Positions 1 to 64,000 are shown, numbered from the stretch's first letter. The stretch: 64,000 bases of DNA from Bryobacterales bacterium (GCA_963422375.2 OY729427.2:1216001-1280000), one strand, 5' to 3'. Notes: generated from the letters alone by a model not told the origin. A program made the numbers and translations.

Positions 1-165
1 CGTGTCGACGGAGCCCCTGCCCAAGTCCGAGCCCTTGGCGACGGCCGAGCCTCCCGGCGCGACTGCGTCGGGCTCGACGGAAGTCACTCGAGGCACGGCG
101 TACGCCAGCACGCAGGCCAGAGAAAGAAACAGGGCTGATAGACGGATCGCTCGCGACATGGCCAT
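1..165 (-). CDS. 5' part of a secreted protein, possible IPT/TIG-like domain (runs off window)
   Basis: Own translation: MAMSRAIRLSALFLSLACVLAYA-VPRVTSVEPDAVAPGGSAVAKGSDLG. Has a signal peptide, a P-x-V-T-S-V-x-P start typical of IPT/TIG domains, and an AGGAGG RBS upstream. Confidence 0.6.
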   Translation of the reverse strand, partial: MAMSRAIRLSALFLSLACVLAYAVPRVTSVEPDAVAPGGSAVAKGSDLGRGSVDT

Positions 166-247
166 CCCTCCTTTCGGTAGCAATGATAGTAATCGCCCGG
201 CACCGGGAATGCAACTCTCTCGGGCCGCCGGAACGGCGGCTCTTGGC

Positions 248-1549
248 CTACCAGCGGGGCAGAACGCGCTGCCAGGTCGGGTCCACGCGCCTGCGCATCT
301 CCGCCGCGTCGTCGCGTCGGCGGTAGGGAACTGAATCGTAGCGCCGCTTGAGCCGCTCGAGCTGGTCGTAGTCCAGATCGACGCCCAAGCCGCCCTTCTC
401 CGGGATGCGGAGCGCCCCGCCTGCGAAGGGCAGCCGTCCGCCCGCGACGATCTCGTCGGACGCCTGCCACGGATAGTGGGTGTCGCAGGCGTAGGTGAGG
501 CTCTCGGTGGAGGCCGCCACGTGGGCCATGGCCATCAGCGACACGCCCAAGTGGGAGTTGGAATGCATCGACAGGGCGATGCCGAACGTGCGGCACAGTC
601 TGCCCAAGTGCTGGACCTGGCGCATGCCGCCCCAGAAATGGTGGTCGCAGAGGACCACCTGCACGGCGTCGCGGCGGACGGACTCGGGCAAGTGGGCGAA
701 GGAGGTGACGGCCACGTTGCTTGCGAGCGGGATGCGAATCCCCCGGGCAACGAGTGCGCTCCGCACGGCGGCCATGCCGTCGAGCCCGGGCGATGGATCT
801 TCCAGATAGCCGTCGCCGGACAGCTCCTCTCGCAAGGCTTGGCCAACCTGCACGGAGGTTTCGACCTTCCAGGCGGAGTTGGGATCGATGCGCAGCGGCA
901 CACCGGGCCCCAACTCGGCCCGCAGCTGGCGAATGGCCTCGACCTCTTGTTCGGGCTCGAAGACGCCCCCCTTGAGCTTCACGTCGCGGAAGCCGTACTC
1001 GGCCACCATGGCGCGGACCTGGCGCACGATCGATTCGGGAGTCAGACACTCGCCATACGGGTCCTCGCGAGCGTCGGCTCCCTCGCCGCCGCCTCCGGCG
1101 TGCTTGTAGAAGGCGTAGGCGGAGAAGGGCACCGAATCCCGGACACGGCCGCCGAGCAGGTCGCACACGGGGACACCGACGCTGCGGCCGATTAGGTCCA
1201 GGCAGGCCGTCTCGATAGCCGCGAAGGTCCGCGGCCCGGCGTCGAGCGGGTTCTCGCCGGGCGTGCGCATGGCGTGGGAGCGCTCCGCTCCGGCCCCTTC
1301 GCCTTCCGCTAGGTCCAGCAGGTCGCCGGTGACACGGTAGGCATCCACCCCGAGGACCCGCTCGCGGACGGCACGGAGCGCGGCAGCCGGGCCCTCACCG
1401 CCGTAGGTCTCGGCGATGCCGACGATGCCGTCCTCGCTCTCGATTTCGAGGACGTTCCGCAGGGCGTAGGGCGCGTGGAGCCCGTACGAGCTGCGCAGCG
1501 GGGGATCGGCGATCGCGATCGAGTGAACGCGCAGGTCCTTGATCCGCAT
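248..1549 (-). CDS. Glucarate dehydratase-like enolase superfamily (mandelate racemase/MLE) enzyme
   Basis: Motifs MRIKDL..DPPLRSSYGLHAP, KLKGG, LRIDPN, YLEDP, SMHSNSHLG, YACDTHYPW; ATG at 1549 chosen as start. Confidence 0.9.
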   Translation of the reverse strand: MRIKDLRVHSIAIADPPLRSSYGLHAPYALRNVLEIESEDGIVGIAETYGGEGPAAALRAVRERVLGVDAYRVTGDLLDLAEGEGAGAERSHAMRTPGENPLDAGPRTFAAIETACLDLIGRSVGVPVCDLLGGRVRDSVPFSAYAFYKHAGGGGEGADAREDPYGECLTPESIVRQVRAMVAEYGFRDVKLKGGVFEPEQEVEAIRQLRAELGPGVPLRIDPNSAWKVETSVQVGQALREELSGDGYLEDPSPGLDGMAAVRSALVARGIRIPLASNVAVTSFAHLPESVRRDAVQVVLCDHHFWGGMRQVQHLGRLCRTFGIALSMHSNSHLGVSLMAMAHVAASTESLTYACDTHYPWQASDEIVAGGRLPFAGGALRIPEKGGLGVDLDYDQLERLKRRYDSVPYRRRDDAAEMRRRVDPTWQRVLPRW

Positions 1550-3168
1550 GGAACTCCCCATTGTAGGAACCGGATCGGGGGCCGTATGCACAGGCCCTGG
1601 CACGGCCGTGTGCCACCAATGAAGTAGTGGCTGGCGACGAGCTGGCGTCAGGATGTCTGAGGTAGGCAGCCGGGCGGACAGTGTTGGACCGTCGCACACG
1701 ACCAAAAGAAGAACCTCAAGGAGTGGAGCATGAACAACGACACCATCGCTCGATGGAGAAAATACTTCAAAGGTAGGATCCGCGAAATGCAGAATATCAG
1801 GTGGCCCGATGGTCCGAAACCGTGCTTTACAGTCGCCAGATTGAACGAAAGTGGTGCAGGTGTCACGCCCGAGGGAGAGAGCGTGGGGTGATCAACCCAA
1901 GCGGAATGGAATTGGAGGCTATGGCGGTGAAGAGAATGTCTTTCTGTCCCGAGCCTAGTGAAGTCGATTTGGCCATCCCGATTGGATCCGGCACTGCATA
2001 TGTCGCCGAGTGATGGTCCCGTTACGATGCCCGGTACATTGGCTGGGTTTCCCGCGATGGCACGTTCAACCCAGTCTGTGATCTAGAACCCACCGGCCGA
2101 GCAAAAGAGAACGTTAGACTGAGACAAGGAATGGGTACTCTGCTCCTTACGCCATTTCCGTCAGGTAGGATCGCCTTGGACAGGTCAAGCGACCGAGAGT
2201 GCGCTAGGAACAAGCGCGGTATGCCGACACTTATCCTCTAGAGAACGCCGTATATCAGGGTGGATATTTGCGGCTGAAGGCCATCGCCCCTCTCCTGCTG
2301 TCGCTGCACTACAAAGCCGAGTTGGGTCCTAATCCCTGAGGGGTTCGGGCCAGTCCTCTACGAGTTGGACACCGCGAACCGCGATCCCAGCTGCTGACGA
2401 TGGTGCCGAAGAATCCACCGCCGACGCCTGCCACACCGCCAACCGAAGAACCGGGGACGCTTCCCGGCGGCTGTCCAATACCGCTTCTACCGCGCTGAGA
2501 CCTGAAGTCGACTTCGGCGGGGCCGTGAGTGGGTGCGCTCGAAGGCTCAGACTTCCCGAAGTTGAGGGGTAGCGCGAGGCCAGGGCCTGCCGAAAGTCCG
2601 TACACAAAGCGCACGGTCTTCTCCGAGGGTTCACACCGTCCAATCTACGTCTTGTGGTTTTCTGCTACGCGTGCCTGTATGGAGGTTAGGACTCTGGAAT
2701 CACAATTGACGCACTGAGCAATTTCACAAGCAGTTTCCGGGATCGGCGGAATGCCGCCCGTCTCATTTGTCCTCTCGCCGCTCCGAAGCGGGTCCACTCG
2801 GCTGAAGCCTTGGTCCTAGCCGTCGAAGGGTCACGGCCGGGCCGAGAGTCCGTTCCGGGGCTGTTGGACGGGGTGTCGCGCGCCTCGACGGCGGCGAAAC
2901 CGGTCCGTTCCGCTCCCAGCCGGGCCCGCTCGCGGCTGCGGTGCTTCTCCCGGTCTGTCGGAGCCGCATCATATTTCGAAATCGCTAGGGAGACGACCAC
3001 GGGATGTCCGAGGCTACCCTCGGTGCAACCCGCGAGTCTCGGCGCTCGGGCAGGAATGCAAGACCGTGCATCTCGGCCCGCCTTGGCCCTCTATCCCCGG
3101 TCACATCGCTGTGAATTCAAGGGGCTTCCGTGGCCGGGCGCGGGGCGCTAGACTGAAGGTGTCGCCGC

Positions 3169-3711
3169 GTGCCCGGGAGCATTTACATCGAGGCGGCGGC
3201 ACTGGAGCGGATGCCGCTCCAATTCAAGGAAGCTATCAGGCCCGCGCAACTGGACCTGTCCGACCCGTGGCGGGTCAGCGACGCGGTGGCCGCACAGGGC
3301 AGGGCGGAGCTTCTCGACAAGGAAGGCCTGCGGTCGATCCGCGTGCGGGGTCGGCTCCATGCCTGCCTGAGCCATGCCTGCGACCGCTGCCTCAAGGACC
3401 TGCGACGGGAATTCGAGGAAGGCTTCGACCTTTGCTTCTACCCCATGGAGATGATCGAGGAAGGCGGCGAGGCCGCCATCAGCATGGAGCAGACCGAGGT
3501 GGGCTTCTACGACGGCGACGGCATCGGCCTAGCCGACGTGGTGCGCGAGCAGCTGCTGTTGTGGCTGCCGACACGGAGCCTGTGCCAGCCGGGCTGCAAG
3601 GGGCTCTGCCCGGAATGCGGGGCAGACCGCAACGAGCGGGCATGCGAATGCCGCGCAGGCTTCGCGGACCCGCGCTGGGACGCCCTGCGGGAGCTGAGCC
3701 GCGCTCGGTGA
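3169..3711 (+). CDS. yceD: DUF177/YceD 23S rRNA accumulation protein
   Basis: CDRCL, CxxxCKGLCPxCG and DPRWDAL motifs; directly upstream of rpmF. Confidence 0.95.
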   Translation: MPGSIYIEAAALERMPLQFKEAIRPAQLDLSDPWRVSDAVAAQGRAELLDKEGLRSIRVRGRLHACLSHACDRCLKDLRREFEEGFDLCFYPMEMIEEGGEAAISMEQTEVGFYDGDGIGLADVVREQLLLWLPTRSLCQPGCKGLCPECGADRNERACECRAGFADPRWDALRELSRAR

Positions 3712-3741
3712 CGCGCGGCTCGCAGTTGGGAAGATAGAGTC

Positions 3742-3924
3742 ATGCCGAATCCGAAGCGTAGACACTCCAGAGCCCGAAAGGGCAAGAGGCGCGCGCACGA
3801 CCACCTGACCCCGCAGGGGTTCTCGGTGTGCCCGCAGTGCTCGGCCGCCGTGCTCCCTCACCGCGCCTGCAAGCACTGCGGGTACTACAAGGGGCGCGAA
3901 ATCATCGAGGTCGAGCAGGAATAG
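3742..3924 (+). CDS. rpmF: 50S ribosomal protein L32
   Basis: MPNPKRRHSRARKGKRRAH...CPQC...HRACKHCGYY. Confidence 0.98.
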   Translation: MPNPKRRHSRARKGKRRAHDHLTPQGFSVCPQCSAAVLPHRACKHCGYYKGREIIEVEQE

Positions 3925-3957
3925 GGCCCAGCCCTCCTCCGGTCACGGATCCTAGCG

Positions 3958-4971
3958 GTGCAACCTGTCACGATAGCCGTCGACGCGATGGGCGGCGATT
4001 CCGCGCCCACGGCAGAGGTCGAGGGATCTCTGCTGGCGGCCGAGGAGTATGGCGCCAAGATCCTGCTCGTCGGCCGCGAGGAGGTGCTGGGTCGCGAACT
4101 GGCGAAGCACTTCCCGGCCCGCGCCCAGATCGACATCGTCCACGCCGAAGACGTAGTGACGATGCACGACAACCCGTCCACGGCGCTGCGCTCGAAGAAG
4201 AACAGCTCGATTTACGCCGCGGCCCACCAAGTGCTGGAGGGACATGCTGCGGGCCTGATCTCCGCGGGAAACACCGGCGCGGTGATGGCTACCGCCCTGA
4301 AGGTCTTGGGCCGCATTCCGGGGGTGTACCGCCCGGCCGTGGCGCAGATCTTCCCGACGAGGCAGAGCGGGCGGACGCTGTTGCTGGATGTCGGTGCAAA
4401 CGTCGACTGCACGCCCTCGATGCTACTGCAGTTCGCCGTGATGGGCGATGTGTACTCGCGGGTGCTGTTCGGCTGCGAGCGTCCGCGGGTAGGCCTGCTG
4501 TCTATCGGCGAGGAAGAGCACAAGGGCAACGACCTCACCAAGCAGGCGACGCCGCTGCTCAAGGGGCATCCCTTTCAGTTCGTCGGCAACGTCGAGGGCC
4601 GGGATCTATTCAGCGGCAAGGCTGACGTGATCGTCTGCGACGGCTTCGTGGGCAACGTGGCGCTGAAGGTCAGCGAGGGGCTGGTCGCGACGATCAAGAC
4701 GATCCTGATCGAGTCGCTCGAAGCGACGGTGATGCGCCAGATCGGCTACGGACTCGCCAAGGGGGCGTTCGAGGACTTCAGGAAGCGGGTCGACTACGAG
4801 GAATACGGCGGGGCACCGATGCTGGGCGTGCGCGGAGGGGTGATTATCTGCCACGGCCGATCCACGCGGCAAGCCATCAAGAACGCCATCCGCGTGGCGA
4901 TCGAATTCGAGACCGCTGGCATCAACCGGCAGATCGAAGAGAGCCTCGAGCTCGGCCTCGGCAAGGCCTGA
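3958..4971 (+). CDS. plsX: Phosphate acyltransferase PlsX
   Basis: [44 protein letters not shown] motifs. Confidence 0.98.
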
Positions 4972-5475
4972 TCACCTACCGGACGGTCGGCCCGACATGT
5001 CGGCGCTGCCGAGGTGGACGCAGGCTCGCGGCAGGGCCTTGTCGATCCGCTTCCCGAGTCGCTGGAGCGACTCCTCTGAGAGCGAGTTCTGGACAGCCTC
5101 GAATAGGATGCGCTCCTCGTAGCGGATGTGCGCGACGAGGATCTCGCGCAAGGACCGCAGGCGGCGCACTAAGGTGCCGCCCGCGACGGATTGGAGTTCC
5201 GCGATCGCCGTACGAATCTCGGCGTGCTCGCGAACCAGCCGGTCGACCACCCCCTTATCCTCAATAGCCTCGCGTGCGACGGGGAAGAGAATTTCCTCCT
5301 CCACAGCGAAGTGCCCATTGAGCTCGAGTTCCCATGCGGCGGCAACCTTGACCCGAAGCCGCTCTGCGGCTGCTGGATTCGGATCCCCGCGCAGGTCCCG
5401 GTCGATGAACACCCCGAGCGCCAGCCCGTCATGATGCTGGCGGGACAGGGGGACGAGCGCGGGGTGTCGCTTCAC
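4972..5475 (-). CDS. Hemerythrin-domain protein
   Basis: KRHPALVPLSRQHH, HFAVEEEILFP and HIRYEERILF (HxxxE) motifs. Confidence 0.85.
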   Translation of the reverse strand: MKRHPALVPLSRQHHDGLALGVFIDRDLRGDPNPAAAERLRVKVAAAWELELNGHFAVEEEILFPVAREAIEDKGVVDRLVREHAEIRTAIAELQSVAGGTLVRRLRSLREILVAHIRYEERILFEAVQNSLSEESLQRLGKRIDKALPRACVHLGSADMSGRPSGR

Positions 5476-5494
5476 GGTACGAGTGTTCCAGTCT

Positions 5495-6742
5495 TCAGGA
5501 GATCGCCTCGGGCTTGTATCCGCCCTTCCGGCGGTAGTGGAGGAACTGGAGCCCGAAGAGAACTACCAGCGCCACCGGCATCACGGAGACGTATTGGAAC
5601 GTCGCCTCGGCTCCGTATTGGTCGTACCAGCCTCCCATGACGGGGAGCACGAACGCAATCGCGAGGTTGCCGGTGCCGCCCATCAGAGCCAGCGCCACCG
5701 GGCCGCCCTTTGGGTAGAGTTCCGATGTTACGCCCAACATCGTGGGCCAGAAGTAGGTCTTGCCGACCCCGAAGAGCGTCGCGGCCGCGAACGCTCCGAA
5801 CATGGTCGAGGCCGAGCCCAAGGCGTAGAGGCCCGCCGCTGCCAGCGCGGCGGAGATCGTCATCAGGCCGAATGGCGAGAAGGCGTGCGCCAAGGGGCCG
5901 CCGAAGAATCGGAGCACGAACATGATGCCTGCGGTGTAGACAAGGATCAGAATGCCCTGCATGCCCGTCAGGCTGGTGATGAGCGACGGGACCCACTGGT
6001 CCGGTCCGAGCTCAGTCGCCGATGTGAGCCACATGCAGATCCACAGGAGAACGAAGGACGGCCGGAACAGGTCCAGCAGCATGTCGCCATTGCTGACTCC
6101 GGCGGCCACCCGCTCGGTCGCGGGGAAGGCCTGACCCCGGATGATGACCAGGTACGCAACCGCAACCAAGGGAACCGTCAGGAGCTTGAGGCGCCAGCCC
6201 AGCGTCGCCGTCGCCGAGTCCACGCTCCCGTCCAGGCCCATCACCTTCGTGATGCAGAACGCGAGGAGACCGCCGACGATCAGACCGCCCGGCCACCAAG
6301 CGTGCAGCACGTTCATGCGATGGGTCTTGTCTTTCGGGAACAGGGTCGAGCAGAGCGGATTGATCACACCCTCAACAAGGCCTTGCGCCAAGCCGAGCGT
6401 AAGCATCGCTACCCAGAGCAGCTGCGTGATGGGCTCGGACATGATGGATTCCACGGGGCCGTCGGGAAACGGCGCCATGACGATGGCTAGGATGGCGAAG
6501 ACATAGAACAGGCCGGAAATCGTCAGCAGGCGGCGCATCCCGAAGAGATCGACCAGGGATCCGCCGATCAGGATCGACAGCGTGAATCCGAGAAAGGCCG
6601 GGCTGAGCAGCTGCCCGAGCTGCTCCTTGTTCAAGTGAAAGTCGTTGCCGAGGGCGTCGAGGACGTCTCCGCGAATGGAAAAGACCATCGAGGTCGTGAC
6701 CAACGCGACGCAACTCGCCAGAAACAGGCGGTTTCGGTTCAT
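5495..6742 (-). CDS. MFS transporter
   Basis: About 12 hydrophobic segments; GSLVDLFGMRR MFS motif A; NVLHAWWPGG. Confidence 0.92.
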   Translation of the reverse strand: MNRNRLFLASCVALVTTSMVFSIRGDVLDALGNDFHLNKEQLGQLLSPAFLGFTLSILIGGSLVDLFGMRRLLTISGLFYVFAILAIVMAPFPDGPVESIMSEPITQLLWVAMLTLGLAQGLVEGVINPLCSTLFPKDKTHRMNVLHAWWPGGLIVGGLLAFCITKVMGLDGSVDSATATLGWRLKLLTVPLVAVAYLVIIRGQAFPATERVAAGVSNGDMLLDLFRPSFVLLWICMWLTSATELGPDQWVPSLITSLTGMQGILILVYTAGIMFVLRFFGGPLAHAFSPFGLMTISAALAAAGLYALGSASTMFGAFAAATLFGVGKTYFWPTMLGVTSELYPKGGPVALALMGGTGNLAIAFVLPVMGGWYDQYGAEATFQYVSVMPVALVVLFGLQFLHYRRKGGYKPEAIS

Positions 6743-6849
6743 TCTGCCCCTCCTTCCAAGGGTTCGGGCAGATAGATTAGCACAGCTTCCCGCCTGCCCG
6801 CCGGGAGGGCGCGGTGCAGGCGAGGCGTTAGTATGGAGTCAGCAGCCGG

Positions 6850-6936
6850 GCCCGGGTGGCGAAACTGGTAGACGCAACGGACTTAAAATCCGTAGTCCGT
6901 CAGGACGTGTGGGTTCGAATCCCACCCCGGGTACCA
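6850..6936 (+). tRNA. tRNA-Leu(TAA)
   Basis: GCCCGGG/CCCGGGT acceptor stem, ACGGA-CTTAAAA-TCCGT anticodon arm, long variable arm, GGTTCGAATCC T-arm, encoded CCA. Confidence 0.97.
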
Positions 6937-7516
6937 CGGCACGCCCCGTCACGAGACCGGGGCGGCGGCTGGCGGTCCGAGTCGAGAGACTCCGGATCCT
7001 GACCGTTACCGCACTTCCCCGCCCCGGCAGTTTCCACCGAATTTCGACGCCGCTGCGGGCAGTCGCACGTGGCGGGAGGGTTGCAATCACGCTGGCCTCA
7101 GACATCCCGAAGCCCGCTCCTTGGACTCTGCCCGCTACGTGTCGCGAGCCACCTCTTCTACCAAGACATTCGTCTTCGGCAAGTGGACGCAGCAAGTGGA
7201 CGCAGCGAAGCGTTTGTCGGGTCGCCCATTCGTGACGCACGCAGCAATCAGTCACCGAATCGTCAACGGGCCCGGCCAGAGATCGCGATTCAACAATTCG
7301 GGCAATCCTCGAGGCGTCTCGCAACACCCCGCCCTCCCGCTGGTCTCAGACGAGTCACCTCATGTGCGACGTCCCGAATCAGGCGGCCACGGAAAGGCTG
7401 CGCTTGGCATTCACAACGCCAAGACATTCCAATATGGCTGAACTCCGATTGGGATATCGAGCGGGACGAGACGACGACCCGCTGGCACGACGCCCTTGCT
7501 TTGATTTCATTGTGTA

Positions 7517-8563
7517 CGGCCGACCAAGCCCCGCGCCATGCGCCGCATCTGTTCCGCCGTTGTTCCGCCGTGTCGCAGTCGCGGTCGTTGCGCCGTCCCG
7601 CGAACTCCGTGAGGTAGCGGCCGAGATGACGGACGCTCATCCGGTGATAGGTGCCGTACAGGCCGCGCTTGAACAGGGACCGAAACGATTCGATGCCGTT
7701 CGTATGCGCCGCCCCGCGCACGTACTCGCCGCCGGAGTGCCTGACGGCTTCGTGCGGGAACTCCGCCATGCCGGCGCAGGCCGCCGCCTCGTCGGAGCGA
7801 ACCTGCGCGCCCGGCGCGACCCGGCCGCGCACGAAGCCCTGCAGGTCGCCCTTGGCGGTGCCCGGCAGCGGCCGCGCGGCCACTGCGTTCGTGGCGCGGT
7901 CCCGCGCCCCCGCCACCGGGGTCTTGCCGACGAGCCCGCGCCCGGCGCGGGCCCTCTTGCTCTCGTGCCGGTTGCGTTCCTTGCCGCCGACGTAGGTCTC
8001 GTCCACCTCCACCGGGCCGGCGAACGGGCCCTGATCCCGCTCCCGGCACGCGCGGATGCGGTGCGCCAGGTGCCAGGCCGACTTCCGGCTGACGCCCGGG
8101 TCGCGGTGCAGCTTCATGCTCGAGACGCCCTTGATGCCGGTGGTCAGCAGGAACAGGGCGACGGCCCGGGTGCGGTAGCCGAGCTTGGTGTCGGCCATCA
8201 CGCTGCCGGTGCGCACGGAAAAGCGCTTGCCGCAGCCGCGGCAACGGTACGGCATCGAAGGGTGGGCCGTGCCGGACTGCACGCTGGAGCCGCGGCAGTG
8301 GGGGCATACCGGACCGTCGGGCCAGCGCATGGAGGCGAACCACTTTTCCGCGGATTCGTCATCGCGGAACATGGCGATCACTTCGATCAATGTGATGCCT
8401 TTACGGAACCACTTTCCGGGACCTGATTTCTTCATTTACGGCATCCCCTACTGGAACTATTCTACCAAAAAACACCACAGAATGTAAACGGAAAATCGGA
8501 GGAAATATGAAATCTTATTATGGCTTGATAATTTGCCTACTTGATTCCCTCGGCACTCCGATA
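7517..8563 (-). mobile_element. IS1595-family element copy 1; right end missing, left TIR interrupted (remainder at 10549-10555 and 24892-24902)
   Basis: Transposase from 8435 with Zn ribbon CPHC..CRGC, VEVDETY, SDE, HTNGIES; near-identical to 10694-11650. Confidence 0.9.
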
Positions 8564-10548
8564 GCCGAGTAGGAGGGGTCGTTGCCGAGCCCCTCCCCTC
8601 ACAGACCCGAGCGTGTGCGTCTAACGCACTCGGTTCCTCGGATGGCAGGTTCGCTCAAGCGAATAGCGGAGCGGTCATGGCGGGCCGGACGCGGGCCGCG
8701 GCAGGGGGTGCCGTCGCAGGAGTTCCTGCATCCGGTTCCAGTTCAGGCGCGATTTCCGGCTGCGTCGCGACAGCCACTTCCGCCAAATCCGAACGACTTG
8801 GCAGTGGAAGCTCGACAGCCGCGCGCTGTTGCCCCGGAGCCCGTAGTAGTTCCCGTGCCCCGCAGCACGCTCGCCAAGTGCTCGCACTGCCGCTGCACCG
8901 CGTCGTGCCGGTGCCTGCGGCACCAGTCGTTCACGGTCCGCAGGGCGCGCGCGAGGCGGCTCCGGGCGGTGGACTGGCGCACGACAGGGTAACCCTTCCG
9001 CGACCGCGCCCAGTAATGGGTGAAGCCGAGGAAATCGAACGTCGCGCCCTTCCCGCGCTTCCGGAGTCGGCGCGGTCGGAAGTCCAGGTACCGTGTCTTG
9101 TCCGGGTGGAGCCGCAGCCCGTACCGCTCGAAGCGCTTGGCCAGCACGGCCAGCACGCGCCGGCCGTCCCGGTCGTGCTCGAAGAGCAGCACGGCGGCGT
9201 CGGCGTAGCGCACCAGCAGGCACCGCTCTTGCAGGCGCGGCTTCGCCTCCCGCTCGAACCATGCATCCAGCACGTGGTGCAGGTACAGGTTCGCCAGCAG
9301 GGGGCTGATCACGCCGCCTTGCGGGGTGCCTTGCCCGGTTCGTTGCAGGACGCCCTCCTCGAGCACCCCGGCCTTGAGCCATTTGTCCAGCATCCGCCGG
9401 ACCACTCCGTCCTTGATCCGCAGGTCGAGGAACTCCCGCAAGTGCTTGTGCGGGATCGTGTCGAAGTATTTCGACACGTCCGCGTCGATCACCCATTGCA
9501 GCCCTGCCCGCGCGCCTGCCCGCACTGCGTGCAAGGCGTCATGGGCGGAGCGGCCCGGGCGGAACCCGTGCGAGCAAGGCAGGAAATCCGCCTCGCATAC
9601 CGGTTCCAGCAGCATCGCGATCGCTCTCTGCGCCACCTTGTCCTCGAACGTGGGGATGCCCAGCGGTCGCGTCGTGCCGTCCGCCTTGGGGATGTTGCGC
9701 CGTCGCACCGGCGGCGCTCAGTAGCTCCCGGACTTGATCCGGCCCAGGAGGTCCGACAGGTTGGCCTCCAAGTCCTTTTCGTAGTCCGAGGCCGTCACGC
9801 CGTCGATGCCCGGCGCGCCGTCCTTGCGCGTCAGCCGGTACGCCTCCTGCATCCATGCGAGGTCGATGCAGCGGTGCAGCGTCTTGAACGCCCATGCGGA
9901 GTGCTCCCGCGCCTGTGCGGCTATCCATTGTCTTGCGTGTACGTGTTCGCGGAACTCATGGTTTCCTCCAGCGTTTCCTTCCCATGGTTCTGTCCATCCG
10001 GCGCCCCCCTTCCCTTGGACGGGTCCCGGTTCCCCGCCGTCGCCAGTACTATGCGGGCGCTACGACTCCCTGCGCTGCATCCCCTCGACTTATTGCTTCG
10101 CCAGCCGGTACCACGCCGCGCCTGCTCGTTCGCTCCCGATCCCCCGCAGACAGGGGCGGGCCCGGATCCGTGGGGTTGGCCGCGATCCGTCTTCCGGCCG
10201 TTTTGCATGGACAGTGCAGGGCCTCCCAGGTTCCCCGGCGAGCCTTCCCGTGGCTATGCGGACGTTCTCTGACCCCGGACGACCCGTTGCGCCTCGCCCT
10301 TGGCGGCGCTTCCGGCGCGGCCCCCGCTATAACAAAAACGAAGGCGTCGACATTGAGGATTTCGAGGCTCCATAGCGTCGCTTTGCCACCCGCTGTGTAC
10401 GCTTCACGACGCGCGTTGCCACGCGCCATGCAACACTCGCTCCCGGCTGGCGGGCTGCGCCTCTGCCGGGCAGGTGTCGAACCTGCTGGCTCGCGGTGCA
10501 AGGTTTCAACTCATCGCATCCTCCTTGCCAGGGCTTGGCCTGGCGCAA
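8564..10548 (-). mobile_element. Group II intron (class E-like, no endonuclease domain seen), degenerate
   Basis: 5' end TTGCG at 10548. Domain V GAACCGAGTGCGTTAGACGCACACGCTCGGGTC and domain VI ending CCTACTCGGC at 8564. Removing the intron restores the IS TIR sequence GATA|TATAATT. Confidence 0.88.
8675..9960 (-). pseudogene. ltrA: Group II intron reverse transcriptase/maturase, inactivated
   Basis: APGIDG, RPLGIPTFEDK, GFRPGRSAH, GTPQGG and FDFLGFTH motifs present. In-frame TGA at 9718-9720, YADD changed to YADA, and frameshifts near both ends. Confidence 0.9.
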
Positions 10549-10555
10549 TATAATT

Positions 10556-12072
10556 GGGAATTATATATCTGAGTGCCGAGGGAATCAAGTCAGCAAATTA
10601 TCAAGCCATTATAAGATTTCATATTTCTTCCGATTTTCCGTTGACATTCTGTGGTATTTATTGGTAGAATAGTTCCAGTAAGGGATATCGTAAATGAAGA
10701 AATCAGGTCCCGGAAAGTGGTTCCGTAAAGGCATCACATTGATCGAAGTGATCGCCATGTTCCGCGATGACGAATCCGCGGAAAAGTGGTTCGCCTCCAT
10801 GCGCTGGCCCGACGGTCCGGTATGCCCCCACTGCCGCGGCTCCAGCGTGCAGTCCGGCACGGCCCACCCTTCGATGCCGTACCGTTGCCGCGGCTGCGGC
10901 AAGCGCTTTTCCGTGCGCACCGGCAGCGTGATGGCCGACACCAAGCTCGGCTACCGCACCCGGGCCGTCGCCCTGTTCCTGCCGACCACCGGCATCAAGG
11001 GCGTCTCGAGCATGAAGCTGCACCGCGACCCGGGCGTCAGCCGGAAGTCGGCCTGGCACTTGGCGCACCGCATCCGCGCGTGCCGGGAGCGGGATCAGGG
11101 CCTGTTCGCCGGCCCGGTGGAGGTGGACGAGACCTACGTCGGCGGCAAGGAACGCAACCGGCACGAGAGCAAGAGGGCCCGCGCCGGGCGCGGGCTCGTC
11201 GGCAAGACCCCGGTGGCGGGGGCGCGGGACCGCGCCACGAACGCAGTGGCCGCGCGGCCGCTGCCGGGCACCGCCAAGGGCGACCTGCAGGGCTTCGTGC
11301 GCGGCCGGGTCGCGCCGGGCGCGCAGGTTCGCTCCGACGAGGCGGCGGCCTGCGCCGGCATGGCGGAGTTCCCGCACGAAGCCGTCAGGCACTCCGGCGG
11401 CGAGTACGTGCGCGGGGCGGCGCATACGAACGGCATCGAATCGTTTCGGTCCCTGTTCAAGCGCGGCCTGTACGGCACCTATCACCGGATGAGCGTCCGT
11501 CATCTCGGCCGCTACCTCACGGAGTTCGCGGGACGGTGCAACGACCGCGACTGCGACACGGCGGAACGGATGCGGCGCATGGCGCGGGGCTTGGTCGGCC
11601 GGACGCTGACCTGCCGGCAGCTGACCGGCAAGGCCGCGGTCGCGGCCTGAGCGGCGCCCGCCGCGCTGAGCGCGGCAGCCCGCTGCGGGCGCGCGCTTCA
11701 CGCTCGGTACGAGGGGCGCACCGGATCCGGCATGCCCCGGCGCGACCCCAGTCCGGTCCGGACCGTCCATGCAGGCCGTCGAGCGCCGGGGATCCGCTGT
11801 CTTCGGCCCTCGCAGGGCCTGCAAGCGGCTTGCAAGGCGTGCCCTGCCACCGCCAACCGGGTTTCACTGGGGCAACCGGGGCATGCGAGGCGGCCTCTCT
11901 AGTCCCTTCCTCGTCCAATCCGCTGGCAGGCTCGATTCAGATACGATCCCACACCCCACCCCTCTGTGCCCGCCGCGGCCGCACTCGAATGACCCCAGCT
12001 CGACACCCACCTCCCTGCTCACAGCAGTTCTAGTCGGATATGGCGTTGTCGGCACTCAGATATATAATTCCC
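10556..12072 (+). mobile_element. IS1595-family element copy 2 (1517 bp, both TIRs); transposase 10694-11650
   Basis: TIR GGGAATTATATATCTGAGTGCCGA at both ends; 318-aa DDE transposase ORF. Confidence 0.95.
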
Positions 12073-12352
12073 TAAAGAAAACCCGATGCCCGCCGAAACA
12101 TGCTCGGAACCTGGTTTCACGATGTGGCATTCCGATATCGGTGCGATCGTCAAAGCAGATATTGGCAAGGATGAGTGGGCCGAATTCCGCGCAGAGGCCG
12201 ACAAGCGTTATGGTCATGCTGGCGGCCTACGCAAGAATGCACTCCACATCGGCGCCAGCCTAGCCTTCGCCTGGGAAGACGGAAGACAGTCGAACAGCCT
12301 CGCACAGGTTTGTGCCGCCATCCTGAACCCGCACAACTACGTGTCCGAATGA
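12073..12352 (+). pseudogene. C-terminal remnant of a gene truncated by IS1595, possibly an OLD/TOPRIM-type nuclease
   Basis: Reading frame runs from the IS end to a stop. The stretch ...YGHAGGLRKNALHIGASLAFAWEDG... resembles OLD-family C-termini (recollection, not searched). Confidence 0.35.
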
Positions 12353-12436
12353 GGCGGCAGAAGCTCAACCAGTCGATATCCTGGCGGCGAGGAGGGTCTG
12401 CCCGACAAGGACTTCAGGGGGACTGGCCAGGCAGAA

Positions 12437-14585
12437 TTACGGGTCACATCCAGGCCAGCTTGTTCCGGTCGAGGCGTCTTGTCTGCCTCCGTTTTTCGCC
12501 AGCTCGTTGGGCGACGGCTTGGCCAGCGAGCCAATGTCCCGTGTCGATCCGTGTCCCGTCCAGTTCCACCGGGGCCATCTGCTGGCTCTGCCCGGTCCGG
12601 CAGCCTGGACCGGTCTGCCGTCGCGGCGGGGTCGAGCGGATCGTCCGGGGCACGATGCGGTTGTCCACAACATGCGACCAGTCGAGCTCCCTGCCGCCTC
12701 CGCCGTCGTCCGCCTCATCCGGCAGCGGCGGCGGCTCGGCGCTGTATCCCATGGCGCGGGCGATGACGGTCGCCGCCTGTGAGGCGGCGTCGCGCAGTGC
12801 GCCGTCGTCGGATGGGCGTAGATGGCGGTGGTCTCGCGCTGGCGGTGCCCGAGCAGCCGCCCGACGGTGGTGAGCCCGACGCCGTTCATGACACCCTGCG
12901 AGGCCCACGTGTGCCGGCAGTCGTGGATGCGAAGGCCCGGGCAGTCCGGCTTCTTCGCGGACGCCCACCCAGAACGTGTAAAGGCGATCCGACGTCAGGT
13001 CCTCAGGGAACACTCGCGCCGCGCCTTCGGTCCGTGGCAAGGCCGCGAGCAGCCGCGCTGCTTCCGGCCCGAGCCAGATCGTGCGCGGCCCGGTCTTGGT
13101 GTCTTCGAGCCGCGCGCTCGCGCCGTCCTCGCCCAGCTCGCCGATTTCGTCCCACTTGAGGTCGATGACTTCGGAGAGCCGCGCCCCAGTGAGGGTCAGC
13201 AGGCGGATGGCGGCAACCGGCCAAGGGTGCTCCTCACGGTGTCGGTCCAAGACCGTTCCGAGACGCTCCAGCTCCGCGTGATCGAGATATCGGGCGACGG
13301 GCCTGCGCGGGTTCCTGACGATGTTGGCGCAGGCGTCGGGGACGCCCTCGTCCAGCTCTCCCCACTGGCGGGCGGAGGCGAGCATGGCGCGCAGGATCTC
13401 GAAGGCGCGGTTGGCCGCGCCGGGCTTGTCCGTGCTCGCCGCGTCGAACCATGCCGAGACCCGCACATGGTCGATGGCGTCGTTGACGATGCCGGAGATG
13501 CGTCCCGCCGCCTCGCGGACGTGCTCGTCGGCGAGATGGGCGTAGCGCTCGGTGGAGGCGACATCGGCATGGCCGAGCAGGCGGCCTACGGTGTAGAGGT
13601 CGAGGCCGCTCATCACGGCGTGGGAGGCGAACGTGTGTCGGCAGTCGTGGATGCGCACCTCGTCAAGCCCGGCGAGTTTGCGCAGCTTCTGCCAGCGCAG
13701 GCCGAGGTCCTTCATCGGGCCGTCGCCCGTCCTGTTCGGGAAGAGGAACCGCCCCTCGCGCGGCAGGCCGTTCAGGACGGCCCGTGCGGGCGGCGGAAGC
13801 TGGATCGCCTTCGGCCCGGTCTTCGAGTCAGGCAGGACGGCGCGGGCGCCGCGTATCCAGTCCCATCTGAGGCCCGTGATCTCGGAGGATCGCGCGCCGG
13901 TGAACAGCAGCAGCCGGATCGCGGCGGCGGCCTGCCGGTCCTCGGCGTGATCCAGTACGAAGCCGAGGCGCTTCAGCTCGTCCAGCGAGAGGAAGCGCTC
14001 GCGCGGGGTCGTTTTGTAGCGGCGCATGTTGCGGCAGGGGTTCGAGCCCTGGGGACGAAGGTCCCACAGCTCGGCCTGCCGCATCATGACGGAGAGCACC
14101 GGCAGGGTCCGGTTGGCGTTGCCGGGCGTGCCGCTCATGGAGTCGAACCAGCGCCGCACATCGGCGCGGTCGACCTCCGGGACGCGCATATTGCCAAAGA
14201 AGGGGATGAGATGGCGGTCGATCAGATGGCGGTTGCCTTCCCGCGTGGACGGTTTCCACCGGCGCCCTTGGCGGCGCATGAACTCCGGCACGAAGTCGGC
14301 GAACAGCGGGTCGGCCTGGCGCTCGGCGTTCGCGGCCGCAATGGTCGCGAGGGCTTTGTCTCTCGCCTCGGCGGCGGTCATTTCGTCCGCGGTGCCGAGG
14401 ACGATGTTCTTCGCACCGAACTGGTGCACGACACGGACGAAGAAGGTCTTCGCGCCGCCCGGGAAAACCCGGAAGCCGAACTTCGGCAGGTCGATGTCAT
14501 AGACGGCGAGGCCGCGCGCACCGGGTTTGTGTTCCCTGAAGGTGCGCCGCAGCGCACGCTCGTTGATGGTCGTGTGGATGGGCAT
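12437..14585 (-). pseudogene. Two tandem tyrosine recombinases fused by deletion; the second is frameshifted
   Basis: First integrase is complete (arm-binding N-terminus, TGARSSE, RIHDCRHT, LLGH, ERYAH). It joins a second catalytic core (TGARLSE; HDCRHT and LLGH..IYAH in shifted frames). Confidence 0.85.
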
Positions 14586-15084
14586 GGCCGCGTCTCCGTT
14601 GTCTGTTCCCTCGGGCGCCGCCCGCTCCAAGGGAACGGAACGGCGGATTTGGGGAGACGACGCGGCCCGCGCGGGGGATCTAGGCCAGAGGCTGAATCCG
14701 GCCTATCCCCCTATCATGTAATGGAAAACGTCCGGTGAAGGCGGACCGGTCGGGTCTCGCTCCATGCACCGTCGGTGCGTGTGGTGTGAGAACCACGCGC
14801 CGAAGGGCGTCCAGATCGCGCTTCCTGACCGCTCAATCCGTCGGGTGATACTTGCGGAGACAGTCCCCGAACCGCCGCGTGGCTTCCAGGCGGCACTATA
14901 GGAAGCACGAGGTAACAGATCAATGCATGAAGGCGTGCGCACCGGCGGCATCATTTACTCGGCCCGCACTGTCGGCGGCGGTGCCGGCTCGCACGTGACC
15001 GCCGCTGAGCAGTGGCCGCCGCACACGTTCCCGCTGCGCAGGATCGAGCCGTGCACACGTTGCCGCTCCGCAGCGTTGCCGCCC

Positions 15085-15225
15085 GCCGCGCCGGGCTTTC
15101 GGCTGCATCCCCTGAAGGGCAACCGTGCGGGCCAGTGGAGCGTCCGCGTCTCGGGCAACTGGCGCGTGGTGTTCCGCTTCTAGGACGGCGAGGCCGTGGA
15201 CGTGGACCTGATCGACTACCACGGA
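15085..15225 (+). pseudogene. higB: HigB (plasmid maintenance killer) toxin remnant
   Basis: PGFRLHPLKGNRAGQWSVRVSGNWRVVFRF*DGEAVDVDLIDYH with TAG at 15181-15183; N-terminus missing. Confidence 0.85.
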
Positions 15226-15243
15226 CCGGAGGGAGTGCTGACC

Positions 15244-15558
15244 ATGAACGACATTGCGAACGATCGCGTCGGCCCGATGCAGAACCCGCCGCACTTGGGC
15301 GAACTCATCCGCGAGAGCATGGACGATGTGGGCTGGGACGTGACCGAGACGGCGGCGCGGCTCGGTTGCGAGCGCGGAACGCTGTCGCGGCTGCTGAACG
15401 GCAAGGCGGGAGTGTCCGCGAACATGGCGCTGTCTTTGGAGGACATCGGCTGGGGCACCGCCGAGCACTGGATGCGGATGCAGGCGAGCTACGAGCTTGC
15501 GCAGGCGCGTCGCGAGAGGGTCGCCGCCGAACGGCGTGCGGGCGCGCTGCACGCATGA
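15244..15558 (+). CDS. higA: HigA antitoxin (HTH XRE)
   Basis: MQNPPHLGELIRE..LSRLLNGKAGVSANMAL..WMRMQASYEL. Confidence 0.9.
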   Translation: MNDIANDRVGPMQNPPHLGELIRESMDDVGWDVTETAARLGCERGTLSRLLNGKAGVSANMALSLEDIGWGTAEHWMRMQASYELAQARRERVAAERRAGALHA

Positions 15559-15673
15559 TCGTTTATCGCGCCATCGTGGACGGACGAGCAACTGATCCGG
15601 CGGCTTCCCTTCATCCATTTCCAACCAATTGCACATCGTCCGGTGCTCGGCGCAGAGCGGGCGGCGCGGTCTG

Positions 15674-18490
15674 ATGCGCTTGTCATGGAACGAGGTGCGC
15701 GTCCGCGCCGCCGCCTTCGCGGAGGATTGGAAAGACGCGGCCTACGAGAAGGGCGAGACGCAGAGTTTCTACAACGCCTTCTTCGACGTGTTCGGGGTGC
15801 GGCGTCGGAACGTCGCGCGATACGAGGCTCACGTCGCGAAGCTCGACAACCGCTCGGGCTTCATCGACCTGTTCTGGCCGGGCGTGCTGCTCGTCGAACA
15901 GAAGAGCGCCGGGCGCGATCTCCGCAAAGCGTACGAACAGGCCGGGGAGTATTTCGACGCGCTGCCGGAACGCGAGCGCCCGCGCTTCATCCTGGTGAGC
16001 GACTTCCAGACCTTCGAGCTTCACGATCTTGACGAGGGCGAGACAGTCGTCTTCCCGCTTGCAGACCTGCCGGCGCATGCCGAGTCGTTCGGCTTCATTC
16101 TCGGGGTGCAGCGCCGGACGTTCTGCGACCAGGACCCAGCTAACATCGAAGCGGCCGAGTTGGTCGGGCGTCTGCACGATGCGCTCGCCGATGCCGGACA
16201 CCGGGGTCACGATCTGGAACGTTTCCTCGTGCGGATGGTGTTCTGCATGTTCGCCGACGACACCGGGGTATTCGAGCCGCGCGATATCTTCCTCGACTTC
16301 GTCGAAACGCGCACCAGGGAGGACGGGGCGGATCTCGGGCCGTGGCTCGCGCAACTGTTCGAGGTGCTCGATACGCCGGAGGACGAACGCGCCGCGACGC
16401 TCGACGAGAACCTGGCACGGTTCCCCTACGTCAACGGCGACCTGTTCGAGGGGCATCTGCGGACGTTTTCGTTCGACGCGGCGATGCGCAGGGCGTTGCT
16501 CGATGCTTGCCGCTTCGACTGGTCGAGTATCTCGCCCGCGATTTTCGGCGCGCTCTTCCAGTCGGTGATGGACCCGGCGGAACGCCGGGCGCAGGGGGCG
16601 CACTACACGACCGAGAAGAATATCCTCAAGGTGATCGAGCCGCTGTTCATGGACGACCTGCGCACCGAGTTCGAGCGGGTGCGCAAGCGCCGTGGCCGGC
16701 TCGCGGCGCTCCGCCAGTTCCAGGCGAAGCTCGGCGGCCTGACGTTCTTCGACCCGGCCTGCGGCTGCGGCAACTTCCTCATCATCGCCTACCGGGAATT
16801 GCGGCTGCTGGAAATTGAGGTCATCGGCGAGATACGGAACGAGACCGCTGCGACGGGTCAGACGGTACTCGATGCGGCGTGGCAGTCAGTGGTGGACGTA
16901 GACCAGTTCTACGGGATCGAGCTTGGCGAGTTCCCGGCCCGCATCGCGGAGACCGCGCTGTGGATGATGGACCACATCATGAACAACCGGTTGAGCCTGG
17001 AGTTCGGCCAGACCTTCGTTCGCATTCCGCTGGAGAAGTCGCCTCACATCGTCCATGGCGATTCGCTGGAAATGAACTGGTCCGGTCTGCTGCCATCGGG
17101 CGATTGCTCCTTCGTGCTGGGCAATCCGCCATTCGTGGGCGCGAAGTACCAGACGGCGGAGCAGCGCGCGCAGGTGCGCGGCATTGCGGCGCTCGGTAGG
17201 AGCGGCGGCACGCTCGATTACGTCGCCGCGTGGTTCATCAAGGCGGGAGAATATCTGAAGGGCAGCCGCGCTCGGATCGGCTTTGTCGCGACCAACTCCA
17301 TCACGCAGGGCGAGCAGGTCGCGCAGATATGGCCGGCGCTGTTCGGGCGCTGCAAGCTGGGGATCGCCTTCGCGCATCGGACCTTCGCATGGGGTTCGGA
17401 CGCGCGCGGGAAGGCGCATGTGCATGTCGTCATTCTCGGCCTCGACCGGCGCAAGGCCGCGCGAGCCGAGAAGCGGTTGTTCAGCTATCCCGATATCAAC
17501 GGCGACCCGGAAGAGAGCAGCCATGGCGCGCTGTCGCCGTACCTGTTCGATGCAGGCGGGCTGTCCGACCCGCATCTGGTGGTGCGGGAGGAAAACGCGC
17601 CGATCAACGGCATGGGCCGATTGATTATCGGCTCCAAGCCCATCGACGGAGGCAACTTCATCTTCGACACGGCGGGACGCGATGCGTTTCTGGAAGCCGA
17701 ACCGGAGGCCGCGCCGTGGCTCCGACCGTTCATCGGGGCACGGGAATACCTGCAGGGAGGCGAGCGCTGGATTCTGGCGTTGCACGATGCACCGCCTGAA
17801 GTTCTTGCGCGGCTACCGGGAGTGCGGGAGCGAATCGCCGCCGTCCGCGCCTACCGCGATGCCAGCAAGAGCGCGCCGACGCGGAAGCTCGCGGCGACGC
17901 CGACGCTCTACCACGTCAACGTTATCCCGACCACACCATTTCTGGTGATTCCGAAGGTCAGTTCGGAGCGGCGCGAATACGTGCCGGTGGGTTGGCTGGA
18001 GCCGCCGACCGTCCCCAGCGATCTGGTGTTCGTCCTTCAGGACGCTTCGCTGGTCGATTTCGCCCTCCTGACCTCGGCCATGCACATGGCGTGGCTGCGC
18101 CACGTCGGCGGGCGGCTGAAGAGCGACTACCGCTATTCCATCGGCCTCGTCTACAACACCTTCCCGACACCGCCCGAAGGCGCGGACCTGTCGAAGCTGG
18201 CACCGCTCGCCCAAGCCGTGCTCGACGCCCGCGCTGCACACCCCAACGCGACGCTCGCCGAGCTCTACGCCCCCGACCTCATGCCGCCCACCCTGCGCCG
18301 CGCCCACCAAGCCCTCGACCGCGCCGTGGACCGCCTCTATCGGCGCGTTGGATTCGCTTCCGAGCGCGAGCGAGTGGAGCATCTGTTCGGTCTGTATGAG
18401 AAGATGATGTCTCCGCTGGAAGCGGGGACGAGAACACGTTCGAGACGCCGGACAAAGATCAAGCGAATGGAGCAAGGGACAACCTCATGA
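15674..18490 (+). CDS. MmeI-like type IIL restriction-modification enzyme (nuclease-N6 MTase-TRD)
   Basis: N-terminal IDLFWPG..VEQKS (PD-ExK), GAHYT, FDPACGCGNF (motif I), GNPPF (motif IV), GGRLKSDYRYS and YNTFP; ORF uninterrupted. Confidence 0.92.
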   Translation: MRLSWNEVRVRAAAFAEDWKDAAYEKGETQSFYNAFFDVFGVRRRNVARYEAHVAKLDNRSGFIDLFWPGVLLVEQKSAGRDLRKAYEQAGEYFDALPERERPRFILVSDFQTFELHDLDEGETVVFPLADLPAHAESFGFILGVQRRTFCDQDPANIEAAELVGRLHDALADAGHRGHDLERFLVRMVFCMFADDTGVFEPRDIFLDFVETRTREDGADLGPWLAQLFEVLDTPEDERAATLDENLARFPYVNGDLFEGHLRTFSFDAAMRRALLDACRFDWSSISPAIFGALFQSVMDPAERRAQGAHYTTEKNILKVIEPLFMDDLRTEFERVRKRRGRLAALRQFQAKLGGLTFFDPACGCGNFLIIAYRELRLLEIEVIGEIRNETAATGQTVLDAAWQSVVDVDQFYGIELGEFPARIAETALWMMDHIMNNRLSLEFGQTFVRIPLEKSPHIVHGDSLEMNWSGLLPSGDCSFVLGNPPFVGAKYQTAEQRAQVRGIAALGRSGGTLDYVAAWFIKAGEYLKGSRARIGFVATNSITQGEQVAQIWPALFGRCKLGIAFAHRTFAWGSDARGKAHVHVVILGLDRRKAARAEKRLFSYPDINGDPEESSHGALSPYLFDAGGLSDPHLVVREENAPINGMGRLIIGSKPIDGGNFIFDTAGRDAFLEAEPEAAPWLRPFIGAREYLQGGERWILALHDAPPEVLARLPGVRERIAAVRAYRDASKSAPTRKLAATPTLYHVNVIPTTPFLVIPKVSSERREYVPVGWLEPPTVPSDLVFVLQDASLVDFALLTSAMHMAWLRHVGGRLKSDYRYSIGLVYNTFPTPPEGADLSKLAPLAQAVLDARAAHPNATLAELYAPDLMPPTLRRAHQALDRAVDRLYRRVGFASERERVEHLFGLYEKMMSPLEAGTRTRSRRRTKIKRMEQGTTS

Positions 18491-18596
18491 CGGGACATGA
18501 TGCTTTTCAAGCGGTTGCCGCCTATACCAATCGACAATCTGAAGATACATTGATCACCCGCATCCGAATCGGCTCATCCATCGAAGGAAGGAACCA

Positions 18597-18954
18597 ATGA
18601 TCGACGTACTTTCCAGACCTGTCAGTGAAATCACCATCGGCAACATCCGAGCGCTGATCGAATCCAAGATTCCCGAAATCGAGCAGGTTGAATGCAAGGA
18701 AACACTACCCGCTAAGCAGGGTGAAGATCCGTGGATGTCCGGCAAGAATAGGATCGAATGCTACGCAAAATACAAGATCCTTAAAGAGGTCGTTGCCTTT
18801 GCCAATGCTTACGGAGGGGTCCTGCTGTTGGATATCCAAGAATCCAGCACAAAGCTATCGGCAGCTGCAGGAATCAACTCGATCCCGAAATGCGTCGATT
18901 TAGCGGATCGTCTGAAGCTGGTGTTTCGCGATCGTGTGGAGCCTCCTCTTCCTG
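18597..18954 (+). pseudogene. Schlafen/AlbA_2 domain protein, truncated by an IS5 remnant
   Basis: EIEQVECKETL..ILKEVVAFANAYGGVLLL, the AlbA_2 signature. Confidence 0.8.
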
Positions 18955-19260
18955 GGGTGTGTTGACACAAGTGCCCCCGTGTGTGGTATGTTTTGCCCTT
19001 GTCGTCCCGGGCGGGAAAAGGGAGGAGAATCAAGCCGGTGGAACTTACGGAAGACCCATGCGGACACATCGCACCGATCCTCCCGAAGCAGCGTGGAAAC
19101 GTCAGTCTGTCGCATCTGCAAGTGCGCAACAAGATCCTCTACGTGGCGGAAAACGACTGCAAGTGGCGCGACCTGGCGCCGCGGTGCGGCAACTGGCACA
19201 CGGTCTACACACGGATGCATCGCTGGTCGAAGAGGGGCGTGCTCGAGCAACTGCAAAGAG
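18955..19260 (+). mobile_element. IS5-family remnant (left end plus DUF4096-type transposase N-terminus)
   Basis: End GGGTGTGTTGACAC; IAPILPKQRGNV..ILYVAENDCKWRDLAPRCGNWHTVYTRMHRW. Confidence 0.8.
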
Positions 19261-19261
19261 A

Positions 19262-19842
19262 CCGTCATCGTCGATGCGCTGCAGTTCAACGAAGCGTTCA
19301 GAGCCCTGCGTATCGATGCGGTTCGTCGAGATGTACGACGTCGGAAACGCAACATTCCTGTGGTGGACCTGCCGTGAAGATGCGGAAGAGGCGATCGACA
19401 CGAGTGTCGTCAGCCCGGCCGTCAGCCGAGCGATGAGCCATTTCCAAAACCGACTTCATGCCATGACGGAGAGGGCGGCTGAGGCGAGGAGCACACGTGA
19501 GGACATCACCGATGCACCCACCCCTTTCTCGGGTTTGTTGTGTAACGAATTCCGTGCTTTCGCCGCACGGTTAAACGCGAATGGCGTTTTCGTTGGCAAG
19601 CTGCGTGACCGTCAAATCGACCCAGATACCATGATGCCCGACTTTCGAAGACGGGTGGCAGACGAGCTGAAGGTGCCGCTTGATGTCGTGGTGGCGCACT
19701 TCGCTGCGCGTCCGGCAGCCCCAACCGAGCAGTTTTCAAAGCAGAAGGCAAGCCATCCACCGGTGCACAGCAAAGCTTCGAGGAGGCAGTACGAACCTCC
19801 GATCTGAACGAGGCTCAGCGGCAGTTCTTGTTGGAGTTCTGA
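19262..19842 (+). pseudogene. Frameshifted accessory gene(s) upstream of the ImmA-UvrD fusion
   Basis: Fragments ..SPAVSRAMSHFQNRL..FVGKLRDRQIDPDT..VVVAHF.. and, after a shift, AEGKPSTGAQQSFEEAVRTSDLNEAQRQFLLEF*, ending 4 bp before the helicase ATG. Confidence 0.55.
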
Positions 19843-19846
19843 TCTC

Positions 19847-22800
19847 ATGGATCCCTTCGAGCCGATCCGTTCCAAGGCAGTGGCGCTTCATGAGGAGTTG
19901 CACTCCGAGGGCAAAGGCCCGTTGGATCCGCTCGCTCTTGTCGAAGCTGCCGCAAGACACTGCGATCTGGACCTTGTATGGCTGTCGCAGGGTGACCCGG
20001 CACTGCAGGGCGCGCGAGCTTTATACGACGACCAAGGCGGAACGATCTGCTGCGAGGAGGGAGGAGGTACGGCAACCCGTGCGCTACTCGTCGCGCACGA
20101 ACTTGGACATTCCGAACTTCACGCTGGCCCCGCGATTTGCGCCAGTTCCGACATTAATCCCTCGCGGAGCACCGAGACCGCGCCATTTGGCCTGCAGCGT
20201 GTCGAGGACTATGCTGCGCGCGCATGGCGTGAACTTCAAGCCAATGTCTATGTGCGCGAACTACTGTTCCCGCGCGCCTTTGCTCGAGAACTTCACCTCG
20301 AGAACAGCCTGACCGCTGCAGAGATCGCCGACCGAACGAAACTTCCGGGGGCGCTAGTTCGGCAACAGTTGTTCGATACGTTGCTCCTGCCGACCATGGT
20401 AGTCGAAGATGAGGCCACACCCGAGATGCCGCACGTACGCAGGCCCGATCCGTCCCAAGAGCGCACGGCAATCCACCGCGGCAGGCCCTTTCTGTTGCAA
20501 GCAGGGCCGGGAACCGGCAAGACACGAACCTTGGTGAGGCGCGTGCTCTCACTGCTGGCTGAAGGCACCGATCCGGCCGCGATCCTTATTCTTACATTCT
20601 CCAATCGTGCTGCCGGCGAACTGTCGGAGCGACTGACTGCGGCTGTCCCGGACGCTGCGCCCAAACTCTGGATCGGAACGTTCCATGCCTTCGGTTTCGA
20701 TCTCGTGCGGCACTACCACGACAAGCTCGAACTCGCGCCTGATCCCTCACTGTTTGACCGCAGCGACGCAATCGAAGTCCTCGAAGACATCTTTCCCACG
20801 CTGCGTTGGTTCATTACCGCAACCTCTGGGATCCGGTGATGGTGCTCATGGACATCGTTAATGCAATCTCTCGCGCAAAGGATGAAATGGTCGGGCCGGA
20901 GCGCTACCGAGTGCTGGTGAAAGCGATGGAGGCGGAAGCGGTCGGTCGCGATGAGGAGGCGCGGATTGCGGCTGCAAAGTGTCTTGAAATCGCGGATATC
21001 TACGACCTTTATGAAGAGGCACTACGCAAACATGGTGGTGTGGACTTTGGCGACCTGATCATGCGCCCCACCCAGTTACTGGAAGACGATAAAGCCGTTC
21101 GCATTGGCGTGCAGCTCCGCCATCGGCACGTACTCGTCGATGAATATCAGGACGTAAATCGGGCCAGAGCACGTCTTCTGAAGACGGTGGCAGGAAATAG
21201 CAAGCGGCTTTGGGTCGTCGGCGATGCGCGACAGTCGATCTATCGATTTCGTGGCTCTTCCTCCGAAAATATGGCTCGGTTCGGCTCCGATTACCCTGAT
21301 TCTGTAACGGATCATCTGGGCGTCAACTATCGCTCGACCGAGCAGATCGTGCATAGCTTTGTCGCGGTGGCACCGCATATTGGCGCGTCGAACGACATGC
21401 TGACCCTCGAGTTGGAGGCTAATCGGAGGAAAGGACCAAGCCGTCCCGAGATCCGCCGTTTCGAGACGCTGAATGAGGAAGCCGAGGGCGTGGCGGCGAG
21501 TATCCGTCAACTTGAAGAAGCGGGGGTGAGGCTCCGCGACCAGGCGATCCTGTGTCGGACCAACCGGCGGCTGAACGAGATTGCCTCGGCACTGGAGATG
21601 CGCGGCATCCCCGTCCTTCACCTTGGCAGCTTGTTTGAGCGGGAAGAGGTTCGTGACCTGCTAGCCGTGCTTAGCTTAGCCGTCGACCCATTCGGCGACG
21701 CATTGGTTAGGGTCGGCGCGATGCCGCGATACGGTCTGATGCTGCAGCATGTGCACAATGTAAGCCGCTTTCTGCGGTCCCTTCAAGAACCCGCATTGGC
21801 GGGACTTGCGAAGGCGGGGCAAGCACCCGGCCTGTCGACATCGGGGCGGAAAGGCATCAAGCGCCTTGCCGCCGATCTGAACGGCCTGTGCTCAAGCACC
21901 AACGCCTGGAAGTTTCTCGCCATCTTTCTCTTCGATCATACGGACGTGGCCAAGGAGTTGGGCTGTGCGACATCCGTAATGGAGTGCATGCGTGCTGCGG
22001 CAGTCTGGCAATTCCTCAATCTTGTGCGCGAGCAGAGTCCGGTGGGGATGGGACTTCCGATACAGCGCACCCTCGATCGAGTGCGGCAGCTGGTGCTGTT
22101 GCCAGAGGAGCGCGACCTGCGACAAGTTCCAGCCGCAGCATTGCATCTCGACGCCGTTCGGTTGATGACCGTCCACGGCAGCAAGGGACTTGAATTCGAG
22201 GCTGTGCACCTCCCTGGACTGACGGTCGCGAGTTTCCCAAGTTCCAACCGCGGCGAGCGTTGTCCGCCGCCTAGGGACATGATCGATGGATCTGGCAATG
22301 CCTCGCCAAGGGAGGTAGCGAAGCGCGCACATATTGACGAGGAGGAATGCCTGTTTTTCGTGGCGCTGTCGTGCGCCCGGACACACCTCCGTCTCTACCA
22401 TGCGCGAAAGCATTCCAATGGAAGCAATCGCTCCCCGTCGTCATTTCTGAACTGGCTCTCCGGCCGGTATGTCCACGAGATGATCAACCCTCTCAAGCTC
22501 TCGCTTCCCACAAACACCCTGCGGATGCAGCCGGTCGAAGTCAGTTGGCCCACGGATTGGGCGGTGACGGACAGCCGTCTGGGCTCTTACGAGAAATGTC
22601 CACGACGCTTCTTCTATACGCATGCTCTGGGACTGGGCGGCGCTCGGAAGTCTACAGCGTTCTCACGTACGCATGATTGCCTTTACGACTTCCTGCGCTG
22701 GCTTGCCGATGCCCGGCGCATGGGCGAACCTGACTTGGACGAGGCGGAAACCGCCTTCGACGCCATCTGGCAAACTCGCGGGCCGGCAGAGCATGCCCTC

Positions 22801-23280
22801 GCCGCCGATTACCGCAGGCTCGCGTTCCGGCTGATCGCGGCTTTGCTCAAGGCGGGGGCTGGGCAAAGTTTCCACGACGCGCAACCCCTTGCCATCGACT
22901 TTCCCAACGGACGCGTACTTGTGGAGCCCAATGAATTGGCGGAAATGTCCGATGGCACCGTCATCATCCGCCTGGTTCGTACGGGCTACAAGCGGAGCGA
23001 CGAATACGACAGGCTGGAATACACCCTTTATCACCTTGCGGCCCAGAGTCAGTTTGGCGGCAACGCCATTGTGCAGGCGTTGCACTTGACCGACGAAACG
23101 CATGAGCCCGTTGTGATCAGCGGGACCAAGCTCGGCAACCGATGGAAGAAGAGCGATACCATGTTGAGCGGTATCGCCTCCGGCGAGTTTCCGCCGAAGG
23201 TAGACGCTGTGACCTGTCCACGGTGCCCTTACTTCTTCATTTGCCCCTCCGTGCCTAACGGCACCTTGTGGCTCGACTGA
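19847..23280 (+). pseudogene. ImmA/IrrE metallopeptidase + UvrD (SF1) helicase + PD-(D/E)XK-like nuclease fusion, split by one frameshift near 20805
   Basis: AHELGH (HExxH) and ELQAN; AGPGTGKT, TFSNRAA, TFHAF, VDEYQD, VVGDARQSIYRFRG, NYRS, MTVHGSKGLEF, EEECLFFVA; YEKCPRRFFY and terminal CPRCPYFFIC. Confidence 0.88.
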
Positions 23281-23374
23281 TTTCGTACGGAGTAGCCTTT
23301 CCGGGTTCCTGCTCTGCTGGCGATCAAGCCCGGGATTCACGATGGCTGTAGATACGTGACTGCCCGTAAATTTA

Positions 23375-24891
23375 GGGAATTATATATCTGAGTGCCGACA
23401 ACGCCATATCCGACTAGAACTGCTGTGAGCAGGGAGGTGGGTGTCGAGCTGGGGTCATGCGAGTGCGGCCGCGGCGGGCACAGAGGGGTGGGGGGTGGGA
23501 TCGTATCTGAATCGAGCCTGCCAGCGGATTGGACGAGGAAGGGACTGGAGAGGCCGCCTCGCATGCCCCGGTTGCCCCGGTGGAACCGGGTTGGCGGTGG
23601 CAGGGCACCCCTTGCAAGCCGCTTGCAGGCCCTGCGAGGGCCGAAGACAGCGGATCCCCGGCGCTCGACGGCCTGCATGGACGGTCCGGACCGGACCGGG
23701 GTCGCGCCAGGGCATTGCGGATCCGGTGCGCCCCTCGTACCGAGCGTGAAGAGCGCGTCCGCAGCGGGCTGCCGCGCTCAGCGCGGCGGGCGCCGCTCAG
23801 GCCGCGACCGCGGCCTTGCCGGTCAACTGCCGGCAGGTCAGCGTCCGGCCGACCAAGCCCCGCGCCATGCGCCGTATCTGTTCCGCCGTGTCGCAGTCGC
23901 GGTCGTTGTACCGTCCCGCGAACTCCGTGAGGTAGCGGCCGAGATGACGGACGCTCATCCGGTGATAGGTTCCGTACAGGCCGCGCTTGAACAGGGACCG
24001 GAACGATTCGATGCCGTTCGTATGCGCCGCCCCGCGCACGTACTCGCCGCCGGAGTGCCTGACGGCTTCGTGCGCGAACTCCGCCATGCCGGCGTAGGCC
24101 GCCGCCTCGTCGGAGCGGACCTGCGCGCCCGGCGCGACCCGGCCGCGCACGAAGCCCTGCAGGTCGCCCTTGGCGGTGCCCGGCAGCGGCCGCGCGGCCG
24201 CTGCGTTCGTGGCGCGGTCCCGCGCCCCCGCCACGGGCGTCTTGCCGACGGGCCCGCGCCCGGCGCGGGCCTTCTTCCTCTCGTGCTTGTTGCGTTCCTT
24301 GCCGCCGACGTAGGTCTCGTCCACCTCCACCGGGCCGGCGAACGGGCCCTGATCCCGCTCCCGGCACGCGCGGATGCGGTGCGCCAGGTGCCAGGCCGAC
24401 TTCCGGCTGATGCCTAGGTCGCGGTGCAGCTTCATGCTCGAGACGCCCTTGATGCCGGTGGTCAGCAGGAACAGGGCGACGGCCCGGGTGCGGTAGCCGA
24501 GCTTGGTGTCGGCCATCACGCTGCCGGCGCGCACCGAAAAGCGCTTGCCGCAGCCGCGGCAACGGTACGGCATCGAAGGGTGGGCCGCGTCGGACTGCAC
24601 GCTGGAGCCGCGGCAGCGGGGGCACGCGGGACCGTCCGGCCAGCGCATGGAGGCGAACCACTTTTCCGCGGATTCGTCATCGGGGAACATGGCGATCACT
24701 TCGATCAATGTGATGCCTTTACGGAACCACTTTCCGGGACCTGATTTCTTCATTTACGACATCCCCTACTGGAACTATTCTACCAAGAAAAACCACAGAA
24801 TATCAACGGAAATTCGGAAGAAATATGAAATCTTATAATGGCTTGATAATTTGCCGACTTGATTCCCTCGGCACTCAGATATATAATTCCC
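23375..24891 (-). mobile_element. IS1595-family element copy 3 (1517 bp, both TIRs); transposase 23797-24753
   Basis: Same TIRs and 318-aa transposase as copy 2, inverted. Confidence 0.95.
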
Positions 24892-25178
24892 ATATAATTC
24901 CCAATGAATACAGGGGGCTTCTGGTACGGCAGGTGTGACGGGGGCTGTGACACCCCCTGTGACACGGGACTCAGGGGCAGTCACAGGCTGTCACGGCATT
25001 CACGGCTCGATTTCCGGCTCCCGTGTCGTTCAGATGCCCGATGATCGGTTCTGTGATCCGGGTTGTCCAGCCGTTGCCAGGCGTCCCTACACCCTCTCGT
25101 CCGCGTGACCCCGTTCTGCCCGCCGTCTCTCCAGCAGCGGCCGTCCGGTAGCGCTTGGGATGCCGGCTGAACGGTTGC

Positions 25179-25499
25179 TCAGTCTCCGACCTCGCGTAGC
25201 TGGCCGGGCGACATCGCCGCCAGCGCCTTCAGGATGCTGTCGACGAGTGGCCGCAGGTGGACCATGCGGTTCGACGGCGCCCGGATGATCAGTATGCGCA
25301 GGCCGAGGCCGCTCAGGTTTTGCTGGTGGGGGAGACCTCGATCCATGCTCAACAGGGCATCGAAGTACTTGCCTGCTTGCCGGAGCAACGCGCCGTTCTT
25401 CGTTCCCGACCAACCCTCGGCTTGGACGCTGCTGACGTGATGTCCGGCCAGCTCCGGGGCGAGAGCCCGTGGTAGGTTCTCGTCAAGCAGAACGCGCAC
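25179..25499 (-). CDS. DUF5615 PIN-like toxin
   Basis: MRVLLDENLP..GWSGTKNGALL..LLSMDRGLPHQQN; overlaps the DUF433 gene. Confidence 0.85.
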   Translation of the reverse strand: MRVLLDENLPRALAPELAGHHVSSVQAEGWSGTKNGALLRQAGKYFDALLSMDRGLPHQQNLSGLGLRILIIRAPSNRMVHLRPLVDSILKALAAMSPGQLREVGD

Positions 25500-25719
25500 G
25501 GGCCAGAACGAAATCGCGCGCCAGATCCAGCGCAGCGAGCGCCTGTTCCTTCGACACCGAGGGGAACTGGTCGAGGAAATGGTCGAGCGTCTCTCCGCCT
25601 TCCAGGTAGTCGAAGAGAGACTGAACCGGCACTCGCGTGCCGCGAAAGACGGGCGTGCCGCCGGAGATTTCCGGGTCGCTGTGGACGACGGAGGGCGATT
25701 CAGCTCGCATCCGCTCCAT
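25483..25719 (-). CDS. DUF433 antitoxin
   Basis: DPEISGGTPVFRGTRVPVQSLFDYL..FLDQFPSV. Confidence 0.9.
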   Translation of the reverse strand: MERMRAESPSVVHSDPEISGGTPVFRGTRVPVQSLFDYLEGGETLDHFLDQFPSVSKEQALAALDLARDFVLARARSA

Positions 25720-25952
25720 AATAGTTCATCAGCCCGCCCGGCGCGGCAACTCCGCCATCGTGGCTCCGAGGCTCGTCGACCGGTGCGCCGGTTGGCGCTC
25801 CAGCCTTCGGCGAGCCCGCCGTATCTTCTGCCAGCCGGACTGCCAGCCGTTTCTGATGCGCTGAGCCGTTTTCTGACGTTTTCTGATGGGTTCTGCTCGC
25901 GATTTTCTCAATGAATACGGGATCTGTTGGACTTGCGGCGCGAAACTGAACC

Positions 25953-25992
25953 GATTACGAATCAGCTGCTCTACCAACTGAGCTACGCCGGC
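25953..25992 (-). tRNA. 5' half of tRNA-Thr(CGT), att-site remnant (not a functional tRNA)
   Basis: GCCGGCGTAGCTCAGTTGGTAGAGCAGCTGATTCGTAATC, then no T-arm or 3' acceptor strand; lies just downstream of an integrase remnant. Confidence 0.8.
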
Positions 25993-26176
25993 ATCCCTTT
26001 AGAATCAATGACTTGTGAGGTGGTGCGAGTTTCTGCCAGCCAAACGGTCTGCATCGGCCGGCACAGCGTGCGCTGAGGCAGCCGGGGCAAGCGCGACCGT
26101 GTCCTGATCCTCATCGTCACGATTCCTCTATTGTAGTCGGTTCCCGCCGACGGGCGCGACCCCCGCGCACCCGCCT

Positions 26177-26602
26177 TCACGCCTCGGCCACGACACGTAG
26201 GCGGCGGATGGCGTCGCGCTGCTTGGCAAGCGTCGGGGCGGCGTAAGTCCTCGTCGTCGTCGGGTCCGTGTGCCCGTACAGGTCCTGGATGTCCGCGAGG
26301 TCGGCCCCGGCGTGGCGCAGCCACGTGGCGAAAAAGTGGCGGATCTGATACACCGTGAACGGTTCGAGATTCGCCTTCCGGGCGGCCGTGCGGATGGCCT
26401 TGTTCGCACTCGGCGTCGACTAGGCGCCGAACGCCTCGCTGTCGATGAAGGCGTGTGCGGCCGTAGCCGCCTCGTCCACCAGGGGCACCGCGGCGAGTCG
26501 ACCGCGCTTCCCCCGCGGGACGGAAACGTACGGAATGGCGTCGTGAAGGTGGAAGTCCTCACGGGTCAGGCGTCCCATCTGTGACGGCCGCATTCCCGTC
26601 AA
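26177..26602 (-). pseudogene. Tyrosine integrase C-terminal remnant
   Basis: TGMRPSQ..RGKRG..AFGA*ST..YQIRHFFATWL..DIQDLYGHTD..RTY; TAG at 26420-26422; N-terminus lost. Confidence 0.85.
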
Positions 26603-27309
26603 CTATTTCATTTGCCATCAGCAGAAAACGGATTTCCTCCAGGCCTTGCAGGTCGATCAATATCTCCCTCAAATAATCCTCAATCTGCGGAGGCCGAGCG
26701 ATTCGAAATAGCGTCCTCTCATCAACACGGACTGCTGGTAGATCATCAAGCATAGTGACCCCCTGCAGCTAGTGATACGTAGGCTATAACGAGCTGAAAG
26801 TTCTCAATCTACCCTTCTAATAGAAGATCCATTGGCACATTATTTCCAAACACTTTATGTCTCTCTCAACCATTCGGTCTCGACACTTGTGTCTCGAAAA
26901 AGACCGTGGATGAGGGCTCGAATCACGACGAGAAATGCAACTCTCCTCTCAACACGTCTCGTCCATTGAATAGACGATCCATATATGAAGGATCCGTCTG
27001 GTCAAATCCGAAGATAGAACTTGTTTCTTCCCGTTCAATCTGCCAATCTCCGACGAGCCTTTTAATGAACTGGACGGGACCATTCAACCGACGAGTATAT
27101 GCCGATTGACTTGCATCTATTCTCTCCCCAGAAAATTTAAGACGCTCTAGCGTGCCAATACGTAACCTCAAGACATCGAATGAAGTTTGACTCTTTTTCT
27201 CCGACGCAAAAGACACCTTGTCATCAGGAACTTGGACAACTCGAAGCCGCGCGACTCGGTTGATATCCTGCAATTGTTGGGTCTGCACCAAGTCGTATTT
27301 GACTGTCAT
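26603..27309 (-). pseudogene. AT-richer remnant of an Xre/MbcA/ParS antitoxin plus the start of a RES-type toxin
   Basis: ORF 26923-27309 continues in broken frames as GLFRDTSVETEWLRE..VFGNNVPMDLLLEG*IENFQLVIAYV (DUF2384-like). A coupled ORF MLDDLPAVRV..TLFRI follows and is cut by the integrase remnant. Confidence 0.5.
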
Positions 27310-27438
27310 ACATTCACCCCACTGGCAGCGGCTTCAAGCGATATCAGGCAGTCCAAGCCGATACCTTGAAATGCTGATTCAAGCAACGTGGAAATTTGAA
27401 TGAGATGCTCGGAAATGCCCGATTTCAGCAATTCCCTT

Positions 27439-28489
27439 CCTGATTACCAACGAACTTCAGCCGAGGATATGCTATACTGAAGGAGGTCGTAAATCTCTGA
27501 TAGGAAAGGGGATAGCATCTGAAACGCAATCGCGTGCAATTGCAGAAGGGACTCAGCCTGGGGAAGTTCCTGCAGCGCTACGGCAGCGAGGGGCAATGCG
27601 AGCACGCCGTCTTCAAGTCCCGCTGGCCGGACGGCGGCCGGACGGCTTCCGCTGCCCGGAGTGCGGCTCCCGACGGCACTGCCGCATCCGCTCCCGCACG
27701 CTCTGGCAGTGCCATGCCTGCCACCGCCAGAGCTCCCTCGTCGCCGGCACGATCTTGGCCGGCACCAAGCTGCCGCTGACCGTCTGGTTCCTGGCGCTCC
27801 ACCTGCTGACGCAGGGCCAGCACGGCGTTTCGTCGCTGGAACTGGCACGGCAGCTGGGCGTCAGCCGGAATACCGCCTGGAAGGTGAAGCACAAGCTCCT
27901 GCAAGTGATGAAGGAGCGCGACGAGCGCGTGCCCCTGCGCGGCATCGTGCAGGTGGACGACGCTTACTGGGGCGGGGAGCGGACCGGCGGCAAGCGCGGG
28001 CGCGGCGGGCAAGACGCCGTTCGTGGCCGCCGTGCAGGTCACCGCCGACGGCAAGCCGGACAGGATGCGCATGAGCAGCGTGGCGGGCTTCCGCAAGAAG
28101 ACGCTGGCAGCGTGGGCCGGGCGGCACCTGCAGCCCGGCACGGAGGTGCATTCCGACGGCCCGGCCTGCTTCCGGGGCGTGGCCGGCGCCGGCTGCGAGC
28201 ACGTGCCGACCGTCACCGGAGGCGGGCAGCGGAGCTGCGCGGATTCCCGCTTCGTCCGGGTCAACGTCCGGGTCAGCACGATGCTGGCGAACGTCAAGCA
28301 GTCCCTGGCGGGAACCTGCCATTCGCTCGACGGCAAGCACCTGCCGCGCTACCTCGCCGAGTTCTGCTACCGCTTCAACCGCCGCTACGACCTGGAGGCG
28401 CTGGTCCCCCGCCTGCTCCACGCCTCCGTGCGCACCCCGCCCTTGCCTTACCGCCTCCTAACCTTGGCTGAGTCTTGTGGGTAATCAGG
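27439..28489 (+). mobile_element. Second IS1595-family element (ISSod11-like), frameshifted transposase
   Basis: TIR CCTGATTACC / GGTAATCAGG; QLQKGLSL, CPEC..CHAC, QVDDAYWGG, SDG, YLAEFCYRFNRR. Confidence 0.9.
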
Positions 28490-28523
28490 TAATCCTATAG
28501 CATCGTGTGAGCGTAGTCAACGG

Positions 28524-29531
28524 TTACGGGCGCGGACGAGTCCAGTCGAGCGTGGCAGGCGAGTCGCTGGTACGAAGTGCGCTGAGTCCCTCGGCGGCGT
28601 GGTAGGAACTGCGCACTAGCGCTCCGGACTCCACGTGCCGGAAGCCTAGGCACAAGCCGTAGTCGCGCAGGGCCGCGAACTCGTCGGGCGCATAGTAGCG
28701 TTGGATCGCCAGGTGGTCCGCCGACGGTCGGAGGTACTGTCCGATCGTGACGATGTCCACGAGGTGGTCCCGCAGATCCCGCAGCGTCGCATGAACCTCG
28801 TCAACGGTCTCGCCCAAACCCAGCATGATTCCGGACTTGGTTGGCAGGGAGGGCCGGGCCTGCTTGGCGTAGCGCAGCATTTCCAGCGAGCGGCGGTAGT
28901 CGGAGCCGACGCGGACGGTCCGGTACAACCTCGGGACAGTCTCTACGTTGTGGTTGAGGACATCCGGCCCAGCCTCCGCCACCGTATCCATGGCGGCTCG
29001 GGAGCCTCGGAAGTCCGGCACGAGCACTTCGACGCTGCAATCCGGCAGCCGGTCTCGAATGGCCCGGACGGTCATGGCGAACAGCTCCGCGCCGCCGTCG
29101 GACCGGTCGTCCCGGTTGACGCTGGTTACCACCGCGTGGCGCAGGCCCATCCGATCCACGGCGTCCGCAACCCGGCGCGGCTCGTCGTAGTCGACCGCGT
29201 GCGGGGGGCCCTTCTGGACAGCGCAGAACCCGCAGCGGCGAGTGCATACGTTGCCCAGAATCATGAACGTGGCGCTGAGGCGGTTCCAGCAGTCGCCGAT
29301 GTTGGGGCAGGCGGCGCTCTCGCAGACCGTATGCAGGCGCAGGTCCGCCACCAAGCGCTTCAAGCTGCGATAGTTCGGGCCCGCCGCGGCTGGGGCCAGC
29401 AGCCAGCGGGGACGCGGCCCGGCCGGATTGGCCAGCGGCCGCGCATGCGCCGGCACCATCGGCTTCGCACGCAAGGCGTCCATTGGGACGAAGCTGCTCA
29501 CCGCAAGGGTTCCGACGCGGTGCGCCGACAT
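28524..29531 (-). CDS. lipA: Lipoyl synthase (true start may be slightly downstream)
   Basis: CESAACPNIGDCW, CTRRCGFC, NHNVETV, TKSGIMLGLGE, GQYLRP, VRSSYHA. Confidence 0.96.
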   Translation of the reverse strand: MSAHRVGTLAVSSFVPMDALRAKPMVPAHARPLANPAGPRPRWLLAPAAAGPNYRSLKRLVADLRLHTVCESAACPNIGDCWNRLSATFMILGNVCTRRCGFCAVQKGPPHAVDYDEPRRVADAVDRMGLRHAVVTSVNRDDRSDGGAELFAMTVRAIRDRLPDCSVEVLVPDFRGSRAAMDTVAEAGPDVLNHNVETVPRLYRTVRVGSDYRRSLEMLRYAKQARPSLPTKSGIMLGLGETVDEVHATLRDLRDHLVDIVTIGQYLRPSADHLAIQRYYAPDEFAALRDYGLCLGFRHVESGALVRSSYHAAEGLSALRTSDSPATLDWTRPRP

Positions 29532-29588
29532 GCCCGTCGGCGCACCGTCACAGCCCTATCCTACCAGCGGGCCGCCGGCAGGGGCGAG

Positions 29589-30233
29589 CTAGTCCTCGCT
29601 GGCGAGGTACCGATGCACGCCGGCCGCCAGCAGCCCCCCGACCGGGCACGCCACGAAGTAGATCCAGAGCGAGGACAGCGCCGTCGGAGCGTCGCTAAAC
29701 AGCGCCGGGCCCAAGGATCGCGCCGGATTGAGCGAGGCTCCAGTAAGCGGACCGCCCATCGCGATGCAGGCGGTGAGAGTCAAGCCGATGGCAATCGGCG
29801 CGAGATTGCCGGCCTTGTTGCTGACGGCTGCGTGGTAAATCGAGTTGACGAGCAGGAACGTCAGGATGACTTCGAGCAGGAAGGCCTGCCCCGTTCCGAC
29901 GTCCGCCGCCGGAACGGTCGCGCCCATCGAGCCGCTCCCGCCGACCACGAAGCTGAGCGCCGAGGCACCGACGATGCCGCCAATGAGCTGCACCACGATG
30001 TACCCGATCGCCTCGCCGACCTTGATCTGGCCGCCTGCAAGCAGTCCGATTGTGACGGCCGGGTTGATATGGGTACCGGAAACGTTGCCGTAGGCGTAGG
30101 CGAACGCCATCACGACCAGACCGTGCGCCAGAGCCACGGCGACGAGATTCCCGCTGACCGCCGCTGCGCCGGCCCCGATGAAGATCAGTGCGAAAGTGCC
30201 GATGAACTCAGCGACCAGTTTCTTGCCCTGCAT
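29589..30233 (-). CDS. Aquaporin / MIP family channel
   Basis: AEFIGTF, SGTHINPAVT and SLNPARS (two NPA boxes). Confidence 0.95.
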   Translation of the reverse strand: MQGKKLVAEFIGTFALIFIGAGAAAVSGNLVAVALAHGLVVMAFAYAYGNVSGTHINPAVTIGLLAGGQIKVGEAIGYIVVQLIGGIVGASALSFVVGGSGSMGATVPAADVGTGQAFLLEVILTFLLVNSIYHAAVSNKAGNLAPIAIGLTLTACIAMGGPLTGASLNPARSLGPALFSDAPTALSSLWIYFVACPVGGLLAAGVHRYLASED

Positions 30234-30378
30234 GGGACTTGCCCTCCTCGCGCCCCGACCCGTGCGGGGCATGACAGACGCAAGATTGTATCACCGACCG
30301 GAGGCCTTCCGACAAGCGTTCCGTATACTGCGACTGAGAGCGGGCCGGTGTGGCCGGGCATCGGGCCGGCATGACGGA

Positions 30379-32034
30379 ATGCACCGCGACACGCAAGGCG
30401 GCGACAGCCTGCAAGGCTTTCTGGCACCGGGCTTCGTGAATCTCGAAGAGCTGCTGGACGCTCTCGAGTTCGAGGTGGTCCACTCGGGCGGGCTCTTCGG
30501 ACGGCAGGGACTCGAACTGCGAAAGTGCCCTCCCGGCACGCGCAAGGTCGCGCTGACGATCAGCGGCGGCGGCGCGTCCGGGGCCTACAGCGCGGGCCTG
30601 CTCGAAGTTCTGCTCGCCGGGCTGCGCGAGCGTGGAATCGACGTCGGAATCTTCGTGGGCACTTCCTCGGGGGCCGTCAACGGATACGGGGCGTTCGTCG
30701 CTGCGCTGGGCAAGGAAAACAAGCAATTCCGCTCGGAACCGTCGGTGCGGCAGCCCTTCGAGAGCTACATCGCATCGGTCTGGTCGTACCTGGACCGGGA
30801 CGGCAAGGCCTCGCGTTGGGTGGTCGGACGGCGCTCGTGGATCGTGCAGCTGGCCTCGCGCGGTCTCCCTTCGCGCTGGGCTCGGGCGGGCCTGCTCGCC
30901 CTGGTCGCCCTGGGCGCGATCCTGCTGCAGGCGGTCCTGCTGGTGCCCGCGACTTTGGCAGCGACCCGGCCCGCGCCGCTGCTGTACGCTTCGCTCACGA
31001 CCGTCCTCCTTGTCGCGACGGCGTGGATCGTCGCCAGGGCCTTCCGCCAGAGCCTCTTCCTCGACCTGCCGCTTCTGCGACTCCTCTCCAACACGGGTCT
31101 CGGCGGAGACCTCAGGCGCTTTTCCCGCATCTCGCGCGGCCAGGCCGTCGACCGGGGGCGCAACCTGAGCCGCGAGATCGTCGGCGAGTGGTACCGCCGA
31201 CGCGATCATCTGCCCGAGCTGGTGGTCACTGCGACAGACGTCACCGCGAGCAGGGAGTGCCTCTTCACGCTGGTGCGGCCCGACACGTACGCGCAGCTGG
31301 TCCGGCGCGAGTGGCTGGCAGTCCAGTTCGATGCGCCCCTGGGCGACGCGCCGGCCTATCGCGTCGCGGACTCCGCGACCTTCGCGCTACCGGAGAACCT
31401 GCTGAGCTCGGTCCTGGCGTCAGCGGCCGTTCCCGGCGCGTTTCCGACGCAGCGCATCGGTATCTACCGGCACGGATCGGGCAAGGTCGTCAGGCATCAC
31501 TTCGTCGACGGGGGCGTGCTGAACAACAGTCCTGTCCACGTCGCGATCGACGCAGGCGCCACGCACGTAATCTCGCTGGAGACACTGCCCTTCAAGACGG
31601 ACGATCCTCTGGAAGACGGCGACCGAGGGCACGTAAGGTACAACCTGCTGGAGGCGGCCCTCGCGGCCTTCACTACGGTTCTGGAACGTGCGAGGGATGC
31701 TGACATCCGCCGCACCGCGTCCTGGAACCGATTTCTAGTGGGCCGGCCGGCCGGGCTGCGACCGGGCTGCGGGAGGGCGTCCCCGTCCGTCCGGCGGCGT
31801 CGAGTGATTCCCGTCTACCGGGTGGCCCCGCGGGAGCCCCTCCTCGGCACGGTCGAATTCGGGGGCCGCATCGAGGGAGGCCAGCGGACGGTCACGCTGC
31901 GCGACTTGCTTCGACGGGGCGTGCGCGACATGCAGGGGCGCAACATCTGGGCCGCGACGACGCACTACGCGCCGGAATGGCACGATCCAGAGGCCGAAGC
32001 GAGCGACGCTGCCGAGAGACGCGCCGTCGGCTAG
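30379..32034 (+). CDS. Patatin-like phospholipase with internal transmembrane hairpin
   Basis: SGGGASG, GTSSG (GxSxG), ASAAVPGAFP, VDGG; two hydrophobic helices inserted. Start uncertain. Confidence 0.85.
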   Translation: MHRDTQGGDSLQGFLAPGFVNLEELLDALEFEVVHSGGLFGRQGLELRKCPPGTRKVALTISGGGASGAYSAGLLEVLLAGLRERGIDVGIFVGTSSGAVNGYGAFVAALGKENKQFRSEPSVRQPFESYIASVWSYLDRDGKASRWVVGRRSWIVQLASRGLPSRWARAGLLALVALGAILLQAVLLVPATLAATRPAPLLYASLTTVLLVATAWIVARAFRQSLFLDLPLLRLLSNTGLGGDLRRFSRISRGQAVDRGRNLSREIVGEWYRRRDHLPELVVTATDVTASRECLFTLVRPDTYAQLVRREWLAVQFDAPLGDAPAYRVADSATFALPENLLSSVLASAAVPGAFPTQRIGIYRHGSGKVVRHHFVDGGVLNNSPVHVAIDAGATHVISLETLPFKTDDPLEDGDRGHVRYNLLEAALAAFTTVLERARDADIRRTASWNRFLVGRPAGLRPGCGRASPSVRRRRVIPVYRVAPREPLLGTVEFGGRIEGGQRTVTLRDLLRRGVRDMQGRNIWAATTHYAPEWHDPEAEASDAAERRAVG

Positions 32035-32052
32035 CATGCTGGCGGGAGGATT

Positions 32053-33918
32053 GTGATGAATGCCCGGACCTTCGCGGCGGCGCTGCTTGCCATGTCGGCG
32101 CTCGCCTGCGCGCAACTGCCCTCGATAGAGATCGACACGCCGATGACGCCGCCCGGATGGGCGCTGCAGCAGCGTGCCCTGCTCGAGGAGAACTCCCGGG
32201 CTGTCGAGGCCTTCGCCGCGAAGTACCTTGACGAGCGGGGCTATCTGCTACACACGCCTCGCTGGGGCACGCTCGACGGACCTGACGACGCCATCGAGAC
32301 GTTTTACAACTGGACGCTTCTGCACGCCCTAGGCGGGTCGGACGAAGTCCTGGACCTCTACAAGAAGGGCCTCGAGGGCCACCTGCGGCAGTACGACGAA
32401 CTGCGCACGGAGCTGACGACACTGGCCCGCAACGGAGCCTACCACCGCGAATTCATCACCCAGTCGGACTGGTTCCACACGGGCGAGGGCATGCGGGCGT
32501 TCCTGCTAATGGGGCACTCGGAGCCCGACAACGCCCAGCTCGTAGAGCGCATGGAGCGGTTCGCGCAGATGTACACGGGCGAGGACGCGACGGCGCCGAA
32601 CTACGACAAGGAGCACAAGATCATCCGCAGCATCTGGAACGGGAGCCTCGGGCCGATGCTGCGCAGGGCGACCGTGTACGACTGGGTCGGCGACCCGGTG
32701 GCGGGCAAGTTCCACCTCCTGCACAATCCGGCGCGCGCGACGAAGCTGCTGGACCTCGAGGAGTGGTATCCGCGCATGCTGGCGCACTGCGACGAGTACC
32801 TCGACTCGGTCGGCGACAACTTCCTAAACCTCGCCGCAACGCTGCTCGGCACGAACACCTACGCGCTTACGGGCAAGGAGAAGTACCGCGAATGGACGCT
32901 CGAGTACTTGGACGCGTGGAAGGAACGCGCCGCGGCGACCGGAGGCATGATTCCGTCGAACATCGGCTTGGACGGCACGCTCGGCGGGGCGCACGGCGGG
33001 CAGTGGTGGAAGGGGACCTACGGCTGGAACTTCACGATCTTCGACGGGGAGCTCGAGCAGGTCGCCCACCGCAACTACTTCACTGCAGCGAGCTTCCAAG
33101 GCTTCGCGAACGGGCTCCTGCTGACAGGCGACCAGAGCTACATCGACGTGCTGCGGAAGCAGATGGACCTGATTCTCGACGCGGGGAGGACAGAGGGCGG
33201 CCGGAGGCTCCTGCCGACGATGTACGGCGATCCGCGCGGCTACGCGCATGATGGGGATCCGGAGTTTTACCGATTCGAGCCGGTCACCTACTCGGACCGA
33301 CTCGCCGAGATCTATCTCTGGTCTATGAAGCCTTCCGACTTGGAGCGGGTTCCCTTGCAGCAGGAGGCATGGCTGGCGTTCCTCCAAGGCGAGAGACCCC
33401 GCTACCCCGAGGAGGCCATGAGTGCCGACTCACTGCACATCCGCCAGAGGCTCGAGCTGATGCGGAACGACGAGACCACGCCGGACACGCGCCTAGCGGA
33501 CTACCTGCTGGGGATCATGCCTGCGACGACCGACACGCTGATGCAGCTGACCACAGGCGGGTATTTCGCGCGGGGGCGGATCTGGGTGCTCCACAGCCGG
33601 CTGCGCCACTTCGACTCGCAGCGCAAGCGCGCGGGCCTGCCGCAGGACGTAGCGGCACTCGTTCACGAACTGGCCGAAGATTCGGTCACGGTCACGCTGG
33701 TCAACGTGAACCAAGCGGAGCCGCGGGAGCTGATCGTGCAGGCCGGCGGGTACGGCGAGCACCAGTTCACGCGCTTGGAAGGCGTCGGCGCGCCGGTGGA
33801 CCTAGACGCCAAGGCAGTGGCAGTGCGGCTCGCTCCCGGAGCGGGGCAACGGCTGACGCTTCGGATGAAGCGCTACGCCAACCGGCCGGATCTCTCGTTC
33901 CCGTGGGCCGGCCGATAA
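32053..33918 (+). CDS. Secreted hypothetical protein, possibly an alpha/alpha-barrel carbohydrate-active enzyme
   Basis: Signal peptide, GGGAGG RBS, strong GC3 bias, 621 aa, aromatic/acidic motifs (DGPDDAIE, DWFHTGEG). Confidence 0.75.
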   Translation: MMNARTFAAALLAMSALACAQLPSIEIDTPMTPPGWALQQRALLEENSRAVEAFAAKYLDERGYLLHTPRWGTLDGPDDAIETFYNWTLLHALGGSDEVLDLYKKGLEGHLRQYDELRTELTTLARNGAYHREFITQSDWFHTGEGMRAFLLMGHSEPDNAQLVERMERFAQMYTGEDATAPNYDKEHKIIRSIWNGSLGPMLRRATVYDWVGDPVAGKFHLLHNPARATKLLDLEEWYPRMLAHCDEYLDSVGDNFLNLAATLLGTNTYALTGKEKYREWTLEYLDAWKERAAATGGMIPSNIGLDGTLGGAHGGQWWKGTYGWNFTIFDGELEQVAHRNYFTAASFQGFANGLLLTGDQSYIDVLRKQMDLILDAGRTEGGRRLLPTMYGDPRGYAHDGDPEFYRFEPVTYSDRLAEIYLWSMKPSDLERVPLQQEAWLAFLQGERPRYPEEAMSADSLHIRQRLELMRNDETTPDTRLADYLLGIMPATTDTLMQLTTGGYFARGRIWVLHSRLRHFDSQRKRAGLPQDVAALVHELAEDSVTVTLVNVNQAEPRELIVQAGGYGEHQFTRLEGVGAPVDLDAKAVAVRLAPGAGQRLTLRMKRYANRPDLSFPWAGR

Positions 33919-34526
33919 AGCGGCAGCGCGAGCGCGGCGACGACCGAGTCGGGGTCCCTTCGTGTATCGAGCGAGGCTCTCGGACGCGAGAGTCGATCAG
34001 CGCGTCCTCGGAGCGCATCTGGTCGTCGTCGGTGACCTCGACGATTTCAAGGCCGCGCACAGGATCGACTTGGTCCAGCACGTCAGCGAGAGGCTGCAAG
34101 GTGACGCCGTGTGGCGGCGCGGGCAGGCGGTCTAGTCCAAGCCGCGACAGCCCCGCATGCAGTGGCCGCTTGCAGCTCGCCGCACGGGTTGCGGACACCG
34201 AACTCCGCACGGAACAGCATGCCCATGGCGGTGCAGGCGGCCCAGCAGTGTTCCTTAAGCAGCTTCTCGAGACGGGCCCGGGACTCGTCGGTGGCTAGCG
34301 ATTCTCAATTTGGGCATTTCGGGATTTCCAGAGTGTCTGAGAGGGGTCCGAAGGCAGTCTGGCGCAACCGGGCGCTCGAGGATCCGATCGCCATTGCGCG
34401 CGAGGCGCTAGCGACAGCGCGGTGCAGGTGCTCGGCGACGAGACGTTGCGCGACTTCGCCCGCGAGCTGGCCCAGACCGTAAGTAGCGCCGGTGACAATA
34501 CTCGTATCCGGTTGACAGTAAGGAAG

Positions 34527-35528
34527 GGGAATTATATATCTGAGTGCCGACAACGTCATGTCCGACTAGAACTGCTCTGAGCAGGGAGGTCGGCGTCTAG
34601 CTCGGGTCATTCGAGTGCGGCCGCGGTGGGCACGGAGGGGGTGGGATCGCATCTGAATCGAACCTGCCAGCGGATTTGACGAGGGACGGATTAGAGAGGC
34701 CCCCTCGCATGCCCCGGTGGAACCCGGCTTGCGGCGGAGGGGCACCCCTTGCAAGCCGATTTCGTGCCCTCCGAGGGCCGAAGATCTCGTGCTTGTTGCG
34801 CTCCTTGCCGCCGACATAGGTCTCGTCCACCTCCACCGGGCCGGCGAACAGGCCCTGATCCCGCTCCCAGCACGCGCGGATGCGGTGCGCCAGGTGCCAG
34901 GGCGACTTCCGGCTGATGCCCAGGTCGCGGTGAAGCTTCATGCTCGAGACACCCTTGATGCCGGTGGTCAGCCAGCGGTTCTAAATTTGGCCATCAAGGT
35001 GGTGGGCGAGCGTTGTTTCGGAGGATGAGGTGAACAAGTTGACCGATCTCAGACACTCTGGAAGTCCCAGAATGCCCAAATTTAGAATTGCTGGGTGGTC
35101 AGCAGGAACAGGGTGACGGCCCAGACGCGGTAGCCGAGCTTGGTGCCGGCCATCACGCTGCCGGTACACACGGAAAAGCGCTTGCCGCAGCCGCGGCAAC
35201 GGTACGGCATCGAAGGGTGGGCCGCGCCGGACTGCACGCTGGAGCCGAGGCAGTGGGGGCACGCGGGGCTGTCCGGCCAGCGCATGGCAGCGAACCATCT
35301 TTCCGCGGATTCGTCATCGGGGAACATGGCGATCACTTCGATCAATGTGATGCCTCTAAGAATCCACTTTCCGGGACCTTTATTCTTCACTAACGATATC
35401 CTATACTGGAAATATTCTGCCAAGAAACACCACTGAATGTCAACGGGACTCTGGAAGATATATAAAAATATCTTATGACTTGATAAGTTGCCGACTTGGT
35501 TCCCTCGGCACTCAGATATATAATTCCC
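34527..35528 (-). mobile_element. IS1595 copy 4, internally deleted and carrying a MITE
   Basis: Both TIRs present; transposase jumps from ERNKHE directly into the 3' non-coding region. Confidence 0.9.
34973..35093 (-). mobile_element. 121-bp MITE derived from the ISNCY element at 36210-37763
   Basis: Consists of the two ISNCY ends joined; 10-bp target duplication GGTGGTCAGC at 34963-34972 and 35094-35103. Confidence 0.88.
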
Positions 35529-35752
35529 TATAGAAGCCAATTCTAGTCTCCCAAGACGAAGATTTCTCTGTAACGGAGTGACTCGTCCGAATCCCTGCGG
35601 ATTCCGGGCAAGGCGCGGTAGTCTTCGCGATCAGCGGCTGAGCACCCTCCGAGGTTGGATTCTCTATGCAGTGCTCGTATCGTCATACGACTCCAGGATG
35701 AAATATGCAAAGCTGATCAGGTCAGAATCCAGTCGTTTTGTCACAGGCACTA

Positions 35753-35938
35753 AGTAGCAGCGTCACCACCGACTGGACGCTCCGGGAGAACGTCCGCGCC
35801 AATCTGCGCCGGCTCGTCAAGCGCCTCCTGCGCAAGCACAGCTATCCGCCGGACAGGCAGGAGGCGTCGACACGGACTGTGCAGGATCAAGCAGGGGTGC
35901 TGTCGACTGGGTGGTCGCTGGAGGTTGGTCCACGGTGA
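35753..35938 (+). pseudogene. hsdR: Type I restriction subunit HsdR C-terminal (DUF3387) remnant
   Basis: [40 protein letters not shown]; cut upstream by an IS end (35697-35752). Confidence 0.8.
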
Positions 35939-36209
35939 CTCAGGGAACACAGGGCGCACAGATGTGGCGCGGCTGGCGTCCGTCAACGAACGCTGGAGCC
36001 AGAGGGCGCCTAGGGTAGCCGGAATGCACAACTGCACACAGCCGACGCCAAGTCCGTACTGGATGAGTGCGGTGTCGTTCGCCGACCTTCACCGGTTGCT
36101 GAGGGCCGTCGGCGACGCGCCGGGTGGCCTTCGGCCCCGCGAGCTAGACGCCCTCGTGCTGGCACGTAGGGTGGCTCTCACGGCCCGCCGATCACTGCCG
36201 AAGCCGACC

Positions 36210-37763
36210 CAGCGATTCTAAATTTGGGCATTCTGGGACTTCCAGAGTGTCTGAGAAGGGTGTCGAAGGCTGGCTGGCACTTGACTTTTCCTAGCGGACT
36301 TTGTGAGCTAGGGGGTATGCCCCAGGTCTTGGACGCGTTGCTGAGCGCCTTCCGCGAGACGGCCGCCGACCTGCCCGACCGGCGCACCGGTCGCAACACG
36401 CGCTACGCGGTCAGCGACGCCGCCGGTTGCGCTCTGTCCTGCTTCTTCACCCGGTGCGAGTCGTTCCTCGCGTCCCAGCGCAGCATGGAGCGGGACGGCT
36501 CCCGCTCCAACTGCCGGACCCTGTTCGGCGTGGGCCGCATCCCCTGCGACAACCGGATCCGCAACTTGCTCGACGGCCTCGACCCGGCCGCGTTCGACCC
36601 GCTGTTCCGGCTGGGCTTGGAAACCGTGGCCGCGCGGGGCGCGCTCAAGCCCTTCCAGCGCCTCGGCGAGCGCCTGCTGGTGGCTCTGGACGGCATCCGG
36701 TTCCACTGCTCCGACACGGTGCGTTGCCAGCAGTGCTCGGTGCGGCACCTTGGCAGCGAACGCCGGCCGCAGTACTTCCACACCATGGTTGCGGCCACCG
36801 TGGTGGCCGACGGCCACGCCACCGTCCTGCCGCTGATGCCCGAGTTCGTGTGCCCGCAGCAGGACGCGGCCGCGACCCGCGCCGACATGAGCGAGGACGA
36901 GCGCAAGCGGGACTGCGAGCGCAACGCCGCCAAGCGCTGGCTCGCCGCTCACGGCGCCTGGCTGCAGGCCTGCCGCCCCGTCCTGCCGGGCGACGACCTG
37001 TACTGCTGCCAGCCGCTCTGCGAGGCCGCCGCGGCGGCCGGCATGGACTACATCCGGGTATGCAAGCCCGGATCCCGCAAGCACTTGTACGAGGTGCTGG
37101 AGAGCCGGCGGGCGAGCGGCACCGTTTCCGCCGGACGGACGCGGTGCCCCTGCGCCAGGGCCGCGACGCCCTGCAGGGCACTTGGATCGAGTACGCCGTG
37201 GAGTGCGACGGCAAGCGCACCTGCGCCAGCAGCTTCTTCACCAGTCTCGCGGTCACCGCGGACAATGCGGAGCGGATCGCGCGGGCCGGCCGGGCGCGCT
37301 GGAAGATCGAGAACGAGGGCTTCAACTGCCTGGCGCGGCACGGCTGCAACTTCAGGCACGGCAAGGCCGCGCTGGCCAACGTGCTGGCCGTGCTGAACCT
37401 GTTCGCCTTCGTGCTCCACGCCGTGGTGCAGTGCGTCTGCGCGCTGTGGCGGCAGTGCCGGCGCAAGGCTGGTCACGCGCCGCGACTTGTTCGAGGAGCT
37501 GAGGGTCGCGCTGCGCTGGTTCCGCTTCCCGGACTGGCCGACTCTGCTGGCGGCGGTGCGCGCCGGACGCGCGACGCCAGGCTGCCAGCCGGCCGCGGGC
37601 CCGGCACCAAGCGAACCCGTCGCGGGGTCGCGCCACAGCCCTGCCAGCCGTCCGACGCTCCCGCGGGGCGGCCTCAGTAGCGCGACCTCTCGGTCAACTT
37701 GTTCACCTCATCCTCCGAAACAACGCTTACCTACCACCTTGATGGCCAAATTGAGAACCGCTG
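36210..37763 (+). mobile_element. ISNCY-family element, frameshifted transposase
   Basis: TIR CAGCGATTCTAAATTTGG / CCAAATTGAGAACCGCTG; PDRRTGRN, LVALDG, DCERNAAKRW, GDDLY, GRARWKIENEGFN. Confidence 0.88.
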
Positions 37764-38022
37764 CCCGCCGCCGCAACCGCAGCGGTGGTCGAAGAACCTA
37801 GGCCCGCTGATGCTCAGCACCGAGCCCGGGCGCTTCTAGCGCGCCCGGTTGAGCGAGTCGCGGCGGTAGCCGAGCAGTTCGGCCAGCGGGTGATCGCGAA
37901 CTCTGTCGCACGCGCCGCGCCAAGCGGCCGACCCGGGATCCCAAGGCTGATTCCTTCTCGTTTGCGAGTCTACGTCAAGCGGGAACTGTGTTATGCTTAT
38001 TCTGATGACGGTAGATTGAATC

Positions 38023-38295
38023 TTGTCAGCAGGAGCAGCGGCGATAGCTGTCTTGGCAGCCGTTGTGGCCGTGCCATCGACCCTTTCTCGGCAGGGTGCG
38101 ACGGTGGAGTCTCTGGGCAAGACGGTCGAGTCGATCGCAGAGACCGTCAAAGGTCAGAGCGATGCGGTTGCCGACCAGAACCAAGTTGTCTCGCAGCTGG
38201 CGTCGTGCATTGTGGGGCTTATGCTAGAGAAGAATCAGAGATTGGAGAGACCACTGCGCTTACCGGAGAGCTGCCAAGCAATCGCAAATAGATGA
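38023..38295 (+). CDS. Small membrane-anchored hypothetical protein
   Basis: Hydrophobic N-terminus plus a heptad-like segment; start unclear. Confidence 0.35.
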   Translation: MSAGAAAIAVLAAVVAVPSTLSRQGATVESLGKTVESIAETVKGQSDAVADQNQVVSQLASCIVGLMLEKNQRLERPLRLPESCQAIANR

Positions 38296-38743
38296 TCAGT
38301 GGCTGTCATTTTAATGAATTCATCATAGCGCGAGTTCACTAGTCATTTCTACAATAAACACTTGTTTTCGACGAATTTCTGCCAGTATGAAGTGGCGATC
38401 TGTCGGGTCTCAAGGGTTGGAGGTCGAGTAGGAACGTCAATCCCGAAGCCTAATTCCCAATAATCTAGACGGGCGGGCGGAGTTGAGGAGCGGACTTCGG
38501 GCACGTGAGGAGCCCATAGCAGTCCGTGATGCGAGAAGATTCTTGACGCCTTCTATGATTCCCTTTCGTTTCGTTACGACATCGCATTGCTTCGGCAGGT
38601 TGTCCGTCATCCATTCCAGTCTCATGGCCGCCTGCCGCGCCTGCACGGCTGATGCATGGAGATTCCTAGCGTCAATGTGTCAATGACCGACGTAGGGCGT
38701 GCTTCGTCCTAGCCTGAATGTCCGACATACGAGCGGTTAGGGA

Positions 38744-40835
38744 GTGGGCTGGCTTTCTTGGCGGGAATCGTGTATACCCGGAGCTATGGCAATCGTTGCT
38801 GCAGCCCAAGTGCTTCCCGCCCGGGAAAACCCGGAGTTCCGCTTGGAGGAGGTGGCGATGCGCTTGATTCAGCCCGACGAGCGGCTGGAGTGGGACCGGC
38901 GCATGGACGCAGGACACTACCTGGGCTTCCGGCAGTTCGCGGGCCGCGGGCTGCGCTACGTGGCCGAGTGGCGCGGGCAGTGGCTGGCAGACCGGCGTGT
39001 TCCAGTGCGCTCCGCACGACCGCTGGATCGGCTGGCACCGTGCGGTGCGGATGCGCCGTCTGCATCTGATCGCCAACAACACGCGCTTCCCGCGTGCTGC
39101 CCGCGGGCGAGGGCCTTAAGAACCTCGGCTCGTACGTGCTGGGGGACAACCTGCGGCACCTCGCCGCGGACTGGGAGCGGCGCTGGGGGCATCCGCTGCT
39201 GCTGGCCGAGACCTTCGTGCAGCCGAGCGCGTACCGCGGCACGGTGTACCTGGCGGCGCACTGGATCCCGCTGGGGCTGACCCGGGGCTACGCGCGCTCG
39301 AACGGCAAGTACACCGCCAAGCACGGGGAGCGCAAGCGCATGCTGGCGTACCCACTGCAGGACGACGCGCGGGAACTGCTGCAAGACCCGCTGGACCGCC
39401 CGGAATGGTCCTGCCGGGCGGTGCAGGTGCAGTACGAGCAGGCCGAGCTGCGCTCGCTGCAGGACATGCCGGACGAGCTGGAGGACCCGCGCAGCGTGCG
39501 CGGCCTGCGGCATCCGCCGGGCGCCGCGGTGGCGTTGCCAGCGCTGGCGAAGCTGGCCGGGCACAGCGGCGGCCGGGCCGCCGAGAGGTTCTCCAAGGCC
39601 TTGACGCAAAAGGAGTTACGGATCCTCGGCTACCGCTTCCGGCGCGACCCCGGGCGCTGCGAGGCGCCCTCGGACACGACCTTCCAGCGCATCATGGAGC
39701 GGCTCGAGCCGGGGGAGCTGGAGCGCGTCGTCCAGCGCTGGACGCAGCCGCGCTGCAAGCGTCCCGCGGCGGTGGCCGCGGACGGCAAGCGCATTCGCGG
39801 GGCCAACCGCCTCACGCCGGAAGGCACGCATTACGAGACGGTCACGCTGGTGGACCACGCGACGGGCATCCCGCTGGCGAGCCGGGGCTACTTCGAGGAG
39901 GGCGGCGAGCCGGCAGCGATGCGGGCGCTGCTGGAGGAGCTGGACGTGCGCGGGCTGGTGGTGACCTTGGACGCGGGACACGCCGGGTTCGCCACGGAGG
40001 CCGCGCTGGCGGACCGGCACGGCGCGGACTACCTGCAGATGATCAAGGGCAACTGCAAGGCCACGCTGGCACGGCTGGCGGCCCGGGACTGGTCGCGGGG
40101 GCGCCGCTACGCGCAGCGCTGGACGCGCTCGCACGGGCGCTGGGAGAAGCGCCTGATCGAGGTCGTGGACTTGGAGCCCGGGGAGCTGGCGTTCCGGCAC
40201 GTGCGCCAGGCGATCCGCGTGACGCGCCCCACGCGTAAGACCGAGGACGGCCGGTGACCGAGGGGGTGCTCCACGGCATCACGTCGCTGACGCGCGCGCA
40301 GGCCGGGGCGCGGCGCCTGCTGACGCTGCAGCGCGGCCGCCGGGCGGTGGAGAACGCGAACCACTACTCGCGCGACGTGGCGTTCCGCGAGGACGCCAGC
40401 CGCATCCGCACCGGCAACGGGCCCCTGGCGAACGTGGCGCTGAACAACCTCGTGCTGGCGATCGTGCGCCGCCGGGGCAAGGAATTCGACACGGTGCCGC
40501 AGGCGCGGATCCACTTCAGCGTGCGGCGCGAGGACGCCTTGGCGGCGATCCTGCAGCCGATCCGAACCGCCGACCTGACGCCGCTGCGCGCGGGGCGGTC
40601 GGCCGGAGCTTGGAACGCCGGCCCGGCGGGTCCCGCAGCAAGGGACCGGGCGGAGAAAGGGGCCGGTTTGCGCGTGCTGCCGGGCGGGCCTGCCCGCGGC
40701 CCGAAGGACGGGCCGCTTCAGAGGGCGGTGCGCATCCTCCCGCACCGAATCGGCCGCTGCGCAAGTCCTAGCACCCACTCATCCTACACACCACCCGCTT
40801 GGCCTAGACCCACACACGAGAAGGAATCAACCCTG
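38744..40835 (+). mobile_element. ISAs1-family element with N-terminal DUF4338 (DruA-like) domain, degenerate
   Basis: HYLGF..GRGLRYVAE, IANNTR, LLAETFV..GTVYLAAHW, then DPRSVRGLRH, AADGKRIRG, VTLDAGH, KGN, HGRWEKR, VEN..HY.RD.AFRED; right end AATCAACCCTG. Left boundary approximate. Confidence 0.85.
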
Positions 40836-41114
40836 GCCGCGCCTGCCGCCGCGGGTCTAGCGGACCCTCCGCGCCCTTGCGAGGGCGGGGTGCAGCCTGA
40901 AATCGCGGTCGAGTCGCGGGACACGCACCCGGCCTGCGGCCGCTCGAGCAGCGCCAAATGGGCTGGTCGCTCAAGGCGAGGACGGTCTCAGCGGCACTGA
41001 ACGTGCCCACCTACGCGAGCGGCTCGCTGCAGCTCAGCACGACGGGCCATCTGGGACTCGAGCTCCCATCGTACGTCGGGGACAATGTGACGCCTGCTGG
41101 CCAACGAGCGCTGG

Positions 41115-41527
41115 TCACTCGTGGCGCGTTTTTCCGAGTCCAGATGAAGGAGAGCGGTGGTCCGCATGACCTCGCAGGAAAGCGGCGACGAGACCCAGTA
41201 CGGTCGCCCCGCCGACTGTCGCGGCGGCTAGGGCATGACCTGAGTGACCAAGGAACGCCGAAGTGGCAAATGCCGACAGGGTGACGATCAGAGCATATTG
41301 CTGCCCTCGCCGCTCACCGTCGGAGCTTCGCTCCGCCATTCGAAGGATTCGGTCGGACGACCCAGGTACCGCACTCTCGTACTCTCGCAGAACCCCGGGG
41401 GAGGGATGGGTCCGGAAAACGCCACCGCAACGGATCGGCCGACGGCCGCGCTATCACCGTCGCTCTCCAGTCGGGCAACGCCCTGCCGGCTCGCCTCCGC
41501 CTCAGCGCCGTGGTCCGGTGTCTCCAT
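41115..41527 (-). pseudogene. DUF2335 membrane protein, frameshifted
   Basis: FSGPIPPP / VLREYESAVPGSSDRILRMAE followed by two TM helices. Confidence 0.7.
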
Positions 41528-41744
41528 TGGTTTCAGCTTCCTCGACGGCGATCCCCATCGCAGACCGAAGGTGATCCCCCACCCGGGCCCAAGCCCGGCC
41601 GACGCGCTCTTCGGGAGTCGAGCCGTGGGCGGGCCATATATCGATCAGGCTCCCGATGGCTCTAAAATACGCGGTCCTTCGCATGGCCCGCGCGGTATGC
41701 TGATCCGGAATCTCGGCCCTTGGCACCATGAGGTACTCCTCCAT
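41502..41744 (-). CDS. Small hypothetical protein coupled to the DUF2335 gene
   Basis: AWARVGDHLRSAM motif; overlaps the DUF2335 start. Confidence 0.45.
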   Translation of the reverse strand: MEEYLMVPRAEIPDQHTARAMRRTAYFRAIGSLIDIWPAHGSTPEERVGRAWARVGDHLRSAMGIAVEEAETNGDTGPRR

Positions 41745-42189
41745 CGCTACGAGCAGTATAACCGGTCGTCAACGGATGTCCGCTCGCGGGTCGGTCGCGA
41801 CGAAATTGGCCTCTAGTCCCGAACTGCGGTTATTCTCGTTCTAAACATCCAAGCCGTTCGGCAGGGTGTTCACACGTCTGCAGAGCGGACGCTTGGAGCA
41901 GGTATGGGTCGGGGTCGGACTGAGAGCGAGCAGAGATCTGTCCCATAGCCGGAAGTGTTTCGCGTTCTTCTTGGCGACGGGCGGACCAATCCAGTCGGCC
42001 TGGCTCCAACCGGTCGCGTCCGGACTCGTATCCACGACTCCATCCGGCACGACACGATCTGCCTTTTCGCCGTCAGGTCCTACTGGGTGCCCATTCGACT
42101 CCGCAGTGCGACACCCCCCGAGCCACAGGATCGGAGGGAGGGGTGAGGGAAGGCAGCGACCGGTGGTGCCGGGAGGAGCGGAAAGTCCC

Positions 42190-42400
42190 ATGCCGAGGAG
42201 GTGCAAGCACGTGAGGAAGGAGGATCGCTGCCGGATCGAGACGCTGCGGGCCGCGTGCATGGGAGCGGCGGAGGCGGACGGCGTCGTGCCACCCGCACAA
42301 GGTGAACGGCCGCGCTGCGAGCGCGGATCGAGACCTGCCTGCGGCAGGCCCGGAGCCCGGAGCAAGTCGCGGCGTGGCTGAAGCTGGAGGAAATCTTCCT
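42190..42400 (+). mobile_element. IS30-family transposase remnant
   Basis: MPRRCKHVRKEDRCRIETLR (HTH) and SPEQVAAWLK fragments. Confidence 0.6.
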
Positions 42401-42457
42401 AGCGGGTCAGGAACGGAGGGGAACTGCGCGCGGGCGGTGCGGTGCCGGTCCTCCGGG

Positions 42458-43254
42458 CAGGGTTGATTCCTTCTCGTTTGTGGGTCTAGGCCAAGCGTGT
42501 GGTGTGTAGGGTGAGTGGGCGCTAGGACCCGCGTAGCGGCCGATTCTGCGCGGGAGGATGTGCACCGGCCCCCGGAAGCGGCCCGTCATACGGGCCCGGG
42601 CAGGTCCTCCCGGCAGCACGCGCGAACCGGCCCCTTCCCCGCCCAGTCCCTTGCTGCGGGACCTGCCGGGCCGACGTTCCAAGCTCCGGCCGACCGCCCC
42701 GCGCGCTGCGGCGTCAGGCCGGCGGTTCAGATCGGCTGCAGGATCGCCGCCAAGGCGTCCTCGCGTCGCACGCTGAAGTGGATCCGCTCCTGCGGTACCG
42801 TGTCGAATTCCTTGCCCCGGCGGCGCACGATCGCCAGCACGAGGTTGTTCGGCGCCGCGTTCGCCAGGGCCCGTTGCCGGTGCGGATGCGGCCAGCGTCC
42901 TCGCGGAAGGCCGCGTCGCGCGAGTAGCGGTTCGCGTTCTCCACCGCCCGGCGGCCGCGCTGCAGCGTCAGCAGGCGCCGCGTCCAGCGCTGCGCGTAGC
43001 GGCGCCCCCGCAACCAATCCCGGGCCGCCAGCCGTGCCAGCACGGCCTTGCAGTTGCCCTTGATCATCTGCGGGTAGTCCGTGCCGTGCCGGTCCGCCAG
43101 CGCGGCCTCCGTGGCGACCCCGGCGTGCCCCGCGTCCAAGGTGACCACCAGCCCGCGCACGTCCACCTCCTCCAGCAGCCCCCGCATCACCGCCCTCTTC
43201 GCAGTAGCCCCGGCTCGCCAGCGGGATGCCCGCCAGCGTGACCGTCTCGTAATC
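42458..43254 (-). mobile_element. Partial second copy of the ISAs1 element (3' part, deleted)
   Basis: High similarity to 39830-40835; same right end CAGGGTTGATTCC; cut by IS1595 copy 5. Confidence 0.85.
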
Positions 43255-43992
43255 GGAATTATATATCTGAGTGCCGACAACGCCATGTCCGACTAGAACT
43301 GCTCTGTGCAGGGAGGCCGACATCGAGCTCGGGTCATTCGAGTGCGGCCGCGGTGGGCACGGAAGGGTGGGCTCGCATCTGAATCGAACCTGCCAGCGGA
43401 TTTGACGAGGCACGGATTGGAGAGGCCCCCTCGCATGCCCCGGTGGAACCCGGCTTGCGGTGGGGGGCACCCCTTGCAAGCCGATTGCATGCCCTCCGAG
43501 GGCCGAAGACAGCGGATCCCCGGCGCTCGACGGCCTGCATCGACGGTCCGGGCCGGACACGGGTCGCGCCGGGGCATTCGGGACCCGGTGCGCCCCTCGC
43601 ACCGAGCGTGCAGCGCACCGAGCGTGAAGAGCGCGCCCGCAGCGGGCCGCCGCGCTCAGCTCGGCGGGCGTCGCTCAGGCCGCGACCGCGGCCTGGCCGG
43701 TCAGCTGCCGGTAGGTCAGCGTCTTGCCGACCAGGCCCCGCGCCATGCGCCGCATCTGTTCCGCCGTGTCGCAGTCGCGGTCGTTGCACCGTCCCGCGAA
43801 CTCCGCGAGGTAGCGGCCGAGATGACGGACGCTCATCCGGTGATAGGTGCCGTACAGGCCGCGCTTGAACAGGGACCAAAACGATTCGATGCCGTTCGCA
43901 TGCGCTGCCCCGCGCACGTACTCGCCGCCGGAGTGCCTGACGGCTTCGTGCAGGAACTCCTCCATGCCGGCGCAGGCCGCCGCCTCGTCGGG
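43255..43992 (-). mobile_element. IS1595 copy 5, right part only
   Basis: TIR at 43255; transposase C-terminus 43675-43990. Confidence 0.9.
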
Positions 43993-44124
43993 ATTCTAGC
44001 CCCCCCGCCAAGAACTCGACAATCTCATCCTCCGCAGCGGGAGACCTTCACTCCCTGTCCATTCGCCAGTCAGCCCAACTGTTCGCCTCCATGCAGTCCA
44101 TGCGGCCTGTTTGAAGTCGGCAGA

Positions 44125-45033
44125 TCAGCTTCGCTTGAGCAACCGAGCCGCGTTTCCGAACAGAATCTTTTTCAGTGCGACGGTACCGGGAGCCAGCCGA
44201 CGCACTGCTGCCAAACCATTCGACCCGATACAGCCGCCACCTTCTCCGCTGCTGTCGTTGCAGTCGCTCGCCCAGAGAAGACGGTCCTGGTGCCGCTCAA
44301 GGAAACCGGCGGCGTGTTCTTCGTCGCGCAGCATCGAATTCAGACCGGAGCCGGCAGACAGATCCCCATACATGTTCGGGTAGTCGGACAGCAATCGGTC
44401 CGTGATGCCTCCGGCGGTCACAGGGGAGCGGGGATACATCACCTCCTGGACGTGGTTGGCATCGATGTTGCCCCACCACGTCTGCGCGTGCCCGATAAAG
44501 TTGACCTCCGGAAACTTCACAAGCATCGTGTGGAATCGGTCGATGCCCATGTTGTAGGCGTCGTGCTGAAAGTGAATGAGAACCGGCACGTCGAAATCCC
44601 GCGCTATGGAGTAGACCACCTGCATGGCCTCCGAATCGCAGTCGACAGGGAACTTCTGCTCACCTATGCCGAGCGCTCCGAGTTCCAGATACTTAGTCAG
44701 AACCCGACGGGTCCCGGGTATGTCCGGAAGTTCGTTCGCGAAGAAGACGTACTCGTCCGGGAAGCGGCGCGCCAGTTCGACGACCGAATCGTTGCCTAGC
44801 GCCTCGGCGGCCAGACCGTACCGCGAGCCGGCCGGGAGCAGAACGGTCAGATCAACTCCCATCGCTCGCTGGTGGGCAACCAGTTCGTCGTCCGAACGCC
44901 CTTTATAGTTGGTGTGCTGATGGAAGTCAATGACCCGGACTCGAGGGTCCCCAAATGCGGAGTCCGGCTCCAGATTCGTGCATGCAGTCGCGGCCGCGGA
45001 AACAGTCGCAAAGAAGTCCCGGCGACGGATCAT
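44125..45033 (-). CDS. Amidohydrolase_2 family metal-dependent hydrolase, Tat-exported
   Basis: RRDFF Tat motif, IDFHQH, GIGEQK, VLIH, FIGH, WASD. Confidence 0.9.
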   Translation of the reverse strand: MIRRRDFFATVSAAATACTNLEPDSAFGDPRVRVIDFHQHTNYKGRSDDELVAHQRAMGVDLTVLLPAGSRYGLAAEALGNDSVVELARRFPDEYVFFANELPDIPGTRRVLTKYLELGALGIGEQKFPVDCDSEAMQVVYSIARDFDVPVLIHFQHDAYNMGIDRFHTMLVKFPEVNFIGHAQTWWGNIDANHVQEVMYPRSPVTAGGITDRLLSDYPNMYGDLSAGSGLNSMLRDEEHAAGFLERHQDRLLWASDCNDSSGEGGGCIGSNGLAAVRRLAPGTVALKKILFGNAARLLKRS

Positions 45034-45237
45034 TCGTTAGGGGCCTAGCATCGCAGTGCTCATTCAAGCCGAGCAACGCTAGCGTATCAGAGCACCAGCA
45101 CGTGCGCAAGACGGATCCGGCGGGTCGGGCACGCACTCCGCCGCCCACCGCGTCCCCCAATCGAATGGGGATCATATGCGCAATTGCCCGAATCCGGCTT
45201 GGCAGCCGAGTGCCTAGCGCCTGCGGCTCGGGAACAC

Positions 45238-46190
45238 CTTAGCAAGGGCTCGATCACTCGCCTTGCGCGCTCGTCTCGTAGCTTGTCGATCAGCTGGTCC
45301 AGCTGCACGACCGGCCAAGAGATGAGAGCTGTTCCGCTTTGATCAGATCTTCCGTGGGGACCGACCGCTTGCGGCCCTTGCCGACCGGTCTTCGGAAGCA
45401 CGACCGATGGCAAAGGGCATACACCAGCCATGGCTGGCCCTGCATCCGGACCCACAGGTGCTCCGTCGCCTCGGCCGAGAACGTCCTCCCCGTCTCTGCC
45501 GTGTACTGCCGCAGCAGGTCCGCCACTTCCATCCGGCTGCGGTCGCCGACCCGCAGCGACTTCGCGCTGATGTTGAAGGCGCTGCCGCTCAGGACGACGT
45601 CGCCCGTCGATCCCGAGCGGATGAGGCAGTAGCGCAGGTCGCGCACCCCTCTCAGGACGACGCTCTGCGGGAAGCTCCTCGGACGCAGGGGATAGCGTGA
45701 GTACAGCTGCCGCAGCACCGAGATCGGCGCGTCGCCCACGAAAGAGTCGATCTCGTCAGCCAGCAGCATTCAGGGGGAGCGGGTCGGCAGCCGCCCAGAG
45801 GGAGAGGATTTCTGCCAAGGCATCGCCGGGCCCGGAGCTCTCCGATGCCGCCCGCTGCTCGTGCTGCACGAAGGTGTCGCCCAGGGACAGCCGGGTGGAT
45901 CTGTGCACTGTGCCGAGCACTGATCGCATGGCGACCCGCGCGGCCTCGCGCATCGCCTGGCCGCCCTCCACATTGAGGTAGACGCAGCAGTTGTGGCCAC
46001 TCGACCCGCTGTTGAGCAGATCCTGCAGCACCAGCAGCGCCGCTTGCCTGACGGGCGCAGGGCGCGCAGGATGAAGCACTCCCGCTGGCAGATCATCCAG
46101 AAGACACCGTTGAGGTCGATCCGCCGGAGGGGGCGGGATGCAGAAGTAGCGCGCGGCAATGACGGGACCATCAGCGTTGGAGATCCGCTT
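45238..46190 (-). pseudogene. Degenerate copy of the adjacent AAA ATPase-nuclease gene
   Basis: Frameshifted homology: RIDLNGVFWMI, LQDLLNSG, DEIDS, RSFPQS, QGQPWLV, QLDQLIDKLR. Confidence 0.85.
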
Positions 46191-46645
46191 GCCAGCTAGC
46201 AGGGGTCGTCCCTTATCGAACGCGGCGATGCGGGCGCCCGGGCCATCCTGCGTTGGAGTCCGCGCTGCACGCGGTACCTGGCAGGCCGGTTACTGGCCGG
46301 CGATTCTGGCGGCAGTGACGTCAGCGCATTCGAATTGGACGCAGCAAGCTGCTTGGTGCTTGGTCTCGCGCCGGTAGCCGCATCGGCAAGGAGCCGTTGT
46401 CGTGCTGACAGGCTTGCATTCCGACAATCCCGCATGAGCCCGAACCTCAAGGCAGACCGGCCAAGAGGCACCCGTCCGCCGAGCCCGCAACCGGCGGAAG
46501 GCTCTACCGCTTCGTTCGCAACAAACCCGGGTGCCGCCCAAGATGCGGGCCGAGGGCGACGGGTCGCAGCTCCTGCCCGAGGAGGGCTCAAGACCAAGCA
46601 GTATCCGCAGTCGTCACGCCGTCGGGACGAACGGAGACGTGCTTC

Positions 46646-48223
46646 TCAAGCTCCCCAGACATGGATGGTCTTGCCGTCGCAGCTCTCGCTGCGACGGAAC
46701 AGCTTCTGGCTCCACGGCTTGTCGCTGCGGTCGAACACGACGAGATGGCCGGCCTCCGCGTCGCAACGGTCCATGTACCGCGCCGTCTGCTCCAGGCCCT
46801 CGCGCACCGTGGCCTCCAGGCCCCGATGCAGCAGCTTGCACTCCACGACGAACTTCCGCTCGCGCCCTCCTTGCGGCCACAGCACCAGCAGGTCCGTGCG
46901 CCCGCGGCCCAGGCCGTACTCCCGCTCGATGCGGCCCCCACCGTTCACCACGCGCTGCAGGTACGCCTGCAGCAGCAGTTGCGCGCCTGCCTCCTTGTAG
47001 TCGTAGCGCGCGATCCAGTGCTCGGCGTTCTGCCGGAAGAACTCCCGGAAGCCTGCCAGCAGCCCTTCCATGTCGAGGCCACCGCCTGCGGTGACGTACC
47101 AAGCGGCCTGCACGCCCAGGACTTGCTGCGTTACCGCCGTCAGCTCCCGCGGCACCACCTCGGCGTAGATCGGATTGGCGACGCGCACAGGCGGGTCCAG
47201 CGCGACCAGCCCCAGATCCCTCGCGTACTCCAAGTCTTCCTGGCCGAAGTCGCCCGCCGCCGATCCGCTGAGCACGGGTTCGATCACCCGCCGCACGCGC
47301 TCTTCCCGCAGCTTGTCGGCCAGCTGGTCCAGATGCACGACGCGCCGCAGGATCAGGGCCTCTTCCGCCTCGATCAGGTCTTCCGTCGCGACCGACCGAT
47401 TGCGGTCCCTGCCGGCCTCGCTTTCGAAGCATGCCTGGTGGCACAGGGCGTTCACCAGCCAAGGCTGGCCCTGGGAGCGGCTCCACAGGCGCTCCGTCGC
47501 CTCTGGCGAGAACGCCTGCCCCGTCTCGCCCGTGTACTGCCCCAGCAGGTCCGCGACATCCTCCCGGCTGAAGTCGCCGACCCGCAGCGACTTCGCGCTG
47601 ATGTTGAACGCGCTGCCACCCAGAACGAGATCGCCGGTCGATCCCGAGTGGATGCGGTAGTCGCGCAGGTCGCACACCCCGCACAGGACGATGCTCTGCG
47701 GAAAGCTCCCCGGACGCAGGTGGTAGCCCGAGCGCAGCTGCCGCAGCACCGAGATCAGCGTGTCGCCCACGAGGGAGTCGATCTCGTCAACCAGCAGCAC
47801 CAAGGCGCGGGGGTCAGACTCCGCCCAGAGGCTCAGCGTTTCCATGAGAGCTCCGTCAGGGCCGTAATCCTCAAGGGCCCGACGCCATGCCCCATCGACG
47901 AAAGCGTCCCCTATTCCTCGCCGAGCGCTACCGGCCAACGCGCCGAGAATGGCTCGCATCGCCCGCCGGGTGTCTTCCCTGCCCGCCTGGCCCGTTTCCA
48001 CATTGACGTACACGCAGCGGTAGTCGCCATGCGACCCGCTGTTGAGCAGATCCTGCAGCGCCAGCAGGGCCGATGTCTTGCCCGACTGCCGCGGTGCGTG
48101 CAGGATGAAGTACTTCCAATGACGGATCAGCCAGAGGACGTCGTCGAGGTCGATCCGCCCGAGCGGCGGGAGGCAGTAGTGACGCTCGGGCATTACAGGG
48201 CCCTCGGTGTTGAAGATCCGCAT
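46646..48223 (-). CDS. AAA (AAA_35-like) ATPase with C-terminal PD-(D/E)XK nuclease
   Basis: FNTEGP, HAPRQSGKT, LLVDEID, SAFNI, GQPWLVNA, REYGLGRGRTDL..VVECK. Confidence 0.9.
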   Translation of the reverse strand: MRIFNTEGPVMPERHYCLPPLGRIDLDDVLWLIRHWKYFILHAPRQSGKTSALLALQDLLNSGSHGDYRCVYVNVETGQAGREDTRRAMRAILGALAGSARRGIGDAFVDGAWRRALEDYGPDGALMETLSLWAESDPRALVLLVDEIDSLVGDTLISVLRQLRSGYHLRPGSFPQSIVLCGVCDLRDYRIHSGSTGDLVLGGSAFNISAKSLRVGDFSREDVADLLGQYTGETGQAFSPEATERLWSRSQGQPWLVNALCHQACFESEAGRDRNRSVATEDLIEAEEALILRRVVHLDQLADKLREERVRRVIEPVLSGSAAGDFGQEDLEYARDLGLVALDPPVRVANPIYAEVVPRELTAVTQQVLGVQAAWYVTAGGGLDMEGLLAGFREFFRQNAEHWIARYDYKEAGAQLLLQAYLQRVVNGGGRIEREYGLGRGRTDLLVLWPQGGRERKFVVECKLLHRGLEATVREGLEQTARYMDRCDAEAGHLVVFDRSDKPWSQKLFRRSESCDGKTIHVWGA

Positions 48224-48799
48224 GCCCCCGCCAATGTCCGTCCATCATGGTAGCGGGCGGCGCAGGCGCGAAAGGCAGCCCATATCGGCGTCGGAGCCGC
48301 CAGCCGACGCCGGCAGACCGGTGCCCGGGATGCGGCCATGGCGGCAGAGCCGCCGGCGCATTCGAACGGGAAGCGCGAAGAATTCCGGCGATCAGTCACG
48401 CTCCGCAGCAGGCAAGGGCCAAGAGCCGGTATCGCGCTGGGCAGCCTGGATTCCGGCGAACCGCTGGCACACGAGCCACATGCGCGACTGGGCCGGCGGC
48501 ACTCGGCTGCCTGCCAATGCAGGGTGGCCCCCAGCCGAGCGAGACGGTCACACGGAATGACAGCGAATCGGGCGCGGTGCTGTGGGGAGTTCGGAACGGC
48601 AACGCCGTGCCGCGGGCCGCTGCTCGGCCCTTGGCCACAACGCGCGGAATGCGGCGCCGCGCTTCTCGCGACGAACCTGAGTGCCGCCCGGGCTGCAGTC
48701 GGATGGTGCCGCGTCGCAGATCCTGCTCGTGAACCACGCAAGACCCAGGAGAGTCCGCCGCCTCCCCCGAGGCGGCGGACCGGACGGAGACGCGGGCCT

Positions 48800-49200
48800 C
48801 CAGGTCCTCGTACGTGGACCCGCTTCGGTCGCGGGTCGCGCTGCGGCGGGACAGGTGCCGGCCCCACTGCCCGCCGCTACAGCAGAGACCGACCAAGATG
48901 GCTACCGGCCACGCCGCGGCGTCCCCTGTACCGCGCCGTCTGCTCTGCGCCCGCGCACGCCATGCCCTCCGGCCTCCCGGAGCGGCAGCTTGCATCCCCC
49001 ACGAACTGACACTCGGGCCCTCCCTGCTGCCAGAACGACGGCAGGTCAGTGCGGCCGCCACCGAGGCCCTGCTTCGGCTCGATGCGGCCGCCGGACACCG
49101 CGCGCAGCAGGCGCGCCTCGTGCAGGGGTGCGCTCGTCTCCTTGGAGCCGTAGGGCGCGATTCAGTTCTGTGACTGCTGCCGGATTGCGCGGCGGATAGG
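48800..49200 (-). pseudogene. Highly degenerate C-terminal fragment of a third AAA-nuclease copy
   Basis: GGRIEPKQGLGGGRTDL..WQQGG..EQTARYRGR..GSHL matches GGRIEREYGLGRGRTDL..WPQGG..EQTARYMDR..AGHL. Confidence 0.65.
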
Positions 49201-49697
49201 CGACTGGTTGTATTCCTCTGGCAGCGAGCGGGAGGGGCCGAACGACGCCCCTCGGGGCGGGCACAGACCTTGGCAGGCTCTGAGAGCTAGCCCGGCCGAG
49301 TGTCCGCAGGCGCGCCGAGGAGGAGCGAACGCCCGAGCCGCATGCGTTTCCGAGGGTGCCCTCCGCGAGCCAATCGGTCGCACGGCGGAATGCGCCGGGG
49401 ATGCCGGAATCGCGGCCTCGGACGGAGGCGCACGGCCCCTCCGCGCGGCCAGGCGCGGCCGGTCGCCTCGCCGCTAGGGGAATCCCGCGCCGAAGGCGGT
49501 GCCGACGGCTCAGACCGGGTGCAGGCGACAGAGCCGAGCGCACGCGGTCGCCGAGAATCCGCGGGCCTTGCCGCGCCATCGAGACCGCGCGCTCCGGGTG
49601 CTGGCGTCGAGCGCCCACCCGCCGCCCACCCTGAGCCAAACCACGCCATTATCCACCCCCACCCCCGACCGCAGAGAGAAGGAGAAGAGAACCACCC

Positions 49698-52600
49698 ATG
49701 ACCCCCAGCAGCATCCCGCGCGCGCTAGCGACCGCCGGCCTGCTCGCCGCCCTGGCCCTCGGCCTCGCCGCCTGCGGCGGGGACGAGCCCGCCCCCGTGG
49801 TGCAGCCGCCCGCGCCCCAGCCCGCGCCCTTCCAGCCCCAGCCCGTCGAGGTCGCCCTCGGCCAGCACGGCGGCAAGCTCACCCTCATGACCAAGGAGGG
49901 CGGCGGCTTCACCCTCAACGGCGAGGACGTCGCCGACGGCGCCCCCGTCACCGGCGAGGAGAACGGCCTCGCCTACAAGCTCGCCCTGGCCGACGGCAAG
50001 TGGGCCGCCGAATACCAGGCCGCCTCCGCCTCCGTCATGCTCGGCCAGCTCGGCGGAACCCTCGCGCTCTCCCAGAACGAGGACAAGACCTGGTCCGCCG
50101 GCGGGGAGGCCCTGCCCGAGAACCTCACCGTCCCCGGCGACAACGGCCTCCACTACAAGCTCGCCCTGGGCGAGGACGGCGCATGGAGCGCCGAATACCA
50201 GGCCGCCTCCGCCTCCGTCATGCTCGGCCAGCTCGGCGGAACCCTCGCGCTCTCCCAGAACGAGGACAAGACCTGGTCCGCCGGCGGGGAGGCCCTGCCC
50301 GAGAACCTCACCGTCCCCGGCGACAACGGCCTCCACTACAAGCTCGCCCTGGGCGAGGACGGCGCATGGAGCGCCGAATACCAGGCCGCCTCCGCCTCCG
50401 TCATGCTCGGCCAGCTCGGCGGAACCCTCGCGCTCTCCCAGAACGAGGACAAGACCTGGTCCCTGCCCGGCGGGGAGGCCGCCGACGGCGCCCTCGTCGG
50501 CGACGCCGGCGGGCCCCAGTACCGCCTCGCCCAGAACGAGGACGGCGCCTGGGCCGGCGCCTACGTGCCCCGCAGCGCCTCCGCCGCCCTCGGCACGCTC
50601 GGCGGCACCCTCGCGCTCGACGTGGCCGAGGACGGCTCCGCCTGGCTCGGCGGCGAGCCCCTCGCCGCCGGCCGCGAGGTCGCCGGCCCCGCCAACGGCC
50701 TGCAGTACCGGCTCGCCCAGGGCGAGGACGGCTCCTGGGCCGGCCAGCACGTGCCCGCCACCCAGCCCGTAGCCCTCGGCGGCTCCGGCCGCAGCGTCGA
50801 GCTCGCGCAGGCCGAGGACGGAACCTGGTCCGCGGCCGGCTCCCCCGTCGCCGACGGCGCCGCCTACGCCGACAGCCTCGGCCTCAAGTGGACCCTGTCC
50901 CTGGCCGACGGCAAGTGGGCCGCCGCCCACCAGGCCGCCACCGCCTCCGTCATGCTCGGCCAGCACGGCGGAACCCTCGACCTCGCGCAGGCCGAGGACG
51001 GCTCCTGGACCCTCGCCTCCGGCGAGCCCGTCCCCGCCAAACTCACCGTCCCGGTCGCCGGCTACGACAACGCCTACGCCGTCACCCGCGACCCCGCCAC
51101 CGGCGAATACTCCGCCGCCTACGTCCGCGACGACTCCCAGAGCGGCTCCCAGGCCGTCGCCGTCGGCCTCGCCGGCAGCCTGCAGCTCTACCGCGCCGAG
51201 GACGGCTCCTGGTCCGCCTCGCCCGAGCCCGGCGGCGACCCCGTCGCCCACGGCCACGTCCACCCCGCCGCCTCCGGCGACGCCTACGCCCTCTCCCTCG
51301 ACGACGCCGGCAACTGGTCCGCCGCCTTCCAACCCGCCGACGTCGAGGTGCGCGGCGCCCCCCTCGCCGCCAGCACCCTCGAGGGCGGCGCCGGCTGGAC
51401 CCTCTCCGACCCCGCCTCCGGCGCCTCCGCCGAGCTCGCCGCCTCCGGCGACGCCGACATCCAGGGCAGCCTCTACCGCGTCCTCCAAACCGACGACGGC
51501 TCCCTCCTCGCCGATCGCTACGACCTCCCGATCAAGGGCAGCCCGTTCACGGCCGACCTCAAGGGCGACGCCGCGCGGCCCGCCCTGAAGGCCGACGACC
51601 GCGACACCCCCGCCGACGAGGGGGGCACCGAGCTCATCCTGGCCGGCACCTCCTTCGACGTCGGCGCGCTGCTCGACTCCGGCGCGGCCGACATGCCGGG
51701 GCCCAACATGATCGCCGAGGCCCGGGACGAGATGGCCAAGCTGCGCGACCAGGTGAGCGCGCTGGTGGACCTGTTCAAGGACGACGGCCTGACCAGGGCA
51801 GGGCTGGGAACCGAGCTGGGCAGGAAATGGGAAGCCGCGCAAAAGGTGGTCGACGGCGTCCTGAACGGCTCCGAGCAGCTGGACAGGGTCGACACGCCCA
51901 CCCGCGTCGTGGGGGCCTTCGACGAGCTCGTCGACGCGCTCTCGACCGAAGACGCCTTCGTCGCGGCCACGGCCGAGGACGGCGGCGGCGTGTTCGAGGA
52001 CTACGCGGTCAAGGCCGCCGACGCCGTCAAGGCGTACGGCCGCTCCGCGTGGGAGGCCAAGGCCGCGCTGGGCACCCTCGGGGGCACGCGCTTCGGCGCC
52101 GTCCACCGCCGCGACCGCCAGCATGCCGAGCAGGGCACCCCCAACCAGAACGAGAGGGTCCAAGCCTTCGCCTTCGCCACGGTCGAGCCCACCCGCCGCG
52201 CCAGCGCCATGCAGGCCTCGGGCAACGCCTACTACGAGGGCCGGACGGTGGCGGTCGACACCGGCCGCAACTTCTACGAGGGCCGGATCGAGCTGCAGGT
52301 GCGCTTCGCCAGCGACAAGGTCAGCGGCATGGTGACCGACCTGCAGTCGGACGAGGGCGCCTGGGAGCACGGCGTCGGCGGCGCGGTGGAGCGCATCTTC
52401 CTCCCGGACGCCGCGCTGCGCCGGACGCTGACGTGGGACAAGAGGAACGGCCTAGCCCGCCTCTCCTACGGGGCGGCCGCGGGCTCCTTCCGCGACGTCG
52501 ACGTGAGCGGCAGCGCCTTCCAGGGCACCCTGCTGGGCCGCGGCGACGAGGCCGGCGAGCAGGCCGTAGGAACCTGGGATGTCGGCGGCAAGATCGCCGG

Positions 52601-54209
52601 CGGCTTCGGGGCCGAGCGCGGCGCGGACCGCATGGACCCGGGCTCGACCCTGATCGAGGACGTGACGACCACCGAGACGGAAGCCCTGCTCGGCACCGCG
52701 AAGACCGAGTTCACCGCGACGGAGCTCTTCCTAAACGATATCTCCGACGGGACCTCCGGCGTCACGCGGGACTACAAGCTGAAGCTCGACCAGCTGTTCG
52801 GGGACGGCTACGAACTCGTAGGCGAGGACGAGGACACGCTCTGGGCGCAGCAAGAGCTGCGCAAGGGCACGCATGTCGCCGAGGCCAAGAAGGAGATCAC
52901 CAAGCTGCGCAACAACTACCAGAAGTGGATCGACTTCATCGACCGCGATTCGAGCGACGCAGACGAGGCAACCGCGCAGGCGGAGAAGGGGAAGCTCCTC
53001 GACTCACTGGCCAACGAGATCGACGAGCACCTCTTCGGTGCCGGGGGCATTTCTTCGGGTTTGGATATCCTGAACGAAGGAAAAGCTTACGACTCCAAGA
53101 CCACCAACGACGCCGAGGTGCTCGCCCGAGTCGACTCGGCGCTCGAGGCCCTGGGGAGCAAGGATGCCCTCGCCGACGCCCTCGCCGACGGCGGCATCTT
53201 CTTCCGCGACTCCGACAACGACGACGACAACGATTTCAACGAAAAGAACGGCGGCCTGTCCCCCGACGCCATCTGGAACAAGCCCTTCTCCAAGGTGCTG
53301 CTGTGGACGGACCGCACGGACTACACCCGCTTCGGTGCCTGGAGGGTGCAGCGCAGCGAGTACGCGGCCGACAACAGCTGGGTAGACCAAGACAACCCCG
53401 ACTGGATGTCCGAGGGAACCTACAAGCAGGGTCGCAATCCGGAGCCGTTCGCCTACAGCCCGCTGCCGACGACAACGTACAGCGGCGTCGGCGAGGCCGG
53501 GTACCCAGGTGACGGGTCCGCCCGCTACGTCGGCACGACGGTGGCGGTCCAGGACACCATCTTCCTGCTGGGAGACGTCACCGCGCGGATGACGTGGGAT
53601 GCGGAGACGGTCGGGGGCGATCTCGTCGTGACCGTCAGCAACCTGCATTCCACCGATCCCGGCTTCGGCCCGCTGCGGCACGGCTACCCTGACTATCCCG
53701 CGAATGCAACCCTTACCAACGGCGATAATCCCGGCGGTCGGCATACGCAGGCTAGGTCCGGCACGTTCAGCATCCAGTCGTTCAGCATCAGAGCGACCGT
53801 CAGCACCAACGCAGACGACGAGGTGGTCTTCGAGGGAGAGCATACCGACGCGAGCTTCCTCAGCAGAATCGAATACGACACGCCCGACGGCAAGGTCCAA
53901 GCGCATGACGCAAGCGGCGCCCCGGGCCACGCACTGATTTGGAACTCCCGGACACAGGCCCATCGAGTGGCCAATGAGAACTACTACGGCCCGGGCAAGA
54001 CGGGGGAAGGCCAGCTGAACGTCGACTCCACGGTTGCCGCATCGGTCGACGGAAGTTTCGTCGGCCGGAACGCCGACGGGCCGATGGGGCTCATCGGAAC
54101 TTGGGTTATCAAATCCTCGTCGAGTAGCTATCCGAACCGCCACCAGATCGGCATCGGGAACACGAGAGCTCCGATCTACGGCGCGTTCGGCGCGGACGTC
54201 GCGCCCTAG
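49698..54209 (+). CDS. Large surface lipoprotein with beta-rich repeats and two TbpB-like barrel lobes
   Basis: Lipobox LAAC (Cys26), Pro-rich linker, about 60-aa W/Y repeats. Two lobes each contain TRFGA, a Y-x-G-x-T-V-A-V strand and a terminal G-x-F-G-A (GGFGAER; GAFGADVAP*). Confidence 0.8.
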   Translation: MTPSSIPRALATAGLLAALALGLAACGGDEPAPVVQPPAPQPAPFQPQPVEVALGQHGGKLTLMTKEGGGFTLNGEDVADGAPVTGEENGLAYKLALADGKWAAEYQAASASVMLGQLGGTLALSQNEDKTWSAGGEALPENLTVPGDNGLHYKLALGEDGAWSAEYQAASASVMLGQLGGTLALSQNEDKTWSAGGEALPENLTVPGDNGLHYKLALGEDGAWSAEYQAASASVMLGQLGGTLALSQNEDKTWSLPGGEAADGALVGDAGGPQYRLAQNEDGAWAGAYVPRSASAALGTLGGTLALDVAEDGSAWLGGEPLAAGREVAGPANGLQYRLAQGEDGSWAGQHVPATQPVALGGSGRSVELAQAEDGTWSAAGSPVADGAAYADSLGLKWTLSLADGKWAAAHQAATASVMLGQHGGTLDLAQAEDGSWTLASGEPVPAKLTVPVAGYDNAYAVTRDPATGEYSAAYVRDDSQSGSQAVAVGLAGSLQLYRAEDGSWSASPEPGGDPVAHGHVHPAASGDAYALSLDDAGNWSAAFQPADVEVRGAPLAASTLEGGAGWTLSDPASGASAELAASGDADIQGSLYRVLQTDDGSLLADRYDLPIKGSPFTADLKGDAARPALKADDRDTPADEGGTELILAGTSFDVGALLDSGAADMPGPNMIAEARDEMAKLRDQVSALVDLFKDDGLTRAGLGTELGRKWEAAQKVVDGVLNGSEQLDRVDTPTRVVGAFDELVDALSTEDAFVAATAEDGGGVFEDYAVKAADAVKAYGRSAWEAKAALGTLGGTRFGAVHRRDRQHAEQGTPNQNERVQAFAFATVEPTRRASAMQASGNAYYEGRTVAVDTGRNFYEGRIELQVRFASDKVSGMVTDLQSDEGAWEHGVGGAVERIFLPDAALRRTLTWDKRNGLARLSYGAAAGSFRDVDVSGSAFQGTLLGRGDEAGEQAVGTWDVGGKIAGGFGAERGADRMDPGSTLIEDVTTTETEALLGTAKTEFTATELFLNDISDGTSGVTRDYKLKLDQLFGDGYELVGEDEDTLWAQQELRKGTHVAEAKKEITKLRNNYQKWIDFIDRDSSDADEATAQAEKGKLLDSLANEIDEHLFGAGGISSGLDILNEGKAYDSKTTNDAEVLARVDSALEALGSKDALADALADGGIFFRDSDNDDDNDFNEKNGGLSPDAIWNKPFSKVLLWTDRTDYTRFGAWRVQRSEYAADNSWVDQDNPDWMSEGTYKQGRNPEPFAYSPLPTTTYSGVGEAGYPGDGSARYVGTTVAVQDTIFLLGDVTARMTWDAETVGGDLVVTVSNLHSTDPGFGPLRHGYPDYPANATLTNGDNPGGRHTQARSGTFSIQSFSIRATVSTNADDEVVFEGEHTDASFLSRIEYDTPDGKVQAHDASGAPGHALIWNSRTQAHRVANENYYGPGKTGEGQLNVDSTVAASVDGSFVGRNADGPMGLIGTWVIKSSSSSYPNRHQIGIGNTRAPIYGAFGADVAP
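50007..50462 (+). repeat. 183-bp in-frame tandem repeat, about 2.5 copies
   Basis: Units start at 50007, 50190 and 50373; identical 61-aa translation. Confidence 0.95.
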
Positions 54210-54262
54210 AGTCAGTGTCCAGCCGGTCGGGAGCGCGTCCGTGCCCGGCCGCCAGAGTCCTC

Positions 54263-54292
54263 GGGGGAGCGGCTAGCCCGCTCCCCCTTTTT
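54263..54292 (+). terminator. Rho-independent terminator of the lipoprotein gene
   Basis: GGGGGAGCGG-CTAGC-CCGCTCCCCC-TTTTT. Confidence 0.9.
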
Positions 54293-54544
54293 CCTTGCCT
54301 CCCCGGTGACGCCGCGTAGCAGCCGGTGTCGGTGACACAACCAGTCGGCCGGACCGATCCCGCTGTCCGCCCGTGATACCACCCGCAACCGGTAGGCACC
54401 AGCGAAGGCGGCGTCCGCAAGGCATGTCGCCGACTGCGTCCGAACGTCTCTCCCCGCGTGCCCGGAAAGGGAAAGGTGATTCCCCGGGGCTCCCCAGCGT
54501 GCGGCGTGCCCGTCCTAGGGAAGCGGCCTGGTGCGAGGGGACTT

Positions 54545-54995
54545 TCACGGATCCCGACGGACAACGGCTAGGGACGCGAGCAACGACTTCGGCCCACGGT
54601 TCTCCGCTTCCGTCTTCCGCCGGGCGTCGGCTTCCCGCCGGGCTCGCGCTTCCGCGCTCGCCCGCGCAGCCTCGGCCGCCTCCTTCGTCCCTACGGCTTC
54701 CGCGCGCGCCGCTTCAGACACATTGCGCTCCTGCATGAACCGCAAGTGGTTGCGTAACACTCGCCCCGACGCCGCGTCCCATAGACGCAGGTCCAGCCCG
54801 TCCACCCAGGCCTCCAGTTCCAGCACCTCGCTGCGCAGCACCGGACGGCCGTCCCAGCCCCGGCTCAGGAGTTGCGGCGGGTAGCTGCCCGCCGCCGAGC
54901 GCATGCCCTGCAGCCGCTCGGGCATCAGACCGCGTTCCGGGTCGAGCTGCTAGTACTCCCGCGCGCCTAGCCGCAGATACTCCCGCGCCTTGGCT
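54545..54995 (-). pseudogene. Uma2-family endonuclease C-terminal remnant with coiled-coil tail
   Basis: KAREYLRLGAREY*QLDP..LQGMR..SEVLELE..LRLWDAASG plus Ala/Glu/Arg tail; truncated at the IS1380 site. Confidence 0.75.
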
Positions 54996-55010
54996 TGGCG
55001 GGAGTTCTAG

Positions 55011-56710
55011 CCCGCATTATTCACGAATGCGGCGCAGGCTCATGGGTCCAGTTTCCGGGCCCTCGATGGCCGCCAAATCTGCTTCCGAAACGCCTGCGGG
55101 CGGGGAATGCTGGGCTTGCGGGGCGTCTCGCGAGCGGCGTGCGGGCCGCGGACACCTCCTCGGCGGGACCCGCCCGGAGGGCAGGCACGGTTTCCCCCGG
55201 CGCCTGCCGACACTCTCCGGATGGACCCGGCCCGGCGTCATATCGGCACGGCCCCCAAGCCCCGCGCCACCACCACCCGGGCGTCCCGGAACGGTGCCAT
55301 CCGCGGCACTCGCAGCACGATCGGCTTCGGCAGGCCGAGGCGCAACCCGTCCACCCGGCGCTTCCGCAGCGGCGTGTCCCGTGCCTGCCAGCGCAGTTCC
55401 TGCATGATCACGCAGGCCGCCGCCGCGAGCGGCGCGCGGAACCGGTTCGCCGCGAAGCTCGAGCAGCTGGCGCGGTCCATCCGCATCCCGTGCTCGAGCT
55501 CCTTGACGCGGTTCTCCACGTCTCCCCGCAGGCAGTGGATCCGCTCGTAGAGGCGCTGCGGGCTGCCGCCCGCGTTGGTCACCACGTAGCGCGGGTGCCA
55601 CTGCGGGGCGCGCCCGGGAAACTCGCTCGCGTCCGCCTTGACGATCACCCGCCGCGCCCGCGACCGGCGGCCCGCCCGCTAGACGAACTGCCCGTGCAGC
55701 GGGCCCGGGTTCTTGCCCGCGGCCGCCGCTGCCCCGCCGGGGGCCGCGCGCCGCTCCGGCACCGCGTTCTTCTGCAGGCACGCCACGCACTCCAGGCCCT
55801 CGCGCTCGCCATAGGCCAGCAGCTCGTCCCCTTGGAAGCCCGCGTCCAGGCGCAGGCGCAGCGTCGCCCGCGGGAAGAATTCCCGCAGCAGCGGCAGCAA
55901 GCCCTGCGCCGCCGCGAGATGCCGCTCGCGCTCGTCGTCGAAGCGCACCGCGCCCACCAGCGGCAAGTAGCAATGCGTGTCGTGGAAGCGGTTGCACAGC
56001 GCCAGCTGCCGGCCCCCGTGCGGCGGCTCGCAGGTCGGGTCGAAGTCCAGCTCGACGATCCTCGTCTCAGGGCGCCGCTCGTGCCGGCGCCGCACGACGC
56101 AGCGGGCCGGCACCGCGGACAGCGCGCTCGGCGCGTCCGCGGTGCCGGCGTTCTCGAAGCGCGACAAGGTGGGCCGGGACGGCAGGTCGCGGCCCTGCCA
56201 GGGGTCGCGCCCGAGCGGCAGCTTGAACACGGGGCCGCCGCCGAGGCGCCCGGCGTCGTTGCAGTCCTCGCAGCCGCAGGCGAGGCCGTAGATGCGCTGG
56301 CGGAGCCTGTCGGCGAGGGGGTGCAGCGCCTCGGAGGGCTGGCGCCGGTCGCGCAGGCAGTCGGCGAACGCCGCGGTGAGTCCGGGAGCGCGGTCGGCGA
56401 TCACGACCGGGACAGCGCCGCCGTCGGAGCTGCTGCGCTCGTGATCGAAGCGGGCGGCGACGGGGCGACTTAGCGGATTGCGGAACGGAAGGCCTTGGGA
56501 GCCTGCGGCTGCGACCATGGATTCAATAGCACCTACCGGCTGAAAACAGTTGCAGTCAATTGACTTGGATCTCACCCGAACCGGGCCGGGGTTGCCGCCG
56601 GGGATCGCAGGGCACTCGTGGGAGCGAGAATCGCGCTGGACCGGAGGCCCTCACGGCCCGGGCGGAGGGACCGGACTATGGCCCTCCGGGCTACTCATGA
56701 ATTATCCGGG
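55011..56710 (-). mobile_element. IS1380-family element, degenerate
   Basis: TIR CCCGGATAATTCATG / CGTGAATAATGCGGG; CTAG on both sides; SSDGG, QRIYGLACG.EDCND, TLSRFEN, LDFD, RLDAGF, RGDVENRVKE. Confidence 0.9.
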
Positions 56711-56714
56711 CTAG

Positions 56715-58497
56715 CAGCCTGTCGGACTTAGGGCCCCGGCTGGTCTTGAATCCGCCCTGCGTGTCTTCCCAATCATCTAGGAGCCCGTGTAATTGGCGGG
56801 AAGTACGAGCATCGACTTCACGATTCTCTGACAGCTATCAGATAGATTCATGACGAAGTTCGTGCCTTGCGACCGCGAGCAGCCCTTCCTGCTGCCCGTC
56901 GACATGAGCGACTGGGTCCCCTCCGACGACCTCGCCCATTTCGTCATCGAGGCGGTCGACCATGTCGACCATGTCGACTTCCAGCGCTTCCGCGTCAACG
57001 AGCGCGGCACCGGCTCGGCGCAGTACGAGCCGCGCATGATGCTGGCCCTGCTGATCCACTGCTACGCCAGCGGCATCTTCTCCTCGCGCCGCATCGAGCG
57101 CGCCACCTACCGCGACATCGGCGTGCGCTTGGTGGCCGCCAACCTGCACCCCGACCACGACACCATCGCCAAGTTCCGGCGCGAGAACTTCGACGCCGTG
57201 GGCGAGTGCTTCCTGCAGGTGCTGCTGCTGGCGCGCGAAGTGAACGTGCTCAGTGAACGTGCTCAGTGAACGTGCTCAGTGAACGTGCTCAGTGAACGTG
57301 CTCAGTGAACGTGCTCAGTGAACGTGCTCAAGGTCGGCGCCGTCAGCGTCGACGGCACCAAGATGGACGGGTCGGCCAGCAAGCACCGCTCGGCAACTTA
57401 CGCCCGCGCCGGCGAGCTGATCGAGCAATTGCAGGGCGAGATCCGGGAGCTGCTGGCCCAGGCGGAAGACGCCGACGCGCTGGCGCCGGAAGACGCCGGG
57501 CGGCTGCCGCGGGAGATCGCGCGGCGGGAGGACCTCAAGCGCAAGCTGGAAGAGGCGCGCGAGCGCCTGGAGCGCCTGGAGCGCGAGGCGCGGCAGCGGG
57601 CGGAGGCCGGGCGGGCCGAGTACGAGCGCAAGGTGCAGGCGCGAGGCGCGCAAGGGGGCCGGGCGGGCGCCGAAGCCGCCGAGCGAGGAGCCGGACCCCA
57701 AGCGGCAGTCGCACCTGACAGACCCCGAGAGCGCGCTGATGCGCAAGAACGCGCAGGCGGAATTCCGGCAGGGATACAACGCGCAGGCGAGGGTGGACGC
57801 GGACGGCTCGCAGCTGATTCTCGGGCAGGGCGTGACGAGCAGCGCGCACGACAAGGGCGAGCTGGCGAACGGGGCGGAGTCGATTCCGGCGGAACTGGGC
57901 CGGCCGGCGGCGGTGCTGGCGGACAACGGGTACGCGAGCGAGGCCGAGGCGGCGAAGGTCGAGGCGACGGGGGTGGAAGCCTGCGTGGCGACGGGGGCGG
58001 AGGGCCGCCGGCGGCAGCGCGATTTCCGGCCGGAGACGGGCAAGGAGCCGCAGCCGCCGAAGAAGGACTGGCTGCGAGACATGGCGGGGAAGCTGGCGAG
58101 CGACGAGGGCCGGGACCTGTACAAGCTGCGCAAGCAGACGGTGGAGCCGGTGTTCGGGATCATCAAGTCGGTACCGGGGTTCCGCAGCTTCTCCCTGCGG
58201 GGGATCGAGAAGGTGCGAGGCGAGTGGAGTCTCGTCGCCCTGGCGTACAACTGCAAGCGGCTGCACGTCTTGCAACTGGCGCAAGCGGCCTGATCGCGCG
58301 TCTTTCGTCCCGCAACCGGCCGGACGGCCCCGGAAACGGCCCCGGAAAGCCCCTTGAGGCCCCGTACGGGCCTTCCGGCCCCGAAAACCCGCCCGGGAGG
58401 GAAACGCCGTATCCGCCCGAAATCGCCGCTTGGAGCGGATCCGACCCCGCCAGCAGGTTTTCCGGCGTTGTCTCAGGCCCCTAAGCCCGACAGACTG
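56715..58497 (+). mobile_element. IS1182-family element, degenerate
   Basis: TIR CAGCCTGTCGGACTTAGGG / CCCTAAGCCCGACAGACTG; CTAG flanks; SSRRIE, PDHDTI, VDGTK, TDPES, GYNAQ, ADNGY, RKQTVEPVFG. Confidence 0.9.
57239..57329 (+). repeat. 13-bp perfect tandem repeat x7 (AGTGAACGTGCTC) inside the IS1182 transposase
   Basis: Counted directly; no spacers. Confidence 0.95.
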
Positions 58498-58547
58498 CTA
58501 GGGCACCGGACGCCGCATGCAGTTTCGCGGCGAGCGGGACCGCCGTC

Positions 58548-58826
58548 TCAGGGGAAGAAGGCCAGCTTGACCAGCAGTGCGATGATCACTGGTCCGTAGG
58601 CGAACTTCACGAGCGCCATGTCACGGCCAAGGCGCGCCTCGAGATCCTTGAGGGCGAGTTCGAGCCGCTTGATCTCCGCCCCCAAGCGCACCTCGAGATC
58701 CGTCAGGTCAGCTTTCGTTGCTAGGTCTCCCGTGCCGGGGACGGCCAAGGCCGCCTCCCTGGCCAACTCCTCGTCCGCTCCCGCATTGACCAAGGCCCGG
58801 TAGACCTCCGCCACCATGACGCTCAT
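58548..58826 (-). CDS. Small coiled-coil membrane-anchored protein (DUF1640-like)
   Basis: EVYRALVNAGA..DLATKADL.., C-terminal TM; AGGAGG RBS. Confidence 0.7.
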   Translation of the reverse strand: MSVMVAEVYRALVNAGADEELAREAALAVPGTGDLATKADLTDLEVRLGAEIKRLELALKDLEARLGRDMALVKFAYGPVIIALLVKLAFFP

Positions 58827-60040
58827 TGCTGGTTGCCTTCCTCCTGGAATCCGGTCGCTTCATTCACGCCCGGAACGCCGGATCCCGCTCCGATCAGTAT
58901 CGCAGGCGCTGGAAGTCGCTGATGCCCATGAATCCTAGCACACGCGACCGTCAGGCCCTAGTTCGTCTCCGCACTGCGCGCCCGACCCGCGACCTGTCCA
59001 AGGCGACCCGAATCCGCTGAGGGAGGGGATCCCAGCGCGATGTACGCTTGGCCGGGGCCTACGGGCGGGCAGGGGGACCTCGGGTCCGCCGCTGCGGCCG
59101 TGCAGGGACCACGGAGTCCCGGAGGCCGACGCCGCGACTCGGCGCGGCGCGGCGCGCGGCGCAAGGCCACGCCGGCAGATCTCGTGCTCGACCGCTCGCC
59201 GGGCTGCTGGACCCGGCTCCGTCGGGGTACCCACGCTGCAGGTGCAGGTCCTTCAACTGCTCCACCCGTCCGGTCGTGCGTTGCGCCGCCTCGCGGATGC
59301 CGAAGCGGATGGCCGTCGGCCGTCTCTGTACGCCCGAGCGGAAGAGCGCTTGGAGACGCCCCGAAGCGCGTGGAGGCTTCCGAGAAGCGTTGGTGCATGA
59401 AGGCCGCCAGCAATCTGACAGGGGCGACCTGAACCGTGGCGACATCGATCCGGTCCGCGAATTCCGCGGCCCTCCTCATTGCTCGCGCCGTCCCTGTCTG
59501 CCCGGGCTGGCCGTGCCTGAGGCAGGGGTTGACTCGTCCGCACCCGTTGCCGACTCTGCAGGGCCGGGGGCGGGGCGCCAAGGACGAGCCTCCGTTGTGC
59601 GCCCGCACTCGGCAAGCCTGCGGAAGAGGAGGGACTCGCCTTTGGGAGACCCCCTGCCGACCGCGAGGGCATCCCGGTCGCCGCGAAGCATGACCCAGGC
59701 AGCCGTCGGCCGGGAGGGCCGTATCCGAGCGATGCGCCTTCCCGCCCCGCCGCGAAAGCCATCTTCTGACGCACTTCGCCCGCCGCCCATCTCCACGGGA
59801 CCAAGCCTTGGCACCCCGAGGAGGGCTCTGACATCAGTCAGCCTCTTCGCGTGGCCGGGGGCCGGCTCGCAAGAAGCTGTCGGGCTTGGGCGCGGGCGCG
59901 GGCGAAGCCTGCGACCGTCCACTCGGATAGCGAACGCCCGTTGGCCAACGATCCGGCCCGCTCGGCGGTGCAACGCCCCACCGCGTCGACGCACGTCACA
60001 CCCCCCCCCTCCCCACCCAGACCCAATCAGCCTAAGCAAC

Positions 60041-63000
60041 CCCGCGCCCCAGCCCGCGCCCTTCCAGCCCCAGCCCGTCGAGGTCGCCCTCGGCCAGCAC
60101 GGCGGCAAGCTCACCCTCATGACCAAGGAGGGCGGCGGCTTCACCCTCAACGGCGAGGACGTCGCCGACGGCGCCCCCGTCACCGGCGAGGAGAACGGCC
60201 TCGCCTACAAGCTCGCCCTGGCCGACGGCAAGTGGGCCGCCGAATACCAGGCCGCCTCCGCCTCCGTCATGCTCGGCCAGCTCGGCGGAACCCTCGCGCT
60301 CTCCCAGAACGAGGACAAGACCTGGTCCGCCGGCGGGGAGGCCCTGCCCGAGAACCTCACCGTCCCCGGCGACAACGGCCTCCACTACAAGCTCGCCCTG
60401 GGCGAGGACGGCGCATGGAGCGCCGAATACCAGGCCGCCTCCGCCTCCGTCATGCTCGGCCAGCTCGGCGGAACCCTCGCGCTCTCCCAGAACGTCGCCG
60501 TCGGCCTCGCCGGCAGCCTGCCGCTCTACCGCGCCGAGGACGGCTCCTGGTCCGCCTCGCCCGAGCCCGGCGGCGACCCCGTCGCCTCCGGCGACGCCTA
60601 CACCGCCGCCTTCCGCCCCGACACCGTCACAGTGAGCGGCGCCCCCCTCGCCGCCAGCACCCTCGAGGGCGGCAAGGGCTGGACCCTCTCCGACCCCGCC
60701 TCCGGCGCCTCCGCCGAGCTCGCCGCCTCCGGCGACGCCGGCGACGCCGACCTCCAGGGCAGCCTCTACCGCGTCCTCGCAACCGACGACGGCCTCCGGG
60801 CCGATCGCTACGACCTCCCGATCAAGGGCAGCCCGTTCGTGAAGGCCCTAAAACCAGCTGAGGGCGCTGCCGCGAAGCCCTCGCTCAGCGCCGACAATGC
60901 CGACACCCCCGCCGACGAGGGGGGCACCGAGCTGCTCGTCGGCGGCACCTCCTTCGACATCGGCCGGATGCTCGACGACGGCTCCGACACGCGCCCGCGC
61001 GACTCCGACCCGACCTTCGTCGAGGACGCCGTCAAGGACCTCGTCGCCATCCGCGGGGTCATGGAGGCGCTCGTCGAGAATCTCACCGGGGCCGACGACC
61101 GGACGAACCTGACGAACGCCCTCACCACCCAGTGGAACAAGGCCGACGATGTCATCAAGAGCGTCTTCGGCAAGAAAGGGCTCGTCGAACAAGGCGTGGC
61201 GGACACCACTCCGCGGCGCGCCGTCGGGGCCCTGCAGGACGTCATCGACGCCCTCTCCAGCGCCGCGGACGCCTAGCCTGCCACGGGAACCTCGAGACGC
61301 GCGAGGCGGTCGGCGTGTGGTCCGTCGGGGAGGCTAGCACCGTGGCGGACGCCGACAGCAGCTACATCTCCGACGGCTTCGGCGCGGCCTACGACCGCGC
61401 CGAAACCGTGGAAGTCGGCGACGTCTCCGGGGCTCCGGGGGCTTCACAACAACCAAGACCTCGGGGCGGGCGGGCCGCCCGAATGAGAACAACGGCGGCC
61501 TCACGTCGTCAAGCCTCCTCTACCAGTTCCCCTGGAAGGGCGGGATCAAGTTCGGCCCGGCGCTGGGCAACAAGAAGCTGAGGCTGACCTACGCACGGCG
61601 AAAGCTCGATGTGAGCTACATAGTGCTTGTGACAAAACCCCTGAATTCTGGCCTGACCAGCATTTCATACTACATCCTGATGTCGGATGGATCTCCAAAC
61701 ACAACATATAGGGCCCAAGGTCGGAAGTTGCTCAGCCGCCAATCGCGAAGATTTCCGCGCTCTACCCAGAATTGGCAGGACTTCGGACTAGTCGTAGCAT
61801 TCCAGTGAAATCTTCGCCTTGAGAGATTGGACCTAACGCCTTTGTTGTCAAGGGGATACGAGTTTTGTCACAGGCACTACATACAGAGCGGCGGCAGAAC
61901 CGCTACGACGCACGCTTCCTCGGACTACAAAACCGACCGGGACAAGCCGGCCAAGGTGGCGCACCAGCTCGCCCTCGAGACGCTGTTTGGCGAGGGCTAT
62001 CCCGCGGACACGGCCACGTTCTGGCCGGACATTACCTTCGGGCAGTCCCACTGCCACCAGTTCCGCGGCCAACTCCAGCCGGGGCTGGCGCGCGACAAGA
62101 TCGAGGCCGCCTACCAGAAGCCAAAGAACGTCGCCGCACTGCCGTCCACGGACGCCTGCGCCAAGGTCAAGGGCGAAACGCGCAGAAACGTCTGGGAGAG
62201 CGTCGGCACGGCCTTCGGGGAGCGCATCATCCCCCATAAGCACTTCGACGTCACGGACGACGGCGACACTCTCGAGAACGCCGTCTTCGGCGCCTACCCG
62301 GGCGACGACGAGGAAGCTCTGAAAATGATCGAGGCGCTGCTCGGCACCCTGCAGGACCCCGAGGATCTCGCGACGGCTCTGGAGACCGGTGCCGACGGCG
62401 GGTTCATCAGCAAGCGGCTGAAGACTGCCGCCACCTCCCCCAAGGACGGTGACAAGCTAGTCAGGCTAGGGTACCTGAGCCTGGACGCGTAGGCCATCGC
62501 CAACCGCGCCGAGATGGAGACGCTCGTCGAGACGGCCTCTACGGAACACACCCGCTTCGGCGCATGGCAGGCGAGGATCAACCCGTACGCCAAGTACAGG
62601 GATGGCGAGAACGGCTCGGGCTACCGATTCGAATACGATAGCAAGAACCGCTAGGACGTCTTCGCCTACAGCCCGCTGCCCCAGGCCGTCTACCGCAACA
62701 CGAAAGATGCGCGCTACCCGGGTGACGCGACCCTGTACTACTCCGGCGAGCCCCGGGCCGTGCTTCAGGGACTGTTCTACGTCGGCCAGGTCGAGGCCAC
62801 GGTGCGCTGGAAGTCCTCGAGTATCGACGACAGCGAGATGGACCTCGTGATCCGCGACCTGTCCCACGAAGACATCGGCAGGCTGCGGTACTTCGACGAG
62901 CGGGATGACCTCAATGACCGGGGCATGCGCAAGAGCAACAAGTCTGCCATGGAAGAGTCCGAAAAAAGCGGAAAGGAGATCGAGGGGATTATCTTCAGCG

Positions 63001-63398
63001 GGATCAAGCTCAGTACCAATGACAACCACAAGCTCGGGGTCACCCATCAGCGCACCGGATACCACCGCGGGACCCGGGTACAGAACGAGAACGACGCCCC
63101 CCGTTGGTTTGCCCTTGCGGACTACACGGCGGAAGAAAACGGTGACGACATGAATGTCCGGCTGTAGCTGGCGGGTCTGCAGGACCTCGTGGAACCCACC
63201 AACCACTACACACCTGAGGAGAATGAACCTGCCGGATCCCGGGTCAACGCGAAATTCGCAGGCAAGACGGAGGCCGGCCCGGTCGGGATTGTCGGCCGCT
63301 ACCAACTGTGGACCCACGATGCGCTCGCGAACGGGAACCTGATGGGGGTCAAGAATGGACTGGTCGGCAGTTTCAGCGCGGAGGTGCGACGACCCTAG
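60041..63398 (+). pseudogene. Silent paralog of the 49698-54209 lipoprotein
   Basis: No start codon or lipobox. The 5' part matches 49809-50262. Has deletions, TAG stops (61274, 62490, 62652, 63165) and a MITE, but retains TRFGAW, FAYSPLP and GSFSAE. Confidence 0.88.
61621..61879 (+). mobile_element. 259-bp MITE (TIR TAGTGC.TGTGACAAAAC)
   Basis: Inverted ends; removing it restores the frame DVSYIQSGG. Related copies at 35697-35752 and 63779-63942. Confidence 0.8.
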
Positions 63399-63425
63399 GG
63401 TGGATCATGATCCGCGAGCTTCTAG

Positions 63426-63778
63426 CCCGGATAATTCATGAGTAGCCCGGAGGGCCATAGTCCGGTCCCTCCGCCCGGGCCGTGAGGGCCCCCGGTCCAG
63501 CGCGATCCTCACTCCTAGGAGTGCCCTGCGCGACCGGCGGCAGCCCTCCGAGGCGCTCCACTCCCTCGCGGACATGCTCCGCCAGCGCGTCTACGGCCTC
63601 GCCTGCGGCTGCGAGGACTGCCACGACGCCGGGCGCCTCGGCGGCGACCCCGTGTTCAAGCTGCCGCTCGGGCGCGACCCCTGGCAGGGTCGCGACCTGC
63701 CGTCCCGGCCCGCCCTGTCGCGCTTCGAGAACGCCGTCACCGCGGACGCGCCGAGCGCGCTGTCCGCGGTACCGGCCC
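63426..63778 (+). mobile_element. IS1380 remnant (left end plus internal piece)
   Basis: CTAG|CCCGGATAATTCATG; QRVYGLACGCEDCHD..SRFEN. Confidence 0.85.
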
Positions 63779-63942
63779 GACAAAACCCCTGAATTCCGGC
63801 CCGATCAGCATTTCATGCTACACTCTACCCGGAATTGACACGATTTCGCGCTAGCCGTAGCGTTCCAGCGAAATCTTCGCCTTGGGAGATTGGCCCTAAC
63901 GCCTTTGCTGTCAAGGGGATGCGAGTCCTGTCGCAGTCACTA
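63779..63942 (+). mobile_element. Deleted copy of the 61621-61879 MITE
   Basis: GACAAAACCCCTGAATTC and GAAATCTTCGCCTT..GTCAAGGGGAT blocks are shared. Confidence 0.7.
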
Positions 63943-64000
63943 TCCGGACAGTTCCCTGGGCTAGAGCCGCCAGTCGCGAGGACCCAGCGCGTTAGGGACG

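Follow-up and report, generated by a model that had tools for sequence, protein, structure and literature searches.

A degenerate class E-like group II intron inside the terminal inverted repeat of an IS1595 element, probably the remnant of a lineage that homed into IS1595-type ends

The window, i.e. the whole stretch of DNA that we have analysed, comprises 64,000 nucleotides from a Bryobacterales bacterium; the features of the locus under study, a group II intron located within the terminal inverted repeat (TIR) of an IS1595 copy, here called copy A, are listed in Table 1, together with two further copies, B and C. The transposase of copy B matches PF12760, PF12762 and NF033547 (Zn-ribbon and DDE_Tnp_IS1595), and that of copy A is 98% identical to it. 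The TIR of the host element is 23 bp long and fits ggnnatTAT, presumably the end signature of the ISNwi1 subgroup; the IS1595 family makes target duplications of 8 bp, matched by the 8-bp duplications that we have observed at IS1595-type insertions, and the partner duplication of copy A was looked for and not found. The seven further TIRs that an earlier note had counted in the window are recovered as seven matches, against none in 100 shuffles, and the bacterium's own genome holds 235 TIR-like sites (at most 3 mismatches to the 23-bp repeat). Some 600 bp separate a tRNA gene (6850-6933) from the end at which copy A is truncated.

Table 1. Features of the intron-split IS1595 locus and of the later insertion beside it, in window coordinates.
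Feature	Position	Strand	Remarks
Host IS1595 copy A	7514..8563	-	Retains left end and transposase gene (from 8435), lacks right end; 97.5% to neighbouring copy
3' exon	8551..8563	-	Inner TIR half, positions 11-23, one substitution
Group II intron, endonuclease-less, class E-like	8564..10548	-	1,985 nt, degenerate, sole genome copy
Domain V and domain VI	8564..8635	-	AAC triad, UUAGA loop, bulged A, terminal CGGC
Broken RT/maturase gene	8675..9959	-	Two frameshifts (near 9932, near 8860), stop 9718-9720, YADA; endonuclease domain absent
Domain I core, Rfam group-II-D1D4-6 (RF02005)	10263..10479	-	128.1 bits, gathering 49
Candidate EBS3	10316	-	G here, A in 13/15 aligned relatives; position from alignment
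EBS1 UGUUAU, d3 loop	10329..10334	-	Identified by covariation; delta U at 10335
EBS2 UCCU	10356..10359	-	Pairs with -11..-8 of 5' exon = TIR outer GGG and one flank base
Remnant 5' exon AATTATA	10549..10555	-	TIR positions 4-10; IBS1 = ATTATA
IS1595 copy B, complete	10556..12072	+	Left boundary of later 14.3-kb insertion
IS1595 copy C	23375..24891	-	Right boundary of later 14.3-kb insertion
Second 8-bp duplication copy and displaced GGG tip of copy A	24892..24902	-	Duplication copies 24892-24899 (this one) and 10548-10555 (first)

The intron interrupts the left TIR of copy A 10 bp from its end, at AATTATA^TATC; the junction is precise, with EBS/IBS pairing and without a duplication. A group II intron on the minus strand, placed exactly inside the TIR, is what the earlier note had proposed, and both points are confirmed, the former by the RF02005 match (128 bits), the RVT_1 and TIGR04416 matches of the RT, the AAC triad and the bulged A; the clean restoration of the TIR upon intron removal, claimed in the same place, holds for 20 of the 23 bp, with one substitution and with the terminal GGG displaced. 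Domains V (8635-8604) and VI take the expected fold, the 5-nt loop of domain V being narrowed by RNAfold to 3 nt through a U-A pair, and the bulged A of domain VI lies 7 nt before the 3' end of the intron. A candidate alpha' (GGCG, approximately 10298-10295), located in a terminal loop according to the Rfam alignment, is complementary to the CGCC of the 10457-10442 hairpin, with which it would pair; the fold of domain I as a whole was uninformative (z 0.76).

The intron begins with TTGCG and ends with CTACTCGGC, its ends having been set with the help of relatives whose flanks start in a base other than T; boundaries shifted by one base are excluded by the relatives that combine GTGCG/GAC ends with non-T flanks. 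These termini, which had been called non-canonical, are normal for the lineage, as all three alphaproteobacterial plasmid relatives share both. The idea that such ends are special was rejected: all 13 copies that start with G finish in AC and all 11 copies that start with T finish in GC, a pairing that accords with the contact between the first and the penultimate intron nucleotide. Judged by its ribozyme features and by the absence of an endonuclease, the intron appears to be class E-like (IIE or IIF features), and we take the maturase motif GH.YYG..GN to favour class E over class F. The class D C-terminal motif LX3AX3PXLF[V/A]HW is absent from the intact relatives examined; as for class C, its traits (no EBS2, a short EBS1, a site after a stem-loop) do not describe this intron, whose EBS2 and 6-nt EBS1 covary with the flank.

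The RT of the window copy, with its two frameshifts, one stop and YADA in place of YADD, is about 80% identical to its intact relatives, which by inspection stop shortly past the maturase region and have no endonuclease domain; an open frame with YADD is present in L062, L154 and L166. The RT ORF matches RVT_1 and TIGR04416, and for its 309-aa main piece RVT_1 alone scores above the cut-off, with TIGR04416 slightly below. Contigs of runs X1 and X5 have no listed difference at the RT lesions, which are thus probably real. Both intron junctions are crossed by a 2,074-nt contig of run X1, which shows 1 difference, and are also contained in two contigs of run X5, so that the junctions are no one-off assembly error; the contigs say nothing more, since either run may be the source sample. 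An apparent joint of 8563 to 10554 in run X5 was set aside, as it most likely derives from other, empty IS copies. Run X6, from another study, holds a close relative with EBS1 UGCAAU at 10329-10334 that differs where the window copy is broken. By blastn, the intron occurs once in its own genome, and a tblastn search of this genome for further copies returned one unrelated RT only (29%); a distant second RT-like stretch lies at G000:C2:2846448-2847041 (29% over 207 aa). The window intron is a dead copy, with a broken RT, and single against 235 free TIR-like sites.

The missing GGG of copy A is now found at 24900-24902, past a 14.3-kb insertion (10556-24891) that is flanked by the 8-bp duplication ATATAATT; since ATATAATT occurs on both sides, this block must have inserted in the tip of copy A. 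The original 5' flank offers EBS2 3 of 4 pairs and the present flank 0 of 4, from which we infer that the intron entered before the block. The order of events at the locus would then be the entry of the intron into the TIR of copy A, the entry of the IS1595-bounded block into the AT-rich tip and the decay of the intron. The block itself, bounded by IS1595 copies and by the 8-bp duplication, is a possible composite transposon, with an integrase (12444-14630), a HigB-like/HTH pair (14923-15558) and an MmeI-type restriction-modification gene (15629-18490) as its cargo. In G000, IS1595 copies apparently enter the AT-rich core of their own TIRs at several places (e.g. C1:1436793, C2:3624235 and C3:250089), and neighbouring IS1595 ends often have unmatched flanks, which suggests IS-mediated rearrangement.

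The recognition loops have been located by covariation: the hexamer past GCCUUCG-NNNU varies together with the final hexamer of the 5' exon, and a tetramer upstream of it varies with positions -11 to -8. In 18 hand-picked combinations of intron and flank, 106 of 108 EBS1 positions are paired (shuffle maximum 79), as are 57 of 72 EBS2 positions (shuffle maximum 53), values reached by none of 10,000 shuffles, an outcome that amounts to no probability, as the combinations are related. This covariation shows EBS1 to pair with positions -6 to -1 and EBS2 with positions -11 to -8, with the insertion at TIR position 10/11; the base at +1 is T in 20 of 25 sites, and the target, as read from these pairings, comprises the outer 10 bp of the TIR (GGGRATTAYA), a single base of the flank and, by preference, T at +1. 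In the window copy, the EBS1 sequence UGUUAU is paired with ATTATA at 5 of 6 positions, with one wobble and one U.T mismatch, and the closest relatives have UAUAAU or UGUAAU. The hairpin that the earlier note had described (10320-10326/10339-10345) is real and proves to be longer (10337-10345/10320-10328, loop UUUGUUAU). Its proposed EBS1, UAUAG (10327-10331), is out of register: it pairs 5/5 on paper, but two of its bases, the AG, sit in the stem, and its register fails among relatives.

Relatives are present in 25 of the 30 other genomes of the genus; 80 regions around their 5' ends were fetched and then 40 more, with at most 27 candidates scored per genome, so that the sets are incomplete. 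A loop pattern that is independent of the flanks retrieved 23 loci in genome contigs (22 labelled Bryobacterales, 1 labelled Dehalococcoidia) and 2 in metagenomes. The pattern and the fetched loci together yield 25 distinct insertions with two flanks, including L104, which has a deletion in the EBS1 region; 14 of these 25 lie in structurally confirmed IS1595-type ends, a count in which the sites are not independent, as 21 of the 25 come from 4 related genomes with near-identical copies within each. Eleven of the insertions are accompanied by a partner repeat and an identical 8-bp duplication (L058, L063, L064, L066, L083, L086 twice, L087, L088, L103 and L157) and three by a transposase or a partner TIR without a matched duplication (L001, L065 and L077); another three show the TIR motif alone (L059, L099 and L154), and eight occupy non-TIR look-alike sites (L060, L061, L062, L067, L068, L076, L098 and L104). 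Fifteen one-flank loci were excluded (L008, L049, L089, L109, L110, L113, L115, L116, L124, L125, L130, L131, L136, L165 and L166); in most of them the 5' flank resembles the tip, and L136 is followed on its 3' side by a TIR and a transposase. Copies in unrelated targets, which the earlier note had named as evidence against its reading, are thus represented by the eight look-alikes, as opposed to the 14 confirmed ends.

Both ends of such elements are used: in L086 the two ends of one element are occupied, with the duplication intact, in L058 the occupied end is downstream of the transposase, and in L001 and L157 it is the upstream end. The confirmed sites comprise 9 different inner-TIR sequences, and the transposases adjoining occupied ends are 27-76% identical; a scan for IS1595 transposases was negative for L063, for L103 and for the first 6 kb of L087 (L083 is outside the scan), so that these three count as IS1595-type on the strength of their ends alone. 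Many such types are represented by free ends in five genomes (13, 16, 52, 23 and 12 pattern matches, against 1-5 for the controls). Introns with the same two loops occur in 6 genomes of the genus, in another MAG and on two metagenome contigs, the full-length introns among them having 84-87% whole-intron identity, and in genome G001 near-identical copies (10 compared, differing at 0-2 of their first 1,000 nt) occupy different element types as well as non-IS sites. A pattern of the tip followed by the intron start matched 0 of 401 genomes of the phylum, among which the only member of the genus is the bacterium's own genome, with its displaced tip; among viral contigs, the 5' pattern returned 4 loci, none with signs of this intron lineage. 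The suggestion that the intron parasitises IS ends therefore draws its support from the relatives (insertions in TIRs, at both ends, with EBS1-flank covariation); in its own genome, with one dead copy and 235 free sites, the intron does not parasitise IS ends at present.

Several loci deserve separate mention. Seven near-identical copies of 4,867 nt in G001 (L059-L061, L064, L065, L067 and L068) have one 2.87-kb insertion of the RT gene in common, yet lie at different sites, and the intact 2,000-nt copy L062 could mobilise them in trans. L103/L153 (G045) is a 56-bp miniature element with two TIRs and an 8-bp duplication, with an intron in one end. L154, on a 27.7-kb contig titled Dehalococcoidia, encodes an RT that scarcely differs from the one of L062, and its target motif is also free in G001; either a recent transfer between phyla or mis-binning would account for it.

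In G001, 5 of 11 insertions lie in confirmed TIRs, compared with approximately 19 of 443 loose-match sites (p=5e-5), and at tight-match sites the enrichment is weak (3/7 vs 9/56, p=0.088; 4/7 with the motif-only site, p=0.015), the backgrounds having been counted by hand and the free-end numbers being a lower bound; the comparison of loose and tight matches indicates that base pairing alone suffices. A tree of domain I (40 rows, both EBS words masked) places 12 of 12 tip-reading rows inside one 15-row clade (support 94/91). The tip-reading label changes 4 times on the tree, and the tip-reading rows form a single group in 0% of the bootstrap trees, because 3 rows of the clade have other loops. 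L116, which lies outside this clade and lacks its 3' flank, has the same two EBS words, although in another stem.

The window intron is probably the fossil of a class E-like lineage that retrohomed into the outer 10 bp (GGGRATTAYA) common to many IS1595-type elements of the genus. Its homing mode, as predicted from the covariation, is ordinary retrohoming through EBS/IBS pairing: EBS2 and EBS1 read the tip of the TIR, and the insertion occurs at position 10/11, on the border between the conserved tip and the variable inner TIR, so that one guide fits many IS1595-type elements at both ends; owing to relaxed pairing, look-alike non-IS sites are also entered. By analogy with the known endonuclease-less introns RmInt1 and RmInt2, the intron would reverse splice into single-stranded DNA at the replication fork, after which the nascent strand would prime the reverse transcription step. 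A 2-kb block between the tip and the inner TIR would disable that end, which splicing could not mend in DNA, and the transposase gene, here 128 bp downstream, would stay intact; immobilisation of the intron-split IS copies is plausible.

Among the sister introns, IS targets are the rule and IS ends a frequent subset. Sisters with EBS1 GCAAUU are inserted at a distance of 2 nt from an IS4-like tip, in an element (weak family matches) that has 49 free sites in G021 and a 10-bp duplication; sisters with EBS1 UCAGAC occupy the exact tip of a 2,664-bp Transposase_29 element; in a third group, from G009, where 9 of 9 sites are at contig ends, the 5' motif corresponds to the end of an IS21 in G001, 19 nt in; and L123 occupies the tip of a miniature element 354 bp long (L226). 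A partner test on upstream flanks only was negative at 16 of 18 sister sites. L126 was rejected as an end target, its flank being internal to the IS4-like element, as were L114 (flank single-copy in each of two genomes) and L121 (two-copy flank) as repeated-end targets. Of the three plasmid relatives that were fetched, two are situated approximately 1 kb away from accessory genes of IS66 and seem to be internal to the element. Head-to-tail arrays of sisters occur in G001 (L069, L071, L072 and L074, period 2,010 bp) and in G021 (L084, L085, L093, L096 and L097); an occupied 5' junction remains a target because the intron begins with T. G021 also holds ORF-less introns of approximately 750 nt (L078, L081, L084 and L085), one of them in an IS1595 TIR, which presumably moved in trans, and twintrons, in which a more distant group II intron lies approximately 40 nt into many copies (L086-L088 and L092-L097); the same distant second intron is found in L217 (G016), at the inner edge of the TIR of the Transposase_29 element. 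An 800-aa open frame with a DruA-like domain (L221:4450-6849) precedes an IS4-family transposase.

The sister targets bear on a broader reading, which we regard as possible, if on balance unlikely: a class E-like radiation within one genus would repeatedly have retargeted to the ends of abundant IS (IS1595, IS4-like, IS21, Transposase_29), its members acting as RNA-guided transposition suppressors whose end preference is selected and perhaps helped by a protein. The opposite reading, that there is no selected specialisation and that the loops match an AT-rich 10-mer which, in a genome of 67% G+C, occurs mostly at IS1595 ends, would make the association a by-product of availability; we hold this to be improbable. 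In its favour, TIRs make up 200 of the 216 GGGAATTATA sites and 209 of the 252 GGGRATTRYA sites of the bacterium's own genome, the tight-match enrichment in G001 is non-significant on confirmed sites, 8 of the 25 insertions lie outside TIRs, and the sisters retarget freely, even to an internal IS4-like site. What such availability fails to explain is that the two loops persist through 6 genomes, the MAG and the two metagenome contigs when the sisters have changed theirs, and that L116 carries the same words in a different stem, outside the clade.

A role for the intron protein in recognising IS ends beyond pairing, for example as transposase-bound ends or transposition intermediates, in the manner of class C introns at terminators or attC, is suggested by the four end targets of unrelated families in one genus; however, pairing explains every case with a readable EBS, the distance from the tip (10 nt for IS1595, 2 nt for the IS4-like element, none for Transposase_29, 19 nt for IS21) and the orientation vary between lineages, the upstream-partner test failed at 16 of 18 other sister sites, and 2 of 4 further flank motifs are single- or two-copy, so that we give this proposal little credence. 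Rare homing followed by spread chiefly as cargo, with an intron-split IS that still transposes or is copied by recombination, could explain single pairs in which the same TIR type is occupied at the same place (L063/L066 in G001, L083/L087 in G021); as the main route it is largely refuted and scarcely credible, given the near-identical copies in different element types and non-IS sites of G001 and the two occupied ends of L086. Retrohoming by base pairing into the shared tip is the reading that we prefer.

If so, the lineage provides a second, apparently independent case of introns that target transposon ends, through the most constrained 10 bp of an end common to a whole IS family, where one RNA guide would serve for many elements; as the tip is both constrained and family-wide, the IS could not easily mutate away from it. 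Free ends differ widely, from 235 here, with a dead intron, to 13 pattern matches in G001, with an intact copy, a comparison that combines different patterns in few genomes and is a correlation only. The old idea that bacterial introns restrain the spread of IS becomes testable on natural material, and the loops with their flanks form a natural set of EBS/IBS covariation for a little-studied intron class.

The targeting of TIRs, which the earlier note had found less familiar, has a published precedent: in the available part of PMC4615759, all copies of RmInt2, a class D intron of Sinorhizobium meliloti GR4, are reported in the inverted repeats of ISRm17, left and right as in the window lineage; this siting is said to double the targets of RmInt2, and its head-to-tail copies are explained by EBS3 pairing with the first base of the intron. 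With respect to IIE and IIF introns, the features described in the accessible portion of PMC3753933 (a class scheme is given in PMC3552965, of which a part was likewise available), i.e. a IIB-like ribozyme that has EBS1-3, an alpha' placed in a terminal loop, a 5-nt domain V loop and no endonuclease, are shared by the window intron, and that portion contains no IS-end target for them. RmInt1 in ISRm2011-2 and introns in transposase genes likewise use IS as safe, multicopy targets, and IS-targeting introns have been proposed to limit IS spread, according to the part of PMC5894124 at hand. Inside a transposase gene, an intron would prevent production of the protein but could be bypassed by splicing, whereas an intron in a TIR would break the DNA end and leave the gene intact. 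Class C introns at terminators or attC, which together with homing make up the three specificities named in the available text of PMC4424553, are similarly tied to a repeated DNA motif; according to that text they lack EBS2 and use DNA structure, in contrast to the covarying EBS2 and 6-nt EBS1 of the window intron, which point to standard homing. Among mostly non-subscription literature, no title or abstract opening mentions an intron in IS1595 ends. Compared with RmInt2, again as far as the available part of PMC4615759 goes, the window lineage lacks the class D C-terminal motif, has 14-17 of 25 insertions in TIRs where RmInt2 has all copies in inverted repeats, and is known from sequence alone where the mobility of RmInt2 was shown experimentally; RmInt2 is tied to one IS in one strain, and the window lineage to a tip shared across transposases 27-76% alike in at least 6 genomes, with sisters on other IS families. 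As far as we have checked, the new elements are thus another intron class, IS1595 as the host family, a family-wide target and the repeated use of IS ends by the sisters.
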